The notes under the pieces: model-generated
What the model saw: only the letters and a program-made list of their open reading frames with translations
The model's database searches: none
Told to the model about the DNA's origin: nothing
Shown here: piece by piece, positions 1-64,000 of the stretch
How the letters are laid out: each line of letters opens with the position of its first letter
Position numbering within the stretch: position 1 is the stretch's first letter
Program-made: the position numbers and the translations under genes
DNA from: Candidatus Shapirobacteria bacterium
GTDB lineage: Bacteria; Patescibacteriota; Microgenomatia; UM-FILTER-40-11
Assembly (NCBI GenBank): GCA_020059745.1
Contig: JAGVBK010000004.1
Coordinates: 26,932 to 90,931, forward strand
Length of the DNA stretch: 64,000 bases
Reading direction: 5' to 3'

Positions 1-1647
1 GGTCTCTGAAGTCTCCCTTTGCGGACCAAGGTAAACTGCTCCCAAGTCGCTCATGCCAAAATCAACTACCATAGCCCGGGCAATTTTTGTAGCCTGGGAA
101 ATGTCGTTGGCAGCCCCGGTAGTCATTTCGGAAAAGATAAGCTCTTCAGCCGCCCGGCCACCAAACATTACGGAAATTTGCTCCAAAAGCCTTGTTTTAG
201 TTTCTTGAAAACGATCTCTAACCGGCGGAATTAAAGTGTGACCAAGGCTAATACCGCGGGCAACAATGGAAATTCGATGAACCGGGTCTGCGTTTTTTGA
301 AAAAAAGCTGACTAAAGCATGGCCCGCTTCGTGATAGGCAGTCATTTTTTTGTCTTCCTCAGACTGAAGCCTTCTTTTTTCCGGACCAAGCTTAACCTTA
401 ATGGCTGCTTCTTCTAAGTCGTTGGTGTCAATTTCTTTTTTGCTTGTTCTGGCTGCCAAAATTGCCGCCTCATTAAGCATGTTTTCTAAATCAGCTCCGG
501 AAAAGCCGACTGTTCTTTTGGAAATTTTATCCCAGTTTACTTCTTTGACAAACTTCTTTCCGCGGGCATGAATTGCTAAAATTGCTTTTCTGCCTTCAAT
601 GTCAGGCACATCTAAGGTAACTCTCCTGTCAAACCTGCCCGGCCTTAAAAGAGCTGGATCAAGCAAGTCGCCGCGGTTAGTGGCAGCAATTACCATTACA
701 TTATCATTTGGAGTAAACCCGTCCATTTCCACCAAAATTTGGTTTAAAGTTTGCTCGCGCTCGTCATGACCGCCGTAAAGGCCAGAACCTCTTTGTCTGC
801 CAATAGCATCAATTTCGTCAATAAAAATTATGGCTGGGGCGGCTTTTTTGGCATTGTTAAAAAGATCCCTGACCCGGCTGGCACCAACACCAACAAGCAT
901 TTCCATAAACTCTGAGCCAGCCATGGAGAAAAAAGGCACTCCTGCTTCTCCGGCCACAGCCTTCGCAAGTAAAGTTTTTCCAACGCCGCTTGGCCCAACC
1001 AGCAAAACCCCCTTAGGTGTTCTTGCTCCTAAAAGGCGGTATTTTTGGGGGTGTTTTAAAAAATCAACCACTTCCTGCAGCTCTTCTTTGGCTTCATCTA
1101 CTCCGGCCACATCGGCAAAAGTAATCGCCTGTTTGCCTTTATTAAAAAGTTTTGCTTTTGACTGGCCAAAAGAAAAAATATTATCCTGAGCGCCCTTCGC
1201 CTGTCTGAAAATAAAAAGGAAAAAAGCACCCATTAAAAGAAGGGGCAACAGTGTTCCTAATATTCCTGAAATTACCTGGGCAAAAGACTGATCAATAATG
1301 TTTATGTTAACCGAGGTTGGGTCAATGTCTGCTGCCGAAAAAGTTTGCATCAGGCTTTCGTTGGCTTCTTTTCTGGTAATGAATCTTGACTCGTCTTTAT
1401 AGGTTAAAAGAAGCCTGTCACCGTCAACCGAGATCTCTTTCACCTTGTCTTCCCTCACGTCCGTTAAGGCCCTGGAAAGATCAATCTCTTCTGCTGCTAT
1501 TCCCGGTCTTAACAAAGAGGACAAAAAAGAAAGACCAAGCATAATGATTAAAAACCACACCAATAAATTTTTAGGCGAGAGATTAAAACGAAGCTCGATC
1601 TTTTTTTGTCTTTTTTTGTCTTGACTGCTCTTATTTACTTTTTCCAT
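1..1647 (-). CDS. ftsH: ATP-dependent zinc metalloprotease FtsH; 3' end (C-terminus) runs off the window
   Basis: Minus-strand translation has an N-terminal TM segment, an AAA+ Walker A (GPSGVGKT), Walker B (IIFIDEID) and the HEAGH zinc motif. ATG at 1645-1647. Absent from the ORF track because the stop lies outside the window. Confidence 0.9.
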
Positions 1648-1717
1648 TTAAATCTGAAAAAGAGGATTTTTACTTGCTTTTTCTGGCTAATTTTACCATC
1701 TTTTTAAGCGTTTCACA

Positions 1718-1743
1718 ATAGCCTCAGATTAGCCTCGGAAATG
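1718..1743 (+). promoter_or_regulatory. two phased direct repeats AGCCTCAGATT / AGCCTCGGAAAT (11-bp register) in the ftsH / secreted-protein divergent intergenic region
   Basis: Seen directly. The same AGCYTCAAATT x2 arrangement recurs at 3368-3390. Confidence 0.4.
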
Positions 1744-1910
1744 CCTGGAAACTGCTCGCTTAAAGGACCCATTTTCTTTATCCTCTCCTTGCCATAACTC
1801 TTCAAGGCGTTACAGAAAAATAACTCTTACTGTCTTCATACACCGCTTTAATTAACCTTTTTTTGAAAAATTATAGTTTGACCCTGCATGAGGAAGGAGG
1901 TGAAAAGATA

Positions 1911-2528
1911 ATGATAAAAAAAAGGCTTCTGATAAGTCTGGTGGGGTTTGTCATGATTATTGCCGCTTTTCTCAGCCCAACCTTTGCCGCAACGCCAGTA
2001 CAAGCTCAAGACCTCACTTATGAGATTTTAAGAGGTATCCCTGTTTTACCTCATTGTCCAAAACCTGGAGGAGAGCTGATTGTAAGCCATGACGAAGGCT
2101 TTCACCAAATTCCCGGCAACGGACTCTTGGAAGGCTCGGACCAGGTTTTCCGGGTCGGAGACAGACTGTTCGTGCAGTGTTATTGTCCTCCCGAAGAATC
2201 GGGAATTACCACCGGGATTGAGGCTCAGTGGATTCATGAATCTTACCTGACCCCAGAACAAGAACAATTCGTGCAAGACCTTGGCTGGATAAGGATTGAA
2301 GACGGCACCCAATGGGGCCTTCCCGCCGGAGTTTATTTTGTCAACAACAGTTTCTTTAAGTGTAAGGAAGAAAAAGCTTGTCCAATTATTGACGACAAAA
2401 TTGTTGAAAAGAAAGAAGAGGTAAAGGAAAGAGTTGCAGAGAGAAAAGAGGAACTTAAAGAAAGACTGGCCGAGAGAAAAGAAGAGATTCAGGAAAGAAT
2501 AAATCAAAGACTAAGTTGGCAAATGTAA
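1911..2528 (+). CDS. hypothetical secreted protein with charged EKKEE/ERKEE repeat tail
   Basis: ORF 1863-2528. Internal Met at 1911 is preceded by GGAGGTG. Signal peptide MIKKRLLISLVGFVMIIAAFLSPTFAATPVQAQ. C-terminal coiled-coil-like KEEVKERVAERKEELKERLAERKEE. Confidence 0.6.
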   Translation: MIKKRLLISLVGFVMIIAAFLSPTFAATPVQAQDLTYEILRGIPVLPHCPKPGGELIVSHDEGFHQIPGNGLLEGSDQVFRVGDRLFVQCYCPPEESGITTGIEAQWIHESYLTPEQEQFVQDLGWIRIEDGTQWGLPAGVYFVNNSFFKCKEEKACPIIDDKIVEKKEEVKERVAERKEELKERLAERKEEIQERINQRLSWQM

Positions 2529-2541
2529 CTTAAGTCAAAAA

Positions 2542-2580
2542 ATGTTAAAACCCCCTTCCCTGGGGGTTTTAACATTTTTG
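2542..2580. terminator. intrinsic terminator hairpin, 14-bp stem (ATGTTAAAACCCCC / GGGGGTTTTAACAT), loop TTCCCT, T-tract
   Basis: Perfect inverted repeat seen directly, followed by TTTTTG. Lies between the convergent 1911-2528 gene and tRNA-Trp. Confidence 0.75.
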
Positions 2581-2651
2581 CAGGGGCGGAGGGAATCGGA
2601 CCCCCGATAGGGGTTTTGGAGACCCCTGTTATACCACTTAACTACGCCCCT
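2581..2651 (-). tRNA. tRNA-Trp (anticodon CCA)
   Basis: Reverse complement folds as a cloverleaf. Acceptor AGGGGCG/CGCCCCT+G (same as E. coli tRNA-Trp), D arm GTTA-AGTGGTA-TAAC, anticodon arm GGGGT-CTCCAAA-ACCCC, T arm GGGGG-TCCGATT-CCCTC. No encoded CCA. T-loop has C at position 55. Confidence 0.85.
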
Positions 2652-2792
2652 TAATAAAAAATCCGCCTTGCTGGCGGAAAACAAAAAAGAAGTCCCAGCC
2701 ATACTTCTTTCTATGATAATTTTAACTATTTCCCTTTCTAAAGTCAAATAGACAGTCTTGCTTTTTAGCCTTAAAAATTGTAAATTCTAGCC

Positions 2793-3089
2793 ATGGGTTT
2801 TATTAAAAGAACCGAAGATTTTGTTTGCGAAAATTGTGGCGCTTTGGTTAAAGGAAACGGCTTTACCAACCACTGCCCTAACTGCCTTTTTAGCAAGCAT
2901 GTAGACAAAGAAACTCCCGGAGACAGGAAATCTTCCTGTCTTGGTTTAATGGAACCTGTAGCAGTTGAAACCAAAGCCGGAAGCTTTAGTGTTGTTCACC
3001 GCTGCCTTAAATGCGGGAAAACCATTAAAAACAAAGCTGGTGATAAGGATAATTTTGAGGAACTTTTAAAACTCTCTCAAAAGGGTTGA
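2793..3089 (+). CDS. RNHCP-domain-like small Cys-rich zinc-ribbon protein
   Basis: 98 aa with a TNHCPNC motif plus CENCG and CLKCG cysteine pairs. Recalled similarity to the RNHCP domain family. Confidence 0.5.
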   Translation: MGFIKRTEDFVCENCGALVKGNGFTNHCPNCLFSKHVDKETPGDRKSSCLGLMEPVAVETKAGSFSVVHRCLKCGKTIKNKAGDKDNFEELLKLSQKG

Positions 3090-3116
3090 CCTTGAAGCTA
3101 TTTAAAGCTATAATAT
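3085..3116 (+). promoter_or_regulatory. sigma70-type promoter TTGACC-17 nt-TATAAT driving the downstream tRNA genes
   Basis: TTGACC (3085-3090), 17-nt spacer, TATAAT (~3108-3113). tRNA starts at 3127. Confidence 0.55.
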
Positions 3117-3126
3117 AGTGTATACG

Positions 3127-3196
3127 CGCGGGGTAGTGTAAAGTCGCACGCGAGGCTCATAATCTCGCAGACCAGGCGCAATTCCTGGCCCCGCAA
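3127..3196 (+). tRNA. noncanonical tRNA-like gene with CAU anticodon (Met / Ile2 / initiator-like)
   Basis: Acceptor CGCGGGG/CCCCGCA with a C1·A72 mismatch. U8. D stem GTGT/GCAC with a 6-nt D loop AAAGTC (no GG). Anticodon arm CGAGG-CTCATAA-TCTCG. T arm CCAGG-CGCAATT-CCTGG (no TΨC-type loop). 70 nt, followed by a weak hairpin + T-tract at 3206-3236. Confidence 0.5.
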
Positions 3197-3260
3197 CAAA
3201 ATAAAGCTCCTTAAATTGTTTAGGGGCTTTTTTATTGATATAATCACCTTACTTTTTTAA

Positions 3261-3334
3261 GGCAAGGTAGCTCAGTCGGTCAGAGCGCGGCACTCATAAC
3301 GCCGAGGTCGAGGGTTCGATCCCCTCCCTTGCTA
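3261..3334 (+). tRNA. tRNA-Met (anticodon CAU; elongator Met or Ile2-lysidine type)
   Basis: GGCAAGG acceptor (G1·U72), D arm GCTC-AGTCGGTCA-GAGC, anticodon loop CTCATAA, canonical T arm GAGGG-TTCGATC-CCCTC, discriminator A. Preceded by TATAAT at ~3239. Confidence 0.8.
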
Positions 3335-3367
3335 CTAAAATCTTTTTAAAAAAGGGTGCATTTTTTT

Positions 3368-3390
3368 AGCTTCAAATTAGCCTCAAATTA
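3368..3390 (+). promoter_or_regulatory. two phased direct repeats AGCTTCAAATT / AGCCTCAAATTA upstream of the FemAB-like gene
   Basis: Seen directly; 11-bp register, like OmpR/PhoB-type direct-repeat sites. Confidence 0.4.
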
Positions 3391-3451
3391 ATGATTGACT
3401 TTTCTTTACTTTTTTTTCTTAATTATTAATGTAAAATACTATTTTTTTTGC

Positions 3452-4489
3452 ATGGCTGACAGTAACGACGAAACACTAAAAGAAGACAGCAAGCCTCCCG
3501 GTTTGGACTTTATCTGCTCTTTTTTTAATGCCCAAACAATCGAACCTCTGGAAAGTAACCTCTTGCAAGTAAAAAGGCAAAATGTGGTGGTCAGGGTAGA
3601 AACTAACCTTGAAGTCTGCCGTCAACTTTTTGAAAAATTCAGCCCTAAAAAAACCCTTTTTGAGCTTTGGGGTTTTCGTTACGCTTTTTACCTTGGCTAC
3701 AAAAACCAGCCTGTTTTTCTTATCTTTGAAAAAGCCGGAGAGCCTTTAGGCTTACTTCCTTTGTGGTATGAGAAAGACAAAGACGAGCTTAGGTGGTTCG
3801 GCTCCTGGTGGCAAGAAGGTAACACTTTCTGGTTTAAGGATAAATCAATAATTCCCCTTGTTTTTTCCCTTTTTGAACAAAAAGTGCTTTTAAACGCTTT
3901 AAGCATGGGGGTGAAAACCGCCAGAAGGCTTGGCCTAACCAGCGATGACCCCAAGTTTTTGTTGTCCCTGGAGCAATACCCTTCTCTTGACTCCTTCCTT
4001 TGCCGATTTAACAGAAAAAAAAAGTACAATCTTAACCGCGACCGAAGAATTATCCTAAGCAAAAACCCTAAAACTATCTTTAACCGTTTCGAAGATATTG
4101 AGAGGCTTTTTGAACTGAGCATTAAAAGGTTTGAAAATAAAGACCTTTCTGCTTTTGTTCAAGAACAAAGAAAACAAACCTTTAGAGAGATTATAAGACA
4201 AAAAGGAGAATATGAAATTAGAACAGTTACCACGGAAATTAATAGTGAAGTTGTGGGGGTTGATTTAATTGCCCTTCACAGGGGCGTTTATTATGCCCTT
4301 AATGGCGCCTATGATATTGAAAAACATCCCGGCCTAGGAAACTACACTAACCTTCTTTTAATTCAGGATGCCATTGACCTAGGTATGAAAGCGGTTGATT
4401 TTCTCGAGGTGTCTTATGGTTGGAAGGAAGATTGGTTTAAGCCAATACCTCTTTTCCAGTTTAATAAAATTGAACCTAAAGCTTCTTAA
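3452..4489 (+). CDS. FemAB-like / GNAT-fold acetyltransferase family protein (Acetyltransf_6, CelD/BioF2-like)
   Basis: ORF 3395-4489; likely start is the Met at 3452 (MADSNDE...). Family resemblance is from recall of FemAB/CelD-like proteins; weak. Confidence 0.45.
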   Translation: MADSNDETLKEDSKPPGLDFICSFFNAQTIEPLESNLLQVKRQNVVVRVETNLEVCRQLFEKFSPKKTLFELWGFRYAFYLGYKNQPVFLIFEKAGEPLGLLPLWYEKDKDELRWFGSWWQEGNTFWFKDKSIIPLVFSLFEQKVLLNALSMGVKTARRLGLTSDDPKFLLSLEQYPSLDSFLCRFNRKKKYNLNRDRRIILSKNPKTIFNRFEDIERLFELSIKRFENKDLSAFVQEQRKQTFREIIRQKGEYEIRTVTTEINSEVVGVDLIALHRGVYYALNGAYDIEKHPGLGNYTNLLLIQDAIDLGMKAVDFLEVSYGWKEDWFKPIPLFQFNKIEPKAS

Positions 4490-4845
4490 AAACCAAAATA
4501 TGAAAGCCATTTTTGGAGATTCGAAGGCTCTTTTGGTGCTTCTTTGGGAATTTCCGTAATAATTGGGTCAAAAGTAATTTCGGCTGCACCACTAGCATCG
4601 CCCACTCCTAAAAGCTTTCTTGCCTCTTCGTCAAGAAATTTTGGACTTTGAACTTCTTGAAGCCTTACTTTTAAAGCTTTATTTTTTTCTTCCAGGCTTT
4701 CAAGCTCTTTTTCCTTATCAACAATTTTTTTAGATATTCTTAAGTAAACAAAAACATGTCTTAAACTGCCTATGGCCAGACTAACAGTTATGATAATTAA
4801 AAAAAGAGGGTATATTTTTTTTGCAAAGGAATTTGTTGACATCAA
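4486..4845 (-). CDS. ftsB: septum formation initiator family protein (FtsB/DivIC-like)
   Basis: 119 aa. N-terminal TM helix followed by a coiled coil (KEKELESLEEKNKALKVRLQEVQSP). Confidence 0.6.
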   Translation of the reverse strand: MMSTNSFAKKIYPLFLIIITVSLAIGSLRHVFVYLRISKKIVDKEKELESLEEKNKALKVRLQEVQSPKFLDEEARKLLGVGDASGAAEITFDPIITEIPKEAPKEPSNLQKWLSYFGF

Positions 4846-4876
4846 ACTTGTCTGATGATATTATGGGACAGTATAA

Positions 4877-5740
4877 ATGAACAATTCTATAACCATTAAA
4901 GATGCTTCGGAAAAATTTTCCGAATTTTTAAAAAACCAGAAAAGAGCTTCAGCTACAATATTAGCATACACCAATGATATTGCGCAGTTGGCGAAGTTTC
5001 TTGAAGGAAAAGGAGTAGCGGCAACCACAGCCGTTAATCAGCCATTGCTTGAAGAATTTAAAGAAAACCTAAATTCAAGAGGCTATACTGCCAAATCCGT
5101 TTCCAGAAAAATAAACTCCATAAAAACTTTTTTCCGCTTTCTTAAAACAGAAGGCTATATTGAAACTGACCCGGCTGTTTCCGTTGCCCACCCAAAATAC
5201 GAGGTAAAACCGCCAAGAGTCCTTTCAAAGCTAGAATACCGAGCTTTAAGAGATGCTTGCCGCGGAGATGCCAGAATTTCTGCCATTGTTGAGTTGATGC
5301 TTCAAACCGGAATCAGGATCGGTGAAGTGGCAAACCTGAATTTAGAAGACTACAAAGGAGACGAAATTGTAATTAAGCCCTACGAATCACACGAAGGCAG
5401 AACTATTCCTCTAAACAAAGCTGCCAAAGAAGCTTTAGAAAAATATTTAAAAGAAAGGCCGGAAGTCAAAGAAAATGCTATTTTTGTAACTAAAACTGGC
5501 AGACCTTTTCTTATAAGAAACATTCGCTCTTCTATTGAGCGCTATTTTGAGCTAGCGGGAATCAAGGACGCAAAAGTAAATGATTTAAGGCACACCTGGG
5601 TTTACCATCATTTAGCAGCCGGTACCCCCCTCATTACCATCTCCAAATTGGCAGGACACAAAAGACTTTCCACTACAGAAAAATACCTGAAACTTCTTGG
5701 CGAGAAAAAAGAAGGCGCCGTTAAACTTGAAGAACTATAA
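4877..5740 (+). CDS. xerD: tyrosine site-specific recombinase (XerC/XerD-like integrase)
   Basis: 287 aa. N-terminal SAM-like domain. C-terminal catalytic motifs R...HxxR...Y (LRHTWVYHHLAAGTPLITISKLAGHKRLSTTEKYL). Confidence 0.85.
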   Translation: MNNSITIKDASEKFSEFLKNQKRASATILAYTNDIAQLAKFLEGKGVAATTAVNQPLLEEFKENLNSRGYTAKSVSRKINSIKTFFRFLKTEGYIETDPAVSVAHPKYEVKPPRVLSKLEYRALRDACRGDARISAIVELMLQTGIRIGEVANLNLEDYKGDEIVIKPYESHEGRTIPLNKAAKEALEKYLKERPEVKENAIFVTKTGRPFLIRNIRSSIERYFELAGIKDAKVNDLRHTWVYHHLAAGTPLITISKLAGHKRLSTTEKYLKLLGEKKEGAVKLEEL

Positions 5741-5754
5741 ATTTTTCATCTTAT

Positions 5755-5795
5755 CAAATTAGACCAATTTGTCTAATTAGACTAATTCGTTCTTC
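5755..5795. repeat. repeat cluster R1 made of AATTAGAC/GTCTAATT units (AATTAGAC-CAATTT-GTCTAATT-AGACTAATT)
   Basis: Seen directly 15 bp downstream of the xer stop. Contains a perfect 8-bp inverted pair plus a third unit. Confidence 0.6.
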
Positions 5796-6329
5796 TTTAA
5801 GAATTCTCGTCTCTTTCTAAACAAATTCTCTCTAAATCCCCCCTCCTCTACAAACTTTTTCTCTTGAGCTCTAAGTAATTGATCCAAAAGAAAGGTTTCT
5901 TTATAAATCAGGCAAATCATTAGGTTTGCAAACCCTTCGGGCTTTTCCAAACTCAAATTTGCCCAATTAGACAAATTAGCCAAATTAGTCTCTTTATCAG
6001 TTGTCTCTCGGAAAGCTCTAATCTTCAAAACCCTCTACTATCATTCTTTGACCAAAGGGAAAGTTTTCTTCTCCTTAGAAAGTCCTTAAAATCTTCGAGA
6101 AGTTCACCATAACTGGCCCTCGCCACCCCGGTAAGTTTAATGTTCCCTCAAAACTTTTTTCAAGAGAACCTTCAACAATATTCTGTTTACCTGATCTTGA
6201 GGCCTGGATCATTTGTTCAACCGTCCTTTTTTCAGAATATTCAGGGAGAAATTTCTGACAGAAGAGGATTGTTCCGTCGTCAATCGTTACCGCCAGCCTA
6301 TAAACAAGTAAGCTTTCACACCCTCCCAT
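5777..6329 (-). pseudogene. disrupted four-helix-bundle protein gene (23S rRNA-IVS protein family) in two ORF pieces
   Basis: ORF 6075-6329 (..LVYRLAVTIDDGTILFCQKFLPEYSEKRTVEQMIQASRSGKQNIVEGS) matches the N-terminal half of this family. ORF 5777-6028 (..LLDQLLRAQEKKFVEEGGFRENLFRKRRE) matches the C-terminal half. They are separated by a stop/gap, and repeat R2 is embedded in the second piece. Confidence 0.4.
5958..5990. repeat. repeat cluster R2 (CAATTAGACAAATTAGCCAAATTAGTCTC)
   Basis: Same AATTAG(A/C/T)C units as R1 and R3. Confidence 0.55.
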
Positions 6330-6334
6330 GTTTC

Positions 6335-6369
6335 CAAATTAGACAAATTTTTCCAATTAGTCAAATTAG
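6335..6369. repeat. repeat cluster R3 (AAATTAGACAAATTTTTCCAATTAGTCAAATTAGTGG) abutting the tRNA fragment 3' end
   Basis: Shares TTTGTCTAATT(T)GG (minus reading) with R1 and R2. Lies immediately 3' of tRNA fragment C. Confidence 0.55.
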
Positions 6370-6410
6370 TGGACCAGCTTGGATTCGAACCAAGGACTTC
6401 CAACTTATAA
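6370..6410 (-). pseudogene. tRNA 3' fragment C: anticodon-loop core TTATAA + GTTGG + variable + T arm (CTTGG-TTCGAAT-CCAAG) + acceptor CTGGTCC-A
   Basis: No matching 5' half with a CCAAC anticodon stem is present. The acceptor is complementary to the GGACCAG of fragment X. Confidence 0.5.
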
Positions 6411-6444
6411 TTTGCTTCGCAAAATATACTCTTTGGACCTTGTG

Positions 6445-6485
6445 TGGACGCGCCTGGAATCGGACCAGGGACCTGTTGTTTATAA
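6445..6485 (-). pseudogene. tRNA 3' fragment B: TTATAA + ACAAC + AGGTC + T arm (CCTGG-TCCGATT-CCAGG) + acceptor CGCGTCC-A
   Basis: No complementary 5' acceptor strand (GGACGCG) exists upstream. The ACAAC would pair with GTTGT of fragment X. Confidence 0.5.
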
Positions 6486-6514
6486 CGCACAAAGCGCGGT
6501 ATACCGAATTTGGA

Positions 6515-6589
6515 TGGTGGAGCCAGATGGACTCGAACCATCGACGGCTACTTTATAAGAGTAGTGCTCTACCACTGAGCTATGGCTCC
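6515..6589 (-). tRNA. tRNA-Ile (anticodon UAU), CCA encoded
   Basis: Perfect cloverleaf on the reverse complement: GGAGCCA-TA-GCTC-AGTGGTA-GAGC-A-CTACT-CTTATAA-AGTAG-CCGTC-GATGG-TTCGAGT-CCATC-TGGCTCC-A-CCA. Flanked by the inverted hexamers CGAATT / AATTCG. Confidence 0.85.
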
Positions 6590-6596
6590 AAATTCG

Positions 6597-6634
6597 TTAT
6601 AAGACAACCGCTCTAACCACTGAGTTACTGGTCC
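6597..6634 (-). pseudogene. tRNA 5' half fragment X: acceptor GGACCAG, U8A9, D arm, anticodon 5' stem GTTGT and loop CTTATAA; no contiguous 3' half
   Basis: Reverse complement of 6591-6640 reads AAGTAGGGACCAGTAACTCAGTGGTTAGAGCGGTTGTCTTATAACGAATT. After the loop the sequence runs straight into tRNA-Ile. Confidence 0.5.
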
Positions 6635-6639
6635 CTACT

Positions 6640-7197
6640 TTAGCCCAAAAAGCTTGTATACTTACTTTCCCTATTATACCAAAACCCAGCCTTGTTTTGG
6701 GTTCTGAAACGGTCAGGGAAAATCGGTTTTAGCCAAGCAGAGTGGTGCTCTTTAGGTATTTGGTGAAAAGATAAAGATAAAGAGAGCTCTTCAAAACTGT
6801 CTGCCGGCATAACGGCAACTGACGGAACAGCTCTTTTTTCCTCTTCGTCTAAAAACTGCTGGTAGGTCGGGTCAACCGCAAAGACCTTATCCTTATAAGG
6901 CAGCCTCAAAAAAACATGTTCTTTGTAAAAGCCATTAGGATAAAAAAGCCTGGTATAAACCGGAGACAAAAGAGGAAAAGCTCTTCTTAGCTTTTGCCTC
7001 ATCGCCCATACTATGGAAAAACATTGCTCTGAATCAGGGCCGACTGGTTTTTGCAGTGTTTGAGAAACAAGAAAAAAAGCTTCTGAAGCCGCCTTGTTGA
7101 TGCTTGCACCAATTCCCGATTCATCGCTTTGGTTTACTCTTTCAAGCATTAGAAAGATAATATTATAACCTGGCTCTTTTGGCAATTTCCGCTTCAA
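6640..7197 (-). CDS. hypothetical protein, last gene of the VirB4-like operon
   Basis: 185 aa. Start overlaps the upstream ATPase gene by 35 nt. No recognisable motifs. Confidence 0.5.
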   Translation of the reverse strand: MKRKLPKEPGYNIIFLMLERVNQSDESGIGASINKAASEAFFLVSQTLQKPVGPDSEQCFSIVWAMRQKLRRAFPLLSPVYTRLFYPNGFYKEHVFLRLPYKDKVFAVDPTYQQFLDEEEKRAVPSVAVMPADSFEELSLSLSFHQIPKEHHSAWLKPIFPDRFRTQNKAGFWYNRESKYTSFLG

Positions 7198-9502
7198 CCA
7201 AAGACCGTTCTTTACCGTACTTAAGCCGGGAAAGCTCTTTTATCTTTTCTGAAAGCTCAGGGCTCATTTCTTTCCAAATTGGTGGCATGTCGTCTTTCAT
7301 GCTAACTGAAAAAGAAGGTACAGGCTCGTTGTTAACAATGGTTTTTATGTAAGCATTAAAAGCCTCAATATTTAAAAGATCGCTTTCTGAAAATGTGGGC
7401 GAAAACTCATGCTGTAAATACTGGGCATCAGTTACTCCCACCCTAAAGGCAATTTTTGTTCCTACATTTCCGAAAACTGCATTTTTCACCTCTTCGTCCA
7501 TCTGGCCAATAAATTGGTTGGCCACACAAAGGCCAAGATGAAATTTCCTCGCTTCAGAAAGGATCTGGGCAAAATCAGGAGTGGCAAAGTTCTGAAACTC
7601 GTCCACATAAAGATAAAAGTCTTTTCTCTGAGCTTCAGGAATATTGGAACGGCTCATTGCAGCCATTAAAATTTTAGGAACAAGGATCAAGCCTAAAAAG
7701 CTCGAGTTTTCCTCGCCGATCTGGCCTTTGGCAAGATTAATGATAAGGATTTTCCCTTCATCCATTACCTTTCTAAAATCAAAAGCGCTTTTTGACTGGC
7801 CGATTATATTCCTTATCATTTTATTGGTGACAAAACGGCCGAATTTAGAAACAATGTAATCAAGGGTTTCTGATTTATGAAAATCAGAGGTTTGGGCAAT
7901 CTGGTCTGTCCAATACCTTCTTACCACCGGATCCTGAACCTTAGGAAGAAGTTCCTGAACATATCTTGGGTCAGTTAAACAGCGAACCACCTCAATAAAA
8001 GTGCTTCCCGGCTCAGACATTACCGTTAACATGGCGTTTCTAATTGCATGCTCAAACCTAGGACCGACAATTCCGGTCTTATAAGGGTCAAAGAGCTTAT
8101 ACATGAGGTTAATAATTGCCGTGGTAATGAAATGCTTTTGGTCCTCTGTCTCTGCCTCAAGCAGATTAAGGCCAATCGGCCGGTCAATATCAGCCGGAGA
8201 AAAGTAAATCACATCATCCGCCCTTTCCGGCGGAATAAGCTGCATTACCTGCTCAAAAGTATCATGAGGATCAATAAAACAAAAGCCCTTTCCGGCCTTA
8301 AGATCTTGGTGCATCATTTTTACCAAAAGCTGTGATTTGCCTGTGCCGGTAGCGCCAATAATATAAATATGGCGCATCCGGTCAGAGTCACCAATATGAA
8401 CCGGTTGCTCAGTACCCCTGAAAACGCTTTTGCCTAAATATATTCCCTGTTTGGGAATTTGCTGGGGAGCCGGCGCTCTTTTGGCATTAAGCCAAAAAAT
8501 ATGAGGTGTTTCCACAGTTTTATTGGGAAAGTGAAAAATAGTAGCCAGCTCTTCACTGCTTAAAACAATTTTGTTGCGGTTAAGATAAAAAAGAGGCTGG
8601 TAGCGGTAAATAAAATCAGTCATAAAAAGCTTGGGCAGTCTCACTTTATAGCTCTTAAAGCCATTTTGATCACCTGAAAGCTGTTCAAAAGCTGCTTTTA
8701 TATTTTGCAGATGGGCTTTGGCGGAAGCTAAGTCGGTAGAAGAGACAACAATTCTTATGTTTGTCTCAAAGTTGGGCTTTGAGCACTTGTTTTCGATTGC
8801 TTCCATTTGTTTGGGGTCAACTTTATAGCTTGCTTTTTCAGGATCGCTCTCGTCTTTTTTCACTTTTGAGATATATTTTCTGCCCGCAGAACGGTTGGTG
8901 TTTCCTGCCGGAGAAATAATCATCTGAATGGCTGCCCCTTCCCCTTCTTTCATTTTGGCCAAAGCCGAGGTAATTGAAGCAAGCGGATCAGTCGGCAAGT
9001 CTTTGTAGACTTTTATCGGCATATAGGAAGAAGACCTGAATTGAAGGTCGGTATAAGTTACTTTTCCTTTTTCAGAAAAAATGTTGTACTCGTTCACCTC
9101 TTTTATGTCTGCTCCGGGGTAGGTGCCGTGAATTTGTTTTTCCACCATATCCCTTAAATTTTTAGGCATGGAAACATAAAAGCGAATATCTTCAGGTAAA
9201 CCCACAATTTCAAAAGAAATGTGGTCCTGAAGTCTTAAAAAAGAAAGCTTCCCGCCTTTGTGGAGTGAAGAAAAAGAAGAAATCATCTGCTCGGCCGCGT
9301 CAATTTTTACTTCGTTGTCCCGGGGGACCGCTACTTGAAGAAGTACATACTCAAGCGATTTCTCTTCCCTTTTTCTGTTCCTGTACCAAATCACTAAAAC
9401 CTGGCCTAAAACCAAACCAAAAAGAGCTGTTAAAGTAGCTGCTAAAGCAGCGTTAATAAACAATCTTAAGTTGCCAATCAAGTCAATTAAATTAGAATTC
9501 AT
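7163..9502 (-). CDS. membrane-anchored VirB4/TraC/TrbE-like conjugative ATPase (AAA_10/DUF87, FtsK-HerA superfamily)
   Basis: 779 aa. N-terminal TM helix, Walker A IIGATGTGKS at ~residue 395, then FIDPHDTF...IGLNLL, Walker B LYVDEFQNF, then ..GTKIAFRV. This motif order resembles VirB4/TrbE more than VirD4. Family call is by recall, not by search. Confidence 0.6.
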   Translation of the reverse strand: MNSNLIDLIGNLRLFINAALAATLTALFGLVLGQVLVIWYRNRKREEKSLEYVLLQVAVPRDNEVKIDAAEQMISSFSSLHKGGKLSFLRLQDHISFEIVGLPEDIRFYVSMPKNLRDMVEKQIHGTYPGADIKEVNEYNIFSEKGKVTYTDLQFRSSSYMPIKVYKDLPTDPLASITSALAKMKEGEGAAIQMIISPAGNTNRSAGRKYISKVKKDESDPEKASYKVDPKQMEAIENKCSKPNFETNIRIVVSSTDLASAKAHLQNIKAAFEQLSGDQNGFKSYKVRLPKLFMTDFIYRYQPLFYLNRNKIVLSSEELATIFHFPNKTVETPHIFWLNAKRAPAPQQIPKQGIYLGKSVFRGTEQPVHIGDSDRMRHIYIIGATGTGKSQLLVKMMHQDLKAGKGFCFIDPHDTFEQVMQLIPPERADDVIYFSPADIDRPIGLNLLEAETEDQKHFITTAIINLMYKLFDPYKTGIVGPRFEHAIRNAMLTVMSEPGSTFIEVVRCLTDPRYVQELLPKVQDPVVRRYWTDQIAQTSDFHKSETLDYIVSKFGRFVTNKMIRNIIGQSKSAFDFRKVMDEGKILIINLAKGQIGEENSSFLGLILVPKILMAAMSRSNIPEAQRKDFYLYVDEFQNFATPDFAQILSEARKFHLGLCVANQFIGQMDEEVKNAVFGNVGTKIAFRVGVTDAQYLQHEFSPTFSESDLLNIEAFNAYIKTIVNNEPVPSFSVSMKDDMPPIWKEMSPELSEKIKELSRLKYGKERSLVEAEIAKRARL

Positions 9503-9855
9503 TAGTTTTCTTCTTTCCTAAATTCCGCTCTTGTTCCAAATATTTTTATAACTCTTAAACACCATTCCGTAAGCCAACGGATTGATTCTGTCACTTTTTG
9601 AGTTAACCCCCTGGCATACTGAGTATGGCTGATTGGTAAGACAATGGTCGGATGCTGCGGTGCCGGAGGAGAAACCAAAGGTTGGTTATTATCATCCGTA
9701 ATTGGTTGAGAAAGATAAATTTCTTTTTCTACCTTTTTTATTGCCGGCTCAAGTTCCGGGCTTAACTCTGGTTCTTCTTCAATTTTTACCGGATAAGTTT
9801 CGCTTTCTTCTTTAAAAAGCTGGTTTAAAATTTCTTTCTCGGGCAGCTCAGGCAT
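9502..9855 (-). CDS. hypothetical acidic/Pro-rich protein, first gene of the VirB4-like operon
   Basis: 117 aa. Its stop overlaps the ATPase start (ATGA-type coupling). An extended -10 (TGTATAAT) sits immediately upstream of its ATG, suggesting a near-leaderless transcript. Confidence 0.45.
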   Translation of the reverse strand: MPELPEKEILNQLFKEESETYPVKIEEEPELSPELEPAIKKVEKEIYLSQPITDDNNQPLVSPPAPQHPTIVLPISHTQYARGLTQKVTESIRWLTEWCLRVIKIFGTRAEFRKEEN

Positions 9856-9898
9856 GGATACATTATACAGCCAAAGGAGACAGGAGAAAAGTTATTGT

Positions 9899-10618
9899 TT
9901 AATACACTCCTCTTAAAAACACCTTAGAAAAGTGTTTTTTAAAAACCCCCAGGAAGTTTTCCATTTCTTCTTTGGAGAAAGGTTTAATTTTTGTAAATTC
10001 AGGATCAAGACAACTGGTAGGACGAAACTGTTGAAGATACCAGCTAAAGTTATCTTCTTTAAAATTTCCGGCTGATTTTACCCATTTGGCCGTTTTTTCA
10101 AGACCTTCACGGTCGTGCAAAGTAGGAACAAGAGTAGAACGAAGTTCAAAAGGAAGGTTGCTTTGAAAAATCAAGGCCAGACTTTCTTTAACTGGTTCAA
10201 AGCCAAAGCTAACTCCAGTATACTTTCCATAATTTTCAAAATCTCCTTTAATGTCCATGCAAAGGTAATTAACCAGAGATCCTTTTATTAGTTCTTTAAG
10301 CATCTTGGGGTTAGTACCGTTGGTATGAACCATGGTTTGGTAGCCAATTTTTTTTAATTTTCCCAAAAACTCCGGTAAATCCTTTTGCAGGGTTGGCTCG
10401 CCACCGGTAATAACTACGGCATCTGCCCACTTTTTTCGTGCTTTTAAGTCTGAAATAATTTCTTCTTCCTCTTTTAAAACAGGCTTTGCTCTTTTTTCTA
10501 CCAGTTCAGGATTGTGGCAAAAAGGGCAACGAAAATTACAGCCAGAAGTAAAAATAACCGAGCTGACCAACCCCGGCCATTCAATAAGCGAAGTCTTAAG
10601 GTAACCAGCAATCTGCAT
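9899..10618 (-). CDS. nrdG: anaerobic ribonucleoside-triphosphate reductase activating protein (radical SAM)
   Basis: CNFRCPFC radical-SAM cluster motif, GGEPTLQ. Confidence 0.85.
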   Translation of the reverse strand: MQIAGYLKTSLIEWPGLVSSVIFTSGCNFRCPFCHNPELVEKRAKPVLKEEEEIISDLKARKKWADAVVITGGEPTLQKDLPEFLGKLKKIGYQTMVHTNGTNPKMLKELIKGSLVNYLCMDIKGDFENYGKYTGVSFGFEPVKESLALIFQSNLPFELRSTLVPTLHDREGLEKTAKWVKSAGNFKEDNFSWYLQQFRPTSCLDPEFTKIKPFSKEEMENFLGVFKKHFSKVFLRGVY

Positions 10619-10765
10619 TTTAAGATTTAAAGGTCTTCCTTATGGAGAATTCCGCCTGTTTGCCGTCATTCCACTGTGATACCGGCCTTAAATAGCCGAC
10701 AATTCTTGAAAAAACTTCGCAGGGTTGCCTTTTTAAAAAAATCTGTTTGGACATTCTCACCTCCT

Positions 10766-12838
10766 TTAGTTTTCAATAATAACTTCAAGTCCTTCTTTCT
10801 CAAACTTTTCTTTCTTTCTTTCAAGCTCTTCGTCGCACTTCGGGCAGAAAAAATGCTCTCCTGAAAGATATCCGTGAACCGGGCATATACTGAAGGTGGG
10901 GGTTAAAGTATAGTAAGGCAAATGAAACTTGTCGGCAATCTTTTTAACTAAGTTTTTCAAGGAATTAATGTCCGGCATACTTTCCCCTAAAAACCCGTGG
11001 AAAACCGTGCCGCCTGTATAAAGGCACTGCAGGTCATCCTGATGCTCTAGAGCTTCGAAAATATCGGAAGTGTAGTTAACCGGCAGCTGGGTTGAGTTGC
11101 TGTAAAAAGGCTCTGCTTTGCCTTCTTTAAAAGCACTATCATTAGCAAAAATTATGTCCTTAAAGCGCTTTCTGTCTTCTCGGGCAAAGCGGTAAGAAGT
11201 TCCTTCTGCCGGCGTGGCCTCAAGATTAAAAAGCTGGTTTGTTTCTTCCTGATATTTGCCCATTTTGTCGCGCATAAAGTTAAGTATCTCAAGAGCAAAT
11301 TTTCTAGCCTCAGGCGAATAAATCGGCTTGTTAAGGAAGTTAAGACAGGCTTCATTCATACCTAAAAGGCCAATGGTGTTAAAATGGTTTTTCCAATATT
11401 CGCCAAACCGTTCCTTTATACCTTCAAGGAAATACTTTGAATAAGGATAAAGTCCTTTTTCGGTAAAATCTTCAACTACCCTTCTTTTAATAACCAAACT
11501 TTCCTTTGCCAAATCCATTAAATTTCCAAGCCTTTCTTTAAAATCAGTTTTGTTTTCAGCTAAATAGCCGATCCTGGGAAGATTAATTGTCACTACCCCG
11601 ATACTGCCGGTTAAGGGATTGGCTCCAAAAAGACCGCCGCCTTTTTTTCTAAGCTCTCTGTTGTCAAGCCTCAGACGGCAGCACATGCTCCTTGCGTCTT
11701 CAGGCTTCATGTCAGAGTTTACAAAGTTTGAAAAATAGGGAATTCCGTATTTTCTTGTCGCCTCCCAGAGGTTTTCAAGATAAGGGTTTTCCCAATCGAA
11801 ATCCTTGGTAATATTTATGGTGGGAATCGGAAAAGAAAAAACTCTGCCTTGGGCATCGCCTTCAAGGTAAACTTCTCCTAAAGCTTTATTAAAAATATTT
11901 ATTTCCTCTTGAAACTCGCCGTATGTTTTGTTCTGCGGTTCCCCGCCGATTATAACCGGCTCTTTTTTCATCATGTCAGGAACTACCAAGTCAAGGGTAA
12001 TGTTTGAAAAGGGAGTCTGAAAACCAACCCGAGTGGGCACATTCATATTAAACATAAACTCCTGCAAAGCTTGTTTAACTTCTTTATATGAAAGCTTGTC
12101 ATAATAGATAAAAGGCGCAAGCAGGGTATCAAAACTGGAAACAGCCTGAGCTCCGGCTGTTTCTCCCTGAAGAGTGTAAATGAGGTTTGTCAACTGTCCT
12201 AAGGCTGTTCTTAGATGCTTGGGGGGCTTTGAATAAATTTTTCCCGGCACCCCGCCAAAACCTTTAACTAAAAACTCTCTTAAATCCCAACCACAGCAGT
12301 AAGCCGCCAAAATCGCCAAATCATGAATATGAAGGTCTCCGCCGACATGAGCTTCGCCAATTTCTCGAGGATATATTTGGTTTAACCAGAAATTTGAAGT
12401 AATTAAGCTGGAAACATGATTGTTAAGGCCTTGGAGAGAATAGGTCATGTTACTGTTTTCTTTTACCCGCCAGTCAAGCTTCTTAATATAGTTGTTAACC
12501 ATCTCGTCACTATCAACCAAGCTGTTTATGTCTCTTATTTTTCGGTGAAGCTCGCGGTAAAGAATGTAGGCCTTGGCTACCGCCACTTGCCGGTTTTTAA
12601 TGAGCACCTCTTCAACAATGTCCTGAATTTCCTCAACGCCGGGAACAGTATGGCCGTCAAAACGCTTTTCCAAAAGCTGAACAACCTGGTCTGTCATTGT
12701 TCCTGCTTTCTCTTTATTAGCCTCTCCGACTGCCCTCATTGCCTTTAAAACGGCAGCTAAAATCTTTTTTTCATTAAAAGAAACAATGCGGCCATCTCTT
12801 TTTTTTATTCTTTTAACGGTAAGTTCGTTTTCTTTCAT
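10766..12838 (-). CDS. nrdD: anaerobic ribonucleoside-triphosphate reductase (class III)
   Basis: 690 aa. C-terminal zinc ribbon CPVHGYLSGEHFFCPKCD with the glycyl-radical region upstream. CCRLRLD motif. Confidence 0.85.
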   Translation of the reverse strand: MKENELTVKRIKKRDGRIVSFNEKKILAAVLKAMRAVGEANKEKAGTMTDQVVQLLEKRFDGHTVPGVEEIQDIVEEVLIKNRQVAVAKAYILYRELHRKIRDINSLVDSDEMVNNYIKKLDWRVKENSNMTYSLQGLNNHVSSLITSNFWLNQIYPREIGEAHVGGDLHIHDLAILAAYCCGWDLREFLVKGFGGVPGKIYSKPPKHLRTALGQLTNLIYTLQGETAGAQAVSSFDTLLAPFIYYDKLSYKEVKQALQEFMFNMNVPTRVGFQTPFSNITLDLVVPDMMKKEPVIIGGEPQNKTYGEFQEEINIFNKALGEVYLEGDAQGRVFSFPIPTINITKDFDWENPYLENLWEATRKYGIPYFSNFVNSDMKPEDARSMCCRLRLDNRELRKKGGGLFGANPLTGSIGVVTINLPRIGYLAENKTDFKERLGNLMDLAKESLVIKRRVVEDFTEKGLYPYSKYFLEGIKERFGEYWKNHFNTIGLLGMNEACLNFLNKPIYSPEARKFALEILNFMRDKMGKYQEETNQLFNLEATPAEGTSYRFAREDRKRFKDIIFANDSAFKEGKAEPFYSNSTQLPVNYTSDIFEALEHQDDLQCLYTGGTVFHGFLGESMPDINSLKNLVKKIADKFHLPYYTLTPTFSICPVHGYLSGEHFFCPKCDEELERKKEKFEKEGLEVIIEN

Positions 12839-13094
12839 CTATACAGAAATAAAAAAATTAATAGATAAAAAAGTAAAAACGAGCGAGGGTTTTTACTTAA
12901 AAGTGAAACCATTATCACCCAAGCGATAGAAGGCCTGTCAACCAGCAATTTTTATATCAAAATAGGTCAAGAGTGGTGAAACGCCTCGATTTTTTGGGAG
13001 AATTTTGGTAATCAGTGGAATTTTTTAAAAAAAAGGTTTAAAAAGATTGTGCTAATTATTTCTTCAATTTGTAAAAAGGATATGGAAGAGTGGT

Positions 13095-13715
13095 TTAAAT
13101 CCCGTTAAGTTTTGCCTTTACCGGAGACATATATTTAAGAAGGTCATCAACTGCTTCTTTGCCTGAAGAATCAACCCTTTCTTTAACTTCTTTTAAAACC
13201 TCCTCATGCTTTAAAGAAGCTTTCCTGAGCGTTTCCCTAAACTCAGCTGTCTCTATTCCTTGGGCTTTTGCTTTTTCCGTCTCAAGAATGGCTTTTTCAA
13301 AGTATCTTTCCGCCTTTACTAAAGTGGGAATTCCCATCTCAGGTTTTCCTCCTTCAACTAAAACTTTTCCTGCCCCCAATCTTTTATCAGAGTAAAGCAA
13401 GAACAAGCTCGCTCTGTCCAGAGTTTTCCTGACAAGCCAAATTTTAACCCTGTCTCTTATCATCTTAATTTTATAAAGAGGGTTATCGGGCAAAATCCCC
13501 GGATAGGCGAGGAAATAATCAGATTTTGGAACAGCCGTGGGGGTTGCTTCCGCCGAAGCGCTTGATTCTTCCGAAACAGTAAGTTTAAGAGAGGTTACGG
13601 CAAAACTGCTTGGAGCACTAATGGTGGCGTTTTTAACGGAAACAAAAAGAACGCTAAAAGCAAAGGTAAAAACCAAAACCAGGGTTAAGACTCTTTTCAG
13701 CATCGGTAAATGCAA
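13095..13715 (-). CDS. hypothetical secreted protein (DUF5667-like)
   Basis: Signal peptide, Ser/Ala-rich linker, helical C-terminus. Confidence 0.45.
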   Translation of the reverse strand: MHLPMLKRVLTLVLVFTFAFSVLFVSVKNATISAPSSFAVTSLKLTVSEESSASAEATPTAVPKSDYFLAYPGILPDNPLYKIKMIRDRVKIWLVRKTLDRASLFLLYSDKRLGAGKVLVEGGKPEMGIPTLVKAERYFEKAILETEKAKAQGIETAEFRETLRKASLKHEEVLKEVKERVDSSGKEAVDDLLKYMSPVKAKLNGI

Positions 13716-13748
13716 TTATACACCCAGGCAAGCGATTGTTGTCAAATA

Positions 13749-16217
13749 TCAGGAAACAACGAAGTTAATAAGCTTTCCGGGGACAAAAATTGTCTTTTTA
13801 AGTTCTTTGTCTTTAAGATATTTTTCCACTTTTTCGCTCTTTTTAGCCCTTTCTTCAACTTCATTCTTATTTTTAGCCAAAGAAAAATCAATTTCCAAAG
13901 TCTCTCTTAACTTACCGTTTATCTGCACAGCAATAACCACCCTCTCCTCTTCAATCAATTTTGGATCATGCTCCGGCCAAGAAGTAGCGTGAATTGAAAA
14001 AGCCTCTCCCAATCTTGACCAAAGCTCTTCGGCTAAAAAAGGAGCAAAGGGAGCCATAGTCTTTAAAAAAAGCAAGGAATCACTTCTTGAAAGGTTGCCT
14101 GATGCTTGCCAGCTGTTGGCAAATTCCATCATTGCCGCCACGGCCGTATTATATTTAAAGTTACCGATGTCTTCCCCTACCTTTTTAATTGTTTGGTGGA
14201 GTTTACGCTTAAGCTTTGCTTCAGTTTCCTTTTCAGAAACCTGGTTTAAAAATAGGTTCCATACTTTTTTTAAAAAGCGGTAAACTCCTTCCAGGCTTTC
14301 CTGACTCCAAACCATGGTTGCATCAAAAGGACCAATAAACATAAGGTAAACTCTCAAGGCATCAGCGCCAAAAGCTTCCCAAATTTCATCAGGGTTAACT
14401 ACATTACCTCTTGATTTACTCATTCTCTGGCCGTCTAGGCCCAAAATCACACCGTGCGAAACCCTTTTATAATATGGTTCTGGCTCTTCTTTGGGAACAA
14501 CACCAATATCCCACAAAAACTGGTAAATAAACCTTGAGTAAAGAAGATGTAAGGTATTGTGTTCGTCTCCGCCGATATAAATATCAACCGGCAGCCAATA
14601 CTTAAGCTTTTTTTGATCAGCCAGGCTTTGATTATTTTTTGGGTCAATGTATCTTAAAAAATACCAGTCACTTCCGGCCCAGTTAGGCATGGTGTCTGTT
14701 TCTCTTCTTGCCTTCCCCCGGCAAGAGGGGCATTTTGTCATTGTCCAATCTTTTATTGAAGCAAGCGGCGACTCGCCTGTTTTGGTTGGTTCATATTCCT
14801 CAACCGGAGGCAGTCTGACTGGTAAATCTTTTTCCTCCACTGGTTGCCAACCGCACTTCTCACAAAAAACCATGGGAATAGGCTCACCCCAATAGTGCTG
14901 TCTGGAAAAAATCCAGTCACGCAAATGATAAGTGGTTGCCTTTTTGCCAATTGATTTTTCTTCCAAATACTTTATCGCTAGTTTTATCGCCTCTGTTGGC
15001 GTAACTCCATTCCAAAGCTCGGAATTAACAGTCGTTCCCCGGTCAGTCTCGGTATAAGCTGATTTAGAAAAGTCCCAATCATTTTCAGGCGGTTCTATCA
15101 CCGGGATAACCGGAAGACCGTATTTTTGGGCAAAATCAAAGTCGCGCTCGTCATGCGCCGGCACGCCCATAATTGCACCTGTACCGTAAGAAGACAAAAC
15201 AAAATCGCCGACCCAAATCGGAATTTCTTTTCCATTGATGGGGTTTATGGCAAAGCTGCCGGTAAAACAGCCTGTTTTTTTCTTGGTGAGTTCAGTTCTT
15301 TCCAGCTCTGTCTTTTTCTGGGCCTGGTCAATGTATTCCTCTACCGCCCTTTTTTGCCCTGGCAAGGTTAGCTCGGAAAGAGAAGAAAGTTCTGGCGCTA
15401 AAACCATAAAAGTAGCACCGTAAAGTGTATCCGGCCGGGTGGTAAATACCCTTATTTTTAAATCTTTACCTTTAACCGGAAAATTAATGTGTGCGCCTTC
15501 TTTTTTACCAATCCAGTTAATCTGGGCTGCTTTTACCTTTTCCACAAAGTTAGTTTTTTCAAGGCCGTTTATCAACCGGTCCGCGTAATCTGTAATTTTA
15601 ACAATCCATTGCTCTAAGTTTTTCTTTGTTACTTCTGCCCCACATCTTTCGCACTTACCGTTAATAACTTCCTCATTAGCAAGACCAATTTTGCAGCTGG
15701 GGCACCAATTGATCGGCATTTGGGCTTTGTAGGCTAAACCTTTTTTAAAAAGCTCAATAAAAATCCACTGGGTCCATTTATAGTAGTCTGGGTCTGTGGT
15801 ATTAATTTCTCTTTCCCAATCAAAAGACAAACCCATTCTTTGCATCTGCTCTTTAAAGCGGGTTGTATTTTCCCTGGTAATTTCCTGAGGGCGGCGCTTT
15901 TCTTTAATGGCATAATTTTCTGTCGGCAGACCAAAAGCATCCCAACCCATAGGAAAAAGAACATTATAACCCTTCATCCTGAAAAAACGGGCTAAAACAT
16001 CTCCTCCGGTAAAAGCAAAGGCATGGCCAACATGAAGACCAAAACCGGAAGGATAAGGAAACTCAACCAAAACATACTTTTTTTGCCTTTTATCAAAATC
16101 AGAAGCTTTGTAGGTAGAAGCTTCCCGCCACTTTTCTATCCATTTGGGTTCAATCTCACGAGGATAATATCTTTCTTTTTTTTCTTCTGCCATTTTAGTT
16201 ATTAAGCTATTATACAA
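13749..16217 (-). CDS. leuS: leucine--tRNA ligase
   Basis: HVGH (HIGH) and KMSKS motifs and the CP1 editing domain. The first ATG is at 16217, but conservation suggests the Met at 16193 (MAEEKKERYYPREIEPKW) is the true start. Confidence 0.9.
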   Translation of the reverse strand: MYNSLITKMAEEKKERYYPREIEPKWIEKWREASTYKASDFDKRQKKYVLVEFPYPSGFGLHVGHAFAFTGGDVLARFFRMKGYNVLFPMGWDAFGLPTENYAIKEKRRPQEITRENTTRFKEQMQRMGLSFDWEREINTTDPDYYKWTQWIFIELFKKGLAYKAQMPINWCPSCKIGLANEEVINGKCERCGAEVTKKNLEQWIVKITDYADRLINGLEKTNFVEKVKAAQINWIGKKEGAHINFPVKGKDLKIRVFTTRPDTLYGATFMVLAPELSSLSELTLPGQKRAVEEYIDQAQKKTELERTELTKKKTGCFTGSFAINPINGKEIPIWVGDFVLSSYGTGAIMGVPAHDERDFDFAQKYGLPVIPVIEPPENDWDFSKSAYTETDRGTTVNSELWNGVTPTEAIKLAIKYLEEKSIGKKATTYHLRDWIFSRQHYWGEPIPMVFCEKCGWQPVEEKDLPVRLPPVEEYEPTKTGESPLASIKDWTMTKCPSCRGKARRETDTMPNWAGSDWYFLRYIDPKNNQSLADQKKLKYWLPVDIYIGGDEHNTLHLLYSRFIYQFLWDIGVVPKEEPEPYYKRVSHGVILGLDGQRMSKSRGNVVNPDEIWEAFGADALRVYLMFIGPFDATMVWSQESLEGVYRFLKKVWNLFLNQVSEKETEAKLKRKLHQTIKKVGEDIGNFKYNTAVAAMMEFANSWQASGNLSRSDSLLFLKTMAPFAPFLAEELWSRLGEAFSIHATSWPEHDPKLIEEERVVIAVQINGKLRETLEIDFSLAKNKNEVEERAKKSEKVEKYLKDKELKKTIFVPGKLINFVVS

Positions 16218-16218
16218 A

Positions 16219-16245
16219 AAAAGCCCCTCAGGGGCTTTGTTTCTT
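16219..16245 (-). terminator. minus-strand GC hairpin (AGCCCC-TGA-GGGGCT) followed by 7 T, immediately upstream of the leuS -10
   Basis: Seen directly. Could terminate a small upstream transcript (29-aa hydrophobic ORF at 16338-16427) or act as an attenuator. Confidence 0.45.
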
Positions 16246-16549
16246 CACTTTTCCAAAGCCCTTTTAAGGGTTCTTAGGGAAAAGTAAAAGGTCTTTTGTC
16301 ATTATGGTCATTTTAAAAAATTCCGCTTTCAAAGTCAATTAGATTGCTGGCAAATTTCCGGTTGCCAAAAGAACGATAATTACGGCTGCTCCAATAAGGG
16401 AAAAACCGGCAAAGCCAACTGTAAACATTAGTACTGCCCAGAAGATATTTTTTATACATTTTTCCGTTTTTGCCGACATAGAGGTATTATATACCATTCC
16501 TTCAACTTAATTTTTTGAATAAAGAAAAGGGAAAAGGTATAATTTTTCC

Positions 16550-18775
16550 ATGCCCGCAAAAAGAAAAAAAGGACGAAGAACAAAAAGAAAAACCAAATCC
16601 TTGTCTTTTTTAAAATCAGTAAGAATAAAACGCGCTTTAATCTTTGGATTTATTTGCCTCATTTTAATTTACTTTTCCATCCTTAAAGACCTGCCTTCTC
16701 CGACAAAGCTTTCCTCTCCCGACAGCTTTCCTGTTTCCACTAAAATTTTTGACCGCAATGGCAAGCTTCTTTATGACATCTATGTGGAAAAGAACCGCAC
16801 CCCGATTACACTTACCGATCTTCCTGACTATGTAAAATATGCTACCATCGCCAGCGAAGACAAAAATTTTTACAAACATAAAGGTTTCGCTATTACCGGT
16901 ATTATCCGAGCCGGTTTTAACACTGTTTTCAGGCGCAAACTTCAGGGAGGTTCCACAATCAGCCAGCAGCTGGTTAAAAACACTCTTTTAACCCAGGAAA
17001 GAACCCTAAGAAGAAAAGTCCGCGAAGCTCTGCTTACCATTGCAGTTGAAATTATCTATCCTAAGGAAAAAATTCTTGAGATGTATCTAAATCAGATTCC
17101 TTATGGCGGCACTGCATACGGCATCGCCTCAGCCAGCCAAATGTATTTTGGGAAAACCCCGGAAGACCTGAGCCTGGCTGAAACAGCGCTTTTGGCAGGG
17201 CTGCCCGCCTCACCAACCCGCTATTCACCTTTTGGCGCCCAGCCAGAACTGGCAAAAAAAAGGCAGGAATATGTTTTAGACGAAATGGCTAAAAATAACT
17301 TCATTTCAGAAGAAGAAGCCGAAAAAGCCAAAGAAGAAGAGCTTGCCTACGCTGAACACGGCAAAGGCATAAAAGCACCTCATTTTGTGATGTATGTCAA
17401 AGATCTTTTAGTTGAAAAATACGGGCAGAAAATGGTTGATCAAGGAGGCTTAAGAGTCCACACTACTTTGGATCTTGAAATCCAAGAGCTTGCCCAGGAA
17501 GCAGTTGCCACTGAAGTGGCTAAACTTAAAAGAGAAAAAGTCTCAAACGGTGCCGCTTTGGTCACTAACCCCCAAACAGGAGAAATTTTGGCAATGGTTG
17601 GGTCAAAGGACTATTTTGCCAAAGACATTGACGGCAATTTTAATGTCACCACCGCCCTAAGGCAACCCGGTTCTTCCATAAAACCACTAAACTATGCCCT
17701 GGCAATTGAAAGAAAAATCATTACCCCGGCAACCGTGATTCTTGATATTCCTACTTGCTTTAAAAATACCGGCTCAAAAGCTTACTGCCCTGACAACTAT
17801 GACAATAGTTTCCATGGCGTTACCCAAATCCGCTTTGCCTTAGGAAATTCTTACAATATTCCTGCGGTCAAAGTTCTTGCCTTAAACGGACTTGAAAACT
17901 TCATTGCCAGCGCCTCAGCCATGGGCATTACTACTTTTAAGGAGCCGAAAGATTACGGCCTTTCTTTAACTTTAGGCGGAGGTGAGGTAAAGATGACAGA
18001 TTTAGCTTCAGCTTTTGGAGTTTTGGCCAATCAGGGAAAAAAGCAGCCTCTTTATGCAATTCAAAAAGTAGAAGATCACACCGAAAAGGTGCTTGAAGAA
18101 AAAAAAGCCGAAGAAGGAGAACAAATTCTTTCTCCGGAAACCGCCTACCTTATTTCCCACATTCTTTTAGACAATAATGCCAGGCAACCAATGTTTGGAG
18201 CTTCTTCATATCTAGTGGTAAGAAATCATCCTGAAGTTTCCGTAAAAACAGGGACTACTAATGACAAAAAAGACAACTGGACTATTGGCTATACCCCCTC
18301 GACCCTAGTGGCAGTTTGGGTCGGCAACAATAACAACTCTTCCATGAGCTATGTAGCCTCAGGTGTAACCGGCGCTTCCCCGATCTGGAACAAAATTACA
18401 AGAGCAGTATTGGAAATCAAAGACAAGGAAAACGGTAAAACCACTCAGGAATGGCCGGTTAAGCCAAATGGCATTATCGGCACCTCGATATGCAGTATAA
18501 GCGGCCTTCTTCCCGGCGACTCGGGCTGCACTACCAGATATGAATATTTTATTGAGGGTACAGTTCCCACTGAAACCGAGTCCTTAAGAAAGCAGATTTT
18601 AATTGACAAAACTAACGGCTCTCCTGTTCAGCCAGGGCAAAATATACCGCCGGAGAATATAGAACCCCAAGAGCATCCGGCAATTGTCGACCTTACTGGC
18701 TCAATTTTTTGCTTGGATTGCCCGATGGCCACCAGTTCAGCCTGGTTTGACGCCAAAAATCTAAAGCTTCCTTAA
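16550..18775 (+). CDS. class A penicillin-binding protein (bifunctional glycosyltransferase/transpeptidase)
   Basis: 741 aa. N-terminal TM, GT51 motifs (EDKNFYKHKGF, TISQQLVKN), transpeptidase SxxK (SSIKP), KTGTT. Confidence 0.85.
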   Translation: MPAKRKKGRRTKRKTKSLSFLKSVRIKRALIFGFICLILIYFSILKDLPSPTKLSSPDSFPVSTKIFDRNGKLLYDIYVEKNRTPITLTDLPDYVKYATIASEDKNFYKHKGFAITGIIRAGFNTVFRRKLQGGSTISQQLVKNTLLTQERTLRRKVREALLTIAVEIIYPKEKILEMYLNQIPYGGTAYGIASASQMYFGKTPEDLSLAETALLAGLPASPTRYSPFGAQPELAKKRQEYVLDEMAKNNFISEEEAEKAKEEELAYAEHGKGIKAPHFVMYVKDLLVEKYGQKMVDQGGLRVHTTLDLEIQELAQEAVATEVAKLKREKVSNGAALVTNPQTGEILAMVGSKDYFAKDIDGNFNVTTALRQPGSSIKPLNYALAIERKIITPATVILDIPTCFKNTGSKAYCPDNYDNSFHGVTQIRFALGNSYNIPAVKVLALNGLENFIASASAMGITTFKEPKDYGLSLTLGGGEVKMTDLASAFGVLANQGKKQPLYAIQKVEDHTEKVLEEKKAEEGEQILSPETAYLISHILLDNNARQPMFGASSYLVVRNHPEVSVKTGTTNDKKDNWTIGYTPSTLVAVWVGNNNNSSMSYVASGVTGASPIWNKITRAVLEIKDKENGKTTQEWPVKPNGIIGTSICSISGLLPGDSGCTTRYEYFIEGTVPTETESLRKQILIDKTNGSPVQPGQNIPPENIEPQEHPAIVDLTGSIFCLDCPMATSSAWFDAKNLKLP

Positions 18776-18836
18776 ATAATAAAAAGATCTATTTTGATAT
18801 CTTCTTTTTTCGGCCTTTAGCGTTTAAAATAAGGCT

Positions 18837-21242
18837 ATGACTGAGAGGACAGGCAAAGTCAGGCAGAGAAAAAAGGTTAAAAAGCTCTCTTCTGAGGGTA
18901 AAATTCTCTACCAAAAACCCTCAAAAAAACAGGTAATAATTACCACGCCGCTAAGACAAATCGGAAAACCTATATTTAGGGGTTTTCTTTTTTTAGGCTA
19001 CGGCTTTCTTTTACTTATCTCCTTTGTCAAAAAAACACTCGGCTTACTGTCGCAGATTAAAAATAATGTAGAGAAAATTTCTTTACCAAAACCAAACTTA
19101 CCTTCTTTTTCTTTTCCCAAAATAAATCTCCCCCGCCTTTTTCTGCCTAAAATCACTCTCCCAAGACTAACAATTTCTAAAAGCAAGGAAGAGAAGTCGG
19201 TAAAAAAAGAGGCTCTTCAAAAAATCAAAGCAAGCTTTGTGGTTAAGGTCACTTCTTTTACTCTCGGTTCTTTTTTTGCCATGTTTTTAATCTTTTACTT
19301 TTCTTTCGTGGTTTTAAAAGATCTTCCTTCGCCTGAAAAACTAGCCAAAAGAGACCAAAACATGACTACCAAGATTTTTGACCGCAACGGCAAGCTTCTT
19401 TATAAAATTTATCAGGAAAAAAATCGTACCCCTATTTCTTTACAAAAACTGCCAACCCACCTTATTCAGGCCACAATTTCCATTGAAGATAAGGATTTTT
19501 ATCATCACCAAGGACTTTCTTTCCGCGGCATTGTAAGAGCTGCTTACAAAAACATTTTTAAAGGAGGCAAAACCGGCGGCTCCACCATTACCCAGCAACT
19601 GATTAAAAACGCTCTCCTTTCTCCAGAAAAAACCTGGGAAAGAAAAATCAAAGAAGCGGTGCTTGCTTTGTTGGTGGAAAAGAAATACTCAAAAGACCAG
19701 ATTCTTGAGATGTATTTTAATGAGGTTGGTTACGGCGGTTCGGCTTACGGAATCGAGGAGGCTGCGCAAAAATACTTTAATAAGCACGCCAGTGAACTTA
19801 GCTTGGCTGAAGCAGCGCTCCTGGCAGGACTACCGGCTTCACCAACCCAGTTTTCCCCTTTAGGTAATAATCCTCATTTAGCCAAAGAAAGACAGGCTTT
19901 GGTGTTAAGAAGAATGGTCGAAGACGGATATATCACTGAAAAACAAAGAGAGGAAACGCTTAAGCAGGAAATAATCCTGGCCCCGCAGATAACTGAAATT
20001 TATGCTCCTCACTTTGTCATGTATGTTAAAGATTTTTTGATTGAAAAATACGGCGAAAAAATGGTCGAGCAGGGCGGGCTTGAGGTAAAAACCAGTTTAG
20101 ATCTTGACCTGCAGGAAAAAGTCCAGGAAATTGTGGCAGAGGAAATAAATAAATTAGGCCACTTTAACATCTCAAACGGTGCCGCTTTGGTCACTAACCC
20201 CCAAACAGGAGAAATTTTGGCCATGGTTGGGTCAAAAGACTATTTTGCCAAAGACATTGACGGCAATTTTAATGTCACCACCGCCCTAAGGCAACCCGGT
20301 TCTTCCATAAAACCGATTAATTATTCCATTGCTTTAGAAAACGGTTTCACTCCTGCAACCTTAATTGACGACACTCCTATTACCTATAAAATTCCCGGGC
20401 AGCCGCCTTATTCTCCAAAAAACTATGACAACCGCTTTCATGGTAAAGTTACTCTAAGAACCGCCTTAGGCTCTTCCTATAATGTCCCTGCTGTTAAAAT
20501 TCTGGCTTCTTTTGGAGTTAAAAGAATGGTGGAAAGAGGCAAAGAAATGGGAATTACCACCTGGGAAGACTCAAGCCGGTTCGGCCTTTCTTTAACTTTA
20601 GGTGGAGGCGAGGTAAAAATGACGGATTTAGCAGTTGCCTACGGCGTTTTTGCCAATAACGGCATCAGGGTGGATATTAACCCAGTGCTTGAAATTAAAA
20701 ACAGTGAAGGGAAAATTATTGAAAAAAATTATCAAGGTAAAGAGACTCCGGTTTTAAGCCCAAGCATTGCTTTTCTGATTAACGACATTCTTTCTGACAA
20801 CCAGGCCCGCTCCCCTGCTTTTGGCTTTAGCTCTGTTTTAAATATTCCCGACAGAAAAGTAGCAGTTAAAACCGGCACCACCCAAAACATGAGAGACAAC
20901 TGGACTATTGGCTATACCCCCTCAACCCTAGTGGCAGTCTGGGTTGGCAACAACGATAACTCTCCCATGAGCTATGTTGCCTCGGGCATAACCGGCGCTT
21001 CCCCGATTTGGAGAAAAATTACAGACACCTTACTTAGAAACAGGCCGGAAGAAGTCTTTATCAAACCCGAAGAAATTAAAGAAGTAGCCATCTGCCAATT
21101 AACCGGAACTCTTTTTTGTGAAGGCTGTCCCTCGCCTAAGAAAGAATATTTCGTTGCGGGTACCGAGCCTAAGTTTTCCTGCAATGAAGAAATTCTTAGA
21201 AACTCAACCGCTACCGCAGAAATAAACCTGCAGCGCCGTTAA
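18837..21242 (+). CDS. class A penicillin-binding protein, tandem paralog with a long N-terminal extension
   Basis: 801 aa. Same GT51 and transpeptidase motifs. Shares ~145-bp near-identical DNA tracts with the upstream paralog. Confidence 0.85.
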   Translation: MTERTGKVRQRKKVKKLSSEGKILYQKPSKKQVIITTPLRQIGKPIFRGFLFLGYGFLLLISFVKKTLGLLSQIKNNVEKISLPKPNLPSFSFPKINLPRLFLPKITLPRLTISKSKEEKSVKKEALQKIKASFVVKVTSFTLGSFFAMFLIFYFSFVVLKDLPSPEKLAKRDQNMTTKIFDRNGKLLYKIYQEKNRTPISLQKLPTHLIQATISIEDKDFYHHQGLSFRGIVRAAYKNIFKGGKTGGSTITQQLIKNALLSPEKTWERKIKEAVLALLVEKKYSKDQILEMYFNEVGYGGSAYGIEEAAQKYFNKHASELSLAEAALLAGLPASPTQFSPLGNNPHLAKERQALVLRRMVEDGYITEKQREETLKQEIILAPQITEIYAPHFVMYVKDFLIEKYGEKMVEQGGLEVKTSLDLDLQEKVQEIVAEEINKLGHFNISNGAALVTNPQTGEILAMVGSKDYFAKDIDGNFNVTTALRQPGSSIKPINYSIALENGFTPATLIDDTPITYKIPGQPPYSPKNYDNRFHGKVTLRTALGSSYNVPAVKILASFGVKRMVERGKEMGITTWEDSSRFGLSLTLGGGEVKMTDLAVAYGVFANNGIRVDINPVLEIKNSEGKIIEKNYQGKETPVLSPSIAFLINDILSDNQARSPAFGFSSVLNIPDRKVAVKTGTTQNMRDNWTIGYTPSTLVAVWVGNNDNSPMSYVASGITGASPIWRKITDTLLRNRPEEVFIKPEEIKEVAICQLTGTLFCEGCPSPKKEYFVAGTEPKFSCNEEILRNSTATAEINLQRR

Positions 21243-21243
21243 T

Positions 21244-22209
21244 TCACTGCGAAAGCTCGTAAATTTTGGCGGAAATTTCAGGAAGGGCTTTTTTTGCTTC
21301 TATCTCATTAACATCCTCTGAAAGAATCACCAAAATAAAGGGGTTATCGCTAAAAATAATTCCGGCATCAGATATCACCCTAAGTTCGGTGCCGATTTTG
21401 TGAGAAACCTTTATTCCTTCAGGAATTCCGGCAGGGATCCGGTCTTCCCAAATAGTATCTGTTAGAACAGATAATATTTCCTCCTTGCTTTTGTCAGTCA
21501 AAACCTTTCCCCGGTAAAGCCTTTCAAAAAAGAAGCCAATATCCTCAGGGGTTGTTTCGTTTTCTTTAAAAGAAGTGCTTCTCATTCCCAAAGCCTCAAT
21601 AGTTGCCTCTATTTTTTCTTTTCCTAAAAGCCTGGTAATAATGGTGTAGGCAGTATTGTCTGATTGTTTACCCATAAGTTCTGCCAATTCCCGATAGGTA
21701 ACTTGGTAACCGGTTGGTTTATTGCCAAGAGAGCCGGCCCCACCGGTTCTGTCGCTATCTTTTAAGCTATAAACTGTATCTAAATCCACCCTGCCGGCAT
21801 CTGCCTCACGATACAAAGTCAGCATAACCGGCAGTTTGATTAAGGAAGCGGCCGTAAAAACTTCCTTGCCGTTTATACTAAAAGATTCATTTGTTCCTAA
21901 GCTCTGAAAATAGACTCCGTAAACACCCCGTAAGGGAGAAAGCATTTCCTCAACGCTTTTTTTAAGACCGGAAAACTTGGGCGTTGGTGTTGCGGAAGGA
22001 AGTTGGTTAAATTGCTGGGAAACTACGGTAGCTGAACCCCCCATTTCTTTAAAAAACCTCGGTACTTCCCGATAGGCAATAGCAAGAACTGTCAAAAGAA
22101 CGGTTAAACCAAACAAAAAAAGAACGGTAAACCTTATTTTTTTCTTGTCTTCCGAAGATTTTTCCTGATGAAAATCTTTTAAGAGGCTGTTTTTGACTTT
22201 CTCGGCCAT
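21244..22209 (-). CDS. serine hydrolase, class A beta-lactamase-like
   Basis: SxxK (ASLIK), SDN, TM/signal N-terminus. Convergent with the PBP pair. Confidence 0.6.
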   Translation of the reverse strand: MAEKVKNSLLKDFHQEKSSEDKKKIRFTVLFLFGLTVLLTVLAIAYREVPRFFKEMGGSATVVSQQFNQLPSATPTPKFSGLKKSVEEMLSPLRGVYGVYFQSLGTNESFSINGKEVFTAASLIKLPVMLTLYREADAGRVDLDTVYSLKDSDRTGGAGSLGNKPTGYQVTYRELAELMGKQSDNTAYTIITRLLGKEKIEATIEALGMRSTSFKENETTPEDIGFFFERLYRGKVLTDKSKEEILSVLTDTIWEDRIPAGIPEGIKVSHKIGTELRVISDAGIIFSDNPFILVILSEDVNEIEAKKALPEISAKIYELSQ

Positions 22210-22239
22210 ATCAATATTGTCGCCGTTTTCGTTAAAAAA

Positions 22240-23217
22240 TCAATGATTAAATACTTTCTCTATTTGAAGCTCTCCTTTGGGCCAACGACTAAGTTCGCTT
22301 TCCAAAAGAATTCCTTTTTTGGCGCCAACCCGGCTTACCACACTAGTGGCGTTTGCAGAAGCAAGATGCAAACACTCTTCCGTGCTTTTTCCTTTTATGA
22401 ACCCGGTGACGAGCCCTGAACCAAAACTATCTCCGGCTCCTGTTGTTTCTTTTCTCGGCGATTTTTCGTAAATGCCGGCATGCCACCAGGTCGCTTTTTC
22501 TCTTTCCCAAACATAAGAACCTCTCCTGTCGTCGGTTACCACAATAAACTGGCAAGGCAGTTTTTGGGCCATTTCCAATAGTCCTTTTATTTCCTTAGGC
22601 TTGCCTTCGTTAAGTAATTCCTCCATTTCCTCTTTATTGACATTAAGCTGGGTAATATTGGGCAACAGGGAAAGGAGTGTTTCTTTTTGACTAAGTTCCC
22701 GGCTTCCCGGGTTCCAAGCAATTTTTGCCTGGGGAAAACGGGAAATTATTTCTTCTACAATTTCAAGGTTGCCTTCAAGCGAAGAAAGGTAAAACCACTT
22801 TGTTTCCAGTTTTTCCCAAGGAACATCTTTTTTCTCAAGTCTGGTTTTGCCTCGATAGATTAAAATGGTTCTGCCTCCGTCTTCGGCCCAAAGAACGGTT
22901 GAGTAATCGGTGTGGCTATTTTGGACATTAAGAAAAGAAGTTTCTACTCCTTCTTTCTTTAAATCAGCAGTAATTTTTTCTCCGGCAAAATCATCTCCTA
23001 TTTGCACAATTGAAGCCGCTTTAAGCCCCTGCCTGGCAAAGGTCACTGCCGAGTTGGTACCTCCACCGCCTGATTCGAAATATATTTCATTGACCTCTAT
23101 TTTTGCTCCATAGCGAACACATATGTCTTTTTCTCCGTTTTGGGTTTCCACATCCAAACCGGTTGACCTTAAAAAAACATCTAAAGTGGCTGTTCCAAAG
23201 GAAATCACATCAAACAT
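22240..23217 (-). CDS. PfkB/ribokinase-family sugar kinase
   Basis: GGGGTNSA and TGAGDSF motifs. The start at 23217 overlaps the fba stop by 8 nt. Confidence 0.75.
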   Translation of the reverse strand: MFDVISFGTATLDVFLRSTGLDVETQNGEKDICVRYGAKIEVNEIYFESGGGGTNSAVTFARQGLKAASIVQIGDDFAGEKITADLKKEGVETSFLNVQNSHTDYSTVLWAEDGGRTILIYRGKTRLEKKDVPWEKLETKWFYLSSLEGNLEIVEEIISRFPQAKIAWNPGSRELSQKETLLSLLPNITQLNVNKEEMEELLNEGKPKEIKGLLEMAQKLPCQFIVVTDDRRGSYVWEREKATWWHAGIYEKSPRKETTGAGDSFGSGLVTGFIKGKSTEECLHLASANATSVVSRVGAKKGILLESELSRWPKGELQIEKVFNH

Positions 23218-23974
23218 TTTTCTGTCCCCAAATAATTTCCGACAAGCTGCGGCTAACAAGCAACGGCTCCTTAGACTGCCAGATGTTTCTGCCTACGGCA
23301 AAACCAATTGCTCCGGCAGCCATAATTTCTTTGGCTTTAACCAAAAAGTCTTCTTCCGCCTCTTTAGAACCGCCCATGGCAACCACTTTTGTCTTTCCCG
23401 CACTTTCCACTACCCAGCGAAAGCTTTCAAGGCTGTCAGTATAACGGACCTTGACAATGTCTGCCCCAAGCTCCAAGCCTGCCCTTGCTGCATAGGCAAT
23501 CACCTTGGGGTCTGATTCACTGTTAACATTTCTTCCCCGGGGATACATCCAAGCAATAACAGGCAAGTCCCTGTCGTGAGCCTCTTCCTGGATTTTTCCG
23601 AATTCTGCAGTCATAAAAGATTCAAACTCAGAACCAAGATAAATGGTGTAGCCAACAGCCGAAGCGCCTAGGTCCAACGCTTCTTTTATCGAACAAATCT
23701 GCGGGGAATACGGATCTTCGTCTTTGACAAGATTTGTTTTGCCGTTAAGTTTTACAATTAAAGGAATCTTGTTTCTTTTTTTGTCGTAGTATTTTTCCGC
23801 CACCCCTTTTTGAAAAATTATCCCAGTAAAACAACCTTTTTCTGCAATCTCAAGAATTCTTGCCGGATTGACATTTGAGTCATTAAAATCAGTGGGGCCG
23901 TGCTCAATTCCCTGATCATAAGCCAGAAAAAGAGCCTTCCCCTGTCTGGTAATTTTTTCAAGATTTACTGTCAT
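23210..23974 (-). CDS. fbaB: class I fructose-bisphosphate aldolase, archaeal DhnA type
   Basis: 254 aa. DhnA/ADH-synthase-like motifs (VKLNGKT, VKVRYT). Confidence 0.7.
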   Translation of the reverse strand: MTVNLEKITRQGKALFLAYDQGIEHGPTDFNDSNVNPARILEIAEKGCFTGIIFQKGVAEKYYDKKRNKIPLIVKLNGKTNLVKDEDPYSPQICSIKEALDLGASAVGYTIYLGSEFESFMTAEFGKIQEEAHDRDLPVIAWMYPRGRNVNSESDPKVIAYAARAGLELGADIVKVRYTDSLESFRWVVESAGKTKVVAMGGSKEAEEDFLVKAKEIMAAGAIGFAVGRNIWQSKEPLLVSRSLSEIIWGQKNV

Positions 23975-23975
23975 T

Positions 23976-24935
23976 CTAAAAAACCAAGTTTAAGGGTTTT
24001 CTGCCGTTTAAGGCTTCAACAATGTTTTTAGCTGCCATAATGGCCATCTCGTCTCTTACCGTGCGCACTGAAGAAGCAATATGGGGAGTTAAAACCACAT
24101 TCGGCAAACCACAAAGTTCCGGGTTAACCGCAGGCTCATATTCGTAAACATCAAGACCGGCGCCTTTGACATGGCCCGAGCGTAAGGCCTCAACCAAAGC
24201 CGCCTCGTCAACCACTTTTCCCCTGGCAGTATTAATAAGGTAAGCCCCTTTTTTCATCATTCTTAATCTTTCGGAATTAATTAAGTACTCGGTTTCTTTT
24301 GTTAAAGGCACATGCAAGCTGACAATATCAGCTTCCCGAAGCAAGTTCTCCAAAGTCATGTATTCAATTCCCAGGTTTTTTTCCGCTTCCAAATCCCGGC
24401 TTCTTTTGTTATAAATTACTCTTAAGCCAAAAGCGCGAGCCATTTTTGCCACTAAAGAGCCGATTTGCCCTAAGCCGATAATACCCAATGTTTTTCCTTC
24501 CAGGTTTTCACCTAAAAAAATCTCTGGCTTCCAACCTCCAAAATGGCCTTTGCGGTTAAACTCATCTCCTTCTACAATTCTTTTTAAAACCGTAAAAATT
24601 AAAGCGATTGTAAACTCCGCCACTGCCCGAGCGGAAAGATCGCTCGGAGTATTTGTAACCAAAATCCCTCGTTTTTTAGCAACTTCAATATCAATATTGT
24701 CAAAGCCAACGCCAAAATTGGCAATGATTTTGAGATTTTCACCAGCAGCTTCAATTACCCCCTCGGTAATACGGTCTAAAATAAGGCAGTAAAGGCCGTC
24801 AGCGCCTTTGACAAATTCTTTTAGCTCCTGTTCGGTAAAAAGCCTTTCAGTGGGATTGCCAATCACCTCAAAACCAGCGTCTTCTAAAACATCAATTCCC
24901 ACTCTTGGGATTTTGGTGGTAACAACTACTTTCAT
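23976..24935 (-). CDS. D-isomer-specific 2-hydroxyacid dehydrogenase (glyoxylate/hydroxypyruvate reductase-like)
   Basis: NAD-binding GLGQIG plus catalytic R/E/H. Confidence 0.75.
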   Translation of the reverse strand: MKVVVTTKIPRVGIDVLEDAGFEVIGNPTERLFTEQELKEFVKGADGLYCLILDRITEGVIEAAGENLKIIANFGVGFDNIDIEVAKKRGILVTNTPSDLSARAVAEFTIALIFTVLKRIVEGDEFNRKGHFGGWKPEIFLGENLEGKTLGIIGLGQIGSLVAKMARAFGLRVIYNKRSRDLEAEKNLGIEYMTLENLLREADIVSLHVPLTKETEYLINSERLRMMKKGAYLINTARGKVVDEAALVEALRSGHVKGAGLDVYEYEPAVNPELCGLPNVVLTPHIASSVRTVRDEMAIMAAKNIVEALNGRKPLNLVF

Positions 24936-24947
24936 TCTCTTTTGATT

Positions 24948-25853
24948 TTAAAGACTTTTTGCTTCTCTGGCAATATCTTCAGAAGTCAGACCATATCTTT
25001 CAAGAAGTTCACTATAGCTTCTGGCCGACTGGCCAAAGCTGTCGGCAATACCCATCATTTTCAAAGGTACCGGATCTTGTGCCAAAGCTTCCGCTACTGC
25101 AGAACCCAACCCCCCAAAAATTGAATGCTCTTCTACGCTTAAAACTTTTCCAGTTTTTTTAGCTGAGTTTAGTATTGTTTCTCTGTCAAAAGGTTTTAGG
25201 GTGTGCAGGTTAATTACTTCAGCGTCAAGCTGTTCACCTACCTTAAGGCAGTTATAAACCAAAGAGCCGCAGCTTATTATTGTAAGCTTTTTTCCCTTTC
25301 TTAAAACTTCTGCCTTGCCAAAGGAAAATAAATCTTTTTCGTTTGTAAAAACCGGAGTTTCGGCCCGGGAAAGCCTAAGGTAAACCGGCCCCTCGATCTT
25401 GGCGGCGGCAAAAACTGCTTTTTTAACTTGGTTGGCATCTGCCGGGCAAATTATTTTCATTTCCGGCAAAGCCCGCATTAAGGCCAAATCACAAACACTC
25501 TGTGCCGTAGCGCCGTCGCCGTAGTTGCTCAAACCAGCATGAGAACCTACCAATTTAACGTTTGCTTTGTTCTGGCAAACTGATACCCTTATTTGATCAA
25601 AGCACCGGCCCGGTAAAAAAACTGCAAAAGAGGCAGCAAAAGGAATAAACCCCTCCAAGGCCAAACCCACCGACACACCGATTAAGTTTGCCTCAGCCAC
25701 GCCAACATTAAAAAATCTGTTTGTAAATTTTTCGCCAAAAGCTTCAAGCCTAACTGAAGAGCTTAAATCAGCAGTAAGGCCAAAAACTCTTTCGTTTTTT
25801 TCTGCCAGCTCCAGCATGGCTTCGCCAAAAGCATCTCTCATTGATTTTTCCAT
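24948..25853 (-). CDS. transketolase C-terminal subunit
   Basis: Pyrimidine-binding and C-terminal domains; pairs with the upstream N-terminal subunit. Confidence 0.8.
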   Translation of the reverse strand: MEKSMRDAFGEAMLELAEKNERVFGLTADLSSSVRLEAFGEKFTNRFFNVGVAEANLIGVSVGLALEGFIPFAASFAVFLPGRCFDQIRVSVCQNKANVKLVGSHAGLSNYGDGATAQSVCDLALMRALPEMKIICPADANQVKKAVFAAAKIEGPVYLRLSRAETPVFTNEKDLFSFGKAEVLRKGKKLTIISCGSLVYNCLKVGEQLDAEVINLHTLKPFDRETILNSAKKTGKVLSVEEHSIFGGLGSAVAEALAQDPVPLKMMGIADSFGQSARSYSELLERYGLTSEDIAREAKSL

Positions 25854-25856
25854 TTT

Positions 25857-26684
25857 TTACCCCTTTACAAGCTCATTAAGAGCACGCTTGCATTCTTCCT
25901 CGCTTAGAGTGCAAGCGTGGTATTTTTCATTTCCTTCCATAAAAGAAACACCCTTCCCCCTTATCGTCCTGGCAATCACTACCCTTGGCTTGTTTCCTTT
26001 ATTGTTAAAGTTGCTAAGACTGGTGAGCAGCCTTCTGAAATCATGGCCGTCAGTTTGGTAAACATCCCAGCCTGAAGCATGGTATTTTTCCGCCAAAGGC
26101 TCAAGGTTTAAAACTTCAGTTGTCATGCCGCCAACCTGCATACAGTTTTGGTCAATAATTAAATTAAGGTTTCCTAAAGAGTGGTGGCCGGCAAACATAA
26201 CTGCCTCCCAATGAGAGCCTTCGTTTTGCTCTCCGTCAGAAGATAAAACAACAACTTTTTCTTTGGCTTTTTTGCTTTTTAGAGCCAAAGCCATACCTGC
26301 CCCCACAGAAAGACCTTGGCCCAAAGAACCGGTTGATGTTTCCACAAAATCAGCATGAACTTTTGAAGGATGCCCCTGAAGAGAGCTGTCCAGACTTCTT
26401 AGGTTTAAAAGCAAATCTTCGTTAAAAACTCCCATTTCTGCCAAAACAGCATAATAAGCAGGAGCAACATGGCCGTAGGAAAGAATAAAACGATCTCTTT
26501 TTTCAGCTTTTGGATTCCGGTGATCAAACTTTAAAATGTTACCAAAATAAAGGGAGACAAGAATATCGGTAGCAGAAAGACTTCCTCCCGGGTGGCCTGA
26601 ACCTGCAGCATGAATCATCTCAATTACATGTCTTCTTATCTTAAGGGCAGTTTTCTCAAGTTCAGGGAGAGTCAAAGGAACCAT
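25857..26684 (-). CDS. transketolase N-terminal (TPP-binding) subunit
   Basis: GHPGGSLS and GDGE motifs. Confidence 0.8.
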   Translation of the reverse strand: MVPLTLPELEKTALKIRRHVIEMIHAAGSGHPGGSLSATDILVSLYFGNILKFDHRNPKAEKRDRFILSYGHVAPAYYAVLAEMGVFNEDLLLNLRSLDSSLQGHPSKVHADFVETSTGSLGQGLSVGAGMALALKSKKAKEKVVVLSSDGEQNEGSHWEAVMFAGHHSLGNLNLIIDQNCMQVGGMTTEVLNLEPLAEKYHASGWDVYQTDGHDFRRLLTSLSNFNNKGNKPRVVIARTIRGKGVSFMEGNEKYHACTLSEEECKRALNELVKG

Positions 26685-26722
26685 TAGCTATATAATACCA
26701 CTTTTGAAGCTGGCTTAACAAC

Positions 26723-27262
26723 CTAAAGTTTCCGTATCTCGTCTAAAACTTCTTGAGGGGTGGTAACAATACGGTAAACTCTAATTTCCTCTGATCTTAT
26801 CAGCATATTCCGGCCAAAAGCCTCGAGGATATCGTGCCAAAAGCTGCCGAAAAGAATAAGCGGTTTATGGTGGCCAAAATAAAGCCTGGCTAACCCCCAG
26901 GCCATACCAAACTCGGAAATTGTTCCAGTGCCGCCATTAAAAAGAACATAAGCATCGCCCATTTCCAAAAGCTTAAGTGTTCTGCCGACATAATCATCAA
27001 GCATAATTTCTTGGTCCATGGGGTTAAGTGGATCTTTCCCTTCAAAATGAGTCATGTCTTTGGGGTTAAAGGTAATACCAATGCATTTTCCTTTACCGGC
27101 TTTAGCCCCTTCTGAGGCTGCCCGCATAATGCCTGGACCGCCTCCGTTTATAATCAGGTATCCATTTTGAGCCAAAAGCTTAGCTGTCTGAAAAGAAGCA
27201 TCATAGTCCAAAGAGCCAGGCTTAACTTCTGAAGAACCAAAAAAAGTTACATTTTTTATCAT
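26723..27262 (-). CDS. LOG-family (TIGR00730) nucleotide 5'-monophosphate nucleosidase-like protein
   Basis: GGGPGIM and GGTGTISE motifs. Confidence 0.7.
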   Translation of the reverse strand: MIKNVTFFGSSEVKPGSLDYDASFQTAKLLAQNGYLIINGGGPGIMRAASEGAKAGKGKCIGITFNPKDMTHFEGKDPLNPMDQEIMLDDYVGRTLKLLEMGDAYVLFNGGTGTISEFGMAWGLARLYFGHHKPLILFGSFWHDILEAFGRNMLIRSEEIRVYRIVTTPQEVLDEIRKL

Positions 27263-27283
27263 TTTAGTCTCTACAATTAAACT

Positions 27284-27943
27284 TTAAGCAATTAAGGCTG
27301 TCAAGTCGTTATATCTTTTAAGCACGCCCTCTTTATCCAAAAGACCGTTTTCCGGCTGCCAAAAACTGCTTCCGATATAAAAAATATCAACTCCGGCTTT
27401 TTTACAAGCCAGAATGTTTTGTTCCTGAATACCGCCGTCAACTCCAATCTCAACCAGATCTCCGACAATTGCTTTAACTGTTTCGATTTTTGAAAGCACC
27501 CTTTGATCAAACTGCTGCCCGCCAAAACCAGCCTTAACTCCTAAAAGCAAAACCATGTCAGAAAGATGATAAACTTCATCAGCAATTGACTCAACCGGAG
27601 TTTCAAGATCCAAAGCAATTCCCGCTTCCATTCCCGCTTCAACCGTCTGATTAATAAAAATAAGCGGGTCCCTCATCATTTCAACCTGACCGATCAGCCG
27701 GTCAGGCAATATTTCCAAAGCCCGATTTATCCACTCTTCAGGCTCCTTAACCATCAAATGAAGGTCAAGCTTGGGCCTAATTTCCAGATCCTTTAAGGAC
27801 TCAAGAGAAACTGTCTTATTATTACTAAACTTACCGTCAACAATGTCAATCTGCACCCGAGGGCTAACTTCCTTTAAAAGCTCTAGCTTCTGGGAAAGTT
27901 GGGAAAAATCAGAAGTTAAAATTGTGGGCACAATTTCTGCCAT
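27284..27943 (-). CDS. rpe: ribulose-phosphate 3-epimerase
   Basis: 219 aa TIM-barrel. DLHLMV, VDGGI. Confidence 0.8.
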   Translation of the reverse strand: MAEIVPTILTSDFSQLSQKLELLKEVSPRVQIDIVDGKFSNNKTVSLESLKDLEIRPKLDLHLMVKEPEEWINRALEILPDRLIGQVEMMRDPLIFINQTVEAGMEAGIALDLETPVESIADEVYHLSDMVLLLGVKAGFGGQQFDQRVLSKIETVKAIVGDLVEIGVDGGIQEQNILACKKAGVDIFYIGSSFWQPENGLLDKEGVLKRYNDLTALIA

Positions 27944-27961
27944 TTATAAAAGAAATAAACT

Positions 27962-28990
27962 TTACTTTTTACAGATATGGACCGCCTCCTCAAGCAGCCG
28001 CCTGGCATAAGCCCATTCATTATCATACCAAGCACCGATTTGGATAAAATCATCAGCAACAACCGTCGTCATTCCCAAATCAACCACACAAGAAGCAGGA
28101 TTACCGATAATGTCACCGGAAACAAGCGGTTCTGAGGTGACTGCCAAAATTCCTTTCATTTTTTTCTCAGCTGCTCTGAGAAAAAGGCTATTTAACTCGT
28201 CAATCGTTGTTTTTTGGGAGATTCTAAAGTTTAAGTCTGAATAAGAACCACAGATAACCGGCACCCGGATCGCTGCACCTGCAAATTTACCTTTCAGATC
28301 AGGGAAAAGGGCCACCACTGATTCTGCTGCTCCGGTTTCCGTAGGAATAATGTTTTGCGCCGCTGCCCTGGCGCGATGCAGATCTTTGTGTGAACCGTCT
28401 ATCAGTTCTTGGTCTGAGGTATAGGCGTGAATAGTGGTTAAGGCCGCCTGCTCAATCCCATATTTTTCTTTAATAAGTTTCACAATCGGAGCCACACAAT
28501 TGGTGGTGCAGGAACCATTGGAAATCACCTTTTCTCCTTTATAGCGGTTTTCGTTTATTCCCATTACATAAAGCGGTACTTCACCGCCCTTTGGCGGAGC
28601 GGAAATAATCACTTTTCCGGCTCCTGCTTCCAGGTGTTTTTCCGCCTCACTTCCTTTTCGGAAAACACCGGTTGACTCAATCACCACATCCGGCTTATAG
28701 GCAAACCAGGGAATTTTTATCGGTTCTTTTTCTGCAAGTAAAGGGAAAAGCCTGCCGTCAATCAATAAAGAACCGGTTTCCCGCGAACCCTGAGCTTCGG
28801 CAACTTTTACTTCCTTGGGAAAAGCACGGTAAGTTGAATCATACTTTAGAAGCGTTGCCCAGCCTTCAGTCTCCATTGAACCGGAAGTATTTATTGCCAC
28901 CACTTCAATTTCATTCTGAAAATCAAGGATTGCTTGCCTGAAAACAATGCGACCAATTCTACCAAAACCATTAATTGCTAATTTAATCAT
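27962..28990 (-). CDS. gap: glyceraldehyde-3-phosphate dehydrogenase
   Basis: INGFGRIGR and SCTTNC motifs. Confidence 0.9.
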   Translation of the reverse strand: MIKLAINGFGRIGRIVFRQAILDFQNEIEVVAINTSGSMETEGWATLLKYDSTYRAFPKEVKVAEAQGSRETGSLLIDGRLFPLLAEKEPIKIPWFAYKPDVVIESTGVFRKGSEAEKHLEAGAGKVIISAPPKGGEVPLYVMGINENRYKGEKVISNGSCTTNCVAPIVKLIKEKYGIEQAALTTIHAYTSDQELIDGSHKDLHRARAAAQNIIPTETGAAESVVALFPDLKGKFAGAAIRVPVICGSYSDLNFRISQKTTIDELNSLFLRAAEKKMKGILAVTSEPLVSGDIIGNPASCVVDLGMTTVVADDFIQIGAWYDNEWAYARRLLEEAVHICKK

Positions 28991-30005
28991 TTTTCCCTCT
29001 TTTTAGAGCTTCAATTCCGGGAAGGGTGCCCTTAGCTAAAAACTCAAGACAGGCTCCTCCGGCAGTGCTTACATAATCCATCTTATTAAGAAGCTTAAAT
29101 TTGGTCAAGCTGGCAATTGTGTCTCCACCCCCAACAATTTTTAAAGCCAAAGAATCTGCCACTGCTTGGGCAACCTCTCTGGTCCCTTTCTCAGAACCCG
29201 GCTCTTCGTATTTTCCCATCGGTCCGTTAAAAACCAGGGTTTTTGCTTCTGAAATTATTTTTTTAAATTCTTCAATTGAGCTTTCGTCGATATCAGTGCC
29301 ATTTTTATTTAAAGAGGCCCAGATAATGTTTTCTTTGTCTTTTTCTTTTTGTAAAGGCAAAAGTCCGCCGACTAAAACCCAGTCAGCTTTTTGGGCAAAC
29401 TCATAAACATAAGACAGTTTTGTTTCCGGCTTAGCGCCGCCAATAATAAAAACCAGCGGCTTTTTGGGATTTTCTATTGTTTTTGAAAGGCTTGTCACTT
29501 CTTTTTCAAAATGAAAACCAGAAGCAGAGGGTAAAACCAAAGGCACACCCACAACCGAAGCATGCTTTCGGTGGCTAACTGCAAAAGCCTCATTAATATA
29601 AATTTCAGCAAGTGAGCTTAATTTCTCTGTAAACTCGGGACTATTTTCTTCTTCTCCTTTAAAAAATCTTAAGTTTTCCAAAAGAAGCAAATCCTCTCCT
29701 AAATCATAAAAAGAAAAAAACTTCATTTTTTTATATCCGGCAAGGCTTCTTTTCATCAGGCGGGAAATTTCTCTGGCCACAGGAAGCATTTTAAGTTCCT
29801 CTACTTCTTTGCCTTGCGGCCTGCCTAAATGACCGGCAAGAATTATAAAAGCTTTTTTTTCAAGCAAATATTCAACCGTGGGCAAACACTCTTTTATCCT
29901 TGAATTTTCCGCGACCTCTCCCTCTTTCAGGGGAACATCTAAATCACAGCGCACTAGCACTCTTTTTTCTTTAAAATCAAAATCTTTAAGCCCTGGAAGT
30001 TTCAT
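28983..30005 (-). CDS. pgk: phosphoglycerate kinase (short form)
   Basis: N-terminal RCDLDVP..., AGHLGRPQG. Confidence 0.75.
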   Translation of the reverse strand: MKLPGLKDFDFKEKRVLVRCDLDVPLKEGEVAENSRIKECLPTVEYLLEKKAFIILAGHLGRPQGKEVEELKMLPVAREISRLMKRSLAGYKKMKFFSFYDLGEDLLLLENLRFFKGEEENSPEFTEKLSSLAEIYINEAFAVSHRKHASVVGVPLVLPSASGFHFEKEVTSLSKTIENPKKPLVFIIGGAKPETKLSYVYEFAQKADWVLVGGLLPLQKEKDKENIIWASLNKNGTDIDESSIEEFKKIISEAKTLVFNGPMGKYEEPGSEKGTREVAQAVADSLALKIVGGGDTIASLTKFKLLNKMDYVSTAGGACLEFLAKGTLPGIEALKRGKND

Positions 30006-30008
30006 TTT

Positions 30009-30452
30009 CTATTTTTGGTTTTTTTCAATTTCCTTAATTTTTTCCACTCTTCTTTGATATTTGTCACTTCCGGAAAACTGGGTTTCCAAAAACATCTGAA
30101 TTATTCCCAGGGTCTCTGTTTCAGAAAGAAAATCCGCAGGGATTGCCAGACAATTTATATCATCATCCCTTTTAGCCACTCTTATTTGCTGCTGAGAAAA
30201 GCCAAGACCGCAGCGAATACCGGAAAATTTATTGGCAACAATGTCTACTCCCACTCCTGAACCGCAAAAGAGAATGCCAAAGTCGCCTTTGCCTAATTTT
30301 TTAGCCACTTCAACGGCAAAGTCGGGGTAATCATCTTCGGGAGAAAGATGATCGCTGCCTAAATCCTCATACTGGTAACCTGAAGATTCAAGCCATTTTT
30401 TTACCTTTTCTTTAAGCTCAAAGCCCCGATGGTCCGCACCAAGATAAATCAT
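30009..30452 (-). CDS. rpiB: ribose-5-phosphate isomerase B
   Basis: GADHRGF..CGSGVG motifs. Confidence 0.8.
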   Translation of the reverse strand: MIYLGADHRGFELKEKVKKWLESSGYQYEDLGSDHLSPEDDYPDFAVEVAKKLGKGDFGILFCGSGVGVDIVANKFSGIRCGLGFSQQQIRVAKRDDDINCLAIPADFLSETETLGIIQMFLETQFSGSDKYQRRVEKIKEIEKNQK

Positions 30453-31117
30453 TAGTTTTCCTCAGACAAAGCGCTTAGTAACTCTCTTAATTTTTGTTCT
30501 TGGTTTTCTGCCAAAACCACAGCTGAAGAAATTAATACTCCCCTCGCCCCCAATTCTTTGGCCTTTACCAAATCTTCCTTCTTGTTGATTCCAGCGCCCA
30601 CAATTAAAGGAATTTCCCCGCAAATTTTTACTGCCTTGGCAACTGATTTGGGACTTACCTCTGTGATTGAGGTGGCAGTACCAATAAATTCGCTTATCTC
30701 ATAACCCAAAAAATCCGGTTTAAACTTAACCAGCCTTTTAAGCTGGCCTAATGTTTTAACGCAAACCATTGTTTTCAAACCATTTTGTCTGGCTTTAGAA
30801 ACCAAGTGCTTAACTGTTCCCGGAGGCAAAGGATGCTCGCTGTGGTTTAAAAGAGCGCCTTCTCCACCTGATTCTTTTACCGCCTCAGGCGTAATCCAGC
30901 CGGTAAATTTTCCGGGCAAAACATCGTCAAAATGCTGGACCCAAACCGGTTTTTTGATTTGGCTGGTAACCCGGTAAAGGTCAAGAGCCTGAACCACAGG
31001 AATAACGGAAAAGCCTTCTTCAGAAAATTTAAGGCAAATTTTGGCCAAGTTAAGGCTGTTTTCTCCGCTTGCTTCTTTGTAGGTTTTGAAGTTAACAAAA
31101 ACGCTAAAGTCTGACAC
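30452..31117 (-). CDS. tpiA: triose-phosphate isomerase, short archaeal-type
   Basis: 221 aa; VNFKTY..NHSEH motifs. Confidence 0.65.
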   Translation of the reverse strand: MSDFSVFVNFKTYKEASGENSLNLAKICLKFSEEGFSVIPVVQALDLYRVTSQIKKPVWVQHFDDVLPGKFTGWITPEAVKESGGEGALLNHSEHPLPPGTVKHLVSKARQNGLKTMVCVKTLGQLKRLVKFKPDFLGYEISEFIGTATSITEVSPKSVAKAVKICGEIPLIVGAGINKKEDLVKAKELGARGVLISSAVVLAENQEQKLRELLSALSEEN

Positions 31118-31121
31118 TAAC

Positions 31122-31652
31122 CTATTTTAACTCAAAATCAGCCAATTTGGTATAGACCGGGCCTTGGGCCGTTAGCACACTTTGGTAAAGGGATAAAACC
31201 CTTACCTCAAAATCAAGCTTAAGATCTAAAAAGGGTGGTTTGTTTACCCCCTTTTTAAAGCGATATAAAGTGACATGAGGCGTAAATTCAATCTTCTCCC
31301 TAAGTAAAAACCCGTTTTTTAAAAAACTATCAACCAATTTTTTATAAAGTCTAAAAAGCTTTTCTTTTTCACCGCCAACTTCAACCCAAACACCTTCAGG
31401 CTTGCTTTTCTTGCCAAAAAGACTGACTTTCCCAAGACTTAGCTTTATTTTTCCGGAAATTAAGTTTTCTTTAATAATTTTTTTAATCTTTTTAAGGTCA
31501 AAAGCATCAATTTCACCTATGAAAAGAAGGGTTAGGTGCAGGTTTTGTTTCTCAACCAACTTGGCACTTGCCCCTTTTGAGATTTCTTCAGAAAGAAAGT
31601 GAAGCCTCTCTTTAAGTTCCTCCGGTAAAAAGATAGCCACAAAAACTCTCAT
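31122..31652 (-). CDS. thpR: RNA 2',3'-cyclic phosphodiesterase (2H family, LigT/ThpR)
   Basis: Two HxT/S motifs (HLTLLF, HVTLYR). Confidence 0.7.
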   Translation of the reverse strand: MRVFVAIFLPEELKERLHFLSEEISKGASAKLVEKQNLHLTLLFIGEIDAFDLKKIKKIIKENLISGKIKLSLGKVSLFGKKSKPEGVWVEVGGEKEKLFRLYKKLVDSFLKNGFLLREKIEFTPHVTLYRFKKGVNKPPFLDLKLDFEVRVLSLYQSVLTAQGPVYTKLADFELK

Positions 31653-31672
31653 GCCTAGATTATAATACGGTT

Positions 31673-32617
31673 ATGGAAAACAAAAGAAAACTTCTTCTGA
31701 TTGTCCTTGTTCTTTCTTTGTTTACCTTGCTTTTCTTTAGGCTTTTTTTCCCAAAACCAGCTGTGTCTCCTTTAAAAAAAGAATCAGGCGAAAAAGAATA
31801 TTTTCCTTCCTTGCCTCCCCAAAGAACAATTGTTTTAAGAGCGGTTGGCGATGTCATGCTCGGCAGAATGGTAAATGTCAAAATGCTTGAAAATAATGAT
31901 TTTAAATACCCTTTCCTAAAAACAGCAGAACTTCTTTCCACAGCTGACCTCACTTTCGGCAACCTTGAATCCCCAATTATTGATAACTGCAAAACCACAA
32001 AAACTGGCATGGTTTTTTGCGGAAGAAAAGAATCAATAGAAGGCCTGTTTTTTGCCGGTTTTGATATTGTTAGTATCGCCAATAATCATATTCTTAATCA
32101 GGGGCGCGAAGGAAGAAAACAAACCATAAAGCTGCTTTCTGAAAAAAATATTCTTGCCTCAGATTCTGAAAATCTGGCAATTGTTAATGTAAACGGCGTT
32201 TCTTTTGGTTTTCTATCGTTTGATTTAACTGTTACAAACAACCCTGAACCTCTGGTTAAAAAAGTAAAAGAAAGTGTTTCAAAAGCAGACTTGGTGATCG
32301 TCTCCCTTCACTGGGGCGCGGAATACTTAAAAGAACCATTCCCTTGGCAAAAAGAGCTGGGAAGAAAACTAATTGATGAGGGTGTAAAAGTCGTTATCGG
32401 CCACCACCCCCATGTTACCCAACCAACTGAAGAATACAAAGACGGTCTTATTTTTTATTCTTTAGGCAACTTTGTTTTTGACCAGATGTGGAGCGAGGAG
32501 ACTAAAAAAGGCCAGATTGCCGAGATTTTCTTTGAAGAAAAACAAATTAAAAGCTACAAAACCATCCCTATTTACATTACCGACTACTGCCAACCTGTAT
32601 TAGGAAGTAGTAGGTAG
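31673..32617 (+). CDS. CapA-family metallophosphoesterase (poly-gamma-glutamate capsule biosynthesis-like)
   Basis: GDVMLGR, HWG, GHHPH motifs. The last codons and the stop lie inside the left inverted repeat of the neighbouring element. Confidence 0.75.
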   Translation: MENKRKLLLIVLVLSLFTLLFFRLFFPKPAVSPLKKESGEKEYFPSLPPQRTIVLRAVGDVMLGRMVNVKMLENNDFKYPFLKTAELLSTADLTFGNLESPIIDNCKTTKTGMVFCGRKESIEGLFFAGFDIVSIANNHILNQGREGRKQTIKLLSEKNILASDSENLAIVNVNGVSFGFLSFDLTVTNNPEPLVKKVKESVSKADLVIVSLHWGAEYLKEPFPWQKELGRKLIDEGVKVVIGHHPHVTQPTEEYKDGLIFYSLGNFVFDQMWSEETKKGQIAEIFFEEKQIKSYKTIPIYITDYCQPVLGSSR

Positions 32618-32986
32618 GTTGTAGTTAGTAGTAAATTGATTAATTAATTTATTAAGCATTTTCATGACTTCTTCTAATAAACTATCCACTTTCTCATAAT
32701 TCAAATTTTTTCCAAAAGATAGCTCTTTTAAAATTTCTATCTGAGTCTCAAGCTCTGCTCCAGACCCAAAAGCAATTCTTAGAAATTGACAATAATCCTT
32801 CTTGCTCCCGCGCCTACTTCCCTCAGCTATATTTGAAGGAATAGAAACAGAGCATCTTCTCATTTGAGAAACAAGACCATAAATTTCCGATTTGGGAAAA
32901 TTTTCTGTCAACTCGAAAATAGCAATAGCCAACTTCTTGGCTTTCTGCCAAACTATCAAATCTTTATAATTGCTTACTTTGTTCAT
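32600..32986 (-). CDS. four-helix-bundle protein (23S rRNA intervening-sequence protein family)
   Basis: DLIVWQKAKKLAIAIFELTENFPKSEIYGLVSQMRRCSVSIPSNIAEGSRRGSKKDYCQFLRIAFGSGAELETQ — textbook family signature. Confidence 0.8.
   Translation of the reverse strand: MNKVSNYKDLIVWQKAKKLAIAIFELTENFPKSEIYGLVSQMRRCSVSIPSNIAEGSRRGSKKDYCQFLRIAFGSGAELETQIEILKELSFGKNLNYEKVDSLLEEVMKMLNKLINQFTTNYNLPTTS
32603..32632. repeat. left arm of an imperfect inverted repeat flanking the 4HB gene (GGAAGTAGTAGGTAGGTTGTAGTTAGTAGT)
   Basis: Its reverse complement aligns with 32993-33030 (core ACTACAACCTAC plus flanks). Confidence 0.6.
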
Positions 32987-32992
32987 TTTGAA

Positions 32993-33030
32993 CTACTCCT
33001 ACCCACTACAACCTACTTACTACTCCCTAC
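32993..33030. repeat. right arm of the inverted repeat flanking the 4HB gene (CTACTCCTACCCACTACAACCTACTTACTACTCCCTAC)
   Basis: Pairs with 32603-32632. Overlaps the last codons of the ZIP transporter gene. Confidence 0.6.
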
Positions 33031-33749
33031 TCCAAAAACATCCCTGCTATAAAAGGAAAAAGAACCCCAAAAAATGTTAGAACTATATTCAAAACCTTGC
33101 TTTTTTTGTGAATTTCCGGGATCAGGTCTGAAGCAGCGACATATAAAAAACTGCCCGCAGCAACGGCTAAAAGAAGCCCAACCACCTCTCCATTAACTTC
33201 TCTTAAAGCAAAAGAAGAAATAACCGCACCAAAGGGTGTGGCCAAGGCAACGGCCGAAGAATACTTGATTGCTTTGTTAACCGAGTATTTGCCATAAAGC
33301 ATAACTGCCATTGAGGAAATCCCCTCCGGAAACTCATGAAGTAAAACCGCCAAGGTAGAAAGAATCCCCAAACTAAAAGATGCTTCAAAACCAGCTCCAA
33401 TCACAGCGCCGTCAATTAAGGAGTGTACCAAAAGCCCGACCCAGGAAACTAAAGTAAAGGTTTCATGGGCTTCACAGTTTTCCTTTTCTTTGCAGACATG
33501 AAGAGATAAAGAATGCTCCAAAATATAAAAAAGTAAAAAAGAAAACAATACCACCGTAAGCGCTCCTGGATAAAGCTCCAAAGACTCGGGCAGTAAGTGA
33601 AGAAAGGAAAAAGAAAGTAACACCCCAGCGGAAAAAGAAATAAGGTAAATCAGGTTTTTTTGCGCCCAATCTGCTTTTTTAGCCATCAGGTAAACACCCA
33701 AAAAAGTGGCCAGACCAGCCAACATGCTAAAAAGAAAGGTGTTGAGCAT
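33027..33749 (-). CDS. zupT: ZIP-family metal transporter
   Basis: HEFPEG motif, 8 TM helices. Confidence 0.8.
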   Translation of the reverse strand: MLNTFLFSMLAGLATFLGVYLMAKKADWAQKNLIYLISFSAGVLLSFSFLHLLPESLELYPGALTVVLFSFLLFYILEHSLSLHVCKEKENCEAHETFTLVSWVGLLVHSLIDGAVIGAGFEASFSLGILSTLAVLLHEFPEGISSMAVMLYGKYSVNKAIKYSSAVALATPFGAVISSFALREVNGEVVGLLLAVAAGSFLYVAASDLIPEIHKKSKVLNIVLTFFGVLFPFIAGMFLE

Positions 33750-33750
33750 A

Positions 33751-34458
33751 CTATTTATTATAGAGGATTCCCCAAAGGTCGTGCCGGCCCAGAAAGCTTT
33801 CTCTTTTAGTAAAAGGTTCTTTTACCCACTGTCCGCTTGGCTTAAGCAGCTCTTTTGTCCAAATCACGCAAGGCTGGATTATTTCCACCAAGCTAAAGCC
33901 TTTATGTTCAATGGCTTTGGCAATTATTTCTGTGGTTTTATTAAGATCAGAAACTGGCGTTCTTGCCAAAAAAGAGCCTCCGGAAACAACCGCCAAGTCA
34001 ATAGCAGAAAGCGGCTCAAAAGGGTTACCCTGCAATGTAGTTCTGGTTTTTAGCCCCTTGGGGGTGGCAGATGAAGCCTGGCCGGTAGTTAAGGCAAAAA
34101 CATAGTTGTTGTTTACCAGGACCGTAATATCGTCATTCCTTTGGGAGGCATGAACAAGGTGGTTTCCGCCTTCACTCACAATCCCACCATCCCCCCCCTG
34201 CGCAATCACAGTTAGTTTTGGGTTTGCCGTTTTTACGCCTACGGCAACAGGGATAGAACGACCGTGCAAAGTAGCAAAACCACAGAGATTAATGAAATTA
34301 ACCATGTTTGCCGAGCAACCAATATCATAGGTAATCACCACATCTTTAGGAGCCAAATTATTTTTAATAATGGCTTTCTTAACAGCAGTCAAAAAACTAT
34401 ATCCTCCGCAGCCCGGGCACCAGGTGGGAAGATTTGGGGTGCTTAAATCTGTGTTCAT
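33751..34458 (-). CDS. korB: 2-oxoacid:ferredoxin oxidoreductase beta subunit (TPP-binding)
   Basis: CPGCG, GDGG motifs. Confidence 0.85.
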   Translation of the reverse strand: MNTDLSTPNLPTWCPGCGGYSFLTAVKKAIIKNNLAPKDVVITYDIGCSANMVNFINLCGFATLHGRSIPVAVGVKTANPKLTVIAQGGDGGIVSEGGNHLVHASQRNDDITVLVNNNYVFALTTGQASSATPKGLKTRTTLQGNPFEPLSAIDLAVVSGGSFLARTPVSDLNKTTEIIAKAIEHKGFSLVEIIQPCVIWTKELLKPSGQWVKEPFTKRESFLGRHDLWGILYNK

Positions 34459-36071
34459 CGTTCTGCCTTTCTAAGCCTTTCTCTTATCTCGTGGTAAAAA
34501 AGGGGTCGGCCGTCATCTTTAAGAATTTTTTCCGTTTTAAGCTCGGTTTCTTTTTCAAGCAGGGAAGCAAGCTGCCCGGAGAAGTTACCTTCAATAACAA
34601 TAACCTTTTCAGCTTCTTTTAAAATGGTTTTTACCTCTTTCGGAAACGGCCATGGCCGCCAGAAATGAAGGTAGCCTAATTGAGGAAAATCATCAATAAG
34701 GTCAAGTAAAATTTCTTTGGTTGAACCCCAACCGACAAGAAAGGTTTTTGCTCCTTTTTTTCCGAAAATTTCAAATCCGCCTTTAAGGCTTTCTAGCTTT
34801 TTTGCCCTTTTTTCCATCATCTTTTGTCTATTTTGACTGTCATCATCAGAAAACCCATACTCGTTATGTTCATAGGAGTTGGTAATAAAAGCGGTTTGGC
34901 CGGGAAAAGCTCTTTTGGAAATACCATCTAACGAAAACTCGTATCTTTTGTAGCCATCAAGTTCTTTTCCTTCGGCTAATTTTCCCCTGTCAATTTTTAC
35001 TTTTATTTTTCCCAAAACATCTTTTAAAATGCTTAACCTGTTTTCCGCCAAGTATTTATCGGTCATTAAAATCACCGGAACTTGATAGCGCTCGGCTAAA
35101 TTAAAAGCCTCCAGGCCCAAACGATAAAGCTCCTCGGCGTCTCCTGGGGTTAAAACAATCCTGGGAAACTCGCCATGACCGGCATTAATAGCAAAATTAA
35201 GGTCAGCCTGAGAGGAAAAAGTAGCCATCCCCGTAGAAGGGCCTGTTCTTTGACCAAGCACTAAAACCAGCGGAATTTCCGCCATTCCAGCCAGCCCCAA
35301 ACCTTCAACCATTAAGCTGAACCCACCGCCCGAAGTGGCAACCATGCTTCTTTTACCAGCATAAGAAGCACCAATCGCAGCCATTATCCCGGCAATTTCA
35401 TCCTCAGGTCTAAAAAGCTTAATTTCCCTGTCAGAAAGCAGAGTTAAAATTGAGTTTATTGGTGTCATCGGGTAAATGGAAGCAAAGCGGCAATCTGCAT
35501 TTAAAATTGCTTTTGTCAGAATTTCGTTTCCGGAATAGTTTTCAATTTCTTTTTTTGTTTTTGGGGTCTCAATTTTAAAGCTTTCTTTCTGGTTTAAACC
35601 AAAGCCCTGAAAAACTGCCTTAAGATTAAGGTCAAGTACCTTTGGTTTGTCTTCAAAATCTTTGTTGACTTGTTCTTCAAGGATTTCTCTTTTAAACCCC
35701 AAAACACTCCATAAAAAGCCCAAGCCCGCAGTATTGATAACCAAAGGGTTACCGATTTCCTCGGCAATCTTTTCAAGGCCAATTTCCGAAGATTCAAAAC
35801 CTAAGCCGTTTTCTTTTAATTCCCCTTTATGCTCTTCAAAGTTTTTTTTACCAAAAGCAAGAAGAATATCAATTTTTTCCCGAGGCGTTAAAAAAGGCTT
35901 TTGAGAAAAAATGATTTGTATGTGGTTGTCTCCTCCTCTGATTCGGGAAGGGTACTCAGGATAAACCAAAGTAAAAAAACCAAGCCGGTTTAAGGCTTTG
36001 CTTAAAGTCTCTCCAGCTTGCATAACTCCTGCTCCCGCCGGACCTGATATTTTTAAAGCATATCTTTCCAT
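34455..36071 (-). CDS. korA: 2-oxoacid:ferredoxin oxidoreductase alpha subunit (fused gamma-alpha)
   Basis: 538 aa; KorA/PorA-type domains. Confidence 0.8.
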   Translation of the reverse strand: MERYALKISGPAGAGVMQAGETLSKALNRLGFFTLVYPEYPSRIRGGDNHIQIIFSQKPFLTPREKIDILLAFGKKNFEEHKGELKENGLGFESSEIGLEKIAEEIGNPLVINTAGLGFLWSVLGFKREILEEQVNKDFEDKPKVLDLNLKAVFQGFGLNQKESFKIETPKTKKEIENYSGNEILTKAILNADCRFASIYPMTPINSILTLLSDREIKLFRPEDEIAGIMAAIGASYAGKRSMVATSGGGFSLMVEGLGLAGMAEIPLVLVLGQRTGPSTGMATFSSQADLNFAINAGHGEFPRIVLTPGDAEELYRLGLEAFNLAERYQVPVILMTDKYLAENRLSILKDVLGKIKVKIDRGKLAEGKELDGYKRYEFSLDGISKRAFPGQTAFITNSYEHNEYGFSDDDSQNRQKMMEKRAKKLESLKGGFEIFGKKGAKTFLVGWGSTKEILLDLIDDFPQLGYLHFWRPWPFPKEVKTILKEAEKVIVIEGNFSGQLASLLEKETELKTEKILKDDGRPLFYHEIRERLRKAER

Positions 36072-36079
36072 TTTTTGGA

Positions 36080-36475
36080 TTATTTCTTTCTTCTAAAATC
36101 TTCAATCGCTTTTTTGACCGCATCGGCAGCCAGAACAGAGCAGTGCATCTTTGCTTTTGGCAACCCGCCTAAAGCTTCAGCAATGGCTTTATTAGTTAAG
36201 GCAAGTGCCTGGGAAAGAGGTTTACCTTTAATAAGTTCTGTTGCTATCGAACTGGTAGCAATTGCCGCTCCGCAGCCAAGTGTCTGAAACTTAACATCCT
36301 TAATTATTTCTTCACCGTTCTTTTCCTCGACCTTAATAAAAAGCCTCATAATGTCTCCGCACACTCTGTTGCCAACTGTCCCCACACCATCGGGGTTTTT
36401 TATTTCCCCTAGATTTCTTGGATTCTGAAAGTGATCAAGGACTTTTTCTGAATATAAATTACTTAAATCTGACAT
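36080..36475 (-). CDS. iscU: Fe-S cluster assembly scaffold IscU/NifU-like
   Basis: Conserved Cys triad (VCGD, LGCGAA). Confidence 0.85.
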   Translation of the reverse strand: MSDLSNLYSEKVLDHFQNPRNLGEIKNPDGVGTVGNRVCGDIMRLFIKVEEKNGEEIIKDVKFQTLGCGAAIATSSIATELIKGKPLSQALALTNKAIAEALGGLPKAKMHCSVLAADAVKKAIEDFRRKK

Positions 36476-36496
36476 AAAATAGCTCTAAATATTAAA

Positions 36497-37672
36497 TCAT
36501 AACTTTGGCGTCATTTTCCTTATATCCTCAATTACCCGGGGAAGCTTTTCCAAAACATAGTCAATATCTTCTTTAGTGGTTTCTCTTCCCAAGGAAAACC
36601 TAACTGAACCATGAGCTTCTTCCGGAGGTATTCCCATTGCCAAAAGAACATGGGAAGGCTTAAGCTCTCCCGAAGTACAGGCCGAACCCGAAGAAGCAGC
36701 AATTCCTTCTTTGTCCAGTCTTAATAAAACCGCCTCGCCTTCAACATCTCTAAAACTGAAAGAGGCAAGGCCCGGAAGCCTTCTTTCCGCATCTCCAGTT
36801 AAAAATACTCCCGGAATTTTTTCCAATACCCCCTTAATAAGCCGATCTCTTAAAACCGTTACTCTATTTTTGTTTTCTTCTTTTTCTTTTGAAGCAAGCT
36901 CAAAAGCTTTTGCTGCTCCCACAATTAAAGGCACTGCTTCCGTACCCGGACATAAACCAAATTCCTGGTGGCCACCAAAGTAAAGCGGGCTTAAGCTGAC
37001 ATCTTTTTTAACATACAAAACACCAACCCCTTTTGGCCCGCCAAACTTGTGCGGACCTAAGCTTAACAAATCCACTTTCAGCCTTTTAACATCAAGAGGT
37101 AAATATTCAAAAAATGCAGCGGCGTCGGTATGGAAATAAACCCGCCAGTCTTTTTTGCCTTTATTAAAGGCATTTATTATTTCTCCGATTTCTTCGACCG
37201 GCTCAATGGTCCCCACCTCGTTGTTGGCAGACATAACGGAAACCAAAAGGGTTTTTGTTCTTAAGGCCTCTTCTAAAGCTTTAAGGTTAACCTGTCCTTC
37301 CTGGTTAACCGGAAGATAGGAAACTCGGTAACCTCTTTTTTCTAGAGTAATGAAAGTGTCTAAAACCGCATGATGCTCAATTTCGGAGGTTATAAGCTGG
37401 CCAACTTTTTCAGGAAACCTGCCGGTTAAGCCCAATATTGCCAGATTATCGCTTTCAGTAATTGAGCCGGTAAAAACAATCTCTTCCGTCTCGGCATTAA
37501 GAATAGAGGCGATTTTTTCTCTCGCTTCTTCAACCGCAATTCTTGCTTCCTTGCCAAAAGAATGAAGGCTTGAGGCATTGCCAAACTTTTCCCCCCAGTA
37601 AGGCCTCATTGCCTCAACAACTTCAGGCCTTACTGGAGTCGTTGCCGCGTAATCAAGGTATACCTTATCCAC
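36497..37672 (-). CDS. iscS: cysteine desulfurase
   Basis: PLP fold; SGSACTSG active-site loop. Confidence 0.85.
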   Translation of the reverse strand: MDKVYLDYAATTPVRPEVVEAMRPYWGEKFGNASSLHSFGKEARIAVEEAREKIASILNAETEEIVFTGSITESDNLAILGLTGRFPEKVGQLITSEIEHHAVLDTFITLEKRGYRVSYLPVNQEGQVNLKALEEALRTKTLLVSVMSANNEVGTIEPVEEIGEIINAFNKGKKDWRVYFHTDAAAFFEYLPLDVKRLKVDLLSLGPHKFGGPKGVGVLYVKKDVSLSPLYFGGHQEFGLCPGTEAVPLIVGAAKAFELASKEKEENKNRVTVLRDRLIKGVLEKIPGVFLTGDAERRLPGLASFSFRDVEGEAVLLRLDKEGIAASSGSACTSGELKPSHVLLAMGIPPEEAHGSVRFSLGRETTKEDIDYVLEKLPRVIEDIRKMTPKL

Positions 37673-37677
37673 CTGTC

Positions 37678-37944
37678 CTATGCTCCAAAACAGCTCCCCC
37701 CCTCAGGGCAAAGCAGTTTAACACGATAATAAACTTCCCGACCTTCTTTTCTGCTGGCCAGCAATCCTTCTCCCTTCATCTCCTTGAGATGATAGGAAAC
37801 TGTTGGCTGTTTTAACTTCATTATTCTGGTAATATCAGCCACTGTTTTTTCGCCGTGGGTATAAAGGTACTCATAGATCTTCCTCCGCGAAGGGTCCGAC
37901 ATCTGGGGAATTGCAAACGGGCAATGAACATCAATATTAGTCAT
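37678..37944 (-). CDS. ArsR/SmtB-family transcriptional regulator
   Basis: 88 aa winged HTH; C-terminal CPEGGSC. First gene of the isc-kor-zip operon. Confidence 0.7.
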   Translation of the reverse strand: MTNIDVHCPFAIPQMSDPSRRKIYEYLYTHGEKTVADITRIMKLKQPTVSYHLKEMKGEGLLASRKEGREVYYRVKLLCPEGGSCFGA

Positions 37945-38017
37945 ATTTATAGATGATAATCTATACTTTAATTGCCTGTCAAGAGGGAATTTAACTATTT
38001 TTGCTAGAATATGCTAA

Positions 38018-38791
38018 ATGAGCACACAAATCTCAGTAATCATTCCTGCTTACAATGAAGAAAAAAATATCAAAAAATGTCTTCAGTCATTAAAAGCCCA
38101 AACATTCCCTGAAAATAATTTTGAGATTATTTTGATTGACAACAACTGCCAGGATAAAACAGTGGAAATTGCTTCATCGTTTAAGGTAAGGGTAATTAAA
38201 GAGAAAAAACAAGGCATAACTTACGCCCGGATTAAAGGTATCAACAATAGTCTTGCGCCGATTGTCGCTTTCCTTGACGCCGACAGCTCGGTTAACCCTA
38301 ATTGGCTTGATTTTATATACCAAACATTAAGCAAAACCCCGAAGCTGGTCGGCATTGGTTTTGAAGGCAATCTTGAACCTAAAAACAGACTGGTCAAAAT
38401 TGCGGAAAGTTTTCTTCACTGGTTTTATTTTATCAATCCAGTTATGCCCGGGTATTGTTTTTCCTTTAAAAAAGAAGTTTATTTCGCCTGCGGCGGGTTT
38501 AAGCCTGAAGTAAAATTCGGAGAAGATGTTTTTATTTCAAAAAAACTTAAAAGATTCGGCAAAATTATGGTTAAACCCGGTTTTGTAACCACTTCGTCGC
38601 GGCGTTACCTTAATTTCCTCTCTTTAATAAACTATGCTTACAAAACCATTATCTCTTTTATTGCCATTACTCTTTTTGATAAGTCACCGGTAGAACTGAA
38701 AGCTTTTTCCAAAGAAAAATTCCAATTAAACCTTCTTAAAAACAAGAATTTCCCTGGAAACAGTTTGACCGGGCCTGAAGAAAATAACTGA
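38018..38791 (+). CDS. family 2 glycosyltransferase
   Basis: SVIIPAYNEE; DAD motif. Confidence 0.8.
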   Translation: MSTQISVIIPAYNEEKNIKKCLQSLKAQTFPENNFEIILIDNNCQDKTVEIASSFKVRVIKEKKQGITYARIKGINNSLAPIVAFLDADSSVNPNWLDFIYQTLSKTPKLVGIGFEGNLEPKNRLVKIAESFLHWFYFINPVMPGYCFSFKKEVYFACGGFKPEVKFGEDVFISKKLKRFGKIMVKPGFVTTSSRRYLNFLSLINYAYKTIISFIAITLFDKSPVELKAFSKEKFQLNLLKNKNFPGNSLTGPEENN

Positions 38792-40006
38792 ATATCTTTG
38801 GGTTAGGTTAAGATTCAGCTTTTCCCAGCCTTCTGGTTTTTTAAAAAGATAATCTATTTTTTCAAAACCCATTTTTTTAAGTTCGTCCATTATTCCCAAG
38901 CTAAAAAATTCACTTTTAAAACGAAAAACAGGAAAGATAATGACAACACCCCCCCCATCTTTAAGGATTTTTCTAAACTCTAAAAATGCTTTAAGATAAA
39001 GCTCCTCAAGCTTTTTTATTTCTTTCTTTACTTTTCCCAAGTCAAAAGATCTTGCCATAGGCGAGCCTAAATAGGGCTCGGTAACAATTGCGCTTACGGT
39101 TTTGAAGTTTACTTTTGAAGAGATTTTAGTAACATCAGCTTGAAAAAGCTCAATCTTAAAGTCTTTTTTATTAAGATTAAACCTGCTAAAAAGCCACTCC
39201 AGGTTAAGCTTGGTATCGTTTATTGATTTTGCGCTTGAATCAGAACCAATCAAATTTTTATAGCCTAAAAGAGAAAGTTCCTGAAGCATGGTGCCGCTGC
39301 CGCAAAAGGGGTCCAGAAAAAGTTCTTTTTTTTCTTTGCCCGCCAGGTTAATCATCATTTTAGCAAGCTTTGGCGGAACCATTCCCGCCTTAGGATCTCT
39401 TGCCGGCCGACCGTAATCTCTTAAGCTATAGCTTTCATAATCCTGAACTATCTCTGTTTTACCAAGGTAAACACCTTCTTTGGCAGAAAACAAAACCATC
39501 TCAAAGCCTTCAGAAAGAAGATTGTGTTCTTTTACGGCCACGCTCGAAAACTCTCTTTCTTTGCGGGAAAGATAATTTATATTTATGCCTTCTTCCTCAA
39601 AAAGCGACTTTATCTTTCTTAAACTGGAAGGAACTTGATAAAAAATTTCATTAAGCCTCTTAAACCCGCCCCCTGCGCCGTAAACACTAATACCAAAACG
39701 GTAACTTTCTTTTTTTTGAGGAAGGAAAAATTCTTGAAATTCTTTGCTCTTAACTTCGGCAATAATTTCCTCAACACTTTGCTTTAAGGAAAAAATTCTG
39801 CCAGCCTTAACCACGCTTCCCAATTCTGCCATTAGAAAATTAATCTTAAAACTATCTTTGGTTTCAATTAGAAGCACTTCTTCTGAGGCAGCTAAAATCA
39901 AGAAATCATGTCCTTCTCTGGTAAGGGTATTAACCACATCAATTTTGCATAGCGTGTGGTTGGTTCCTAAAACAAAGAAATATATATTTTTTTCCATCAC
40001 GCTCAT
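38726..40006 (-). CDS. THUMP-domain class I SAM-dependent RNA methyltransferase (putative tRNA m2G-type)
   Basis: DPFCGSGT (motif I) and TEPY (DPPY-like). Confidence 0.55.
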   Translation of the reverse strand: MSVMEKNIYFFVLGTNHTLCKIDVVNTLTREGHDFLILAASEEVLLIETKDSFKINFLMAELGSVVKAGRIFSLKQSVEEIIAEVKSKEFQEFFLPQKKESYRFGISVYGAGGGFKRLNEIFYQVPSSLRKIKSLFEEEGININYLSRKEREFSSVAVKEHNLLSEGFEMVLFSAKEGVYLGKTEIVQDYESYSLRDYGRPARDPKAGMVPPKLAKMMINLAGKEKKELFLDPFCGSGTMLQELSLLGYKNLIGSDSSAKSINDTKLNLEWLFSRFNLNKKDFKIELFQADVTKISSKVNFKTVSAIVTEPYLGSPMARSFDLGKVKKEIKKLEELYLKAFLEFRKILKDGGGVVIIFPVFRFKSEFFSLGIMDELKKMGFEKIDYLFKKPEGWEKLNLNLTQRYSVIFFRPGQTVSREILVFKKV

Positions 40007-40022
40007 TTTCCCTCAAACCAGA

Positions 40023-41276
40023 CTAATTAGCAAATCTGTATGCTTTATCTCCTAAAAATCCATTTACTTCGCTTTTAATCATCTTCCCTTTTAAAAGCAC
40101 GGCCGGGTAAACCGTTAGTTCTCCAAATTCCTTATTAACCTTATCCATAGCCCAGGTCAATTTCTCTTTCTTTTGTTCTTCCGGAAAAAGGCTTAAAGTA
40201 AGAATCTTTTTATCGGCAAGAAGCCCCATCCAAACCCCCAAAAACCTGACTGAGCCCGGCCATTTCATTTTCAAAAAAAGCTCCCAAACAATCTCAAAAA
40301 GGTCACTTCCTTTATCAAGAAAGTACCTAACTGTTTTGTGTCTCCCGTCTCCTGTCCTTTCTCCGTTGGCAAGCTCGCCCCTAACGCTCAAACCCACCAT
40401 TCGGCCTGCCATTTTCATTTCTCTTGCTTTAAAAGCAGCTTCCTCGCAAAGATTCCTAAGAGTTGCTTTAATAAGATCAACTTCTTTTGTGTTTTCATAA
40501 AGAGTAAAGGTCCGGGAAACTGATTTTGCCTTGGAAATCTCACCCACCCTGGTAAGAAAAGAGTCATCCTCACCACAAGAAAGCTTTTTAAGCTCCTTGG
40601 CCCAAAAGGGGCCAACTCCTATTTTTAAATTCTCGATAGGAATTTCTCTTAGACTTTTAAAATTGGTTATTCCCATACTAAAAAGCTTTTTTTCCAAACG
40701 ATGGCCCAAACCACAAACATCGGAAAGTTTGGCTTTAAACAAAACCTTGTCTCGATTTTCAGGAGTGATTGCAAAAACCCCATTTGGCTTATTTATAGGC
40801 GAAGCTAGTTTTGCCAATAATCGGTTATAAGAAATGCCAATAGAACAAGTAATGTGTTCACCAACTTCTCTTTTTAAGTCTTCTTTTATTTTCTGACAAA
40901 TACCCGAAACTCCACTAAAAAAAGCTTGCGTTTGGGTAACATTCAAAAAAAGCTCGTCAATGGAAAAGACTTCTAAATCCGGAGAGTAACGGGAACAAAT
41001 CTCAATAAATCTTTTGGTTACTGAATAGTATTTATCAAAATCCGAAGGAACCAAAGCAATTCCTGGGCAAATTTTTTTAGCCTCATAAGAAGAAGTCCCT
41101 GTTTTTATGCCAATTTTTTTAGCTTCTTTAGAAGCAGCAATAATACAGCTCCTGCCCTCGCCTTTAATTATTCCCACTGGCCTACCTGCCAAGGCTGGGT
41201 TAGCCTGCTGTTCAACAGAGGCAAAAAAAGAATCCATGTCCAGATGCAAAATAATTGGCATAAACTTAAAACTCAA
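40023..41276 (-). CDS. dinB: Y-family DNA polymerase IV
   Basis: N-terminus ILHLDMDSFFASVE; little-finger domain. Confidence 0.85.
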   Translation of the reverse strand: MSFKFMPIILHLDMDSFFASVEQQANPALAGRPVGIIKGEGRSCIIAASKEAKKIGIKTGTSSYEAKKICPGIALVPSDFDKYYSVTKRFIEICSRYSPDLEVFSIDELFLNVTQTQAFFSGVSGICQKIKEDLKREVGEHITCSIGISYNRLLAKLASPINKPNGVFAITPENRDKVLFKAKLSDVCGLGHRLEKKLFSMGITNFKSLREIPIENLKIGVGPFWAKELKKLSCGEDDSFLTRVGEISKAKSVSRTFTLYENTKEVDLIKATLRNLCEEAAFKAREMKMAGRMVGLSVRGELANGERTGDGRHKTVRYFLDKGSDLFEIVWELFLKMKWPGSVRFLGVWMGLLADKKILTLSLFPEEQKKEKLTWAMDKVNKEFGELTVYPAVLLKGKMIKSEVNGFLGDKAYRFAN

Positions 41277-41379
41277 AATTCTAAACTCTAAATAATTTCA
41301 AAAATCAAATTTTAAATGTCAAAATTTTTGATTTTAAACATTTGAGTTTATTTAGGGTTTTGTGTTTGGTGTTTAGTGT

Positions 41380-41619
41380 TTAAAATATCTTCGTTATTTC
41401 CCAAGAAAATTTCTGTTGATTAAAAGCAAGCTCAAATACCGCATTTCCAGTATCAACTGAAAAGTAAGTAATTTTATCGCTGCCAATGTTTTTGGAGTAA
41501 ATAAAAACAGTTTGAAGAATTTTATAGTTCCGGTTGCGCCAGGAAAAAACAAAGGGTTTAATTCTTCCGTTTTCAAAGAGACAAACTACCCTGACTTTTT
41601 CGTTGATCTTTGTATCCAT
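41380..41619 (-). CDS. hypothetical small protein downstream of dinB (possible YolD-like partner)
   Basis: 79 aa; position only. Confidence 0.3.
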   Translation of the reverse strand: MDTKINEKVRVVCLFENGRIKPFVFSWRNRNYKILQTVFIYSKNIGSDKITYFSVDTGNAVFELAFNQQKFSWEITKIF

Positions 41620-41661
41620 AGACCAACTTTAACCGAAGAAAACCCGAAAAGTCAAGTACTT

Positions 41662-41823
41662 TTAAACCGGAATTTCGTCGTCAACCGGCTTTTGTTCAGT
41701 AGCGCCAAAAAGACTCATTTCCTGACCGCAACAAAATAAACTTCCTCTGCCAACTTTTATGACCTTTACCTCATTGCCGCAAACGTTGCAGCGGTAATGC
41801 TCACCAACGGTCTTAACTGCCAT
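41662..41823 (-). CDS. desulforedoxin-like small protein (53 aa); shorter than the ORF-track cutoff
   Basis: MAVKTVGEHYRCNVCGNEVKVIKVGRGSLFCCGQEMSLF with the CxxCG...CCG rubredoxin-like centre. Strong SD AAAGGAGGTG 7 nt upstream. Confidence 0.6.
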   Translation of the reverse strand: MAVKTVGEHYRCNVCGNEVKVIKVGRGSLFCCGQEMSLFGATEQKPVDDEIPV

Positions 41824-41919
41824 AAACACCTCCTTTAAAGGATTGTAACCAAAAGGATAGCTCTAGTCAAAAAAACAGGTAGCCTTAAGGCTACCTGTTA
41901 AAGGAGACAGCAACTTTTT

Positions 41920-42066
41920 TTATTTGTTTTTATTATTGTTGTATTTTCTGCTTCTGGCCAGTCCGCCTTTTCGGCCTGCTTCAGCATGAGCTTTTGGGTT
42001 GCCAAACCAACCTCTGCCCCGGGGTGTTTGATTATCCATCATTTGCACATCGTCTTTATCTGCCAT
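41920..42066 (-). CDS. KGG-repeat stress-induced protein-like (48 aa); shorter than the ORF-track cutoff
   Basis: MADKDDVQMMDNQTPRGRGWFGNPKAHAEAGRKGGLARSRKYNNNKNK; AEAGRKGG matches the YciG/KGG motif. SD GGGGGGTG upstream. Confidence 0.5.
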   Translation of the reverse strand: MADKDDVQMMDNQTPRGRGWFGNPKAHAEAGRKGGLARSRKYNNNKNK

Positions 42067-42232
42067 TTTTATCACCCCCCTTCAAAAATAGATTTTTCAT
42101 TACTAAGCAAAATCTTATTGTGCTTGATTAAGTTAATTGCTAAGGATCAGTAAGAGTTTTGTAAGAAAGATTGAAATCGCCTCAAAAATAGCGTACGATA
42201 GCCATGATTAAAAAAATGGAGGGGTAAAAAAA

Positions 42233-42904
42233 ATGGTAAGAAATATACTGGTAATTGAAGACGAAAAAGATCTAAATCGCTACATAAAAGAGCTTCTTAC
42301 CGACAACGGCTATTCGGTCCAGGCAGCCACAAAAGGAACAGAGGCTTTGGAAATCATTAAAAAAACCGAGCCTGATTTAATTATTCTTGACCTAGGTCTT
42401 CCTGATATTGACGGCGAAAACATCTGCCGGCAAATTAAAAAAGAGCACCCTGATCTTCCCATCATTATTCTGACTGCCAAGGACGGAGTTTCCAACATTG
42501 TTCACGGCCTTGATATTGGCGCTGACGATTACATGACCAAACCATTTGACGGCGATGAGCTTTTAGCCCGGATTAAAGCAAGGCTAAGAAAAGTGCCAGG
42601 CTCAGCCGAAAGACTCAAAATTGCTGATCTTGAACTTAACCCCACTAATCACGAAGTTAAAAGAGGCAATAAAATTCTCAGGCTTACACCCCAAGAGTTT
42701 AAATTGCTTCATTATTTAATGGTTAACAAGGGGAGGATTTTAACCAGGGACATGATCTTAAGCCGACTTTGGGATTCTTCTCCCGACATTGAAACCAGGG
42801 TAGTTGATGTTTACATCGGTTACTTAAGAAAGAAAATTGATGTTGATTTTGATAAAAAGCTGCTTTATTCTGTCCGTGGTTTTGGTTATATGATTAAAGA
42901 ATAA
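42233..42904 (+). CDS. OmpR/PhoB-family response regulator
   Basis: Receiver domain with D at ~53; C-terminal winged helix. Confidence 0.85.
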   Translation: MVRNILVIEDEKDLNRYIKELLTDNGYSVQAATKGTEALEIIKKTEPDLIILDLGLPDIDGENICRQIKKEHPDLPIIILTAKDGVSNIVHGLDIGADDYMTKPFDGDELLARIKARLRKVPGSAERLKIADLELNPTNHEVKRGNKILRLTPQEFKLLHYLMVNKGRILTRDMILSRLWDSSPDIETRVVDVYIGYLRKKIDVDFDKKLLYSVRGFGYMIKE

Positions 42905-44157
42905 AGCTCGTCTTTTTTCCTTTCTTTAATCTTAAGCGGCAGAGTTACCCTAAAGATAGAACCTTTGCCCAAAGTGCTCTCAACTTCAATTTTCCCCCGG
43001 TAATAGCGCAGAATTCTTTCCGTAATATAAAGGCCCAAACCTACTCCTGAAGAAGATTTTTTCCCTGAAACTGAGCGGTAAAAGGGCTGGAATACTTTTG
43101 TTTTATCCTCTTTGCTTATGCCAACTCCAAAGTCCTGAACCTCAATCTGAAGACTGCTTTCATCCGAAGAGAGTCTGACAACAACTTTATCAGCTTCCGG
43201 CGAATATTTAACCGCGTTTGAAAGAAGATTATTTATAGCCTGAGTTATTCTGGTTTTATCAGCAAAAATCTTTTTTTGAGTTTGTCCCTCAAGAACAATT
43301 TCATGCCGATGCTCGTCAATGAGACTAGCCTGAAAATCCCTTACAAGTTCTTTTACCAAGCGATCAAAACTAAAAAGCTCGTCGCTAAATTCCATTTTTC
43401 CGGCTCTTAGCCTGGAAAGATCGGTAATGTCGTTTATTATCTTTGTTAAGTGGTTGACTTTTTTGTCAATTTTTTTTAGATAAGAGACTGTCTCGACATC
43501 ACCCCTTTTTTCTAGTTTCTTAATTAAAAGCTGAGAAAAGCCTTTAATCGTGGCCAGTGGATTTTTAAGCTCATGCCCTAAAAAAATGTCTTTTTCCTTT
43601 TCTCTTTCTTTCCTCTCAGAAATATCAACAACATAGCTTATGCCCCTGTAATCCTCTGCTTCAATAAAAGCGCCACCGACTAAAACCGGAACGGTTTGAC
43701 CGTCTTTCCCAAGAAGCTCTTTTTCATAAGGTTTGCAGGAACCGCTTTTTGCCATTTGTCTATAGGCTCTCTCGTCCGCTTCCCAAAATTCAGGCGGAGT
43801 CAGCTCTTTTAAGCTAAACCTTTCTTTAAGAACTTCTTGCCTTTGGTAGCCAAGAATGTTTAAAAAAGCATCATTAAAATCAACAATTTCTTGCTTTTCG
43901 TTCCATAAAACAAGACCGATCATGTTTGACTCGGCAATCACTTTGAATTTTGCCTCACTTTGAGCCAGTCTTTCTTTTAGATAATTTCTCTCTGCAAATT
44001 CTTCTTTTAGAGTTATCTCCTCAACCGTTTTTTCTTTCACAGGCAGTGAAGTGTCAGAAGAAACATATTCTCTTTGGGCAGGTATATTTCTTTTCATTCC
44101 AATTTTCTTTCTAACTAAGCTGATTTTATCATCATTGCAACTTGTAAAAGAAATCAC
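42886..44157 (-). CDS. sensor histidine kinase with PAS domain (cytoplasmic)
   Basis: H-box HELKNPL; N, G1 and G2 boxes. Confidence 0.8.
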   Translation of the reverse strand: MISFTSCNDDKISLVRKKIGMKRNIPAQREYVSSDTSLPVKEKTVEEITLKEEFAERNYLKERLAQSEAKFKVIAESNMIGLVLWNEKQEIVDFNDAFLNILGYQRQEVLKERFSLKELTPPEFWEADERAYRQMAKSGSCKPYEKELLGKDGQTVPVLVGGAFIEAEDYRGISYVVDISERKEREKEKDIFLGHELKNPLATIKGFSQLLIKKLEKRGDVETVSYLKKIDKKVNHLTKIINDITDLSRLRAGKMEFSDELFSFDRLVKELVRDFQASLIDEHRHEIVLEGQTQKKIFADKTRITQAINNLLSNAVKYSPEADKVVVRLSSDESSLQIEVQDFGVGISKEDKTKVFQPFYRSVSGKKSSSGVGLGLYITERILRYYRGKIEVESTLGKGSIFRVTLPLKIKERKKDELYSLII

Positions 44158-44252
44158 AGCTTAGCCGTTAAAAAATGAAGTTTCTTTCTGCCTCATTGTC
44201 TTTTTAAGGAATTAAAATTAAGTCGCAGAAAGGTAATAATTAGGTAAGAAAC

Positions 44253-45059
44253 CTATTTTTCTTTTTTGAGAGATGAAAAAATACCAGTTTTTTTTATTGC
44301 CATATCTAAGCTTTTCTCAAGTTCGCTTTCAATTTCTTGCTCGGGAGTTGGGGCCGGTAGCTCACCCTTAGGCGGAGGCAGACGATCCTGGACCTTCTCC
44401 TCAATCAGGTTTAAAAGATCATCAGTATATGTGTCTTCGTAAAGCTCCGGCCTGAAGGGAATAGTTAAGCTGTCAACCAAACGAAGAGCAGTATCAAGTT
44501 CTTTTAGGGTAATTTCCTCTGACTTGGGAAGATTAAGTTCTTTTTGTTTTTTTATCTCCCAATCAAAACGCATTTGGTTAAGAAAAATTACGTTATCTTC
44601 AGCCTTAAGGATTCCCAGATGCTCTCTTGTTCTTATTACAAATTTGACAACACCAACCTTTTCCGAACGCTTAAGCGCTTCCCTTAAAAGGGCATATGAT
44701 TTTCTGCTCCCCTCCTCAGGTTCCAAAAAATAAGGCTTTTCCAAATACTTGGGATTAATTTCCTCTTCCTTGACAAAGTTCATCACCTCAATAGCTCTTG
44801 TCCGGTAAACATTGGCCCTTTCTAAGTCGTCATCCGTAACAGTCACATATTTTCCTTCTTTATACTCATACCCTCTTACAATATCGCTAAAAGCAACCTC
44901 CTCCCCTGTTTTGGCGCAAACGCGCACATATTGAATCGGACATAAATCTTTTTTTCTTAAAAAGAAAAATCTAAGTTTTTTTTGGTCCGTGGCATTATAA
45001 ATCTTAACCGGTATTCTCACCAAGCCAAAATCAATAAAACCGATTTTGATAGGCTTCAT
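44253..45059 (-). CDS. ku: Ku protein (NHEJ DNA end-binding)
   Basis: Ku core (IGFIDFGLVRIPVKIY) with an acidic C-terminal tail. Start taken as the Met at 45059. Confidence 0.8.
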   Translation of the reverse strand: MKPIKIGFIDFGLVRIPVKIYNATDQKKLRFFFLRKKDLCPIQYVRVCAKTGEEVAFSDIVRGYEYKEGKYVTVTDDDLERANVYRTRAIEVMNFVKEEEINPKYLEKPYFLEPEEGSRKSYALLREALKRSEKVGVVKFVIRTREHLGILKAEDNVIFLNQMRFDWEIKKQKELNLPKSEEITLKELDTALRLVDSLTIPFRPELYEDTYTDDLLNLIEEKVQDRLPPPKGELPAPTPEQEIESELEKSLDMAIKKTGIFSSLKKEK

Positions 45060-45165
45060 AAAAAAAACCTTATCTTTTAGGCTTAAACCCCAAGTCAAAA
45101 CCTGGTAATAAGAAGGAAAGATTTTACTATTGCATTTAAAAGAAAGTTAAGGTTAAATCTCAATT

Positions 45166-45639
45166 ATGCCTTTAATCGGGTTTTTTGACCAAAAAGACCA
45201 AAAAGAAGTAAATGGATTTATTGACGAAATTTTTTCGGAAATGGGTTGGAAAAAAGATTTTCTTTACGGAACAGAAGACATTGCCTCCTTTTTTAGCGGA
45301 AAAAGGGACGCTTTTTTTGTGGTAAAGGAAAATAACCAAATCACTGGAACCCTGGGCCTCAAAGAACTTGAAAACGGTAAAGGACTTTTAAAAAGGTTTT
45401 ATCTTGACAAAAATTGCCGGGGCCGGGGCGTTGCCCAAGATTTGCTAAAAAAAGCAGTTGAGTTTGCCCGAGAAAAAAGCTATGAAACTCTGGTTTTAGA
45501 CACCCAAGCCGATAACCTAAGGGCCCAAAGATTTTATGAAAAAAGCGGTTTTGTTCCTTTTAACCCTGAACCCAACCAAAAATGGCCTGAGTCGCTTCAT
45601 CCTGATATTTTTGTCTACAGAATGCTTAAACTGTCCTAA
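45166..45639 (+). CDS. GNAT-family N-acetyltransferase
   Basis: RGRGVAQ motif A. Confidence 0.75.
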   Translation: MPLIGFFDQKDQKEVNGFIDEIFSEMGWKKDFLYGTEDIASFFSGKRDAFFVVKENNQITGTLGLKELENGKGLLKRFYLDKNCRGRGVAQDLLKKAVEFAREKSYETLVLDTQADNLRAQRFYEKSGFVPFNPEPNQKWPESLHPDIFVYRMLKLS

Positions 45640-45693
45640 TTTACTAATTTGTTACAGATTTCATAACTAATCTTTGGAAGTTAAGCTTAGGCT

Positions 45694-46041
45694 TTGGCTA
45701 TGGCTGGTTTTAAATGGGGAAACTGGAATTATCCCCCCTGGGGCAGGGGTGTTTACACGCTTCCTTACCGGGCTTATCAGGAGGGCTCTTGTGCAGATTA
45801 TCAAGCTCTTGACCTGCGCTTAATGACAGACGAGGACTTAAGAGAAAATGTTATTTGGGCAATTTATGCCAATCCGGAAATTCCCAAAGAAGAAAAAGAC
45901 AAGATTGAAGTTAAAGCAAAAAATAAAACAGTGGTTCTTTCAGGAAAAGTCAAAAACCGCAAAAATAAAATCAGGGCATTTGTCTCGGCTCTGCAAACAC
46001 CCGGAGCAAGAAGTGTTAAAAACAACATCAAAGTAGCTTAA
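45694..46041 (+). CDS. BON-domain protein with aromatic-rich N-terminus
   Basis: C-terminal BON-like segment (IEVKAKNKTVVLSGKV); N-terminal W/Y/P-rich. Confidence 0.55.
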   Translation: MAMAGFKWGNWNYPPWGRGVYTLPYRAYQEGSCADYQALDLRLMTDEDLRENVIWAIYANPEIPKEEKDKIEVKAKNKTVVLSGKVKNRKNKIRAFVSALQTPGARSVKNNIKVA

Positions 46042-46137
46042 GATTAGTCCTTTTCCCATTCTCCAGTCGGGGTCTTTGTACTGATCCCAGGCACTATTAA
46101 AGGCCTCACGGTAAATGTCTTTTGCCTGCTCAGGCAA
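46042..46137 (-). pseudogene. ChaB-family gene remnant (N-terminal and C-terminal motifs only; middle deleted)
   Basis: TTG...PEQAKDIYREAFNSAWDQYKD matches the ChaB core. A frame shift gives ..GEWEKD, resembling the ChaB C-terminus. About 40 aa are missing. Confidence 0.35.
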
Positions 46138-46250
46138 GTCAGTTTTATTTAGATTAAAAATAAGTTATAAAAAAATAAGGGCTTCTTACTTTTTTATTAC
46201 CACCTTATTTTCCCCGGTTAAACATAAAAAAATATCGTTAAAAAAAGGAG

Positions 46251-46730
46251 GTGATAAATATGTTTCCATACGGATACGGCTATGGCGGTTATGGAGGTTA
46301 TGGCGCCCCTTACGGCGGATACGGCTATGGCGGTTATGGAGGTTATGGCGCCCCTTACGGCGGTTATGGTTACGGCGGTTATGGACCTGGTTATTGGGGA
46401 TACGGGCCCGACTGGGACTATACAGACTATTATGACTACAACAGAAACCTTGTTCTTGACGATAATGAAATTGAAGATCTGGTAAGTGACAATATCGCCT
46501 CTGACCCCTATATTCCCCAAAGGGATGTTAACAGTATTGAGGTAAAAGTAGAAGATGGCGTAGTTCACCTTTCGGGAACTGTACGCAATCGAAGAAGCAA
46601 GCCTCTTGCTTACGCTGATGCTTTTTGGAGCCGGGGGGTGGTTGATGTGCAAAGCAATATCAAGGTTGAAGAAAGAAGCCGGGAAAGAGAGGAAAGAGGA
46701 AGAAAGAAAGAAAAAGAAGAAAGACAATAA
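46251..46730 (+). CDS. Gly/Tyr-rich low-complexity + BON-domain protein
   Basis: N-terminal (GYG)n repeats; BON-like segment (VHLSGTVRNR); basic/acidic tail. Confidence 0.6.
   Translation: MINMFPYGYGYGGYGGYGAPYGGYGYGGYGGYGAPYGGYGYGGYGPGYWGYGPDWDYTDYYDYNRNLVLDDNEIEDLVSDNIASDPYIPQRDVNSIEVKVEDGVVHLSGTVRNRRSKPLAYADAFWSRGVVDVQSNIKVEERSREREERGRKKEKEERQ
46274..46363 (+). repeat. exact 45-bp tandem duplication encoding YGYGGYGGYGAPYGG
   Basis: ATACGGCTATGGCGGTTATGGAGGTTATGGCGCCCCTTACGGCGG occurs twice back-to-back. Confidence 0.8.
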
Positions 46731-46736
46731 CCAAAG

Positions 46737-48275
46737 ATGAAGGCAGATCAACCGAAAAAAGAAAGCAGCTTGCCGGGAAAACCAAGCTCTTTTTGGCTGG
46801 AAACAGCCCCAGATAAACAGTTCCCAAAAGCTAAGGGCTATTTTTCTTTGGATGTTGCCGTTATTGGCGGTGGTATTGTGGGAATAACTACAGCCTACCT
46901 TCTTGGCAAAGCCGGATTAAAGGTAGCGGTTTTGGAAAAAGATAAAATTCTTCATGGCGTTACCGGCCATACCACCGCCAAGCTTACTTCCCAGCACGGA
47001 CTTATCTATCGCCATTTGATTAACAATTTTGGCCGGGAAAAAGCACAAACTTACGCAGAGGCCAACCAAAAAGCCATAGAAAAAGTGTTCGAAATCGCTG
47101 AAAAAGAAAAAATTGAATGTGATCTTAAAAGGGCCCTTGCTTATACTTACACAGAAGAAGAAAACGACAGAAAGGAAGCTTTAGAAGAAATAAAAGCCTG
47201 CCAAAGCTTAGGCTTGCCGGCAAAACTTAAAGAAGAAATTTCTTTACCTTTTAAGACCAAAGGCGCAGCCTGTTTTGAAAATCAAGCCATTTTTCATCCC
47301 TTAAAATTCCTTTACTCTTTGGCAGAAATTGTTTCAAAAAACGGCGGCTTAATTTTTGAAAATTCAAAAGTCATTAAGGTTAATGAAGGCAAAGAATGTC
47401 TTATTAAAACAGAAGAGGCAGAAATTAAAGCCAAAAAGGCAATTTTAGCCACCAACTTTCCCATTTACGATCAATGCTATTTTTTTGCCAGAATGTGGCC
47501 AAAACGCTCTTACGCTTTGGCGGTCAAGCTTAGAGAGAAGCTTCCTGAGGATTATTTTATTAGCTCAAGAAAAAAATTCCACTCCATCCGCCCGCATTTT
47601 TACGATAAAGGCTCAATTCTTATTATCGGCGGTGAGCCACACCGCACTGGACAGGGAAACGATACGGTCAAGCTCTATAAAAACCTTATTGAATTTGCCC
47701 AAAAAAATTTTGAAGTTGATTCTGTTTTATACCGCTGGTCAACTCATGACCAAATGCCGGCAGACAATGTCCCTTTTATTGGCAGAAGCTCCTTAAGGTC
47801 AAAAAACATCTTTGTTGCCACTGGTTTTAAAGGCTGGGGGATGTCTCACGGCATTGTGGCAGCCATGCTTTTTTTAGATTTAGTCAATGAGCAGAAAAAC
47901 CCCTGGGGTGAGCTCTATGATCCCTGTCGGTTTGAAGGAAAAGCGTCCGTAAAGACAATCATTGATCAAGGTATTACTGTTGCCAAAGAATATTTAGGGA
48001 ACCGTTTTCCCGGAAGAAAGCAGCAATCTCCCAGAGAATTAAAAAAGAAAGAAGCCGCAATAGGAGAAGAAAACAGCCAAAAAATTGCAATTTATAAAGA
48101 CGGTGAGGGGAAAAGCCATAAGGTCTCGGCTGTCTGTACTCACATGGGTTGCACTGTTTCCTGGAATAATGCTGAAAAAAGCTGGGACTGTCCTTGTCAT
48201 GGCTCAAGGTTTAACCATAAAGGTGAAGTTATTCATGCACCTGCAGTTAAAAATCTAAAAAAAATAAAGACTTAA
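46737..48275 (+). CDS. FAD-dependent oxidoreductase fused to a C-terminal Rieske [2Fe-2S] domain
   Basis: GGGIVG dinucleotide fold; CTHMGC...CPCHGS Rieske motifs. Confidence 0.75.
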   Translation: MKADQPKKESSLPGKPSSFWLETAPDKQFPKAKGYFSLDVAVIGGGIVGITTAYLLGKAGLKVAVLEKDKILHGVTGHTTAKLTSQHGLIYRHLINNFGREKAQTYAEANQKAIEKVFEIAEKEKIECDLKRALAYTYTEEENDRKEALEEIKACQSLGLPAKLKEEISLPFKTKGAACFENQAIFHPLKFLYSLAEIVSKNGGLIFENSKVIKVNEGKECLIKTEEAEIKAKKAILATNFPIYDQCYFFARMWPKRSYALAVKLREKLPEDYFISSRKKFHSIRPHFYDKGSILIIGGEPHRTGQGNDTVKLYKNLIEFAQKNFEVDSVLYRWSTHDQMPADNVPFIGRSSLRSKNIFVATGFKGWGMSHGIVAAMLFLDLVNEQKNPWGELYDPCRFEGKASVKTIIDQGITVAKEYLGNRFPGRKQQSPRELKKKEAAIGEENSQKIAIYKDGEGKSHKVSAVCTHMGCTVSWNNAEKSWDCPCHGSRFNHKGEVIHAPAVKNLKKIKT

Positions 48276-48901
48276 ATACTCTGGATTATTTCAATGGTAT
48301 TTAAAATCTCTTCAACCTGAAAAAAGCTCTCACTTTCAGAAGAAGTAATAATGCCTGAAATCTCATAAATTTTACCGTTTTTAATAGTGGTCAGATTAAT
48401 ACCCTGGCTTTCGTTTCCTTTGGTTAGAGTCTTTTTAAAAACAACTCCGTTTATAACTACATTCTCACATTTTTCAAAAGAGCCTTCACAATCTAAATGA
48501 TTTTTTAAGGATTGCTTTATTCCCTCGGTTACAATATTAAAATTAATAACTACCGCATCTGCCGGCAAAATAAAAGCACTTTTTTGCTCCTGATAGTCAA
48601 AATTTGCCAGAGCCCAAGACTCAACAGGAACCCGAAAACTGCTTTGTGCTTTTGGAGAAACTTCAACAACTTTCCATTCCGGGGGGTAGCTGAATTTAAA
48701 AGAATTGTCCTTACTTAAAAAAGCCTTCCACCCCTTTTCGTCTAAATCCTCAATTCCCCCCTGGTCTTGCCAAGAGTAAATTTCCTCCTTAAATGTAAAA
48801 ATCTCCTCAAAAAAGCGGTCGGAAAACAAAAAATCAAAAGACAATAAAAAGACAATAAAAAAAGAAAGAAACAAAAAAATTACGAGGGCTACTTTCATCA
48901 A
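48272..48901 (-). CDS. hypothetical secreted protein
   Basis: Signal peptide/TM at the N-terminus. Confidence 0.45.
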   Translation of the reverse strand: MMKVALVIFLFLSFFIVFLLSFDFLFSDRFFEEIFTFKEEIYSWQDQGGIEDLDEKGWKAFLSKDNSFKFSYPPEWKVVEVSPKAQSSFRVPVESWALANFDYQEQKSAFILPADAVVINFNIVTEGIKQSLKNHLDCEGSFEKCENVVINGVVFKKTLTKGNESQGINLTTIKNGKIYEISGIITSSESESFFQVEEILNTIEIIQSI

Positions 48902-49012
48902 GCTAACTTAGCGTTTGGGGTTGATAAAGGGATAAAAGCCGAGCAAGAGATTAGTAAGAAACATTGAAAAAGCCAAAGTTTCCCAATAGAATAAATATAC
49001 TGTAAAAAATAT

Positions 49013-49558
49013 ATGTCTTTTACCAACATTGACACCGGCAATAGGAGTCCTGAAATTATAAATGTGGTGGTGGAAATCCCCAAAGGCTCTCACAACAAAT
49101 ATGAATATGACGAAAAAACCGACGAAATCAGGCTGGACCGCGTTCTTTATTCTGCTGTTTTTTATCCCTCCGACTATGGCTTTGTTCCCCATACCCGCTC
49201 TGAAGACGGTGACCAGCTTGATGTGATGGTGATCATCTCTGAGCCTCTTTTTCCGGGTTGTGTTTTGCCGGTAAGGCCAATTGGCGTTTTAAGCATGGAA
49301 GATGAAGAAGGCAATGACGACAAGGTGATTGCCGTGGCCTTAAAAGATCCCAGGCTTAAGCAAGTTAATTCAATAAACGACCTTGACAGTCATTACAAAA
49401 AAGAGATCCAGAACTTTTTTGAAATGTACAAAAACCTGGAAAAAAAACCAGTTAAAGTTCACCGCTGGCTTGGCAAAGAAGAAGCTTTTAGGATAATAAA
49501 TAAAGCCAAGGAAAGATACGAAAAAGAAATAAAGAAAGAGCCTGAAAAAAAAGATTAG
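49013..49558 (+). CDS. ppa: inorganic pyrophosphatase (family I)
   Basis: DGDQLDVMV; conserved acidic triads. Confidence 0.85.
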   Translation: MSFTNIDTGNRSPEIINVVVEIPKGSHNKYEYDEKTDEIRLDRVLYSAVFYPSDYGFVPHTRSEDGDQLDVMVIISEPLFPGCVLPVRPIGVLSMEDEEGNDDKVIAVALKDPRLKQVNSINDLDSHYKKEIQNFFEMYKNLEKKPVKVHRWLGKEEAFRIINKAKERYEKEIKKEPEKKD

Positions 49559-49559
49559 T

Positions 49560-49823
49560 TTATTTTTTGCTATTTTTCTTCTCGATAAAGGAAAGCAGTC
49601 TGCCGTTATCAATATCCCAACGGTTAAGCCAGAAAATATATAAAATTTCCAAAATCCCTAAAGTGTTAAAAACCAAAATAACAATAAACCAAAGAAGGTG
49701 TCTTTTACCGGCTGCCTTCCAAAGAGCCCAACCTTTCCAGAAAAGAGCCCATAAAAGAAAGAAAGTCTTTACTCCCGGGTCTGACAAGAAATTCACTACC
49801 TGACTCTCAAAATTGTTCATCAA
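49560..49823 (-). CDS. small integral membrane protein (DUF5652-like)
   Basis: Two TM helices, W-rich. Confidence 0.45.
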   Translation of the reverse strand: MMNNFESQVVNFLSDPGVKTFFLLWALFWKGWALWKAAGKRHLLWFIVILVFNTLGILEILYIFWLNRWDIDNGRLLSFIEKKNSKK

Positions 49824-49835
49824 ACCAGTATAACA

Positions 49836-50063
49836 TTAAAGCTTTCGCCGGCAAAAGACCGGAGACACAAAAGCAAGGTACAACCCAGCCAGTCCGACCA
49901 GCACATATATTGTCCGCGTGATTGAACTCATCACTCCGAAAAGAGCAGATACAAGATTATAATTAAAAAGGCCAACAGCTGCCCAATTAAGAGCTCCTAC
50001 AATCACTAAAATCAAGGATATCCAGTCAAGCACATTAAGCCTTCCGACATTATTTACATCCAC
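49836..50063 (-). CDS. DUF378-like small membrane protein
   Basis: 75 aa, two TM helices. Confidence 0.5.
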   Translation of the reverse strand: MDVNNVGRLNVLDWISLILVIVGALNWAAVGLFNYNLVSALFGVMSSITRTIYVLVGLAGLYLAFVSPVFCRRKL

Positions 50064-50160
50064 TTTGACTCACCTCCCTCATCTTAAGATAACTTTTTTA
50101 AATCTATATTCGGGTTATGAGAAAAAAATAAAAAACAGGTAATAAAGAGGTAAGCGCTTC

Positions 50161-51663
50161 CTAAGGAAAATTTAAGAAAACCTCTTTGAGTGTTTGCTTC
50201 TCTAGGTTAAACACTCTTATCAAGTGATTATTGGTATCTGAAATATAAAGGTTGTCTTTTGAAAAATAAACATCATTAGGTTCAAAAAGAGGTAAAACTT
50301 CACAAGACCTGTCGTTTATGGTGCAAAACCGGGGAGAATCCTCTCTTTTAATAAGGGAAGTCACTTTTCTTTCCCGAAGACTAAGATTCCTAATGGCATG
50401 ATTATAGGTGTCGGCTACAAACACCTCTCCTTCCTTAGCAAAAATCCCTAAGGGGTGCTGAAATTCCGCCTCGCCGAAAGAGCCATCTTTAAAACCAAAT
50501 TCGAACAAACCTTTGCCAACAAGGGTTTTTACCTCACCCTCTCTAAGGTCAATGTACCTGATGGCAGAAACCTCGCTGTCGGCAAAATATATTCTTTCTT
50601 TATAAATGCTTATTCCGCTGGGCTGAGCCATCTGGCTTGCAAGAAGACTTGCATCAACAATATTTTCAAGACCGCTTCCGGCAAAAACCCTAATCAGGTT
50701 TTCCGCAATATTAAGGCTAAAAATCTGATGGCTTCCGGCCATAGCTATATAAAGATAGCCTTCGGCATAATCAAGGTCCCAAGGCGAATTTAAACTAATC
50801 TCTAAAGATTTACTTTCACCCGAAGGAGCTACCCCTTGTCTGCCGTTTCCCGCCACCGTCTCCACCTCTTTTTTTCTTAAATCAACCCTTCTTAAAAGGT
50901 GGTTTTCCGTATCACAAATATAAAGAAAATCGCCTACCAAGCAAAGCCCTTGTGGCTGGTTAAAAGAAGCGTTTTCAAGAGAGCCGTCTCTATCTCCTTT
51001 TTTTCCTGAGCCAATAATCTCGGTCACTTTCACCTGGTCAGGAGAAAGAAATCGGCTTTCTATTATCCGGTGATGATTTGAATCAGAAATATAAAGATAT
51101 TCTCCCCGGGAATCCAGTGTAATTTTTGAAGGAAATGAAAGCGTGCTTTTTAAGACTGGCGTTTTTTTAATAAATTGAGGCGGAGCTTTTGCCAAAATCC
51201 CTCGATTTTTTCCTTCCTTAAGCAAACCTTCAACTGTTTTATCAAGCTGCAAACGCCAACCTTCTCCAGCCACCTGGCCCCTGATTGCTCCCTCTCCGTC
51301 AAGTAAAACAAAAGTGGGCCAAGCCCGCACAGTGTAGGCCTCCCAAAGCTCCCGGTTATTATCAAGAACAACCGGATGCTCAATTCCGTAGCGGGCAACG
51401 GCAGAGACAACATTTTCCTTCTTTTTTTCATTGGCAAACTTTGGCGAGTGAACACCAATAACTAAAAAGGGCTCATTTTTATACTTGTCCTCTAGATACT
51501 TAAGATCAGGAAGAATGTGAATACAGTTTATGCAACAGTAAGTCCAAAAATCGAGCAGAACTACATATCCTTTTAAATCTTTTAGGCTTAAGTCTTTTGA
51601 AGTGTTTAACCAAGTAGCTTCCTTAGGTAAATCCGGAGCATAGAGATTGTAAGCTTCAACCAT
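50161..51663 (-). CDS. thioredoxin-fold (redoxin) + NHL-repeat beta-propeller protein
   Basis: N-terminal CxxC (CCINC); C-terminal NHL-like repeats. Confidence 0.65.
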   Translation of the reverse strand: MVEAYNLYAPDLPKEATWLNTSKDLSLKDLKGYVVLLDFWTYCCINCIHILPDLKYLEDKYKNEPFLVIGVHSPKFANEKKKENVVSAVARYGIEHPVVLDNNRELWEAYTVRAWPTFVLLDGEGAIRGQVAGEGWRLQLDKTVEGLLKEGKNRGILAKAPPQFIKKTPVLKSTLSFPSKITLDSRGEYLYISDSNHHRIIESRFLSPDQVKVTEIIGSGKKGDRDGSLENASFNQPQGLCLVGDFLYICDTENHLLRRVDLRKKEVETVAGNGRQGVAPSGESKSLEISLNSPWDLDYAEGYLYIAMAGSHQIFSLNIAENLIRVFAGSGLENIVDASLLASQMAQPSGISIYKERIYFADSEVSAIRYIDLREGEVKTLVGKGLFEFGFKDGSFGEAEFQHPLGIFAKEGEVFVADTYNHAIRNLSLRERKVTSLIKREDSPRFCTINDRSCEVLPLFEPNDVYFSKDNLYISDTNNHLIRVFNLEKQTLKEVFLNFP

Positions 51664-51671
51664 AGCGGTAG

Positions 51672-52148
51672 CTAAAGATTAAAACGGTCAAGTTCAGGCC
51701 AATAAACATCACCTGCCACTCCTAAAAGAGAGGCGCATTTTTTCAGGCAATCACTCGCGGCCGATTTAAGATCATCGGCAATACTGATAAGCTCACCGTT
51801 TCGGGTGTATTTTATGTCAGAACCGCCATACTGCGCCTTAACAATGGTATGGTCTTTTATCCTCACGGTTAGCTCTCCCCTAACCCAGACCTGTTTTTTC
51901 CCTACCTCCTGATCTAAAATCCGAAAATCCCAATCCCAACCAAAAGCCTGATTTAAAAGATTGACTACATACCCGATTTCCACATAGTCAAGCTCTTTGC
52001 CGCCCGGACCTGGTCTTTTTTTTATAAACTGCTTGGGTGTCTTTTGGGTAATAAAACTGCGCTGGGCCTGGTTTAGATTTTGCGGCAACTGGTTAAGTTT
52101 AAGGTCTTTTTCATTATTCTCTTCCATACGGTAAATATGAATTTTCAT
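51672..52148 (-). CDS. hypothetical protein; weak Rad52/22-like single-strand annealing protein resemblance
   Basis: 158 aa; FGWDWDFRI..VWVRGELTV..YGGSD. Recall-level similarity only. Confidence 0.3.
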   Translation of the reverse strand: MKIHIYRMEENNEKDLKLNQLPQNLNQAQRSFITQKTPKQFIKKRPGPGGKELDYVEIGYVVNLLNQAFGWDWDFRILDQEVGKKQVWVRGELTVRIKDHTIVKAQYGGSDIKYTRNGELISIADDLKSAASDCLKKCASLLGVAGDVYWPELDRFNL

Positions 52149-52252
52149 AATAAAAGAACCCTTAAAGCAAGGTAAGACCTTGGTAATAGATTCTTACTTT
52201 TGTCTTACCTTCTTTAAACAAAGGGTTTGGTTTTGGCTTTTAAGATAAAAGG

Positions 52253-53023
52253 GTGGTATTTTTTGAGTTTAAAGACGGCAGTAAAGTTCCGGCATTAGGC
52301 TTGGGAACCTGGAACCTAACCGGAGAAAACGGTAAAAGAGCAGTCGCCAAAGCGTTGGAAATCGGCTACCGCCATTTTGACACCGCAGAAGCTTACGGCA
52401 ATCACCGTATTGTCGGCGAGGCAATCGCGGAAAGCGGGATAGAAAGAAAAGAAATATTTATTACCTCAAAAGTACCGTCAAGAAGTCTTTTAAAAGAGGC
52501 GGTTATTGAAAGCGGTAAAAGAGCTTTGGACGAACTTAAAACAGATTACCTTGACCTTTTTCTAATCCACTGGCCAAACCCTTCAGTTCCGATAAAAGAA
52601 ACACTTTCCGGTTTTAGTGAGCTTAAAGAAAAAGAATTAATTCGTTCAATCGGAGTTTCCAATTTCGGCATCGAAGAGCTTAAAGAAGCTTTAAAAGAAG
52701 GAGTGAAAATTGTAAATAACCAAGTGGAGCTTCATCCCTCTTTTAACCAAAGCAGGTTGAAGAGCTATTGTGCTGAAGAAAAAATTATAATCACCGCCTA
52801 CTCGCCTTTTGCCCAGGGAAAGGACCTCAAGCTCAAAGAAATAAATAAGCTTTCAGAAAAATACAACCATCCGGCTTCACAAATTATTATTAATTGGATT
52901 ATCCAAAAAGAAATGATTGCCATCCCAAAATCAGGAAACGAGGAACATCTTAGAGAAAATTTCAATGCCTTAGAGTGGAAACTGGCAAAAGAAGATATTG
53001 ATTTGATTGATAAAATTAGTTAA
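52253..53023 (+). CDS. aldo/keto reductase (2,5-diketo-D-gluconate reductase-like)
   Basis: LGLGTW; catalytic tetrad; IPKS. Confidence 0.8.
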   Translation: MVFFEFKDGSKVPALGLGTWNLTGENGKRAVAKALEIGYRHFDTAEAYGNHRIVGEAIAESGIERKEIFITSKVPSRSLLKEAVIESGKRALDELKTDYLDLFLIHWPNPSVPIKETLSGFSELKEKELIRSIGVSNFGIEELKEALKEGVKIVNNQVELHPSFNQSRLKSYCAEEKIIITAYSPFAQGKDLKLKEINKLSEKYNHPASQIIINWIIQKEMIAIPKSGNEEHLRENFNALEWKLAKEDIDLIDKIS

Positions 53024-53091
53024 ATTATAAAAACTCCCCTTGTTGTTTAAGTTTTGTTTGGTATAATTATCGACTTAACCGGAGTCAAAAA

Positions 53092-53727
53092 ATGATTCAA
53101 AAAATTAAAAGATGGTACAAAGAACTTCCCGATAATAAGCGCTACTTTGAACTTTTAAGCGCAGTGCTCTCTATTCCTGTTTTAGTTACGGTGATTCTTT
53201 TAAATGTTAACAATCTCGAAAACATGAGAAGCAGGTCAGTGGAAAAAGAAGCGGCCGGAAAAGCTCCGGAACCCACTGTCATTGAAAGAATTATTGAAAA
53301 AGAGGTTTCTCCCACCATTGAGCCGTCTCCTTCCCCAACCCCACCCGCTACTACCCCACAAGAATGCATTAAAGAAATCGGGCCGGTGGAAATAATCACT
53401 CCTTCTGAAAACGAAGTCATTGCCAAAGACCCAATTTGCATTGAAATCTCGCGCTCAAACAAGTATTGTTCTGTAGTCTGGTCCTATAGAATTAACGGAG
53501 GGTCTTGGTCTGATTTTACCGATAAGTCTATTTGCATCTACAGTCTTTCCCCTGGAGAAAAAAAGCTTGAGCTGAGAGTCAAAAGTTTAGTTTCAAACGA
53601 GCAAGTCTTACTTGAAAGAAACTTTACTATTAAAAGTGAGGAAATTCCTACCCCCGGACCAACCATTGAACCCGTTTCTGTGGAACCAAACAAAGAAAAC
53701 GACCCGAACAAAGTCTCGGAACTATAA
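53092..53727 (+). CDS. hypothetical membrane-anchored, Pro/Thr-rich protein
   Basis: N-terminal TM helix; PT-rich linker. Confidence 0.45.
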   Translation: MIQKIKRWYKELPDNKRYFELLSAVLSIPVLVTVILLNVNNLENMRSRSVEKEAAGKAPEPTVIERIIEKEVSPTIEPSPSPTPPATTPQECIKEIGPVEIITPSENEVIAKDPICIEISRSNKYCSVVWSYRINGGSWSDFTDKSICIYSLSPGEKKLELRVKSLVSNEQVLLERNFTIKSEEIPTPGPTIEPVSVEPNKENDPNKVSEL

Positions 53728-53826
53728 TTCCTCTTACAAATTCCCTACAAGTTATTAAAAAAAGCTTTAAGTATGCCGGTTAAGCTAGCTATAGATTGTT
53801 TTGAGAGCTCAAAGGAGGTGAAGATA

Positions 53827-54075
53827 ATGAATTTACTTTTGTGGATACTGCTCGGCCTTATTGCAGGCTGGCTGGCCTCAGTTATTGTCAGAACCAACCG
53901 CACCCAAGGACCGCTTATGGATATTATCCTGGGGGTTTTAGGCGCTTTAGTAGGAGGCTTTATTATGAGCTTGCTTGGTTTTGGCGGCATTACGGGATTT
54001 AATATCTATAGCATTATTGTGGCTACCCTGGGTGCTATTCTTCTTATTGTCTTGCGCCGGGCTTTATTAAGATAA
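53827..54075 (+). CDS. GlsB/YeaQ/YmgE-family stress-response membrane protein
   Basis: WILLGLIAGWLAS...G-rich TM helices. SD GGAGGTG upstream of the Met at 53827. Confidence 0.65.
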   Translation: MNLLLWILLGLIAGWLASVIVRTNRTQGPLMDIILGVLGALVGGFIMSLLGFGGITGFNIYSIIVATLGAILLIVLRRALLR

Positions 54076-54116
54076 AGGTTGTCCTAAAAAGGAGGTTGTG
54101 ATAAGGTAAAGTACTA

Positions 54117-55232
54117 ATGAAGTATCGGAGTTTTGGCAAGCTTGAGTATCAGCCTTCAGCTTTGGGGTTTGGAGCAATGAGGCTCCCTGTCTTAGGAGAC
54201 CCCCCAAGAATTGACGAAGAAAAAGCAATTAAAATGATTCACCGGTCAATTGAGGGCGGTGTCAATTATATTGACACCGCTTTTCCTTATCATAAAGGAG
54301 AAAGTGAAATCCTGGTCGGGAAAGCGCTTAAAGGCCAATACCGAAAAAGGGTAAAACTCGCCACCAAACTTCCCTCCTGGCTAGTAGAGGACAAAGCAGA
54401 CTTTGACAAGTTTTTAAACAAACAGCTTGAAAAATTGCAAACCGACCACATCGACTTTTACTTATTGCACAGCCTAGACAAAGAAAAATGGCAAAACCTT
54501 AATCGGCTTTCAGTCTTTTCTTGGGCGGAAAAAGCTGAAAAAGACGGAAGAATCGGTCATCTTGGCTTTTCCTTTCATGACCAGTATGAGGTTTTCAAAG
54601 AGATTGTTGACGGTTATGACAAGTGGACCTTTTGCCAAATTCAACTAAACTACATGGATGAAGATTTTCAAGCAGGGAAAAGGGGGCTAAAATATGCCTC
54701 CCAGAAAGGATTGGCCGTAGTGGTCATGGAGCCTTTAAAAGGAGGCAGGCTTGCCAACCCGCCAGAAGCTGTTAAGAACATCTTTGAAAGCGCCGGAAAG
54801 AAAACCCCGGTTGACTGGGCTTTGGGGTGGGTTTGGAGTCATCCAGAGGTTTCTTTGCTCTTAAGCGGCATGAGCAGCTTAGACCAAGTTGAAGAAAATC
54901 TTGCCATCGCTGACCGCTCGGCTGCCAACAGTCTTACGGAAAGAGACCTTAAAATAATCAAAAAAGCAAAGGAAAAATATCTTTCTTTCAAGCCTGTTCC
55001 CTGCACCGGATGTGAATACTGTCTTCCCTGCCCGCAAGCAATTAATATTCCCAAAATCTTTGAGATTTACAACGATGCAGTCATGTATGGCAATTTAAAG
55101 CAGGCAAAGGAACAATACCAAAGACTTAATGGCGTGGAAAATTGCTTAAAGTGCTTTCGCTGCGAAAAGCTCTGTCCTCAGGGTATAAAAATTACGGAGC
55201 AATTAAAAAAAGCCCAGGAGCTCTTGGCCTAA
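54117..55232 (+). CDS. aldo/keto reductase fused to a C-terminal 2x[4Fe-4S] ferredoxin-like domain
   Basis: AKR N-terminus; CTGCEYCLPCP and CFRCEKLCP. Confidence 0.75.
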   Translation: MKYRSFGKLEYQPSALGFGAMRLPVLGDPPRIDEEKAIKMIHRSIEGGVNYIDTAFPYHKGESEILVGKALKGQYRKRVKLATKLPSWLVEDKADFDKFLNKQLEKLQTDHIDFYLLHSLDKEKWQNLNRLSVFSWAEKAEKDGRIGHLGFSFHDQYEVFKEIVDGYDKWTFCQIQLNYMDEDFQAGKRGLKYASQKGLAVVVMEPLKGGRLANPPEAVKNIFESAGKKTPVDWALGWVWSHPEVSLLLSGMSSLDQVEENLAIADRSAANSLTERDLKIIKKAKEKYLSFKPVPCTGCEYCLPCPQAINIPKIFEIYNDAVMYGNLKQAKEQYQRLNGVENCLKCFRCEKLCPQGIKITEQLKKAQELLA

Positions 55233-55497
55233 AAGCCGAGTATCCCCAACCTTGAAAGTGCAGCCCCAATCAGTCCAGCCACTAACCCGCACCAAAAAGG
55301 CAAAAGATTTAAAGAAGAAAAACCTTCTTTGTCAAAATCACAGCAAATCTTTAATTTTAGCTTTTTCATTTTTCTAAAGTAGCCCACCCTAACATCGGGT
55401 TAAAAAAATGTCAACAGGAAGTAAGGATTTTGTAAGAAAAAAATTGTAAGAGTTTTTTCTATGTTTACCTCTTTTTATTAGAGTTTTAGGAGAAATG

Positions 55498-56321
55498 TCA
55501 AGCTTTTTCTCTAATTAACTGAAAAAAGTTTTCAAAATAACGAGGAAAGACTTCTCCTGAGTAATACATTTTTCGGGAAAAGCTTAAGAGCTTTTCCACT
55601 AAATTTTTTTCCGTTCCCCTTGATTGGTACCACTTTTGCCTAAGATTGCTTTCAAGTGATTCCCAGTTGCTTTCTTTGGTAGTGTTCCAGATTTCATAGA
55701 CAAACTCTCGCGAAGCATTCATCCCAATCCCCTTATCCACAAACTTTGGTGGAAATCCAAAACGCAGTTCCAGCCTTTAAAGGAGAGATATTTTTTGGAA
55801 AGCGCTGTTTTTCCGCCGTTAGGATACCAGTTGTCATCAAGAAGAATTATTCCCTTAGGAGAGGTTTTGGGAAAAGCAAGCAAAAGTTCCTTAAGGTTAT
55901 GCTCCTGGGCTAAAGAAGCATCACCTTCCGGGATAGGGCCAAAGCTGTTAAGAAAAAGAAGATCGATTTTTTTGTCAAACTTCTCAATAAAACCTAAAGG
56001 GTCTTCACAGATATAAGTGATGTTTTCCGCATATTTCTTTGTTTCTGTTTTGGCCGTTTCAATAACCTCTTCGTTACTGTCGCAGGTCCAGAGGTGACCT
56101 CCATACCTTGATACAAATTCGCCAAAAACAATGGTTGAATTACCCTCCTTCCACCTATGACCCAAACTTCGGAGCGTCCCTGTTTTCACAATTGTTCGGC
56201 CGTCATTTTGTAAAAAAAGGTTTAAGGCGGCTTTAATAGTGGGAAACCTGCTTCCCAGCTTTTGCTCGTATTTTTTAAAAGGCCCGTTCCAATAAAGAAA
56301 TTCCCTTTCTTGTTCTTCCAT
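55498..56321 (-). pseudogene. TylF/MycF-like class I methyltransferase split by a frameshift into two overlapping ORFs
   Basis: ORFs 55719-56321 and 55498-55740 overlap by 22 nt in different frames. LLFLNSFGP motif. Confidence 0.35.
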
Positions 56322-56375
56322 GCCAAAAAACTAACAAAAAAGGTTATTAAAAATGACAATAACTTGTAAGGAAAA

Positions 56376-57068
56376 CTAAAGAAGATCCCAACCTCTTTTT
56401 AACCTGAAAAGTGCCCGATTGTATTCCGGACTTAAAACAAAATAGCCGTCACTGCTTAAAAGAGCAATTCCGTTCCCCAAAAAAGACCGGGCCATAAAAC
56501 CTTCAGGAGAGCGGTTAACTAAAATTAAGTTTTTACCTATTAAAAAGCCCCCCCTGCCCTGACTCTGGCAAGAAAGAGAATCAACTTTAGCCAGAAAAAA
56601 GCTGGTTTCATCAAAATAGGCTAAAGATAAATGTCCGGAACGCCTTAAACCTTCAATTCCTGAACCTTGCTGGTTTAGATAATCATGAACCTTGGCGTTT
56701 TGATTAAAGGAGTTAATCTTTCCCCACTGCACCGTTACTCCTTCCTCGGAGATGAAATAGTAAGCGGAAACACCCCTTTCCAAACAGAGCTTACCGGTTT
56801 TTTTAGGAGAGTTGTTGTCAAGATGAAAGACCAAAGACTGCCTTTCTGCTGGTTCCAAAGAGAGCCTGCTTAGAACTTTAACCAAGCTGAGGCCTTTTAC
56901 TGTAGGTAACATTCTGCCTTCAATCATTTTTGTACCCACAGAACTTCCGCAATTATTCCAAAACTCAAAATAAATTTCTTTTTCTTTCATATTAACGAAA
57001 AAGCCCCGACTTTTTAGCCGGGGCTCTTGGTTTCTTTTAAAAGACCTTATACCATAACCCCTTCCCAT
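56376..57068 (-). CDS. hypothetical protein
   Basis: ORF only; probable start at the Met MKEKEIYF. Confidence 0.4.
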   Translation of the reverse strand: MGRGYGIRSFKRNQEPRLKSRGFFVNMKEKEIYFEFWNNCGSSVGTKMIEGRMLPTVKGLSLVKVLSRLSLEPAERQSLVFHLDNNSPKKTGKLCLERGVSAYYFISEEGVTVQWGKINSFNQNAKVHDYLNQQGSGIEGLRRSGHLSLAYFDETSFFLAKVDSLSCQSQGRGGFLIGKNLILVNRSPEGFMARSFLGNGIALLSSDGYFVLSPEYNRALFRLKRGWDLL

Positions 57069-57145
57069 TTAAGGGAAATAAGGTTAAGGAGCAAAACTTT
57101 TGTAAACATAGAAGCAATTATATAAAAAAAGCAGAACAGTGGCAA

Positions 57146-57427
57146 TTAAGAAGACTCTTCAATTCTGATCGCCATCCCGTTAACAATGGCTTTGGCTACT
57201 TTGGAATGAGCGCTATCAATCAATCTGGCAAAAGTAGGCTGAGAAATTTTCATCATTCCCGCGGCTTTTGTCTGTTCATTTTCCTCAACATCATAAAGAC
57301 GCAAAGCCTCAAGCTCGTCAGGCTGAAGAACAACCTCATCAAGCAGCCTTAAAGGAATTCCCTGAGGCTTAAAATAATAAACATCAGGTTTAAATCTGAT
57401 GAGCCTTTTAACTCTTGGTCTTGGCAT
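57146..57427 (-). CDS. DUF134 (UPF0251) putative DNA-binding protein
   Basis: 93 aa; sigma70-region-4-like HTH (EQTKAAGMMKISQPTFARLI). Confidence 0.65.
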   Translation of the reverse strand: MPRPRVKRLIRFKPDVYYFKPQGIPLRLLDEVVLQPDELEALRLYDVEENEQTKAAGMMKISQPTFARLIDSAHSKVAKAIVNGMAIRIEESS

Positions 57428-57479
57428 AGCTAATTATAGCAATTAAGGCAAACGGCCCTTATCTTAGGGCCGTTTACTT

Positions 57480-57725
57480 TTATTTGCCCGTCTCTCCTTC
57501 TTCGCTTTTAACATCCTCAAGCTCTTCTTCTAAAGCTTGGCGGTATTCGGAGAGAGCTTTTTTTTGCTCTTCCCTGGTTTGTGGCCAACTCCAGCCAAAG
57601 TATCTGCCCAAACCGCGACCTGCACCAAATCTTCTTCTCCATCCGAGGCCTAAACCGCATGGTCCAAAACCTCTTCCTGTACCTGGTCCTCTTCCAAGAG
57701 GGCCGGATCCGTCAAATCCTGGCAT
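57480..57725 (-). CDS. DUF5320-like Gly/Arg-rich protein with C-terminal acidic coiled coil
   Basis: MPGFDGSGPLGRGPGTGRGFG...EEQKKALSEYRQALEEELEDVK. RBS AGGAGGTG upstream. Confidence 0.55.
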   Translation of the reverse strand: MPGFDGSGPLGRGPGTGRGFGPCGLGLGWRRRFGAGRGLGRYFGWSWPQTREEQKKALSEYRQALEEELEDVKSEEGETGK

Positions 57726-57748
57726 TTTTATTCACCTCCTTAGGAATA

Positions 57749-57772
57749 TATTATGAATATATATTCATAATA
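57749..57772. promoter_or_regulatory. perfect 24-bp palindrome TATTATGAATATATATTCATAATA (candidate operator)
   Basis: Verified base by base. Lies 24-47 bp upstream of the DUF5320 start codon. Confidence 0.6.
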
Positions 57773-57806
57773 CACCCACAGAAATTGATTGTCAAGCTTT
57801 TTTGTT

Positions 57807-58418
57807 TTAAAACAAACGGAAAAGCCAACCAAAAATTCCGGGGTTATCTTCCTCAAAACTGATTCTTTCTTGCAAGGAAGTATTTTCTTGAACCAGTGCT
57901 TTAACCATTTCCTCAACCGTGCTAATTTCAGTCTGATTAACAAGTTTACTCTTCAGCTCTTCAAGCTTTGTTATTCTAACTTGGTTTTGCTCAACTTCCT
58001 GTCTAATATTTCTAATTGCCTTAAAATCAGGACCAATAACAGACCTTAACCAGCCTGGCCGTGTATCCAGCTTTCCTATGTGTTCCCGGATTTCCTCTTG
58101 GGCTTGGTTTTGAGAACGAGCTATTTCACTTACCTCCTCTCCTATCCCACCTTTCGGCGTGCCAGAGGCTAGTATTTCTTGCACTTTTTGGGAAACAATA
58201 TTCATATGTTCTTTTTCAACTCTGCTGTCCAAAAGTCCTTCTTCGTCTTGGGTTCTTACTTGGTTTTGCTCTTCATTTCTAACCTGAGCTCCTGTTACCA
58301 TCGGAGAAATCCTCAGCCTTTGCTGTTCTTGGGTCCTTGCCTCAGTTTGGGCAAGAGCAGTCCTTGCTAAAGTCAAGGAAAAGGCAAAAAGACTGACAAA
58401 CAAAAAAATTTTTCTCAT
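57807..58418 (-). CDS. hypothetical secreted coiled-coil protein
   Basis: Signal peptide; Q/E-rich. Confidence 0.5.
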   Translation of the reverse strand: MRKIFLFVSLFAFSLTLARTALAQTEARTQEQQRLRISPMVTGAQVRNEEQNQVRTQDEEGLLDSRVEKEHMNIVSQKVQEILASGTPKGGIGEEVSEIARSQNQAQEEIREHIGKLDTRPGWLRSVIGPDFKAIRNIRQEVEQNQVRITKLEELKSKLVNQTEISTVEEMVKALVQENTSLQERISFEEDNPGIFGWLFRLF

Positions 58419-58540
58419 CCTTCACCCCCTTTCTTAAAGCAATCCATTGCTTGAAAAATTTTAAAAATCTGGTAAATAGTATAGCATACACACCAAAGGC
58501 CTGGTTAAATAAAGTCATGCTATAATTCGTAAGAAATCTT

Positions 58541-60040
58541 ATGAAACCTGCCCAAATTAAGCAAAAATTATTAAAAAAACTTCCATCCGCATTGCCTCCG
58601 ATGATTGTGATCCTTCTGCTTTTTGCAGCTCGAAGTTACAGCTATCTTCTTTTCCATACTACTGTTGAAGCTTTCAGTTTTGTAATCGCCATATGCCTTT
58701 TTTTGTTTGCCTGGAATACCAGAAAAATTGTCAAAAATCATTTCTTTTTGTTTTTAGGTATTGTCTTTTTATATGTCGGGTTACTAGACTTCGTTCATTC
58801 TCTTTCTTACAAGGGAATGAACATATTCCAGGGGTTTGATGCCAATCTGCCTACTCAGCTTTGGGTAGCCGGAAGGTACATCCTTTCTGTCTCCTTTTTA
58901 ATTTCCCCTGTTTTTATTGAAAAGAAATTAAATTATAAATCAGCCTTTATTGCGTATACTACGGTAACCGTTTTAATCTTAATATCCATCTTTAAATGGA
59001 AGATTTTTCCTGATGCCTATATCGAAGGAGTCGGATTAACTGTATTTAAAAGAATAAGCGAGTTTGTGTTTTCCCTTGTATTCCTAGGAGCCATTTTAAA
59101 GTTAAATCGCAAAAGGGGAAATTTTGACCCAAAAACCTTCAGGCTACTTACTTATTCCTTGACCCTAAATATAATTGCCGGCCTGCTCTTCACTCTTTAC
59201 TTTGATGTTTATGACATCTTTAACATGCTTGGCCACACAATCAGGATGGGGGCTTATTATCTTGTTTATAAAGCCACCATTGAAATTGGTTTAACCCGTC
59301 CTTATAATCTTCTCTTTTTAGAACTGGAAAATTTAAACAAACGCAAGGATGAGTTTATCAACATCGCCGGCCATGAACTAAAAACACCGGTCACCAGTAT
59401 TAAGCTTTACTCACAACTGCTCGGAAAGGAGCTTTCTCGGGATTCGCAAAAAGTTTCCTTTGCCAATAAAATCGACTATCAGGCCGACAGAATGACCAGC
59501 CTCATAAATGAAATTCTTGACATAAGCAGGATAGAAAAAGGCAATCTCTCTCTTGAAAAAAGAGTGTTTGATATTAACGAATTGGCAAAATTGACTATTG
59601 ACGACATTAGACAAAACAACCCAAAACACAAGTTAATCTTCAAAGGCGGACGGCGAATTGAAATTAATGCCGACATCTTAAGAGTTAGTCAGGTGCTGAC
59701 AAATCTTATTAATAATGCCATAAAATATTCACCAGAAGGAAAAAGAGTTATTGTTGGCCTGCAGAAAAACGGGAAAGAAGTGGTAGCAAGTGTCAAAGAC
59801 TTTGGTGTTGGCATTCCTAAAACAGAACAAGAAAAGATATTTGATAAATTTTACAGGATAGAAAAAGAACAAAAAAACTCCAGCGGATTCGGCTTGGGGC
59901 TTTATATTGTGAAAGAGATAATTGAAGGCCACGGAGGCAAAATTTGGGTTGAAAGCAAAGAAGGAAAAGGCTCCACATTTTACTTCACCCTGCCCCTAAG
60001 CCCTTCTTCCTCTAAAACAAAGCCTTTTGAATTTCCATAA
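58541..60040 (+). CDS. membrane-embedded sensor histidine kinase
   Basis: ~7 TM N-terminal sensor; H-box HELKTPV; N/G boxes. Confidence 0.8.
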   Translation: MKPAQIKQKLLKKLPSALPPMIVILLLFAARSYSYLLFHTTVEAFSFVIAICLFLFAWNTRKIVKNHFFLFLGIVFLYVGLLDFVHSLSYKGMNIFQGFDANLPTQLWVAGRYILSVSFLISPVFIEKKLNYKSAFIAYTTVTVLILISIFKWKIFPDAYIEGVGLTVFKRISEFVFSLVFLGAILKLNRKRGNFDPKTFRLLTYSLTLNIIAGLLFTLYFDVYDIFNMLGHTIRMGAYYLVYKATIEIGLTRPYNLLFLELENLNKRKDEFINIAGHELKTPVTSIKLYSQLLGKELSRDSQKVSFANKIDYQADRMTSLINEILDISRIEKGNLSLEKRVFDINELAKLTIDDIRQNNPKHKLIFKGGRRIEINADILRVSQVLTNLINNAIKYSPEGKRVIVGLQKNGKEVVASVKDFGVGIPKTEQEKIFDKFYRIEKEQKNSSGFGLGLYIVKEIIEGHGGKIWVESKEGKGSTFYFTLPLSPSSSKTKPFEFP

Positions 60041-60582
60041 GCAATAAAGCCGTTAAAATCAAGAATCGTCCCTTCTGTTTTTGAAGAATTAAAGTTTACT
60101 GCCGAAATTTCAGCTCCGGTAAAATTAGTATTTTTAAGATTGCAATTTTCAAAAACCGCACCTTTAAGGTTAGCATTCAAAAAACTTACTCCGGACAAAT
60201 CACAAGCAAAAAAGACAGAGTTTTCAAGCTCGGTTTTTTCAAAAACATTTCCCTTTAAGTCAAGCTTTTCTTTAATAAAACTGCTTCCTTCTTTAAGTTT
60301 CTGGAAAGTGCAGTTTATCATGATTGCTTTTGAAAAGTCGCAGCTTTCAAAACTTGTCTCGGAAAAATCAAGGTTACTTAACTTGCTTTCGGGAAAAAAA
60401 CAGCCAAAAAAGCTGGTCAGCTCAAAAAAGCAGCCGGAGAAATCACATAAGCTAAACTCGCAATTCTTAAAAGAAGTAAATTTAAGCTTGGCTCCGCCAA
60501 ATCGGCAGCTTAAAAAAGTATCTTTCTCAAAATCCTGTCCCTTTATCTCCTTTCCGGAAAAGACCTTGTTTTTATAAACCAC
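59980..60582 (-). CDS. pentapeptide-repeat protein
   Basis: Tandem A(D/N)LxF-type pentapeptides; convergent 61-bp overlap with the kinase gene. Confidence 0.65.
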   Translation of the reverse strand: MVYKNKVFSGKEIKGQDFEKDTFLSCRFGGAKLKFTSFKNCEFSLCDFSGCFFELTSFFGCFFPESKLSNLDFSETSFESCDFSKAIMINCTFQKLKEGSSFIKEKLDLKGNVFEKTELENSVFFACDLSGVSFLNANLKGAVFENCNLKNTNFTGAEISAVNFNSSKTEGTILDFNGFIAYGNSKGFVLEEEGLRGRVK

Positions 60583-60613
60583 CTTTTAATTTTATCATTA
60601 GACACCAAGAGAC

Positions 60614-61093
60614 TTAAGCTCTTGAAGTTTGTTTTTTAATTTTTTCAGCCCATTCTAAAGCTCTCTTAAGTTCTCCTTCTTCCAAAGGCCCTTCTTTGTC
60701 TCTAACCGCAAATCCCTCTGGCTCTAAAATTAAACTTCCTCCTTTTAATTTAAGAATTTTGGCAATGCGGGAAGCTGCATAACCAAGTACTTGTACTAAA
60801 AGCTTAAGGCCAAAGCCTTTGTCCTTAGCTAAAATTCTGGTATCAAAGGCGGTTACTTTAACTCCAGAAAGCGCATTCGGCTCAAGACCGCCTAAAAATT
60901 TCGCTACCGCCGGCGTTGGTCTTCCTCCATGGGTTGGCGAGCCAACAATAAAAAGGTCAAGAGCTTTTAAATCTTGCTTTTTGAGCTCTTTTATTTGAAG
61001 AAGCTTAACTTGGTTGGAAAAAGCTTCAGCTATGGCCCGGGCAACTTTTTCCGTGTTTCCGTAAACAGAATCATAAGCTATTAAAATGTTCAT
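60614..61093 (-). CDS. flavodoxin-like fold protein
   Basis: MNILIAYDSVYGNTEKVA. Confidence 0.65.
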   Translation of the reverse strand: MNILIAYDSVYGNTEKVARAIAEAFSNQVKLLQIKELKKQDLKALDLFIVGSPTHGGRPTPAVAKFLGGLEPNALSGVKVTAFDTRILAKDKGFGLKLLVQVLGYAASRIAKILKLKGGSLILEPEGFAVRDKEGPLEEGELKRALEWAEKIKKQTSRA

Positions 61094-61178
61094 AGTTTAA
61101 ATCTATCCTAAAAAGAGTCTTTGCTCAAGCAAAAAAAACAGCAGCTTCAAATAAAATAAATTAAAGTATAATTAAAAG

Positions 61179-63155
61179 GTGAGGAAGTTATGGCCAATTT
61201 TACTGATAACGACAATTTTTTTCGTTCTCTTTCAATCCCGCTATATTTTTTTCTTTAAGTATGAACCTGAATATTACGAAGGTTTGTATTACCATTCCCA
61301 ATGGATATACCCAAGTAGCACTCGCGGGATTTCCGATGGGGAGCTTTACAAATTTGTAGGTTACCAGCTAGCAAACGGTGAAAACCCTTTTAATATAAAC
61401 TTCGAAATTCCACCTTTGGGTAAGTACTTATATGGTTTGGCAGAAAAGTATCTTGGCAACCCATATTGGGTTAGCGTTCTTCTTTTTCTCTTATCTACCG
61501 CAGTTATGTTTTTTTTAACGAAAGATTTGCTAAAAAACGAGTCCCTTTCTTTTTTGGCTGCCCTTCTTTTTACCACTACCCCTTTTGTCGCCACCCAGGT
61601 TTCTGAAACAATGCTTGATTTACCTTTGATGTTTTTTTACTTAGTTCAGGTTTTTTGTTTTACAAAATACCTAAAAAAACAAAACCTTAAGCATCTTATT
61701 CTTGCCGGGATATTTCTGGGACTCGCAACCGGAACAAAACCAGGCGTTTTTACTCCGGTAGTAGCTCTATTCGGGTTTTTAATGATTGGTTTTCTAAGCC
61801 GGAAAGCTATTCATCTTTTTACCTACCCGATTTCAATTTTTTCAGGTTATATTTTGGCTTTTTTTTGTTATTTTATAAAACACCCTAACCCGATTCCTTG
61901 GCTTAAACTTCACCAAAAATCACTGGAATTTTATCTTTTGCCTGAAAACGCTATTGACCACCTTCATGTTTGGAAAAGTGTTTTTCTGAACCGATATCAA
62001 GGGTGGTGGTGGAACGACAGGGGCACTGTCGGCGGTGCTTCCCCCGTTCTGCCTCTTGGTGTTTTAGCGCTTTTTCCTGTCTTTTATCTGGCAATTAAAA
62101 ATAAGAATTTTCCGATTCTTTACCTATCGGCAATAAGCTTAATTTTTTTGATTGTTAACACTTTTATTCCCTTTTTTCCCCGCTATTTAATGACAATTGT
62201 TCCTTTACTTATAATCCTCACTGTTTTTTTATTTAAGAAATTGCCCTGGCTTTTGGCATTTTTTGTCCTTGTCAACCTGCCCTTTTTAGTCTCAATTTTT
62301 TCACCCTGGCCTAACGGCGATGCTTTTGCCCTTGCCAGGTTTTTTTCCACCCGGGCCAACCATGAGCTTTACCGAAGCTTGACACCTGGACAAAGAAACC
62401 AAATTCCAGAAACTGATTTTATTGAATTAAATGAATCCTTTTTAGAAGGCTTGGGGGTAAGAAAAATAAACGCTGAAGTTGTTGATATTTCAAGGTCGGG
62501 AAATAAAGCAGAAGTGAAATACCAAATCAGCCTTGAAACAAAGTATGGATGGGTAGAACACAAACCAACCCTTAACTTTATTAAAAAGAAAAACCAGTGG
62601 CGGGCAGAATGGCAGTGGAGCTTTTTATGGCCCGGGTTTGGTCCTGGAAGTAATTTAACCATTAAAGAAGGCTCAATTCCACTCGCAAAGATTGAAACAA
62701 CCAAAGGGCAAACTTTGGCGATAAAAAATCCCGGAAAGCTGGTTTATGTCTTTCCAAGGGTGATGTTCGACTGGAACAAACACCTAAAGCTGCTTTCAAA
62801 TATTACCGGTGAAACCGAAAAGGAAGTTAATGAAAGAGCCAGAAGAGCGGTCCCTGATCACAGAGTAAGATACATAGGTTACCTTAACCCTGCTTTTGAC
62901 AAGGAAGGAATTGAAAAAGCTTACCAAGTTCCTGGAGTTGAATTAAAAGAAACAAGCTACCTTACAGTTTTAAAAGAGCCAGAATTAACTGCAAAGCTTA
63001 TTGGAAAATTACAAAAAGAAAAGCCTGAGCTTTTTTATGTAAGAGCTGAAGCATTTGTTGAAAATTCCCAAGGACAAAAATACCCAATTTTGTTTAAAGG
63101 CGTAGAGCAAAAAGAAACAATAATAAAAGTGGCACCAGACTACCAGCCGCTTTAA
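61179..63155 (+). CDS. GT-C (PMT_2/ArnT-like) membrane glycosyltransferase fused to a PBP-type NTF2-like (MecA_N-like) domain
   Basis: ~11 TM N-terminal half with a GT-C-like loop; C-terminus (..KAEVKYQISLETKYGWVEHKPTLNFIKKKNQWRAEWQWSFLWPGF..) matches the NTF2-like N-terminal domain of class B PBPs. Confidence 0.5.
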   Translation: MRKLWPILLITTIFFVLFQSRYIFFFKYEPEYYEGLYYHSQWIYPSSTRGISDGELYKFVGYQLANGENPFNINFEIPPLGKYLYGLAEKYLGNPYWVSVLLFLLSTAVMFFLTKDLLKNESLSFLAALLFTTTPFVATQVSETMLDLPLMFFYLVQVFCFTKYLKKQNLKHLILAGIFLGLATGTKPGVFTPVVALFGFLMIGFLSRKAIHLFTYPISIFSGYILAFFCYFIKHPNPIPWLKLHQKSLEFYLLPENAIDHLHVWKSVFLNRYQGWWWNDRGTVGGASPVLPLGVLALFPVFYLAIKNKNFPILYLSAISLIFLIVNTFIPFFPRYLMTIVPLLIILTVFLFKKLPWLLAFFVLVNLPFLVSIFSPWPNGDAFALARFFSTRANHELYRSLTPGQRNQIPETDFIELNESFLEGLGVRKINAEVVDISRSGNKAEVKYQISLETKYGWVEHKPTLNFIKKKNQWRAEWQWSFLWPGFGPGSNLTIKEGSIPLAKIETTKGQTLAIKNPGKLVYVFPRVMFDWNKHLKLLSNITGETEKEVNERARRAVPDHRVRYIGYLNPAFDKEGIEKAYQVPGVELKETSYLTVLKEPELTAKLIGKLQKEKPELFYVRAEAFVENSQGQKYPILFKGVEQKETIIKVAPDYQPL

Positions 63156-63170
63156 GCTTTTAACCTCTTT

Positions 63171-63509
63171 TTAATTTCTTGCGGCTTCACAGTTTTCTTT
63201 TGTTCCTGGAACCTGACTGTGAAATTTTACAATTGCCTCGCAAGGATAATCCTCACACTGACTGCAGCTTGTTAAGTTTTTTTCTTTGGCACAAAGCCTG
63301 TATGAACACTTAAAGCAGTGCTCATACCAAGGGCCTTCAGAATTACACCCCAAGCAATTTAAGTCTTCGGGGTTAATACCGGGGTGGCTATACTCTTTTT
63401 CCCATTTTCTTGCAGTTTTTTCCCTAAGAGAGTCGTCATCCTTAACCGTTGCTTGATAACAGTCACATTTTGAGCAGTCTAAACCGCAAACGCCAATATT
63501 TTTATTCAT
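63171..63509 (-). CDS. DUF3795-like Cys-rich protein
   Basis: CGLDCSKCDCY...CLGC...CFKC...CSQCEDYPCE; start taken as the internal Met at 63509. Confidence 0.55.
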   Translation of the reverse strand: MNKNIGVCGLDCSKCDCYQATVKDDDSLREKTARKWEKEYSHPGINPEDLNCLGCNSEGPWYEHCFKCSYRLCAKEKNLTSCSQCEDYPCEAIVKFHSQVPGTKENCEAARN

Positions 63510-63591
63510 ATTACTATTATAAACATTAATTTCGTTAATATGCTTTATATTTTTAAAAAGTTTTATAATAATAGAAATGAAAGGAGGAAAA

Positions 63592-63762
63592 ATGAAAAAA
63601 GCTTCCGGCACAGGCGCGGTTTACGGCCTGGGTTTTTTTGGCGCCTTGGTTTACTTTCTCCAACAGGCAACTTCATTTTGGGAGGGAGTACTTGGTGTCT
63701 TAAAAGCAATTTTTTGGCCAGGATTTTTAGTTTATGAGCTTCTCAGTTTTCTGGGAGTATAG
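63592..63762 (+). CDS. small membrane protein (56 aa)
   Basis: GGAGG RBS before MKKASGTG...; two hydrophobic segments. Confidence 0.4.
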   Translation: MKKASGTGAVYGLGFFGALVYFLQQATSFWEGVLGVLKAIFWPGFLVYELLSFLGV

Positions 63763-63783
63763 AAGTAGCCCTAAAATTAGATT

Positions 63784-63990
63784 TTAAAAAGACAAATAGC
63801 GTGCAATACCCGTTAGTGCGATTGCAGCAGCAACTCTTTTTAAAAATATTCTTCGCGACAGCTCTTTCGGCGACATCAGCCTTAAGGCTAATTTTTTTGA
63901 TTCACTTGATGATAACCCTGGAAAAATAATTTGATCAGCTAAATCCCAGGCCTGAGCCCCAAGAACAGCAAATCCTAGCCCTTTACTCAT
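63784..63990 (-). CDS. hypothetical protein (possibly longer, start uncertain near window end)
   Basis: ORF only. Confidence 0.25.
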   Translation of the reverse strand: MSKGLGFAVLGAQAWDLADQIIFPGLSSSESKKLALRLMSPKELSRRIFLKRVAAAIALTGIARYLSF

Positions 63991-64000
63991 TTGATTAGGA

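Follow-up and report, generated by a model that had tools for sequence, protein, structure and literature searches.

Nested tRNA-Ile(UAU) Genes on a Microgenomates Chromosome: Probable Traces of a Mini-Element That Replaces the tRNA Gene It Interrupts

Introduction

tRNA genes are classical integration sites, and the crossover often falls in the anticodon loop. Single-strand transposition of the IS200/IS605 type, together with its miniature derivatives (PATEs), places DNA next to a fixed tetranucleotide, and the derivatives have no coding capacity. To our knowledge, protein-based tRNA splicing has no example in bacteria. Group I introns have been found in the anticodon loops of bacterial tRNAs, Patescibacteria included (PMC13011429).

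Here we describe a locus in which the anticodon loop of a tRNA gene holds a second tRNA gene with the same anticodon. Three tRNA-Ile(UAU) genes are stacked like a “Russian doll” on a Microgenomates (CPR/Patescibacteria) chromosome: the anticodon loop of an older gene holds the innermost one, and the older gene in turn lies inside a third. The same nesting occurs in dozens of related genomes, and a full-text literature search for tRNA-in-tRNA nests turned up no earlier description. By “the window” we mean the whole 64-kb stretch of DNA analysed around this locus.

Results

Anatomy of the Nest

On the minus strand, positions 6634-6370 carry a complete tRNA-Ile(UAU), preceded by a single 5' tRNA half and followed by two differing 3' halves (Table 1). 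The original prediction had named these pieces and all of them are present; ARAGORN, proposed there as a check, was run and calls the complete gene at 6589-6515. The view that three different tRNA-Ile(UAU) genes contributed the pieces, and that these were joined by serial insertion into the anticodon loop with a replacement tRNA brought by each insertion, is likewise upheld. The replacement was, however, thought to be a part of a tRNA, whereas the inserts carry a whole tRNA gene in 110-170 bp and have no body.

Table 1. Positions of the nested tRNA pieces and of neighbouring genes in the window.
Feature	Position	Strand or orientation	Remarks
Xer-like tyrosine recombinase gene	4877-5740	convergent with the tRNA	287 aa; 630 nt from the nest
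3' half C	6370..6410	minus	TTATAA, GTTGG, T arm, CTGGTCC, A; 3' exon of the outermost, oldest tRNA C; nhmmer E=5.3e-6
Element B trailer	6411..6444	minus	leader-complement remnant, G-TATA-T (6429-6424), hairpin TTTGCGAAGCAAA (6423-6411)
3' half B	6445..6485	minus	TTATAA, ACAAC, T arm, CGCGTCC, A; 3' exon of interrupted tRNA B; nhmmer E=6.6e-6
Inner-element trailer	6486..6514	minus	in this order: TCCAAATTCG, G, TATA (6503-6500), C, hairpin CGCGCTTTGTGCG
Innermost complete tRNA-Ile(UAU)	6515..6589	minus	CCA encoded; ARAGORN; Rfam RF00005, 73.5 bits, E=3.5e-14
Inner-element leader	6590..6596	minus	CGAATTT; pairs with trailer 6505-6511; helix continues over GGA of the tRNA
5' half A	6597..6634	minus	acceptor GGACCAG, D arm, anticodon-stem strand GTTGT, loop CTTATAA; nhmmer E=1.6e-6
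Candidate promoter	6673..6681	minus	TGGTATAAT, extended -10-like box upstream of the outermost 5' half; read from sequence
DUF8128/HerA-type ATPase gene (“VirB4-like”)	7163-9502		present in >597 CPR genomes
LigT-like 2H phosphoesterase or 2'-5' RNA ligase family gene	31122-31652		within the window

A tRNA-Ile(UAU) profile, searched over 1.2 Mb, found halves A, B and C as separate partial matches, and their E-values (Table 1) mean that the halves are not chance matches. The anticodon-stem strand of A is complementary to that of B at 5/5 positions, and its acceptor strand pairs at 7/7 positions with C and at only 5/7 with B; half C resembles the uninterrupted tRNA of locus L019. The innermost tRNA is presumably the working gene. 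It is flanked by an inverted repeat, noticed earlier by its CGAATT/AATTCG ends, which proves to be longer than they suggest, covering 15 nt with 93% complementarity (TATAACGAATTTGGA / TCCAAATTCGGTATA). Within the inner trailer, TCCAAATTCG is complementary to the leader CGAATTT, the next G makes a purine-purine mismatch, and the following TATA is able to pair with the anticodon plus A37. The trailer of element B is ~74% identical to its counterpart in the relative L204, and the same hairpin is found in L170 and L055.

The TGGTATAAT box is the sole promoter candidate for the whole nest and may drive its transcription. Equivalent boxes (TGnTATAAT or TAAAAT) stand upstream of the outermost 5' half in relatives, and no internal promoter was found within the nests of the window or of the relatives. 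A generic sigma-70 and terminator scan gave nothing useful at the nest; TGGTATAAT was not called by it because the box has no -35 partner.

Origin of the Single 5' Half

The pieces had been interpreted as att scars of integration and excision, but the arrangement is nested: L204, which has 77% nucleotide identity to the window in the ATPase gene, retains the full doll 5'C-5'B-tRNA-3'B-3'C, with perfect acceptor and anticodon stems in both outer layers. Half A of the window equals positions 1-15 of L204 5'C followed by positions 16-38 of L204 5'B, an exact match position by position, and the 3'B and 3'C of the window are identical to those of L204, where the 5'B that matches 3'B is present. From the full doll of L204 we conclude that the lone 5' half of the window is a chimera, created when a deletion that ran from the D arm of 5'C to that of 5'B fused the two into half A. 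An A10.C25 mismatch arises in the D stem of the chimera. Because of the deletion that created A, the leader of element B is gone, and 3'B and 3'C are left without proper partners, so that neither B nor C is able to form a normal tRNA in the window. The earlier remark that B and C have no contiguous partner is true of the window, and the chimera supplies the explanation. L018 is the mirror case, with two 5' halves and one chimeric 3' half.

Genomic Context

The whole window is housekeeping chromosomal DNA. Among 48/64 non-overlapping ORFs of >=90 aa, scanned from across the 64-kb window, there was no further mobile-element gene such as a transposase or second recombinase, no TnpA (Y1 HUH) and no homologue of a splicing endonuclease. 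The supposed VirB4-like operon abutting the nest is represented by a core ATPase gene of the DUF8128/HerA type, separated from the nest by a 185-aa orphan ORF. The position of tRNA-Ile(UAU) downstream of this ATPase gene is conserved synteny, and the order ATPase -> tRNA-Ile(UAU) <- recombinase is kept from Microgenomates to Saccharibacteria. In the window, L018 and L184, the gene that adjoins the nest belongs to the “23S rRNA IVS protein” family of four-helix bundles.

The tyrosine recombinase gene had been placed correctly at 0.6 kb from the nest, but it does not testify to a mobile element, being Xer-like and conserved at this position in about 45/80 related loci, nest or no nest. Its product is 38-82% identical across CPR classes at the same position, and this identity follows that of the core ATPase. 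Adjacency of the recombinase was rejected as a predictor of nests, with no enrichment seen: it accompanies 3-4 of the 8 GTDB nests against 45/80 loci overall, and ~12/43 metagenome nests. Some nests have no recombinase at all in a locus sequence that extends up to ~7-10 kb a side. The best family matches of the enzyme include a XerA / integron-integrase model, at 55 bits against a cut-off of 265. A 16-nt 3' remnant of an older tRNA lies between the tRNA and the recombinase gene of L035.

Recurrence and Turnover

Nests or fragments occupy the syntenic locus in 8/40 related GTDB species, and 43 of the 46 metagenome matches of an unbiased DNA pattern are nests (about 43 contigs). In every tRNA-Ile nest, host and insert are both Ile(UAU). 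A single nest of another kind came to light, in which a tRNA(CAU) interrupts a tRNA(CAU) and the trailer belongs to the same family. Relatives with similar nests, whose halves often match perfectly, realise in part the shared arrangement that the original prediction had set against itself. Four close relatives (the window, L204, L166 and L184) are each in a different state. In favour of mobility and horizontal sharing, the same cassette sits within different outer tRNAs in L179 and L187, the nest order in L010 is the reverse of that in the window, and an identical 430-nt nest is shared by L160 and L161 with differing flanks.

Outside nests, neither the trailer motif CGATATATCG nor solo elements occurred in 1.7 Mb of CPR DNA. 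No free or circular element and no empty-site allele were found, and exact-protein look-ups matched the source contig alone. Viral contigs, scanned for the nest pattern and for two trailer motifs, gave no CPR-type nest; both trailer-motif scans returned chance matches only, with no tRNA-Ile pieces nearby. The nest-pattern scan of these contigs picked up chance matches and an unrelated giant-virus tRNA family.

Architecture of the Elements

The intervening element measures ~110-170 bp and consists of one complete promoterless tRNA-Ile(UAU) with a leader and a trailer, with no element body; the non-tRNA part of the insert is only 35-100 nt, leaders taking 7-27 nt. A common plan runs across the elements: leader/trailer helix, internal TATA, hairpin and terminal TATA. 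In a covariation analysis of 15 elements, 104/105 positions of the leader:trailer helix are paired, and so are 59/60 positions of the hairpin, with 2-4 pair types per column and none of the shuffles as good (0/2000). The insertion point is the TATA of the anticodon loop (C-T-TATA-A, palindromic), at or next to position 37/38. The 5' exon ends with ...CTTATA and the 3' exon opens with A38 after the terminal TATA, the TA repeats making 35/36 equally possible; junction repeats comprise 0-6 nt of (T)TATA(A), with a TA repeat length of 0, 2 or 4 nt. The inner tRNA is co-oriented with the outer one in every nest.

Folding is predicted to give concentric cloverleaves, with z=-4.85 in L204 and z=-3.68 in the window. 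At the junction, as predicted and as drawn by hand, a 4-bp TATA:TATA helix stands between a 1x1 purine mismatch and a hairpin-containing loop, which would put the 5' junction in a near-continuous helix and the 3' junction after the 13-50 nt of that loop. A bulge-helix-bulge motif was sought in the hand drawing and in 22 folded junction constructs and rejected, paired 3-nt bulges being absent. A hammerhead core in the CTGATATTTC...GAAT trailer family was rejected as well: the CUGAUGA/GAAA core is absent, and no ribozyme came out of an Rfam scan by E-value. When the nest was scanned with Rfam for a group I or II catalytic core, under gathering thresholds as well as by E-value, only tRNA was returned; the same tool detects a true group I intron in L187. 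That intron interrupts a tRNA-fMet beside two nests.

State of the Outer Halves

Perfect 7+5 bp complementarity is kept in 21/29 outer layers, second layers included; the other 8/29 are chimeric or mismatched, and several have no 3' halves at all. Stem mismatches amount to 8/42 and 2/31 in outer halves versus 1/37 and 0/37 in inner tRNAs, the innermost tRNAs having intact stems in 36-37/37 nests. In L159, L174, L183 and L187, outer halves have hairpins inserted in their D or T loops. The outer anticodon stems of L184 and the window differ by fully compensatory changes (TTTCT/AGAAA vs GTTGT/ACAAC).

The outer halves B + C of the window and L204 are identical at 82/82 positions, compared with 65-92% for the bona fide tRNAs of the two genomes. 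Conservation of the outer halves was therefore rejected as a sign of function, since a level above that of genuine tRNAs points to horizontal sharing and not to vertical constraint. We consider the outer copies dispensable and presumably inactive.

Discussion

We think it rather probable that the nests are the work of a self-targeting DNA mini-element, which replaces the gene it interrupts and leaves decaying outer halves behind. The data show the nested order, the chimera, the common covarying architecture, its repeated occurrence across many genomes and the changes of state among relatives. Insertion at the DNA level is inferred. A small non-coding element with a promoterless tRNA-Ile(UAU) would enter the anticodon loop of a resident tRNA-Ile(UAU) gene and split it, a later element would repeat the insertion inside the inserted tRNA, and only the innermost gene would be needed. 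We propose that insertions of this kind are tolerated since the tRNA they bring is the one they interrupt, lies in the same direction and is transcribed from the promoter of the host gene. Transcription would proceed from the single upstream promoter, and the inner tRNA would be freed by RNase P and 3'-processing enzymes. The outer halves would represent interrupted predecessors that decay mainly through recombination between repeated halves. Candidates for mobilisation are a host recombinase acting in trans at the TATA core or a hairpin-guided single-strand transposition.

Several features count against the mini-element. The 48/64 scanned ORFs gave no further mobile-element gene, no free, circular or solo element and no empty-site allele turned up, and in 1.7 Mb of CPR DNA the trailer motif was confined to nests. 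The variable junction repeats (0, 2 or 4 nt of TA) are untidy for a transposase with a fixed target-site duplication, and the sole recombinase is a conserved Xer-like gene, unenriched near nests. The 21/29 perfect outer layers and the extreme conservation of outer halves would also fit spliced functional tRNAs. The canonical tRNA intron position is likewise 37/38, and intron-containing pre-tRNAs show the same kind of pairing as that of the anticodon with the internal TATA.

The main rival is a genuine tRNA intron at 37/38 that houses a tRNA, its exons being ligated by a putative bacterial pathway and each layer being functional; one transcript, cut at both TATA junctions, would yield two or three tRNA-Ile(UAU). 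We regard this as rather unlikely. Protein-dependent (non-group I/II) tRNA splicing in CPR bacteria, with splice sites marked by structured ends made of a TATA:TATA helix, a purine-purine mismatch and a hairpin, and with an intron that matures into a tRNA, is in our opinion unlikely. In its favour, the insertion point is at or beside 37/38, an internal TATA next to a conserved purine-purine mismatch can pair with the anticodon plus A37, and the strong covariation of the leader:trailer helix and of the hairpin is what an RNA structure would be expected to show. The perfect acceptor and anticodon stems of most outer layers, the compensatory anticodon-stem changes between L184 and the outer tRNA of the window, and the predicted folding of whole nests as concentric cloverleaves are also consistent with splicing, and the LigT-like gene of the window, which belongs to a widespread family, is a weak hint in the same direction. 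However, the junctions have no bulge-helix-bulge motif, no ribozyme is matched, and a group I or II intron would not fit into inserts of this size. An intron has no cause to bring a tRNA whose anticodon is that of its host, yet the two agree in the CAU nest as well as in every Ile nest. The outer copies are often broken or miss halves and have more stem defects than the inner ones, and in the window neither B nor C makes a normal tRNA.

Other explanations start from the neighbouring recombinase or from the assembly. Large integrative elements (conjugative or phage-like), which would have used this enzyme for repeated integration and excision and left att-site fragments, are suggested by its gene lying 630 nt away and convergent with the tRNA, and by the older-tRNA remnant in L035. 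This is very improbable: site-specific excision would take out the extra halves and not leave them, each insert is a whole unit of 110-170 bp that has conserved structured ends and lacks a body, the recombinase is vertically conserved and Xer-like, the ATPase is a core gene, and some nests have no recombinase within a locus sequence of up to ~7-10 kb a side. With core genes as neighbours and housekeeping DNA throughout the window, the large integrative element was rejected. A more specific version of DNA-level insertion, which names the enzyme, is an integron-like platform, where the Xer-like recombinase would capture folded single-stranded tRNA cassettes at the TATA of the anticodon loop and the tRNA promoter would serve as the cassette promoter. 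The gene order conserved from Microgenomates to Saccharibacteria, the promoterless cassettes and the XerA / integron-integrase model among the best family matches of the enzyme agree with it; by analogy with attC, a circularised cassette would form one long imperfect hairpin with the crossover in the stem, its leader + TATA + hairpin strand pairing with hairpin strand + TATA + trailer. Still, nests are no commoner beside the recombinase, the GTTRRRY core is absent, the anticodon-stem arms that would be the binding sites differ in sequence between targets, and a protein of 287 aa, to judge by its length and weak partial matches, is unlikely to hold the extra domain of integron integrases, so we consider such a platform quite unlikely. 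An artefact or local accident has a practically negligible probability. The window comes from a metagenome assembly (JGI 3300007351), and repeated tRNA segments can confuse assemblers, but mis-assembly and a one-off local tRNA duplication are both contradicted by the recurrence of the architecture in >40 independent assemblies, including 0.68-1.2 Mb contigs (L010, L176, L178). The halves, moreover, differ in sequence from the inner tRNA and are therefore not duplicates, and another record of this contig has the identical locus.

If insertion of a DNA element is the true explanation, the nests would represent a minimal selfish element, the sole cargo of which is a copy of the essential gene it destroys, and a tRNA gene-replacement drive that spreads horizontally among the streamlined CPR genomes. 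If the introns are genuine, they would reveal bacterial tRNA splicing of a kind thought to be limited to archaea and eukaryotes. In either case, the nests give a living example of mobile insertion at 37/38 that creates intron-like and split-like tRNA genes, which bears on the old debate over the origin of tRNA introns and tRNA halves. They also account for orphan tRNA fragments missed or mislabelled by annotation pipelines, and form a compact natural record of successive invasions that is readable by population metagenomics.

Comparison with Known Systems

With tRNA-targeting integrative elements (genomic islands, ICEs and prophages, as well as the archaeal pNOB8/SSV-type elements) the nests share the tRNA target, the crossover in the anticodon loop, the maintenance of tRNA function by the incoming DNA and the displaced tRNA fragments that remain as footprints. 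Unlike these elements, they have no body and no integrase of their own, and bring a whole tRNA instead of a 3' segment. The shared core is just TATA(A), with no long direct repeat of the tRNA 3' part, and the inserts of ~110-170 bp are placed one inside another and not side by side. Integron cassettes are similarly small, and they are promoterless units that depend on a resident promoter, as the inserts of the nests may be. In both, the first part of the cassette can pair with a stretch close to its other end, the end folds as an imperfect hairpin whose stem would contain the crossover, and a tyrosine recombinase gene is often adjacent. In contrast to integrons, the nests have no attC/attI motifs, the R''/R' core (RYYYAAC ... 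GTTRRRY) being absent at the junctions, which are TATA; the cargo is a tRNA, nests replace arrays because each target lies within the cargo of the preceding cassette, and the recombinase is Xer-like, its involvement being putative.

The archaeal and eukaryal tRNA introns at 37/38, including the mobile ones and those housing C/D box sRNAs, resemble the nests in position, in the pairing between anticodon and insert, in the preserved fold of the host tRNA, in the embedded functional RNA and in the evidence of transposition between tRNA genes. The differences are the bacterial host, an embedded RNA that is a tRNA with the same anticodon, a depth of up to three layers and outer copies that are frequently broken. 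Of the features of a bulge-helix-bulge intron, the nests have the anticodon-loop insert at 37/38 and lack the two 3-nt bulges around a 4-bp helix. Group I introns interrupt tRNA anticodon loops in the same phylum, whereas the nests have an embedded tRNA in place of a group I core.

Bacterial 23S rRNA IVS, which are removed by RNase III with no religation, are also short structured inserts in a loop of a stable RNA, with a stem formed by their ends; unlike rRNA, a tRNA host is unworkable in two pieces, and here the insert brings the replacement gene. The apparent resemblance to IS200/IS605 and PATEs would consist in insertion next to a fixed tetranucleotide, the lack of coding capacity, a subterminal hairpin, a TATA “guide” at its 5' foot and a TATA 3' of it that is similar to a cleavage site, while the nests differ in having the hairpin at the right end only and a tRNA as cargo. 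Finally, in contrast to the split or permuted tRNAs of Nanoarchaeum, Caldivirga and Cyanidioschyzon, the halves are collinear and contiguous with the insert, and the complementary leader and trailer belong to the inner tRNA rather than to the halves.

Structure of the tRNA-Ile(UAU) locus

Read on the minus strand (window 6100-6900), the locus shows that units carrying a tRNA were inserted one inside another, each in the anticodon loop of a tRNA gene of its own kind, and that recombination later eroded the result. All the tRNA pieces described in the original prediction were found by sequence reading and profile matches (see the table). The complete inner tRNA is the sole ARAGORN and Rfam tRNA call at the locus, no complete tRNA being called from the 3' halves B or C. 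The 5' half A as well as B and C give independent partial matches (E ~1e-6 each) to a profile built from 41 tRNA-Ile(UAU) genes. The anticodon-stem strand of A is complementary to that of B (5/5) and its acceptor strand to that of C (7/7), but neither 3' half fits A in both stems.

Coordinates of the features of the window and of the related locus L187
Feature	Position	Strand	Description
5' half A	6634-6597	minus	GGACCAG acceptor strand, D arm, GTTGT, loop CTTATAA
Leader	6596-6590	minus	CGAATTT
Inner tRNA-Ile(UAU)	6589-6515	minus	complete gene
Trailer 1	6514-6486	minus	TCCAAATTCG-G-TATA-C-hairpin
3' half B	6485-6445	minus	TTATAA-ACAAC...CGCGTCC-A
Trailer 2	6444-6411	minus	34-nt spacer, hairpin TTTGCGAAGCAAA at its end
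3' half C	6410-6370	minus	TTATAA-GTTGG...CTGGTCC-A
DUF8128/HerA-type ATPase gene	7163-9502		>597 relatives in CPR genomes
185-aa ORF	6640-7197	minus	between ATPase gene and tRNA promoter
23S rRNA intervening-sequence protein family gene	5777-6329	minus	four-helix bundle with suffix domain
AATTAGACAAATT-type repeats	5747-5790, 5946-5989, 6327-6370		~44 nt
LigT-like 2H phosphoesterase / 2'-5' RNA ligase family gene	31122-31652	minus	
Ku gene	44253-45098	minus	
Rad52/22-family gene	51672-52148	minus	
L187 tRNA(CAU) nest	2221-2419	plus	tRNA(CAU) gene in another tRNA(CAU) gene
L187 group I intron	1196-1421	plus	in anticodon loop of tRNA-fMet-like gene; Rfam 62.9 bits

Nests in related genomes and the origin of half A

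The comparison with relatives that had been proposed revealed similar nests, i.e., complete tRNAs lying inside the anticodon loop of another tRNA gene. Of 40 related species, 8 (L009, L010, L013, L017, L018, L035, L037, and L055) have additional tRNA-Ile halves or fragments beside the tRNA, and in L010 a leader-tRNA-trailer unit interrupts an outer tRNA that is otherwise perfectly intact. A scan of metagenome contigs for Ile(UAU) 5' halves with a new D arm 10-30 nt further on gave 46 matching contigs, 43 of them being nests (~30 distinct).

The locus L204, rather closely related to the window (77% nucleotide identity in the ATPase gene and 82% amino acid identity in the recombinase), holds the full series 5'C - 5'B - full tRNA - 3'B - 3'C. 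Both of its outer layers pair perfectly in the acceptor and anticodon stems (GGACCAG/CTGGTCC and CCAAC/GTTGG in the outermost layer C; GGACGCG/CGCGTCC and GTTGT/ACAAC in the middle layer B), and its 3'B and 3'C are identical to B and C of the window. Half A matches 5'C over positions 1-15 and 5'B over positions 16-38 with zero discrepancies. Judging by this exact join, A is a deletion chimera produced by recombination between the D arms of 5'C and 5'B, which is why its acceptor fits C and its anticodon stem fits B. The lack of a contiguous partner for B and C, pointed out in the original prediction, is thus explained. The mirror case is represented by L018, with two 5' halves and a single chimeric 3' half.

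Genomic setting

The window belongs to the chromosome of a Microgenomates-group CPR/Patescibacteria bacterium with relatives among Levy-, Gottesman-, Woese-, and Daviesbacteria. Of the 64 non-overlapping ORFs with 90 aa or more, 48 were scanned; their functions lie in housekeeping, regulation, or repair (e.g., LeuRS, NrdDG, PBPs, transketolase, GAPDH, PGK, TIM, pyrophosphatase, and Ku), and no transposase and no second recombinase were found among them.

A “VirB4-like” operon and a tyrosine recombinase gene beside the nest had been taken as signs of a mobile element. The former represents a DUF8128/HerA-type ATPase gene, 3' of which tRNA-Ile(UAU) lies on the same strand in 40 of the 60 related loci examined. 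The latter is Xer-like (best matches XerC, XerD, and XerA, all under the equivalog cut-offs), and its ortholog comes next, convergently, in about 45 of 80 loci. This ortholog shows 38-65% identity in species representatives, the most distant being Dojka- and Saccharibacteria; among metagenome relatives that are closer, the identity rises to as much as 82%. Given these conserved positions, both flanking genes of the nest are conserved core synteny and do not testify to a mobile element.

Directly 3' of the outermost 3' half lies the 23S rRNA intervening-sequence protein family gene, broken into two ORFs of 84 and 83 aa and enclosed by repeats. Since the gene and repeats also follow the nests in L018 and L184 and are absent after the L204 nest, this looks like a separate small insertion. 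The 185-aa ORF, which has no family match and no homologue among 80 related loci, represents either an insertion specific to this lineage or a spurious reading frame; in L204 the nest is directly 3' of the ATPase gene without it. The window also encodes a LigT-like protein of a widespread family historically noted for in vitro joining of tRNA halves. Other products are Ku and a protein of the Rad52/22 family; repair through end joining or annealing may bear on the capture of DNA at breaks.

Anatomy of the inserted element

The element plan was drawn from ~35 junction pairs. The 5' exon ends with C-T-T-A-T-A and is followed by a nucleotide X, a leader of 7-27 nt, and the complete tRNA. The trailer starts as the complement of the leader, often continuing over the first 2-5 nt of the inner tRNA; then come one nucleotide R (usually purine-purine mismatched with X), an internal TATA able to base-pair with U34-A37 in the 5' exon, a small hairpin whose sequence varies, one nucleotide, and the terminal (T)TATA preceding A38 of the 3' exon. 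In 15 elements, which are related to each other in sequence and whose register was set by hand, pairs form at 104 of the 105 leader:trailer positions and at 59 of the 60 hairpin positions, with 2-4 pair types per column and 0 of 2000 partner shuffles as good. The insert sequence families (GCGAAAAT.../...ATTTTCGATATATCG, TCTTGCTCA.../...GAGCAAGATGTATTCTTGCGAA, CAGCAAAGAG.../...CTGATATTTC, and GCGAAGCTTGTAAAC...) each occur with differing inner and outer tRNAs. At minimum energy, both the junction constructs and the whole nests fold into concentric cloverleaves, and the palindrome CGATATATCG is confined to nests within 1.7 Mb of CPR DNA. No promoter-like box was found within any nest; a TGnTATAAT or TAAAAT box lies upstream of the outermost 5' half, where a generic promoter scan gave no call.

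The L187 tRNA(CAU) nest has the leader GCGCAAAAC and the trailer GTTTTGTGATATATCG-hairpin-C-TATA, and this trailer (GATATATCG-hairpin-TATA) represents the element family of the Ile nests. Its junctions differ (5' CATA, 3' TATA), so the terminal TATA seems to be a part of the element rather than a target duplication. The same genome has a group I intron in tRNA-fMet near two nests. The 5'/3' tRNA half pairs spaced by 180-230 nt in L023, L035, L053, L073, and L173 are probably group I introns, as already reported for Patescibacteria.

The IMG/VR loci L100, L101, L115, L122, L125, L127, L128, L133, L134, L138, L143, L147, L154, L156, and L157, several of them from giant-virus MAGs, carry a tRNA 5' half with the loop CTTATGA (anticodon UAU) and, ~6-30 nt on, a tRNA-Lys(UUU) gene containing a short intron. 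Their single 3' half can pair with either 5' half, so two tRNAs appear to share it, which is reminiscent of tri-split tRNAs.

Decay and turnover of the outer layers

Among the outer layers with both halves, 21 of 29 are fully complementary in the acceptor and anticodon stems and 8 are chimeric or mismatched; several nests are devoid of 3' halves. Stem defects are found in 1/37 D stems and 0/37 T stems of inner tRNAs versus 8/42 and 2/31, respectively, of outer halves, whose T loops are also more deviant. Some outer halves contain hairpin-forming insertions of 18-66 nt in D or T loops (5' half D loop in L159 and L174; D stem in L183; outermost 3' half T loop in L182, L187, and L195; 5' fragment in L009), which may represent either more small palindromic elements or extra inserts resembling introns. 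In L176, a 20-nt “empty” insert ~60 nt downstream of the inner tRNA (trailer ...CGATATATCGCGGACGC-TATAA-GCGAAGCTTACAAACTTTGT-TTATAA) sits in the loop of an outer tRNA with still perfect stems and looks like an emptied element, its leader and trailer fused by deletion of the tRNA between direct repeats.

The window, L204, L166, and L184 have a common outermost GGACC(A/T)G 5' piece with different content in each, the same cassette occurs in different outer tRNAs (L179 and L187), and the outer tRNA of L010 resembles the inner tRNA of the window, and conversely. An identical ~430-nt nest with its downstream segment is present in L160 and L203 versus L161 between flanks unrelated on both sides; therefore, the whole nest was moved or exchanged between contexts. 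B and C are identical in the window and L204 (82/82), compared with 65% identity for tRNA-Trp, 85-92% for two tRNA-Met, 87% for the inner tRNA-Ile, and ~74% for the B trailer. Judging by these alignments, the B/C identity surpasses what selection maintains on the real tRNAs of these genomes, which suggests that cassettes come from a pool shared by horizontal transfer.

Discussion

We suppose that insertion probably occurs in DNA. A tRNA-bearing unit would enter the anticodon loop of a resident tRNA gene and be tolerated as a replacement for the gene that it interrupts, having the same anticodon, orientation, and host promoter; only the innermost tRNA would be required, and the outer halves would be young relics. 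This is supported by the self-in-self rule, strict in two tRNA families (Ile(UAU) and CAU), by the dispensable, decaying outer copies, and by the horizontal sharing of cassettes. Being a near-palindrome of 17 bp with TTATAA at its centre, the tRNA-Ile(UAU) anticodon arm is attractive as a target in DNA. The element, circular or single-stranded, may fold via its internal and terminal TATA and inverted arms into a long imperfect hairpin with the crossover point inside the stem, a topology reminiscent of integron attC sites and of hairpin-guided single-strand transposition. One candidate enzyme is the Xer-like recombinase next to the nest; nests are not enriched beside it among the related loci and metagenome nests.

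The main rival holds that the inserts are genuine introns removed by RNA splicing. It agrees with the insert position 37/38, the pairing of the anticodon with the insert, the strong covariation in the elements, and the large number of outer tRNAs that are intact and whose differences are compensatory. However, the junction folds have no bulge-helix-bulge (BHB) motif, no ribozyme match was obtained, and we know of no bacterial machinery for such tRNA splicing; moreover, RNA-level splicing leaves the identity of the inner and outer anticodons unexplained, and some outer copies, including those in the window, are broken. We therefore consider it rather unlikely. From the original prediction, serial anticodon-loop insertion with replacement is retained, but integration of large integrase-borne elements is effectively excluded by the core nature of the flanking genes and the absence of an element body; an assembly artefact is effectively excluded as well.

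A full-text literature search yielded no account of one tRNA gene nested inside another, and a 2026 survey of tRNA introns in Patescibacteria (PMC13011429) describes no such nests; they are widespread in CPR bacteria and, so far as this search reached, undescribed. The nests differ in defining features from the known systems: they have no BHB, although they look similar to archaeal-style introns housing an RNA, no group I/II intron core, and no attC or attI motifs of integron cassettes, and their halves are collinear, unlike split or permuted tRNAs. The resemblance to IS200/IS605-type ends is a lead only. Integrative elements targeting tRNA genes have a similar type of target, but the nest has no element integrase, element body, or long repeat. 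By analogy, the locus works like such an element cut down to its att site and a full replacement gene.

Follow-up and report, generated by a model that had tools for sequence, protein, structure and literature searches.

The stretch of 64,000 nucleotides analysed here (the window) is part of a Microgenomatia (CPR) chromosome and carries a gene for a membrane-anchored P-loop ATPase (gene 2), placed between a small ORF upstream (gene 1) and a third ORF downstream (gene 3). The question it raises is what kind of motor this ATPase is and what it may move—the original prediction had taken it for a VirB4/TrbE-like protein, either left over from a conjugation module or serving a minimal export or DNA-uptake system. 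The ATPase is 100% identical to a protein named "DUF87 domain-containing protein [Ca. Microgenomates]", its relatives bear the UniRef name "DUF8128 domain-containing protein", and an ortholog is already catalogued as an orphan Patescibacterial T4CP, the "T4CP (VirD4-like) homologues" of that study belonging to the same family (Quinonero-Coronel et al. 2025, PMC12102498). The study only counts the orphan T4CPs and calls them possibly exapted; no prior description of the VirB4-like DUF8128 fold, the small partner, the leaderless promoter or the neighbourhoods was found in the literature searched.

Table 1 Features of the ATPase locus, with positions numbered from the first nucleotide of the window
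Feature	Position	Strand	Basis
Third ORF (gene 3), 169 aa from ATG 7149	6640..7149	-	public gene calls
P-loop ATPase (gene 2), 779 aa, membrane-anchored, DUF8128 + T4CP-like NTPase domain	7163..9502	-	ORF call, homologs
RecA-like NTPase domain, residues ~354-735	7298..8443	-	
Walker B (LYVDEF)	7595-7612	-	
All-alpha insertion in NTPase domain, residues 453-567	7802-8146	-	
Walker A	8333-8356	-	
DUF8128 domain, residues 45-344, alpha/beta, VirB4 N-terminal-domain fold	8471..9370	-	
N-terminal TM helix, ~residues 14-40, then RNRKREEK	9383..9463	-	hydropathy scan; long N-terminal helix in model
Small partner ORF (gene 1), 117 aa	9502..9855	-	ORF call
Extended -10 TGTATAAT	9862..9869	-	read from sequence; 6 nt before ATG 9855

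The Pro-rich, acidic ORF of 117 residues and the ATPase ORF of 779 residues are both present on the minus strand as predicted (Table 1), and the stop codon of the former overlaps the start codon of the latter in TAATG, base 9502 being common to both, an arrangement by which gene 1 is predicted to be translationally coupled to the ATPase gene. The same kind of overlap, claimed also for genes 2 and 3, is uncertain, since the start of gene 3 differs between sources: the public gene calls use ATG 7149, leaving a gap of 13 nt and no overlap, in the alignment with its two relatives their ATG falls on TTG 7185, and the 185 residues originally given are reached only from TTG 7197. The spacing of the two genes is nevertheless compatible with co-transcription. 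Gene 3 itself is a near-ORFan, represented by only three proteins among 5.8 billion; it shows a weak match (26–27%) to a 143-residue ORF of one related locus (L006), is missing from the loci L001, L003, L007, L013 and others, and gave no family match even at E ≤ 10. The residues Cys43, His78 and Asp93, invariant in it and its relatives, might suggest a thiol-hydrolase-like triad. It is a lineage-restricted add-on outside the conserved module and may be a recent lineage-specific passenger.

Gene 1, by contrast to gene 3, is conserved together with the ATPase gene, being found directly upstream of it in 81 of 83 loci, 54 of which have the motif W-x-x-E-W. Absence of the flanking ORFs from homologous loci, named in the original prediction as grounds for giving it up, is thus seen for gene 3 but not for gene 1, and "triad" is a misleading term because conservation as a unit is limited to genes 1 and 2. 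Both flanking proteins lack a recognisable family, as had been stated: database searches were empty for both, those with the small partner covering Pfam, NCBIfam, PHROG and PADLOC, and none of its 59 homologs is annotated. The N-terminal part of the small partner, with 16 Asp or Glu and 13 Pro among the first 75 residues, is probably disordered, and its C-terminus is a conserved amphipathic, Trp-rich helix (SIRWLTEWCLRVIKIFG) with a hydrophobic moment of ~0.6, the protein having no TM segment. In a set of 80 more distantly related loci, a small acidic ORF at position -1 is once more the most frequent neighbour of the ATPase gene. It should be noted that an adaptor role common to these partners would follow from position only, since those of different CPR clades share no detectable homology (hhalign probability 0.2%).

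An extended -10 element directly before the first ATG is likewise present, on the minus strand at 9869..9862, and no -35 element is recognisable upstream of it. With the element only 6 nt from the ATG and no recognisable -35, a leaderless transcript is predicted. This reading is backed by conservation: the arrangement TGnTAnnnT-N(4-9)-ATG, i.e. an extended -10 lying 4–9 nt before an in-frame ATG of the orthologous small ORF, occurs in 45 of 75 species-level loci as compared with 6.6% of control ORFs, a frequency above chance. The mRNA of the gene pair is therefore probably leaderless and transcribed from a conserved promoter, as judged from sequence comparison.

Concerning the ATPase, all the motifs listed originally were located, i.e. 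Walker A (GATGTGKS, residues 383–390 rather than ~395), FIDPHDTF (409–416), GLNLL (444–448), VDEFQNF (633–639) and GTKIAFRV (681–688), and the single TM segment corresponds to one hydrophobic N-terminal helix. By the positive-inside rule, most of the protein is predicted to lie in the cytoplasm, because the helix is followed by the basic stretch RNRKREEK. The protein consists of this one helix, a VirB4-NTD-like DUF8128 domain and a RecA-like NTPase domain in which the Walker motifs are intact and an all-alpha segment is inserted; in a fold search with the AF2 model (pLDDT 81), the N-terminal domain matched the VirB4 NTD and not a HAS barrel. The Walker motifs and the surrounding motifs are invariant in 54 homologs, and the ATPase is 63–86% identical among 80 GTDB species of Microgenomatia, being present at all 80 loci sampled. 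The family is large, with more than 6300 homologs combining DUF8128 (PF26449) with T4CP domains and 5901 representative clusters matching the ATPase at E ≤ 1e-30.

The surroundings of the locus are formed by housekeeping genes—Xer, DivIC, RNR, PBPs and glycolysis genes—and the order RNR, partner, ATPase, Xer, DivIC recurs across species-level representatives. RNR lies upstream in 52 of 59 Microgenomatia loci, although its class varies (9 class III, 42 class I/II-type), and a convergent Xer gene is found within 7 kb downstream in 33 of 52, often with DivIC. The recombinase, 45–86% identical between loci, is conserved, always convergent and adjacent to DivIC, and is therefore a housekeeping Xer. 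The interval between the ATPase and Xer genes is variable and contains tRNA-Ile as well as tRNA-like fragments. In some loci Cmk, ThyX and Maf are close by, and elsewhere among the CPR clades Ndk (at position +1, 12 loci), Adk, a PyrH-like kinase, DnaX and a beta-CASP RNase are among the neighbours.

That no other T4SS components occur in the window was borne out, no T4SS-related Pfam family being found among its 47 other ORFs. VirB3, VirB6 and VirB8 were absent from both the window and the gene lists of related loci, and neither a relaxase nor Replic_Relax was found in the window or the CPR loci examined. The original proposal, in which the conjugation module of an integrative element decays at a tRNA/recombinase hotspot, could account for the variable interval with its tRNA-Ile and tRNA-like fragments and for the lineage-specific gene 3, the more so as relatives of the ATPase do reside in conjugative and integrative elements. 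The recombinase being the housekeeping Xer next to DivIC, this proposal is refuted: the ATPase is intact, with invariant catalytic residues and 63–86% identity across the class, the gene order is recurrent in housekeeping surroundings, the GC content (0.40–0.41) is unremarkable, and neither patchy distribution nor element-type integrase nor transfer genes were seen in the loci sampled. It is the least credible of all the explanations considered here. Genes 1 and 2 form a core module of Patescibacteria, here of the class Microgenomatia, that is passed on vertically and is not the debris of a mobile element.

The assignment of the ATPase as VirB4/TrbE-like did not survive the profile searches. 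TIGR00929 was matched with E 0.0064 and 14.8 bits against a cut-off of 643.1, and AAA_10, CagE_TrbE_VirB and TraC_F_IV were not matched at all; the Pfam matches obtained, all modest in score, were TrwB_AAD_bind (26.2 bits, cut-off 20.5) and TraG-D_C (22.1, cut-off 22.0), with TraD and CedD among NCBIfam models and PF02534 precomputed for some homologs. A profile of the ATPase run against the PDB sequences retrieved T4CPs only (DotL and TrwB) and no VirB4. The ortholog KKT75802.1 from Microgenomates GW2011_GWA2_44_7 (locus L032) is listed in Table S3 as T4CP, t4cp1, with 72.7% profile coverage and "VirB4 proximity: No", the same genome encoding a distinct VirB4 (KKT72543.1), with virB4/trsD ~950 genes away (Quinonero-Coronel et al. 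2025, PMC12102498). The plasmid relatives point in the same direction. On an Embleya plasmid, in the order PrgI, VirB4-like gene, DUF8128-type ATPase and Replic_Relax, the family profile aligned with the ATPase in the coupling position at an hhalign probability of 100% (columns 46–747), as against 29% with the adjoining VirB4-like protein. The pair of ATPase and Replic_Relax is also found in a Shouchella plasmid, with a separate VirB4-type ATPase nearby, in the Bacillus phage SP8 and in an integrase-bearing element (L094), the architecture thus being shared by plasmids, integrative elements and Bacillus phages of monoderms beside a Replic_Relax protein; 285 of the 349 plasmid records with a match are typed non-mobilizable. 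By sequence profile and plasmid context, the ATPase is of the coupling type (VirD4/TrwB-like, "t4cp1") and not a VirB4.

That the ATPase is a true VirB4-type assembly motor, serving a minimal secretion or uptake apparatus particular to the lineage, is accordingly improbable, despite a two-domain layout—an N-terminal domain before a RecA-like C-terminal one—that is indeed of the VirB4 type, best full-length Foldseek matches to TrwK/VirB4 (E 1.5e-15) and an N-terminal TM helix that could mimic a fused VirB3. Besides the failing profiles and that helix of its own, which sets it apart from VirB4/TrwK, no VirB3, VirB6 or VirB8 gene adjoins it, and genuine VirB4/TrwK proteins, only remotely related to the family, co-occur with it in the same plasmids and genomes. 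The ATPase resembles TrwB of R388, VirD4, DotL and Cag-beta in having an N-terminal anchor, a RecA-like NTPase domain and an all-alpha insertion (residues 453–567), and it shares with canonical T4CPs the two Pfam matches and, in its mobile-element relatives, an adjoining relaxase-like gene. It differs from them in having a single TM helix where two are usual, a domain of ~300 residues resembling the VirB4 NTD between anchor and NTPase, no adjoining relaxase or T4SS genes in the window or the CPR loci (such a link being seen only in plasmid, phage and integrative-element relatives) and an identity of only 13–17%. A coupling-type ATPase with a VirB4-like front domain is an unexpected combination, and since canonical T4CPs lack that domain, the mechanism may differ from that of TrwB/VirD4.

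Among chromosomal counterparts, CedD/TedD of Sulfolobales and Thermoproteales are likewise membrane-bound VirD4-like ATPases, encoded away from the remaining genes of a domesticated T4SS-like apparatus and needed for DNA import; the literature covered here mentions neither a VirB4-like N-domain nor a coupled small partner for them. The ATPase is not an ortholog of CedD, since the match to NF053655 (8.9e-10, 37.8 bits against a cut-off of 600) is limited to the Walker A region and far below the cut-off. Unlike the HerA/DUF87 helicase-translocases, it is membrane-anchored and has no HAS-barrel N-domain and no NurA partner, a NurA-like neighbour being absent from the window and related loci; DUF87 was matched only as the generic central NTPase domain in Pfam. 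An ATPase of an anti-phage defence system of the HerA/DptH/MADS kind, suggested by the PADLOC match to mad8 (6e-19 over residues 367–689, HerA matches being weaker), seems scarcely probable, as the likeness is confined to the common NTPase fold, the neighbourhood contains no further MADS, Dnd or Sir2 genes, and defence islands do not show so universal, single-copy and highly conserved a distribution. Only marginally better placed, and still very unlikely, is an FtsK-like chromosome translocase cooperating at cell division with the neighbouring Xer and DivIC, which would suit a membrane-anchored member of the FtsK-HerA superfamily with that frequent downstream pair. Distant homologs, however, have no Xer or DivIC nearby, the match to Pfam FtsK_SpoIIIE stayed below threshold with no motor-domain profile or gamma domain found in the ATPase, and CPR are not generally FtsK-less, since ftsK is mentioned in the portion of the Saccharibacteria literature considered.

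Most likely, the ATPase serves as a domesticated motor for membrane translocation, its substrate probably being nucleic acid, and works either with a T4SS encoded elsewhere or alone. The former version, a domesticated coupling-type ATPase that works together with its small partner and a distant T4SS on a macromolecule, most plausibly nucleic acid, is judged moderately probable. The CPR copy has lost its Replic_Relax partner and turned into a housekeeping-like gene. The ATPase would form a membrane-docked hexameric ring in which ATP drives the handover of the substrate to or from the Patescibacterial T4SS, with the small partner as a membrane-associated adaptor or regulator; Sulfolobus CedD, a VirD4-like ATPase required for DNA import, is a precedent. 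The substrate, the oligomeric state and the interaction with the partner are what we infer. Against coupling to a T4SS, the gene is not near virB4, and a Levybacteria locus (L039) carries it in a genome scored "VirB4: No". T4CP homologs, 5713 in number, occur in 2918 of 3035 Patescibacterial genomes and VirB4 in 2417, and in S. epibionticum the T4CP homolog was reported non-essential, the T4SS genes essential (Quinonero-Coronel et al. 2025, PMC12102498).

The presence of the gene where VirB4 was undetected and its wider spread would rather suit a T4SS-independent nucleic-acid translocase, alone or with a channel such as ComEC, importing host DNA or RNA for nucleotide salvage, an unlikely reading that nevertheless deserves some weight. 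It agrees with RNR upstream in spite of differing RNR class, with the other neighbours named above (from Cmk to the beta-CASP RNase), with CedD as import precedent and with recent literature proposing host-RNA feeding by Patescibacteria, in which nucleotide import is unexplained. The synteny, however, possibly reflects inherited gene order: the ribosomal spc operon ends with Adk-Map, and only two or three independent neighbourhoods were sampled. Moreover, a further membrane partner would be needed because subunits with one TM helix each cannot form a channel, and no nuclease, DNA-binding or channel gene consistently adjoins the ATPase in the loci examined. A more far-reaching version is rather doubtful, namely that the DUF8128 ATPases form a third, hitherto undescribed lineage of the VirB4/VirD4 clade, possibly an evolutionary intermediate between the two T4SS ATPases in that a VirB4-type N-domain is retained on a coupling-type motor. 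This lineage would accompany Replic_Relax proteins on mobile elements and, in Patescibacteria, would have been domesticated with a small acidic partner, becoming a near-universal system that imports host nucleic acid independently of the T4SS and feeds the adjoining RNR and nucleotide-kinase salvage genes.

Should the ATPase simply prove to be the coupling protein of the T4SS, encoded far from it, the result would be a useful annotation and no surprise. The VirB4-like fold of DUF8128 bears on the relationship of the two signature T4SS ATPases, and the ATPase-Replic_Relax module is flagged on plasmids and Bacillus phages. Patescibacteria, ultra-small bacteria that are unable to make nucleotides, account for a large part of bacterial diversity, and in the only species in which this has been tested the T4SS is essential. 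A near-universal, very strongly conserved DNA-transfer-type motor whose gene is not linked to those of the T4SS, and which now has a defined partner gene, a defined promoter and a testable domain architecture, is a candidate for the acquisition of macromolecules from their hosts.

The ATPase encoded in the window is a chromosomal core gene and not debris. The protein, which is 100% identical to that of a Candidatus Microgenomates MAG, shares 63–86% identity over its full length with its counterparts in 80 loci (L006–L085), sampled from one genome per GTDB species and spanning the Gottesman-, Levy-, Woese-, Shapiro-, Ames-, Curtiss-, Beckwith- and Blackburnbacteria, the Walker A and B motifs together with many other positions being invariant in an alignment of 54 homologous sequences. 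The word-indexed search from which these 54 were taken retrieved more than 6300 homologues, all of them possessing the domain PF26449 (DUF8128) and usually also TrwB_AAD_bind, DUF87 or TraG-D_C, and 5901 of the 1.84 billion cluster representatives scanned exhaustively with HMMER matched at E ≤ 1e-30. GC stays at about 0.40 across the window, and its 47 other ORFs are ordinary chromosomal genes, such as class A PBPs, PFOR, NrdD/NrdG, LeuRS, Ku, two-component systems and enzymes of glycolysis and the pentose-phosphate pathway; as originally noted, no T4SS-related family was found among them. It should be pointed out that many contigs with the Microgenomatia-type locus (L007, L011–L016, L020, L028 and others)—including the 615-kb complete chromosome OZ246397.1—have been deposited under names such as "uncultured Gammaproteobacteria", "Pseudomonadales", "Nevskiaceae", "Bathyarchaeia" or "Clostridia", which probably reflects taxonomic mislabelling of CPR MAGs.

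Features of the ATPase locus and of the adjacent tRNA spacer
Feature	Position	Strand	Remark
Extended −10 TGTATAAT	9869..9862	minus	six bases before gene 1 ATG
Gene 1	9855..9502	minus	ORF, 117 aa
Gene 2 (ATPase)	9502..7163	minus	ORF, 779 aa
Gene 3	7197 (TTG)..6640	minus	185 aa in the mechanical ORF list; overlaps the ATPase gene
tRNA-like 5′ half	about 6590–6640	minus	repeats CTTATAA anticodon loop
tRNA Ile-UAU, intact	6515/6518–6589	minus	sole tRNA called in 6360–6640
tRNA-like 3′ halves	about 6440–6514, 6369–6418	minus	repeat CTTATAA anticodon loop
Two unannotated ORFs	5777–6028, 6075–6329		83–84 aa; between tRNA-like fragments and Xer

What had been read from the sequence was largely confirmed. 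Every ATPase motif quoted at that stage is present, the Walker A motif occupying residues 383–390, and the protein starts with a single hydrophobic helix (about residues 14–40) followed by a basic cluster. The product of gene 1 is acidic and proline-rich over its first 75 residues and ends in a tryptophan-rich, strongly amphipathic helix (hydrophobic moment about 0.6). As to the predicted chain of overlapping stop and start codons, it holds for genes 1 and 2, joined by TAATG, but an overlap of genes 2 and 3 would depend on which of its alternative starts gene 3 uses: public gene calls begin it at ATG 7149, giving 169 aa and a gap of 13 nt after the ATPase gene, and in the alignment with its two relatives their ATG falls at TTG 7185.

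The three genes also differ in their conservation. An ORF ending within about 0–120 nt of the ATPase start occurs in 81 of 83 loci, and 54 of these ORFs exhibit the C-terminal helix "...S.RWLAEWC.R.IK", the remaining lineages having recognisable variants; gene 3, on the other hand, has just two relatives in 5.8 billion proteins, plus a 26–27% match in one locus, and in other species the ATPase gene is directly followed by Xer, tRNAs or unrelated genes. Since the small ORF is kept but gene 3 is mostly absent, the conserved unit is a dyad rather than the proposed triad, and gene 3 is a recent add-on. Neither the small ORF nor gene 3 matched a family in Pfam (at E ≤ 10), NCBIfam, PHROGs or PADLOC. 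Concerning gene 3 (6640–7149), Cys43, His78 and Asp93 are invariant among its product, the related proteins P0331 and P0332 and the ORF at 9351–9779 of locus L006, and the pattern H.F......D.tYqQF recalls papain- or transglutaminase-like thiol hydrolases, a likeness that no profile match backs. Its reading as a degenerate Replic_Relax protein, which occupies the same position in mobile-element relatives, was dropped in view of the lack of any PF13814 signal and of the invariant Cys/His/Asp, which point elsewhere.

The dyad is further accompanied by a promoter element. Among the 75 species loci that could be used, 45 have TGnTAnnnT ending 4–9 nt (mostly 6–7) ahead of an ATG that is in frame with the small ORF, versus 6.6% of control ORFs with 100 codons or more from the same loci, and no −35 element was seen upstream of the extended −10 in the window. 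This bears out the promoter originally proposed and supports a conserved extended −10 that would give a leaderless or near-leaderless mRNA from a predicted transcription start.

The surroundings of the dyad are likewise those of a chromosomal locus. The recombinase—an XerC/D domain pair, 45–86% identical across species, always convergent and adjoining DivIC—is a housekeeping Xer, located downstream of the ATPase gene in 33 of the 52 loci with enough flank. Upstream of the dyad, a ribonucleotide reductase is found in 52 of 59 Microgenomatia loci, its class varying (9 NrdD, 42 class I/II-type; in the window class III NrdD/NrdG at 9899–12838), which suggests that the reductase has been replaced in place with the neighbourhood kept. 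Between nrdD (690 aa) and nrdG, at about 10620–10760 (8387–8521 in locus L005), there is a JGI-called gene of 44 aa with a Pfam NRDD match; a frameshift, or a C-terminal (glycyl-radical) segment that has become detached from NrdD, could explain it. The spacer between the ATPase gene and Xer is variable and holds tRNA-Ile(UAU) with tRNA-like fragments, which look like scars of serial integration or excision or like decay of the tRNA gene. The view of the operon as the remnant of a conjugation module at an integration hotspot is, despite this variable spacer, contradicted by the ATPase being a core gene, by the conservation of the dyad and by the housekeeping nature of Xer.

Beyond Microgenomatia, homologues with 38–42% identity on long contigs lie in housekeeping surroundings; a small acidic ORF directly precedes them, and neither Xer nor RNR was found near them. 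Unsupervised clustering of the neighbours in 80 metagenomic loci from other clades (L095–L174) gave a small acidic ORF at position −1 as the commonest neighbour, followed by MetAP, Ndk, Adk, DnaX, GtrA, a PyrH-like kinase and a beta-CASP RNase. One −1 family, covering 25 of the 80 loci, bears the C-terminal "D.FHD.LVD" and ends with "...P.iLD.fHD.LVD..Y..L"; another partner type bears "WLKMLPGINRFFLEQE" and has no detectable homology to the Microgenomatia partner. Common ancestry of the upstream partners across CPR clades was not upheld, the hhalign probability between the Microgenomatia partner and the 25-locus family being 0.2%, and the claim is therefore limited to their positional conservation.

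With regard to the identity of the ATPase, the superfamily and the VirB4-like element of the original assignment stood, but membership in VirB4 did not: the NCBIfam profile VirB4_CagE reached 14.8 bits, its cut-off being 643. The sequence profiles lean towards the coupling proteins, the Pfam scores for TrwB_AAD_bind and TraG-D_C being just above thresholds, the NCBIfam matches at the Walker A region being TraD, CedD and TrbC, and both single-sequence and profile searches of PDB sequences finding DotL, TrwB and HerA and no VirB4. Distant homologues that are 20–31% identical and span the two domains were found in 349 plasmid and 43 phage records. On an Embleya linear plasmid the order is PrgI(VirB3)–XF1762–VirB4-like–homologue–Replic_Relax–NlpC/P60, the VirB4-like protein having the families P-loop_TraG, AAA_10 and TraC_F_IV; the CPR profile of the ATPase family matched the homologue with 100% probability (columns 46–747) and the VirB4-like neighbour with 29%. 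Gene context and profile match thus identify the family as the second, coupling-position ATPase of monoderm-type transfer modules, one that carries a VirB4-like N-domain. The pairing with Replic_Relax (PF13814; loci L086, L087, L088 and L094) extends to a Shouchella plasmid, the Bacillus phage SP8 (Herelleviridae) and the integrase-bearing element L094, and 285 of the 349 plasmids with a match are typed as "non-mobilizable"; the two proteins may represent an unrecognised mobilisation module.

Other origins and roles were considered as well. The match of the ATPase (7166–9502) to phrog_5156 (function unknown; 6e-91, residues 212–776) might suggest a prophage, but all the surrounding genes are housekeeping ones, and the phage proteins matched come from Bacillus phages and show 20–23% identity. 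Similarly, the match to the PADLOC MADS component mad8 (6e-19), like DptH, has the NTPase fold alone in common with the ATPase, which argues against membership in a defence system; because of the phrog_5156 and mad8 matches, the same NTPase core is seen to be employed in both phage and defence contexts. A substitute for FtsK linked to Xer is disfavoured by the confinement of that linkage to Microgenomatia and by a much weaker structural match to FtsK.

The ATPase is a membrane-anchored P-loop NTPase, intact and under strong constraint, with a VirB4-like N-domain, T4CP-type affinities and a coupled small partner. It would act as a hexameric ring at the membrane, moving or recruiting a macromolecule, most plausibly nucleic acid, given what the family does in transfer modules and given the example of CedD, a VirD4-like ATPase with an unlinked chromosomal gene that Sulfolobus is described as requiring to import DNA. 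The repeated occurrence of nucleotide-metabolism genes nearby is suggestive but falls short of proof. The preferred reading is that the ATPase docks on the Patescibacterial T4SS, for which nucleic-acid acquisition has been proposed as a role; alternatively, it would act independently of that system. The small partner possibly serves as an adaptor or regulator; CagZ, named in the title of PDB entry 8dol as regulating Cag-beta, offers no more than an analogy.

In the survey by Quinonero-Coronel et al. (2025; PMC12102498), 5,713 VirD4-like T4CP homologues were reported from 2,918 of 3,035 Patescibacteria genomes, just 148 of them near virB4, and possible exaptation was mentioned. The ATPase orthologue of locus L032, KKT75802.1, is listed there in Table S3 as "T4CP, t4cp1, 72.7% coverage, VirB4 proximity No", virB4/trsD being genes 90–91 of its genome and the orthologue gene 1037; the ATPase-bearing genome of locus L039 was scored without VirB4. 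The name "DUF8128" did not turn up in any paper when the literature was searched in full text. The ATPase is thus a member of a catalogued, uncharacterised family, to which the insight into its architecture and the finding of a conserved dyad add something modestly new.

Follow-up and report, generated by a model that had tools for sequence, protein, structure and literature searches.

The origin of the intervening sequences (IVSs) of rRNA genes, and the role of the S23p ORF within them, have been standing questions since the early 1990s. The 23S rRNA IVS of Coxiella is 428-444 nt long, is closed by a 28-bp terminal stem and carries an S23p ORF that is preceded by GACAGAT heptamers. RNase III cuts within the stem, and S23p was reported to be decaying and probably untranslated (PMC4990558). 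Furthermore, insertions within the 16S and 23S genes of CPR bacteria have been found to carry 23S_rRNA_IVP ORFs (10.1101/2024.02.27.582315). ORF-carrying IVSs are recognized by their site in an rRNA gene (the tip of 23S helix 25 or 45, or 16S), by a long stem (∼20-30 bp), by a PF05635 (S23p) protein encoded in the loop and by RNase III removing them from the precursor RNA.

Our analysis covered a 64-kb stretch of DNA (the window) and was focused on an element of 439 bp, measured from outer edge to outer edge, that is wedged between capA and the gene for a ZIP metal transporter (Table 1). We consider it probable that this element is an IVS-type cassette located outside rRNA, consisting of a promoter-less PF05635 ORF between inverted TAG-heptamer arrays, placed precisely where the ZIP gene and capA have their 3' ends. 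The earlier note on this DNA had described an intact four-helix-bundle (4HB) gene at this junction, enclosed by inverted repeats that overlap the ends of both neighbours. We recovered the ORF as well as both arms, and the TAG stop codons of capA and the ZIP gene do lie inside the arms.

Table 1. Features of the cassette and its neighbours (positions refer to the window; 5' and 3' arms are named in the sense of the 4HB gene).
Feature	Position	Strand	Basis or remark
Whole cassette	32596..33034	(-)	Order: 5' heptamer arm, Shine-Dalgarno-like site, 4HB ORF, 3' heptamer arm
5' arm	32999..33034	(-)	Inverted-repeat search and sequence reading
ZIP stop codon TAG	33027..33029	(-)	Inside 5' arm, from outermost heptamer
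Shine-Dalgarno-like AGGAG	32996..33000	(-)	9 nt ahead of 4HB ATG, at inner end of stem; sequence reading
4HB gene, 128 aa	32600..32986	(-)	PF05635 match
3' arm	32596..32631	(-)	Inverted-repeat search
capA stop codon TAG	32615..32617	(+)	Inside 3' arm
capA, PGA_cap family	31673..32617	(+)	PF09587, 1.1e-59; convergent with cassette
ZIP metal transporter gene	33027..33749	(-)	PF02535, 6e-33; directly upstream of cassette, same strand

On the minus strand, the 5' arm reads GGAGTAG, GGAGTAG, TAAGTAG, GTTGTAG, TGGGTAG, GAGTAG, that is, tandem heptamers with TAG ends; TRF reported a period-7 array of 6 copies for this arm (32993-33033). The 3' arm reads CTACTAA, CTACAAC, CTACCTA, CTACTTC, CTAA, which on the plus strand gives TAG heptamers facing capA, and at the same time codes for the final ∼13 residues of the 4HB protein (NQFTTNYNLPTTS). 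The arrays place stop codons in every outward-facing frame, and both capA and the ZIP gene end within them. The C-terminal tail VLGSSR of CapA is encoded by the arm; in an alignment of capA homologues, the conserved core stops at DYCQP. No sigma-70-like promoter was found in 32300-33900, nor any promoter-like or terminator-like site between the ZIP and 4HB genes. Because the ZIP gene is located directly upstream on the same strand, cotranscription of the cassette with this gene is probable, as predicted from strand and adjacency.

The arms measure 36 nt each, are 83% complementary and are separated by 367 nt. Within the 64 kb, their core ACTACAACCTAC is present in two places only, one in each arm, against a chance expectation of 0.08 for exact or one-mismatch occurrences. 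Aligning one flank locally with the reverse complement of the other gave a score of 42. In a test set beforehand, this score was reached by none of 500 dinucleotide shuffles (maximum 29) and by none of 299 pairs of the same geometry across the window (maximum 28), so the inverted repeat is far above chance. Flanks that are merely alike in low-complexity, TAG-rich sequence could produce a compositional inverted repeat, and the arms are indeed so repetitive that several registers align (inverted-repeat pairs I1 and I2). But besides the controls, a pattern of this kind was seen at 99 of 128 independent loci, and the arms of the window fit each other far better (score 40) than they fit the same-site arms of another lineage (only 15-28). 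We regard a chance origin as practically negligible. An RNA fold, which the earlier note had proposed as a check, is closed by the arm stem in the 471-nt minus-strand RNA (z=-6.3); for the arms alone, 12+12+5 pairs (29) are predicted (-46.2 kcal/mol, z=-7.1). When mismatches between arms were examined, G-U-compatible changes were not overrepresented on one strand or the other (64 vs 75). Since this test is neutral, the pairing may stem from selection at the RNA level or from copying between the arms at the DNA level, with neither being favoured.

The encoded protein matched the full profile of PF05635 (23S_rRNA_IVP; E=1.8e-39, 134.6 bits, cut-off 33.8) as well as TIGR02436 (1.3e-37, 128.4 bits, cut-off 24). 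Both scores exceed the curated cut-offs, and the motifs SxPSNIAEG and ELETQ are invariant in the alignment, which places the protein in this family. It also matched PDB 2GSC (XCC0516; 3.8e-22); as with XCC0516 and Avd, it probably forms a pentamer that binds nucleic acids. Look-ups with the exact sequence returned no match, and the copies in public databases are different at one residue. No homologue was found in phage genomes, and the PADLOC defence models did not match the protein. Weak family-level similarity to the accessory protein Avd of diversity-generating retroelements (DGRs) was detected (bAvd 29.2 bits, NF033474 27.4 bits, PHROG 'Avd protein of DGR' 8.8e-11). But the first two scores are below the curated cut-offs of 40 and 80 bits, respectively, a scan of 20 of the window's 33 ORFs with 230 aa or more revealed no RT domain, and the immediate neighbours are housekeeping genes. 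That the cassette protein is itself an Avd is therefore very improbable.

We then compared the cassette with the ORF-carrying 23S rRNA IVSs of Coxiella burnetii and Leptospira (PMC4990558). Shared features are the length, a stem of ∼28-29 bp interrupted by a mismatch or bulge, a loop that encodes a PF05635 protein and tandem heptamers just ahead of the start codon. In contrast to these IVSs, the cassette is located between two protein genes, for which it provides the stop codons. Rfam detected only four tRNAs and no rRNA in the window, and no family in the cassette region even at E<=1. Another difference concerns the ORF, which in the cassette is intact and strongly constrained by purifying selection; Coxiella S23p, in contrast, was reported to be decaying. 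IVS architecture in a protein-coding context, as suggested in the earlier note, thus describes the locus well.

By analogy with these IVSs, RNase III may excise the cassette from the host transcript. The cassette would be transcribed from the host (ZIP) promoter, and the arms in the host transcript would form a stem of ∼29 bp, matching in type and size the RNase III-cut stem of ORF-carrying 23S IVSs. The cassette could then be cut out of the host mRNA or be insulated from it. In addition, the stem would place the stop and start codons on its two sides next to each other, so that the insertion could have almost no effect on the host operon.

The layout was subsequently analysed in a sample of ∼130 related 4HB genes from many bacterial phyla, in which the metagenome loci serve as a replicate sample only. 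The inverted repeat exceeded every same-geometry control in 57 of 78 genome loci and in 42 of 50 metagenome loci, though most of the control pairs come from coding regions and so understate chance similarity in AT-rich intergenic DNA. A strong inverted repeat was missing from the other 21 genome and 8 metagenome loci. Median values were 34.5 nt for the arm alignment and 467 bp for the element. Stop codons in all three frames were present within 60 nt upstream at 47 of 77 loci, compared to 18 of 312 control 60-mers, and period-7 arrays were ∼16-fold enriched at the 4HB flanks. Upstream neighbours were co-directional in 42 of 46 cases, their stop codon lying at a median of +2 nt from the arm edge, and downstream neighbours in 41 of 48 cases, with a median of 7 nt from the arm to their start codon. 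Hence, cassettes are usually located in the same orientation between two operon genes, with the stop codon of the upstream gene at the outer end of the 5' arm. A crude conserved-motif search gave no sign of an rRNA location for the first 80 loci; it returned two matches, each of one isolated 15-nt motif, which probably are due to chance. No description of this hairpin-bounded layout was found in the literature searched, and no link between heptamer arrays and 4HB genes in the full texts, a body that leaves out most subscription journals.

Some individual loci may be mentioned here. In Flavobacterium and Polaribacter, copies are located between the two succinate dehydrogenase/fumarate reductase genes, and XCC0516 of Xanthomonas campestris adjoins bccP. 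In Nostoc PCC 7120, the plasmid copies share a segment of ∼890 bp in which they adjoin transposase genes of the ISL3 family; we considered these as a clean example of cassette mobility and dismissed them, since their heptamer arrays are not complementary. Within 1-2 kb of the 4HB cassettes at L033, L036, L079 and L083, we observed inverted heptamer pairs that enclose no ORF, together with solo arrays built from units of the same family. The window itself contains a weak ORF-less inverted pair at 41262-41382.

A comparison of the capA-ZIP junction between relatives had been set beforehand. In three genomes with the same gene order (L004, L006, L093), capA and the ZIP gene abut, with neither the 4HB gene nor the repeats, and the repeat sequence is not kept as coding sequence. 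The gene ends at these empty sites are intact but different, for example ..GMFLE-TAG for ZIP in the window versus ..GMFLR-TAA in L006, and remnants of the arrays are absent. Because the empty relatives lack both gene and repeats, arms and ORF come and go together, that is, they are gained or lost as one unit. A more distant lineage (L087, L088, L089, L174-L177) is occupied with the same junctions. ZIP identity to the window is 79-82% for the empty relatives and 61-64% for the occupied lineage. With the closest relatives empty and the distant lineage occupied, two gains or two to three clean losses both fit. L001 and L002 represent the same population (99.9% identity) and provide no arm variation, and a metagenome scan returned no same-site copies (best identity 68%).

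The same-site 4HB copies have diverged under strong purifying selection (dN/dS 0.05-0.11), and relative to the other lineage the synonymous sites of the window are mostly saturated (pS 0.68-0.83). The arms have co-diverged, their sequence in the other lineage being altered with complementarity to each other retained, such as GTTGTAG/CTACAAC versus CTTGTAG/CTACAAG, and in L174 both arms are expanded in match. Taken together, the cassette is an old, long-inherited resident of the capA-ZIP site, with a conserved protein and arms that change in step.

The cassette had been proposed to be mobile. Its presence or absence as a unit agrees with this proposal, but recent mobility is not supported: the insertion is old and at the same site, and neither a target duplication nor, within the 64 kb, a second copy of the arms was found. 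Transposable elements and MITEs are defined by presence/absence polymorphism at an otherwise conserved site, by target-site duplication and by near-identical copies. The polymorphism is observed here, no direct repeat was found at the cassette junctions, and a search for the arms elsewhere, which covered the 64 kb of the window, found their core in the two arms only. A 'second, decayed copy' at 5.8-6.3 kb had been taken as support for mobility. We rejected this gene as a copy of the cassette: it is frameshifted, belongs to another subfamily (four-helix-bundle suffix, TIGR04258, 1.2e-16) and carries its own arrays of the 9-mer AATTAGAC instead of heptamers, and it therefore lends mobility no support.

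Long vertical inheritance under strong purifying selection, with no transposase, target duplication or second copy found in the window, would also suit an ordinary resident host gene, flanked by an mRNA stem for stability or translational control and lost as dispensable from the empty genomes; that the closest relatives are empty fits such a loss. But across many phyla the same cassette design is fitted to the base between gene pairs of unrelated kinds, homologues are located inside 16S and 23S rRNA genes and between cas genes, and others occur as strain-unique genes. Moreover, a loss would have to account for empty sites with intact, different gene ends and no array remnant. We consider the resident-gene explanation rather unlikely and retain that of an IVS-type cassette.

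If this is true, one of the most abundant protein families of unknown function would share a genomic context, not a function, and the occurrence of 4HB genes within operons, cas loci and insertion sequences would be accounted for. If IVSs are the rRNA-resident case of a mostly intergenic cassette, the question of their origin and of the role of S23p becomes testable in cultivable bacteria, for instance with XCC0516 of Xanthomonas or the flavobacterial copies mentioned above. The layout would also define a design rule for harmless insertion, namely stop codons in all frames at both ends and a stem uniting the stop and start codons of the neighbours. For annotation, the final codons of genes flanking such cassettes are to be read as derived from the cassette.

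Several known systems resemble the cassette in part. REP/RAYT systems (REPINs) likewise have a small gene between inverted copies of short repeats, which can also occur elsewhere without the gene. But RAYT is an HUH transposase-like enzyme and REPs are palindromes of 20-40 nt, whereas the repeats of the cassette are heptamer arrays; the 4HB protein, unlike RAYT, has no known catalytic activity. Correia elements of Neisseria are miniature insertions that are cotranscribed with host genes and form a hairpin cut by RNase III. Elements of this type are, like the cassette, small and bounded by inverted repeats with a plausible RNase III substrate in the stem, but they have no ORF and possess defined terminal repeats and target duplications. 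With Avd of DGRs, the 4HB protein shares a homologous four-helix-bundle fold family and, probably, pentamer formation, although no RT (in the 20 ORFs scanned), template repeat or variable repeat was found with the cassette.

Dispersed heptamer arrays have been described in Xanthomonas, with the unit GGGAATC (PMC4692102), and in Beggiatoaceae, cyanobacteria and Bacteroidetes, with the unit TAACTGA (PMC4679880). Array #15 of the former (supplement, PMC4692102) and the annotated start of XCC0516, the 4HB family member that has been crystallised, overlap. This overlap, the ORF-less and solo arrays near the four cassettes mentioned above and the weak pair in the window hint at a much wider relationship: PF05635 genes with inverted heptamer arrays might be the protein-coding form of a very large and so far unrecognised class of array-bounded hairpins that includes ORF-carrying rRNA IVSs, ORF-less pairs and solo arrays (GGGAATC, TAACTGA, cyanobacterial heptamers), in which the 4HB pentamer would bind, protect or propagate the arrays in a manner similar to that of RAYT with REPs. 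We regard this extension as unlikely. The GGGAATC and TAACTGA arrays resemble the cassette arms in their period of 7, their mostly intergenic position abutting start codons and their stop codons in three frames. They sometimes form convergent pairs and were described as solo or paired, with no tie to 4HB genes (PMC4692102, PMC4679880). The cassette differs from them in that a complementary pair of arrays encloses a gene and that the sequence of the unit varies from locus to locus.

The four-helix-bundle (4HB) gene is covered in its product by PF05635 (23S rRNA-intervening sequence protein) over the entire profile (profile search, E=1.8e-39) and also matched by the TIGR02436 model 'four helix bundle protein'; among solved structures, Xanthomonas campestris XCC0516 is the nearest (PDB 2GSC, 3.8e-22). 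Two inverted arms made of tandem heptamers enclose the gene, and together with it they are termed the cassette. The arm core ACTACAACCTAC was confined to the two arms in a search of the window. When one flank was reverse-complemented and aligned with the other, the score was 42; the best of 500 dinucleotide shuffles scored 29, and the best of 299 control pairs with the same geometry from the window scored 28. The inverted repeat and the 4HB gene described in the earlier note were confirmed in every detail. In the predicted fold of the region's minus-strand RNA (z=-6.3), the stem of the arms closes the structure, and the arms alone with a short loop between them are predicted to form 12+12+5 pairs (-46.2 kcal/mol, z=-7.1). 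The 3' arm encodes the final ~13 residues of the 4HB protein, and AGGAG is found 9 nt upstream of its ATG. Since TAG recurs every 7 nt, a ribosome that runs into either arm from outside meets a stop codon whichever of the three frames it is in.

Coordinates of the cassette, its neighbours, and related features (window positions unless a fetched locus is named; arms are 5' and 3' in the sense of the 4HB gene)
Feature	Position	Strand	Description
4HB gene	32600..32986	minus	128 aa; PF05635 and TIGR02436 matches
Inverted arms	32596-32631 and 32999-33034		36 nt, 83% complementary, spacing 367 nt (repeat search)
5' arm (gene strand)			GGAGTAG GGAGTAG TAAGTAG GTTGTAG TGGGTAG GAGTAG; period-7 array, 6 copies (TRF)
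3' arm (gene strand)			CTACTAA CTACAAC CTACCTA CTACTTC; complementary array
ZIP gene	33027..33749	minus	directly upstream of 4HB gene, same strand; stop is first TAG of 5' arm
capA	31673..32617	plus	convergent; stop is third TAG of the arm it enters
Tyrosine recombinase gene	4877-5740		Phage_integrase 9.4e-27; followed by decayed 4HB-suffix gene
4HB-suffix gene fragments	6075-6329, 6025-6126, 5777-6028	minus	TIGR04258
9-mer arrays (AATTAGAC-like)	5757-5787, 5954-5988, 6335-6370		bracket and interrupt 4HB-suffix gene
tRNA-Ile(TAT)	6515-6589		adjoins 4HB-suffix region
Flavobacteriia cassettes	~2501 in L047, L057, L068; 291-647 in L043		

As the earlier note had proposed, capA and the ZIP gene both terminate inside the arms, which was borne out by comparing the ORF ends with the arm coordinates. 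The conserved core of capA stops at DYCQP, and its tail VLGSSR is therefore arm-encoded. No promoter-like or terminator-like site was found between the ZIP and 4HB genes, so that co-transcription of the two would be the simplest reading.

The gene order TIM-(LigT)-capA> <ZIP-TPP-POR is conserved, and three of the homologous loci fetched from other genomes and metagenomes (L-numbers) represent empty sites. In L004 (GCA_018830165.1), L006, and L093, capA and ZIP are separated by 4 nt or share an overlap of 9-12 nt, and neither a 4HB gene nor a heptamer array is present at the junction; the possibility, raised in advance, that empty sites retain the repeat as ordinary coding sequence is therefore not borne out. 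The closest fetched 4HB homologues (73-78% identical) are all located at the same ZIP>4HB><capA site (L087, L088, L089, L174-L177), with the same junctions as in the window: ZIP ends with ..LE-TAG, and capA continues from CQPV into ATTAGGAA. With regard to ZIP protein identity, the empty genomes are closest to the window (79-82%), followed by L093 (70%) and, at a greater distance, by the occupied group (61-64%). Two histories fit this distribution: an ancestral cassette with two or three clean losses, or two separate entries into the same site. Under both, the cassette comes and goes as a single unit. Synonymous differences between the window and the other occupied lineage reach a proportion of 0.68-0.83, which makes the cassette old at this site. 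Where dS could be estimated, dN/dS of the same-site 4HB copies is 0.05-0.11; judged by sequence comparison, the protein is functional and conserved at least as much as its housekeeping neighbours. The arm units changed among the same-site copies, yet each copy is still self-complementary: GTTGTAG/CTACAAC in the window compares with CTTGTAG/CTACAAG and GAATTAG/CTAATTC in the other lineage, L174 carries a matched expansion in both arms, and the arm-versus-arm score is 40 within the window, but 15-28 for window arms against those of the other lineage.

The window locus belongs to a cassette architecture that is very widespread and that we have not found described. The loci examined were 80 that carry homologues (43-70% identical) in species-representative genomes spread over many phyla (Patescibacteria, Bacteroidota, Acidobacteriota, Planctomycetota, Gammaproteobacteria, Firmicutes, and one archaeon) and another 80 from metagenomes. 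In each testable locus, we aligned the upstream flank with the reverse-complemented downstream one, and same-geometry pairs from the same locus served as controls. Every control was beaten in 57 of the 78 testable genome loci and in 42 of the 50 testable metagenome loci. Across loci, the arms consist of tandem 7-nt units (sometimes 8-9 nt) with TAG/CAG upstream and CTA/CTG downstream, while the unit sequence varies from locus to locus. Strict period-7 arrays are ~16-fold enriched in 4HB flanks, and three-frame stops occur within the 60 nt upstream in 47/77 loci versus 18/312 control 60-mers. In the 48 clear cases, arm alignments have a median length of 34.5 nt; a median of 11.5 nt separates the end of the 5' arm from the start codon, the 3' arm starts around the 4HB stop codon, and total element length is 392-551 bp (median 467). 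Where the inverted repeats are strongest (49 loci), upstream neighbours are co-directional in 42/46 cases, with their stop codon at a median of +2 nt relative to the outer 5'-arm edge, and downstream neighbours in 41/48, starting a median of 7 nt past the 3' arm. A crude motif check of the first 80 loci gave no sign of rRNA residence; its sole hit, one isolated 15-nt motif in L075, is probably due to chance.

Recurrent sites include the following two. In four Flavobacteriia genera (L043, L047, L057, L068), the cassette is located between two succinate dehydrogenase/fumarate reductase subunit genes (flavoprotein and iron-sulfur, assigned from end/start residues); the heptamer units differ per genus, with 11 copies of ATAGGCA/ATGGGCA in L068. 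In seven CPR genomes (L007, L020, L021, L023, L024, L030, L052), the gene directly downstream of the cassette begins with MQFQVPQFIEVEDKIFGPL and is taken by us, from these first residues, to be PrgI-like, and the arm units differ between genera. The latter case points to a type-IV-secretion-like cluster in which insertion at this site was either recurrent or ancient.

Additional arrays and 4HB copies were observed. ORF-less inverted heptamer pairs or solo arrays are found 0.6-1.3 kb from a 4HB cassette in four loci (L079 1244-1454, L083 3517-3599, L036 4099-4133, L033 1918-1958), and the solo-array units resemble the arms of the same-locus cassette. An ORF-less period-7 pair of opposite orientation lies in the window at 41262-41382, between a dinB-like gene and a small ORF (AAACTCA x4.4, 41262-41292; TTTAGTG x4.6, 41351-41382). 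Its predicted hairpin is weakly above shuffles (z=-2.1), and it may be a gene-less cassette remnant. The 45-nt tandem repeat at 46271-46385 (2.6 copies, 94% identity, GGTTATGG-rich), just upstream of an FAD oxidoreductase/Rieske gene, looks coding and Gly/Tyr-rich. Plasmids gamma and alpha of Nostoc sp. PCC 7120 (L178 1080-1650, L179) encode the same 4HB protein (WP_010994075.1) and have a common ~890-bp segment (87% identity); on gamma, the 4HB gene follows the end of an ISL3-family transposase gene. The downstream array (CTTCTGC) is not complementary to the upstream array, which one copy lacks. A Patescibacteria contig (L090) carries 4HB genes at 261-635 and 2501-2902, both inside 2.3 kb, and the tail of one (..HNLQVTT) resembles the arm-encoded tail in the window (..YNLPTTS).

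The gene at 5.8-6.3 kb, presented earlier as a second decayed copy and hence as support for mobility, did not bear out this claim. It is a frameshifted member of the four-helix-bundle-suffix subfamily (TIGR04258, 1.2e-16) associated with 9-mer arrays, its N-terminal fragment scores under the cut-off for TIGR02436 (0.005), and it does not show that the 33-kb cassette moved. Translation of the internal array gives a TNLANLSNWANLS linker, and in the predicted fold this array is paired with the 3' one; the gene extends the design principle of the cassette to a second subfamily. The region 4877-6640 may be what is left of an element that had integrated at a tRNA gene. Sequences resembling tRNA 3' halves were observed at 6372-6515, just ahead of tRNA-Ile(TAT).

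Taken together, the cassette is a compact unit whose ends pair and stop translation entering from either side, whose boundaries coincide with the stop and start codons of its neighbours, and whose protein is under selection. We infer that the promoter-less cassette would be carried on the transcript of the host operon, in which the arms would form a duplex of ~29 bp; the stem base would then join the upstream stop with the downstream start codon and so preserve operon expression. Arm pairing could be selected in RNA, or template switching between the inverted repeats could keep it in DNA; on neither strand are mismatches between the arms biased towards G-U (64 vs 75). By homology, the 4HB protein would be a pentameric helical bundle like XCC0516 and Avd, the accessory protein of diversity-generating retroelements (DGRs). 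Identity with a DGR Avd was excluded: the scores fall under the Avd cut-offs, and the 20 ORFs scanned, out of the 33 of at least 230 aa in the window, include no RT.

Heptamer arrays of TAACTGA (PMC4679880) and GGGAATC (PMC4692102) provide three-frame stops and abut start codons, and GGGAATC array #15 overlaps the annotated XCC0516 start (supplement of PMC4692102). 23S_rRNA_IVP ORFs are known in 16S and 23S insertions of CPR bacteria (10.1101/2024.02.27.582315) and also between cas genes. A link between heptamer arrays and 4HB genes is drawn neither in PMC4679880 and PMC4692102 nor in the IVP-ORF papers, and none was found described in the full-text literature searched; as coverage of the latter was incomplete, novelty of the general array-bounded 4HB rule is probable, not certain. 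The closest known counterpart of the cassette is the ORF-carrying rRNA intervening sequence (IVS), with which it shares size (439 bp vs 428-444 nt), stem, and ORF family, and, in the case of the Coxiella IVS, tandem heptamers ahead of the start codon (unit GACAGAT). The IVS-like interpretation of the earlier note is partly supported: it agrees with these features, but not with the second copy as evidence of movement. Unlike an IVS, the cassette resides outside an rRNA gene, the defining IVS location, and is therefore not classed as one. The architecture extends the rRNA-IVS design to ordinary operons, makes the old question of the IVS and its ORF protein S23p testable, and gives a very large protein family of unknown function a shared genomic context.
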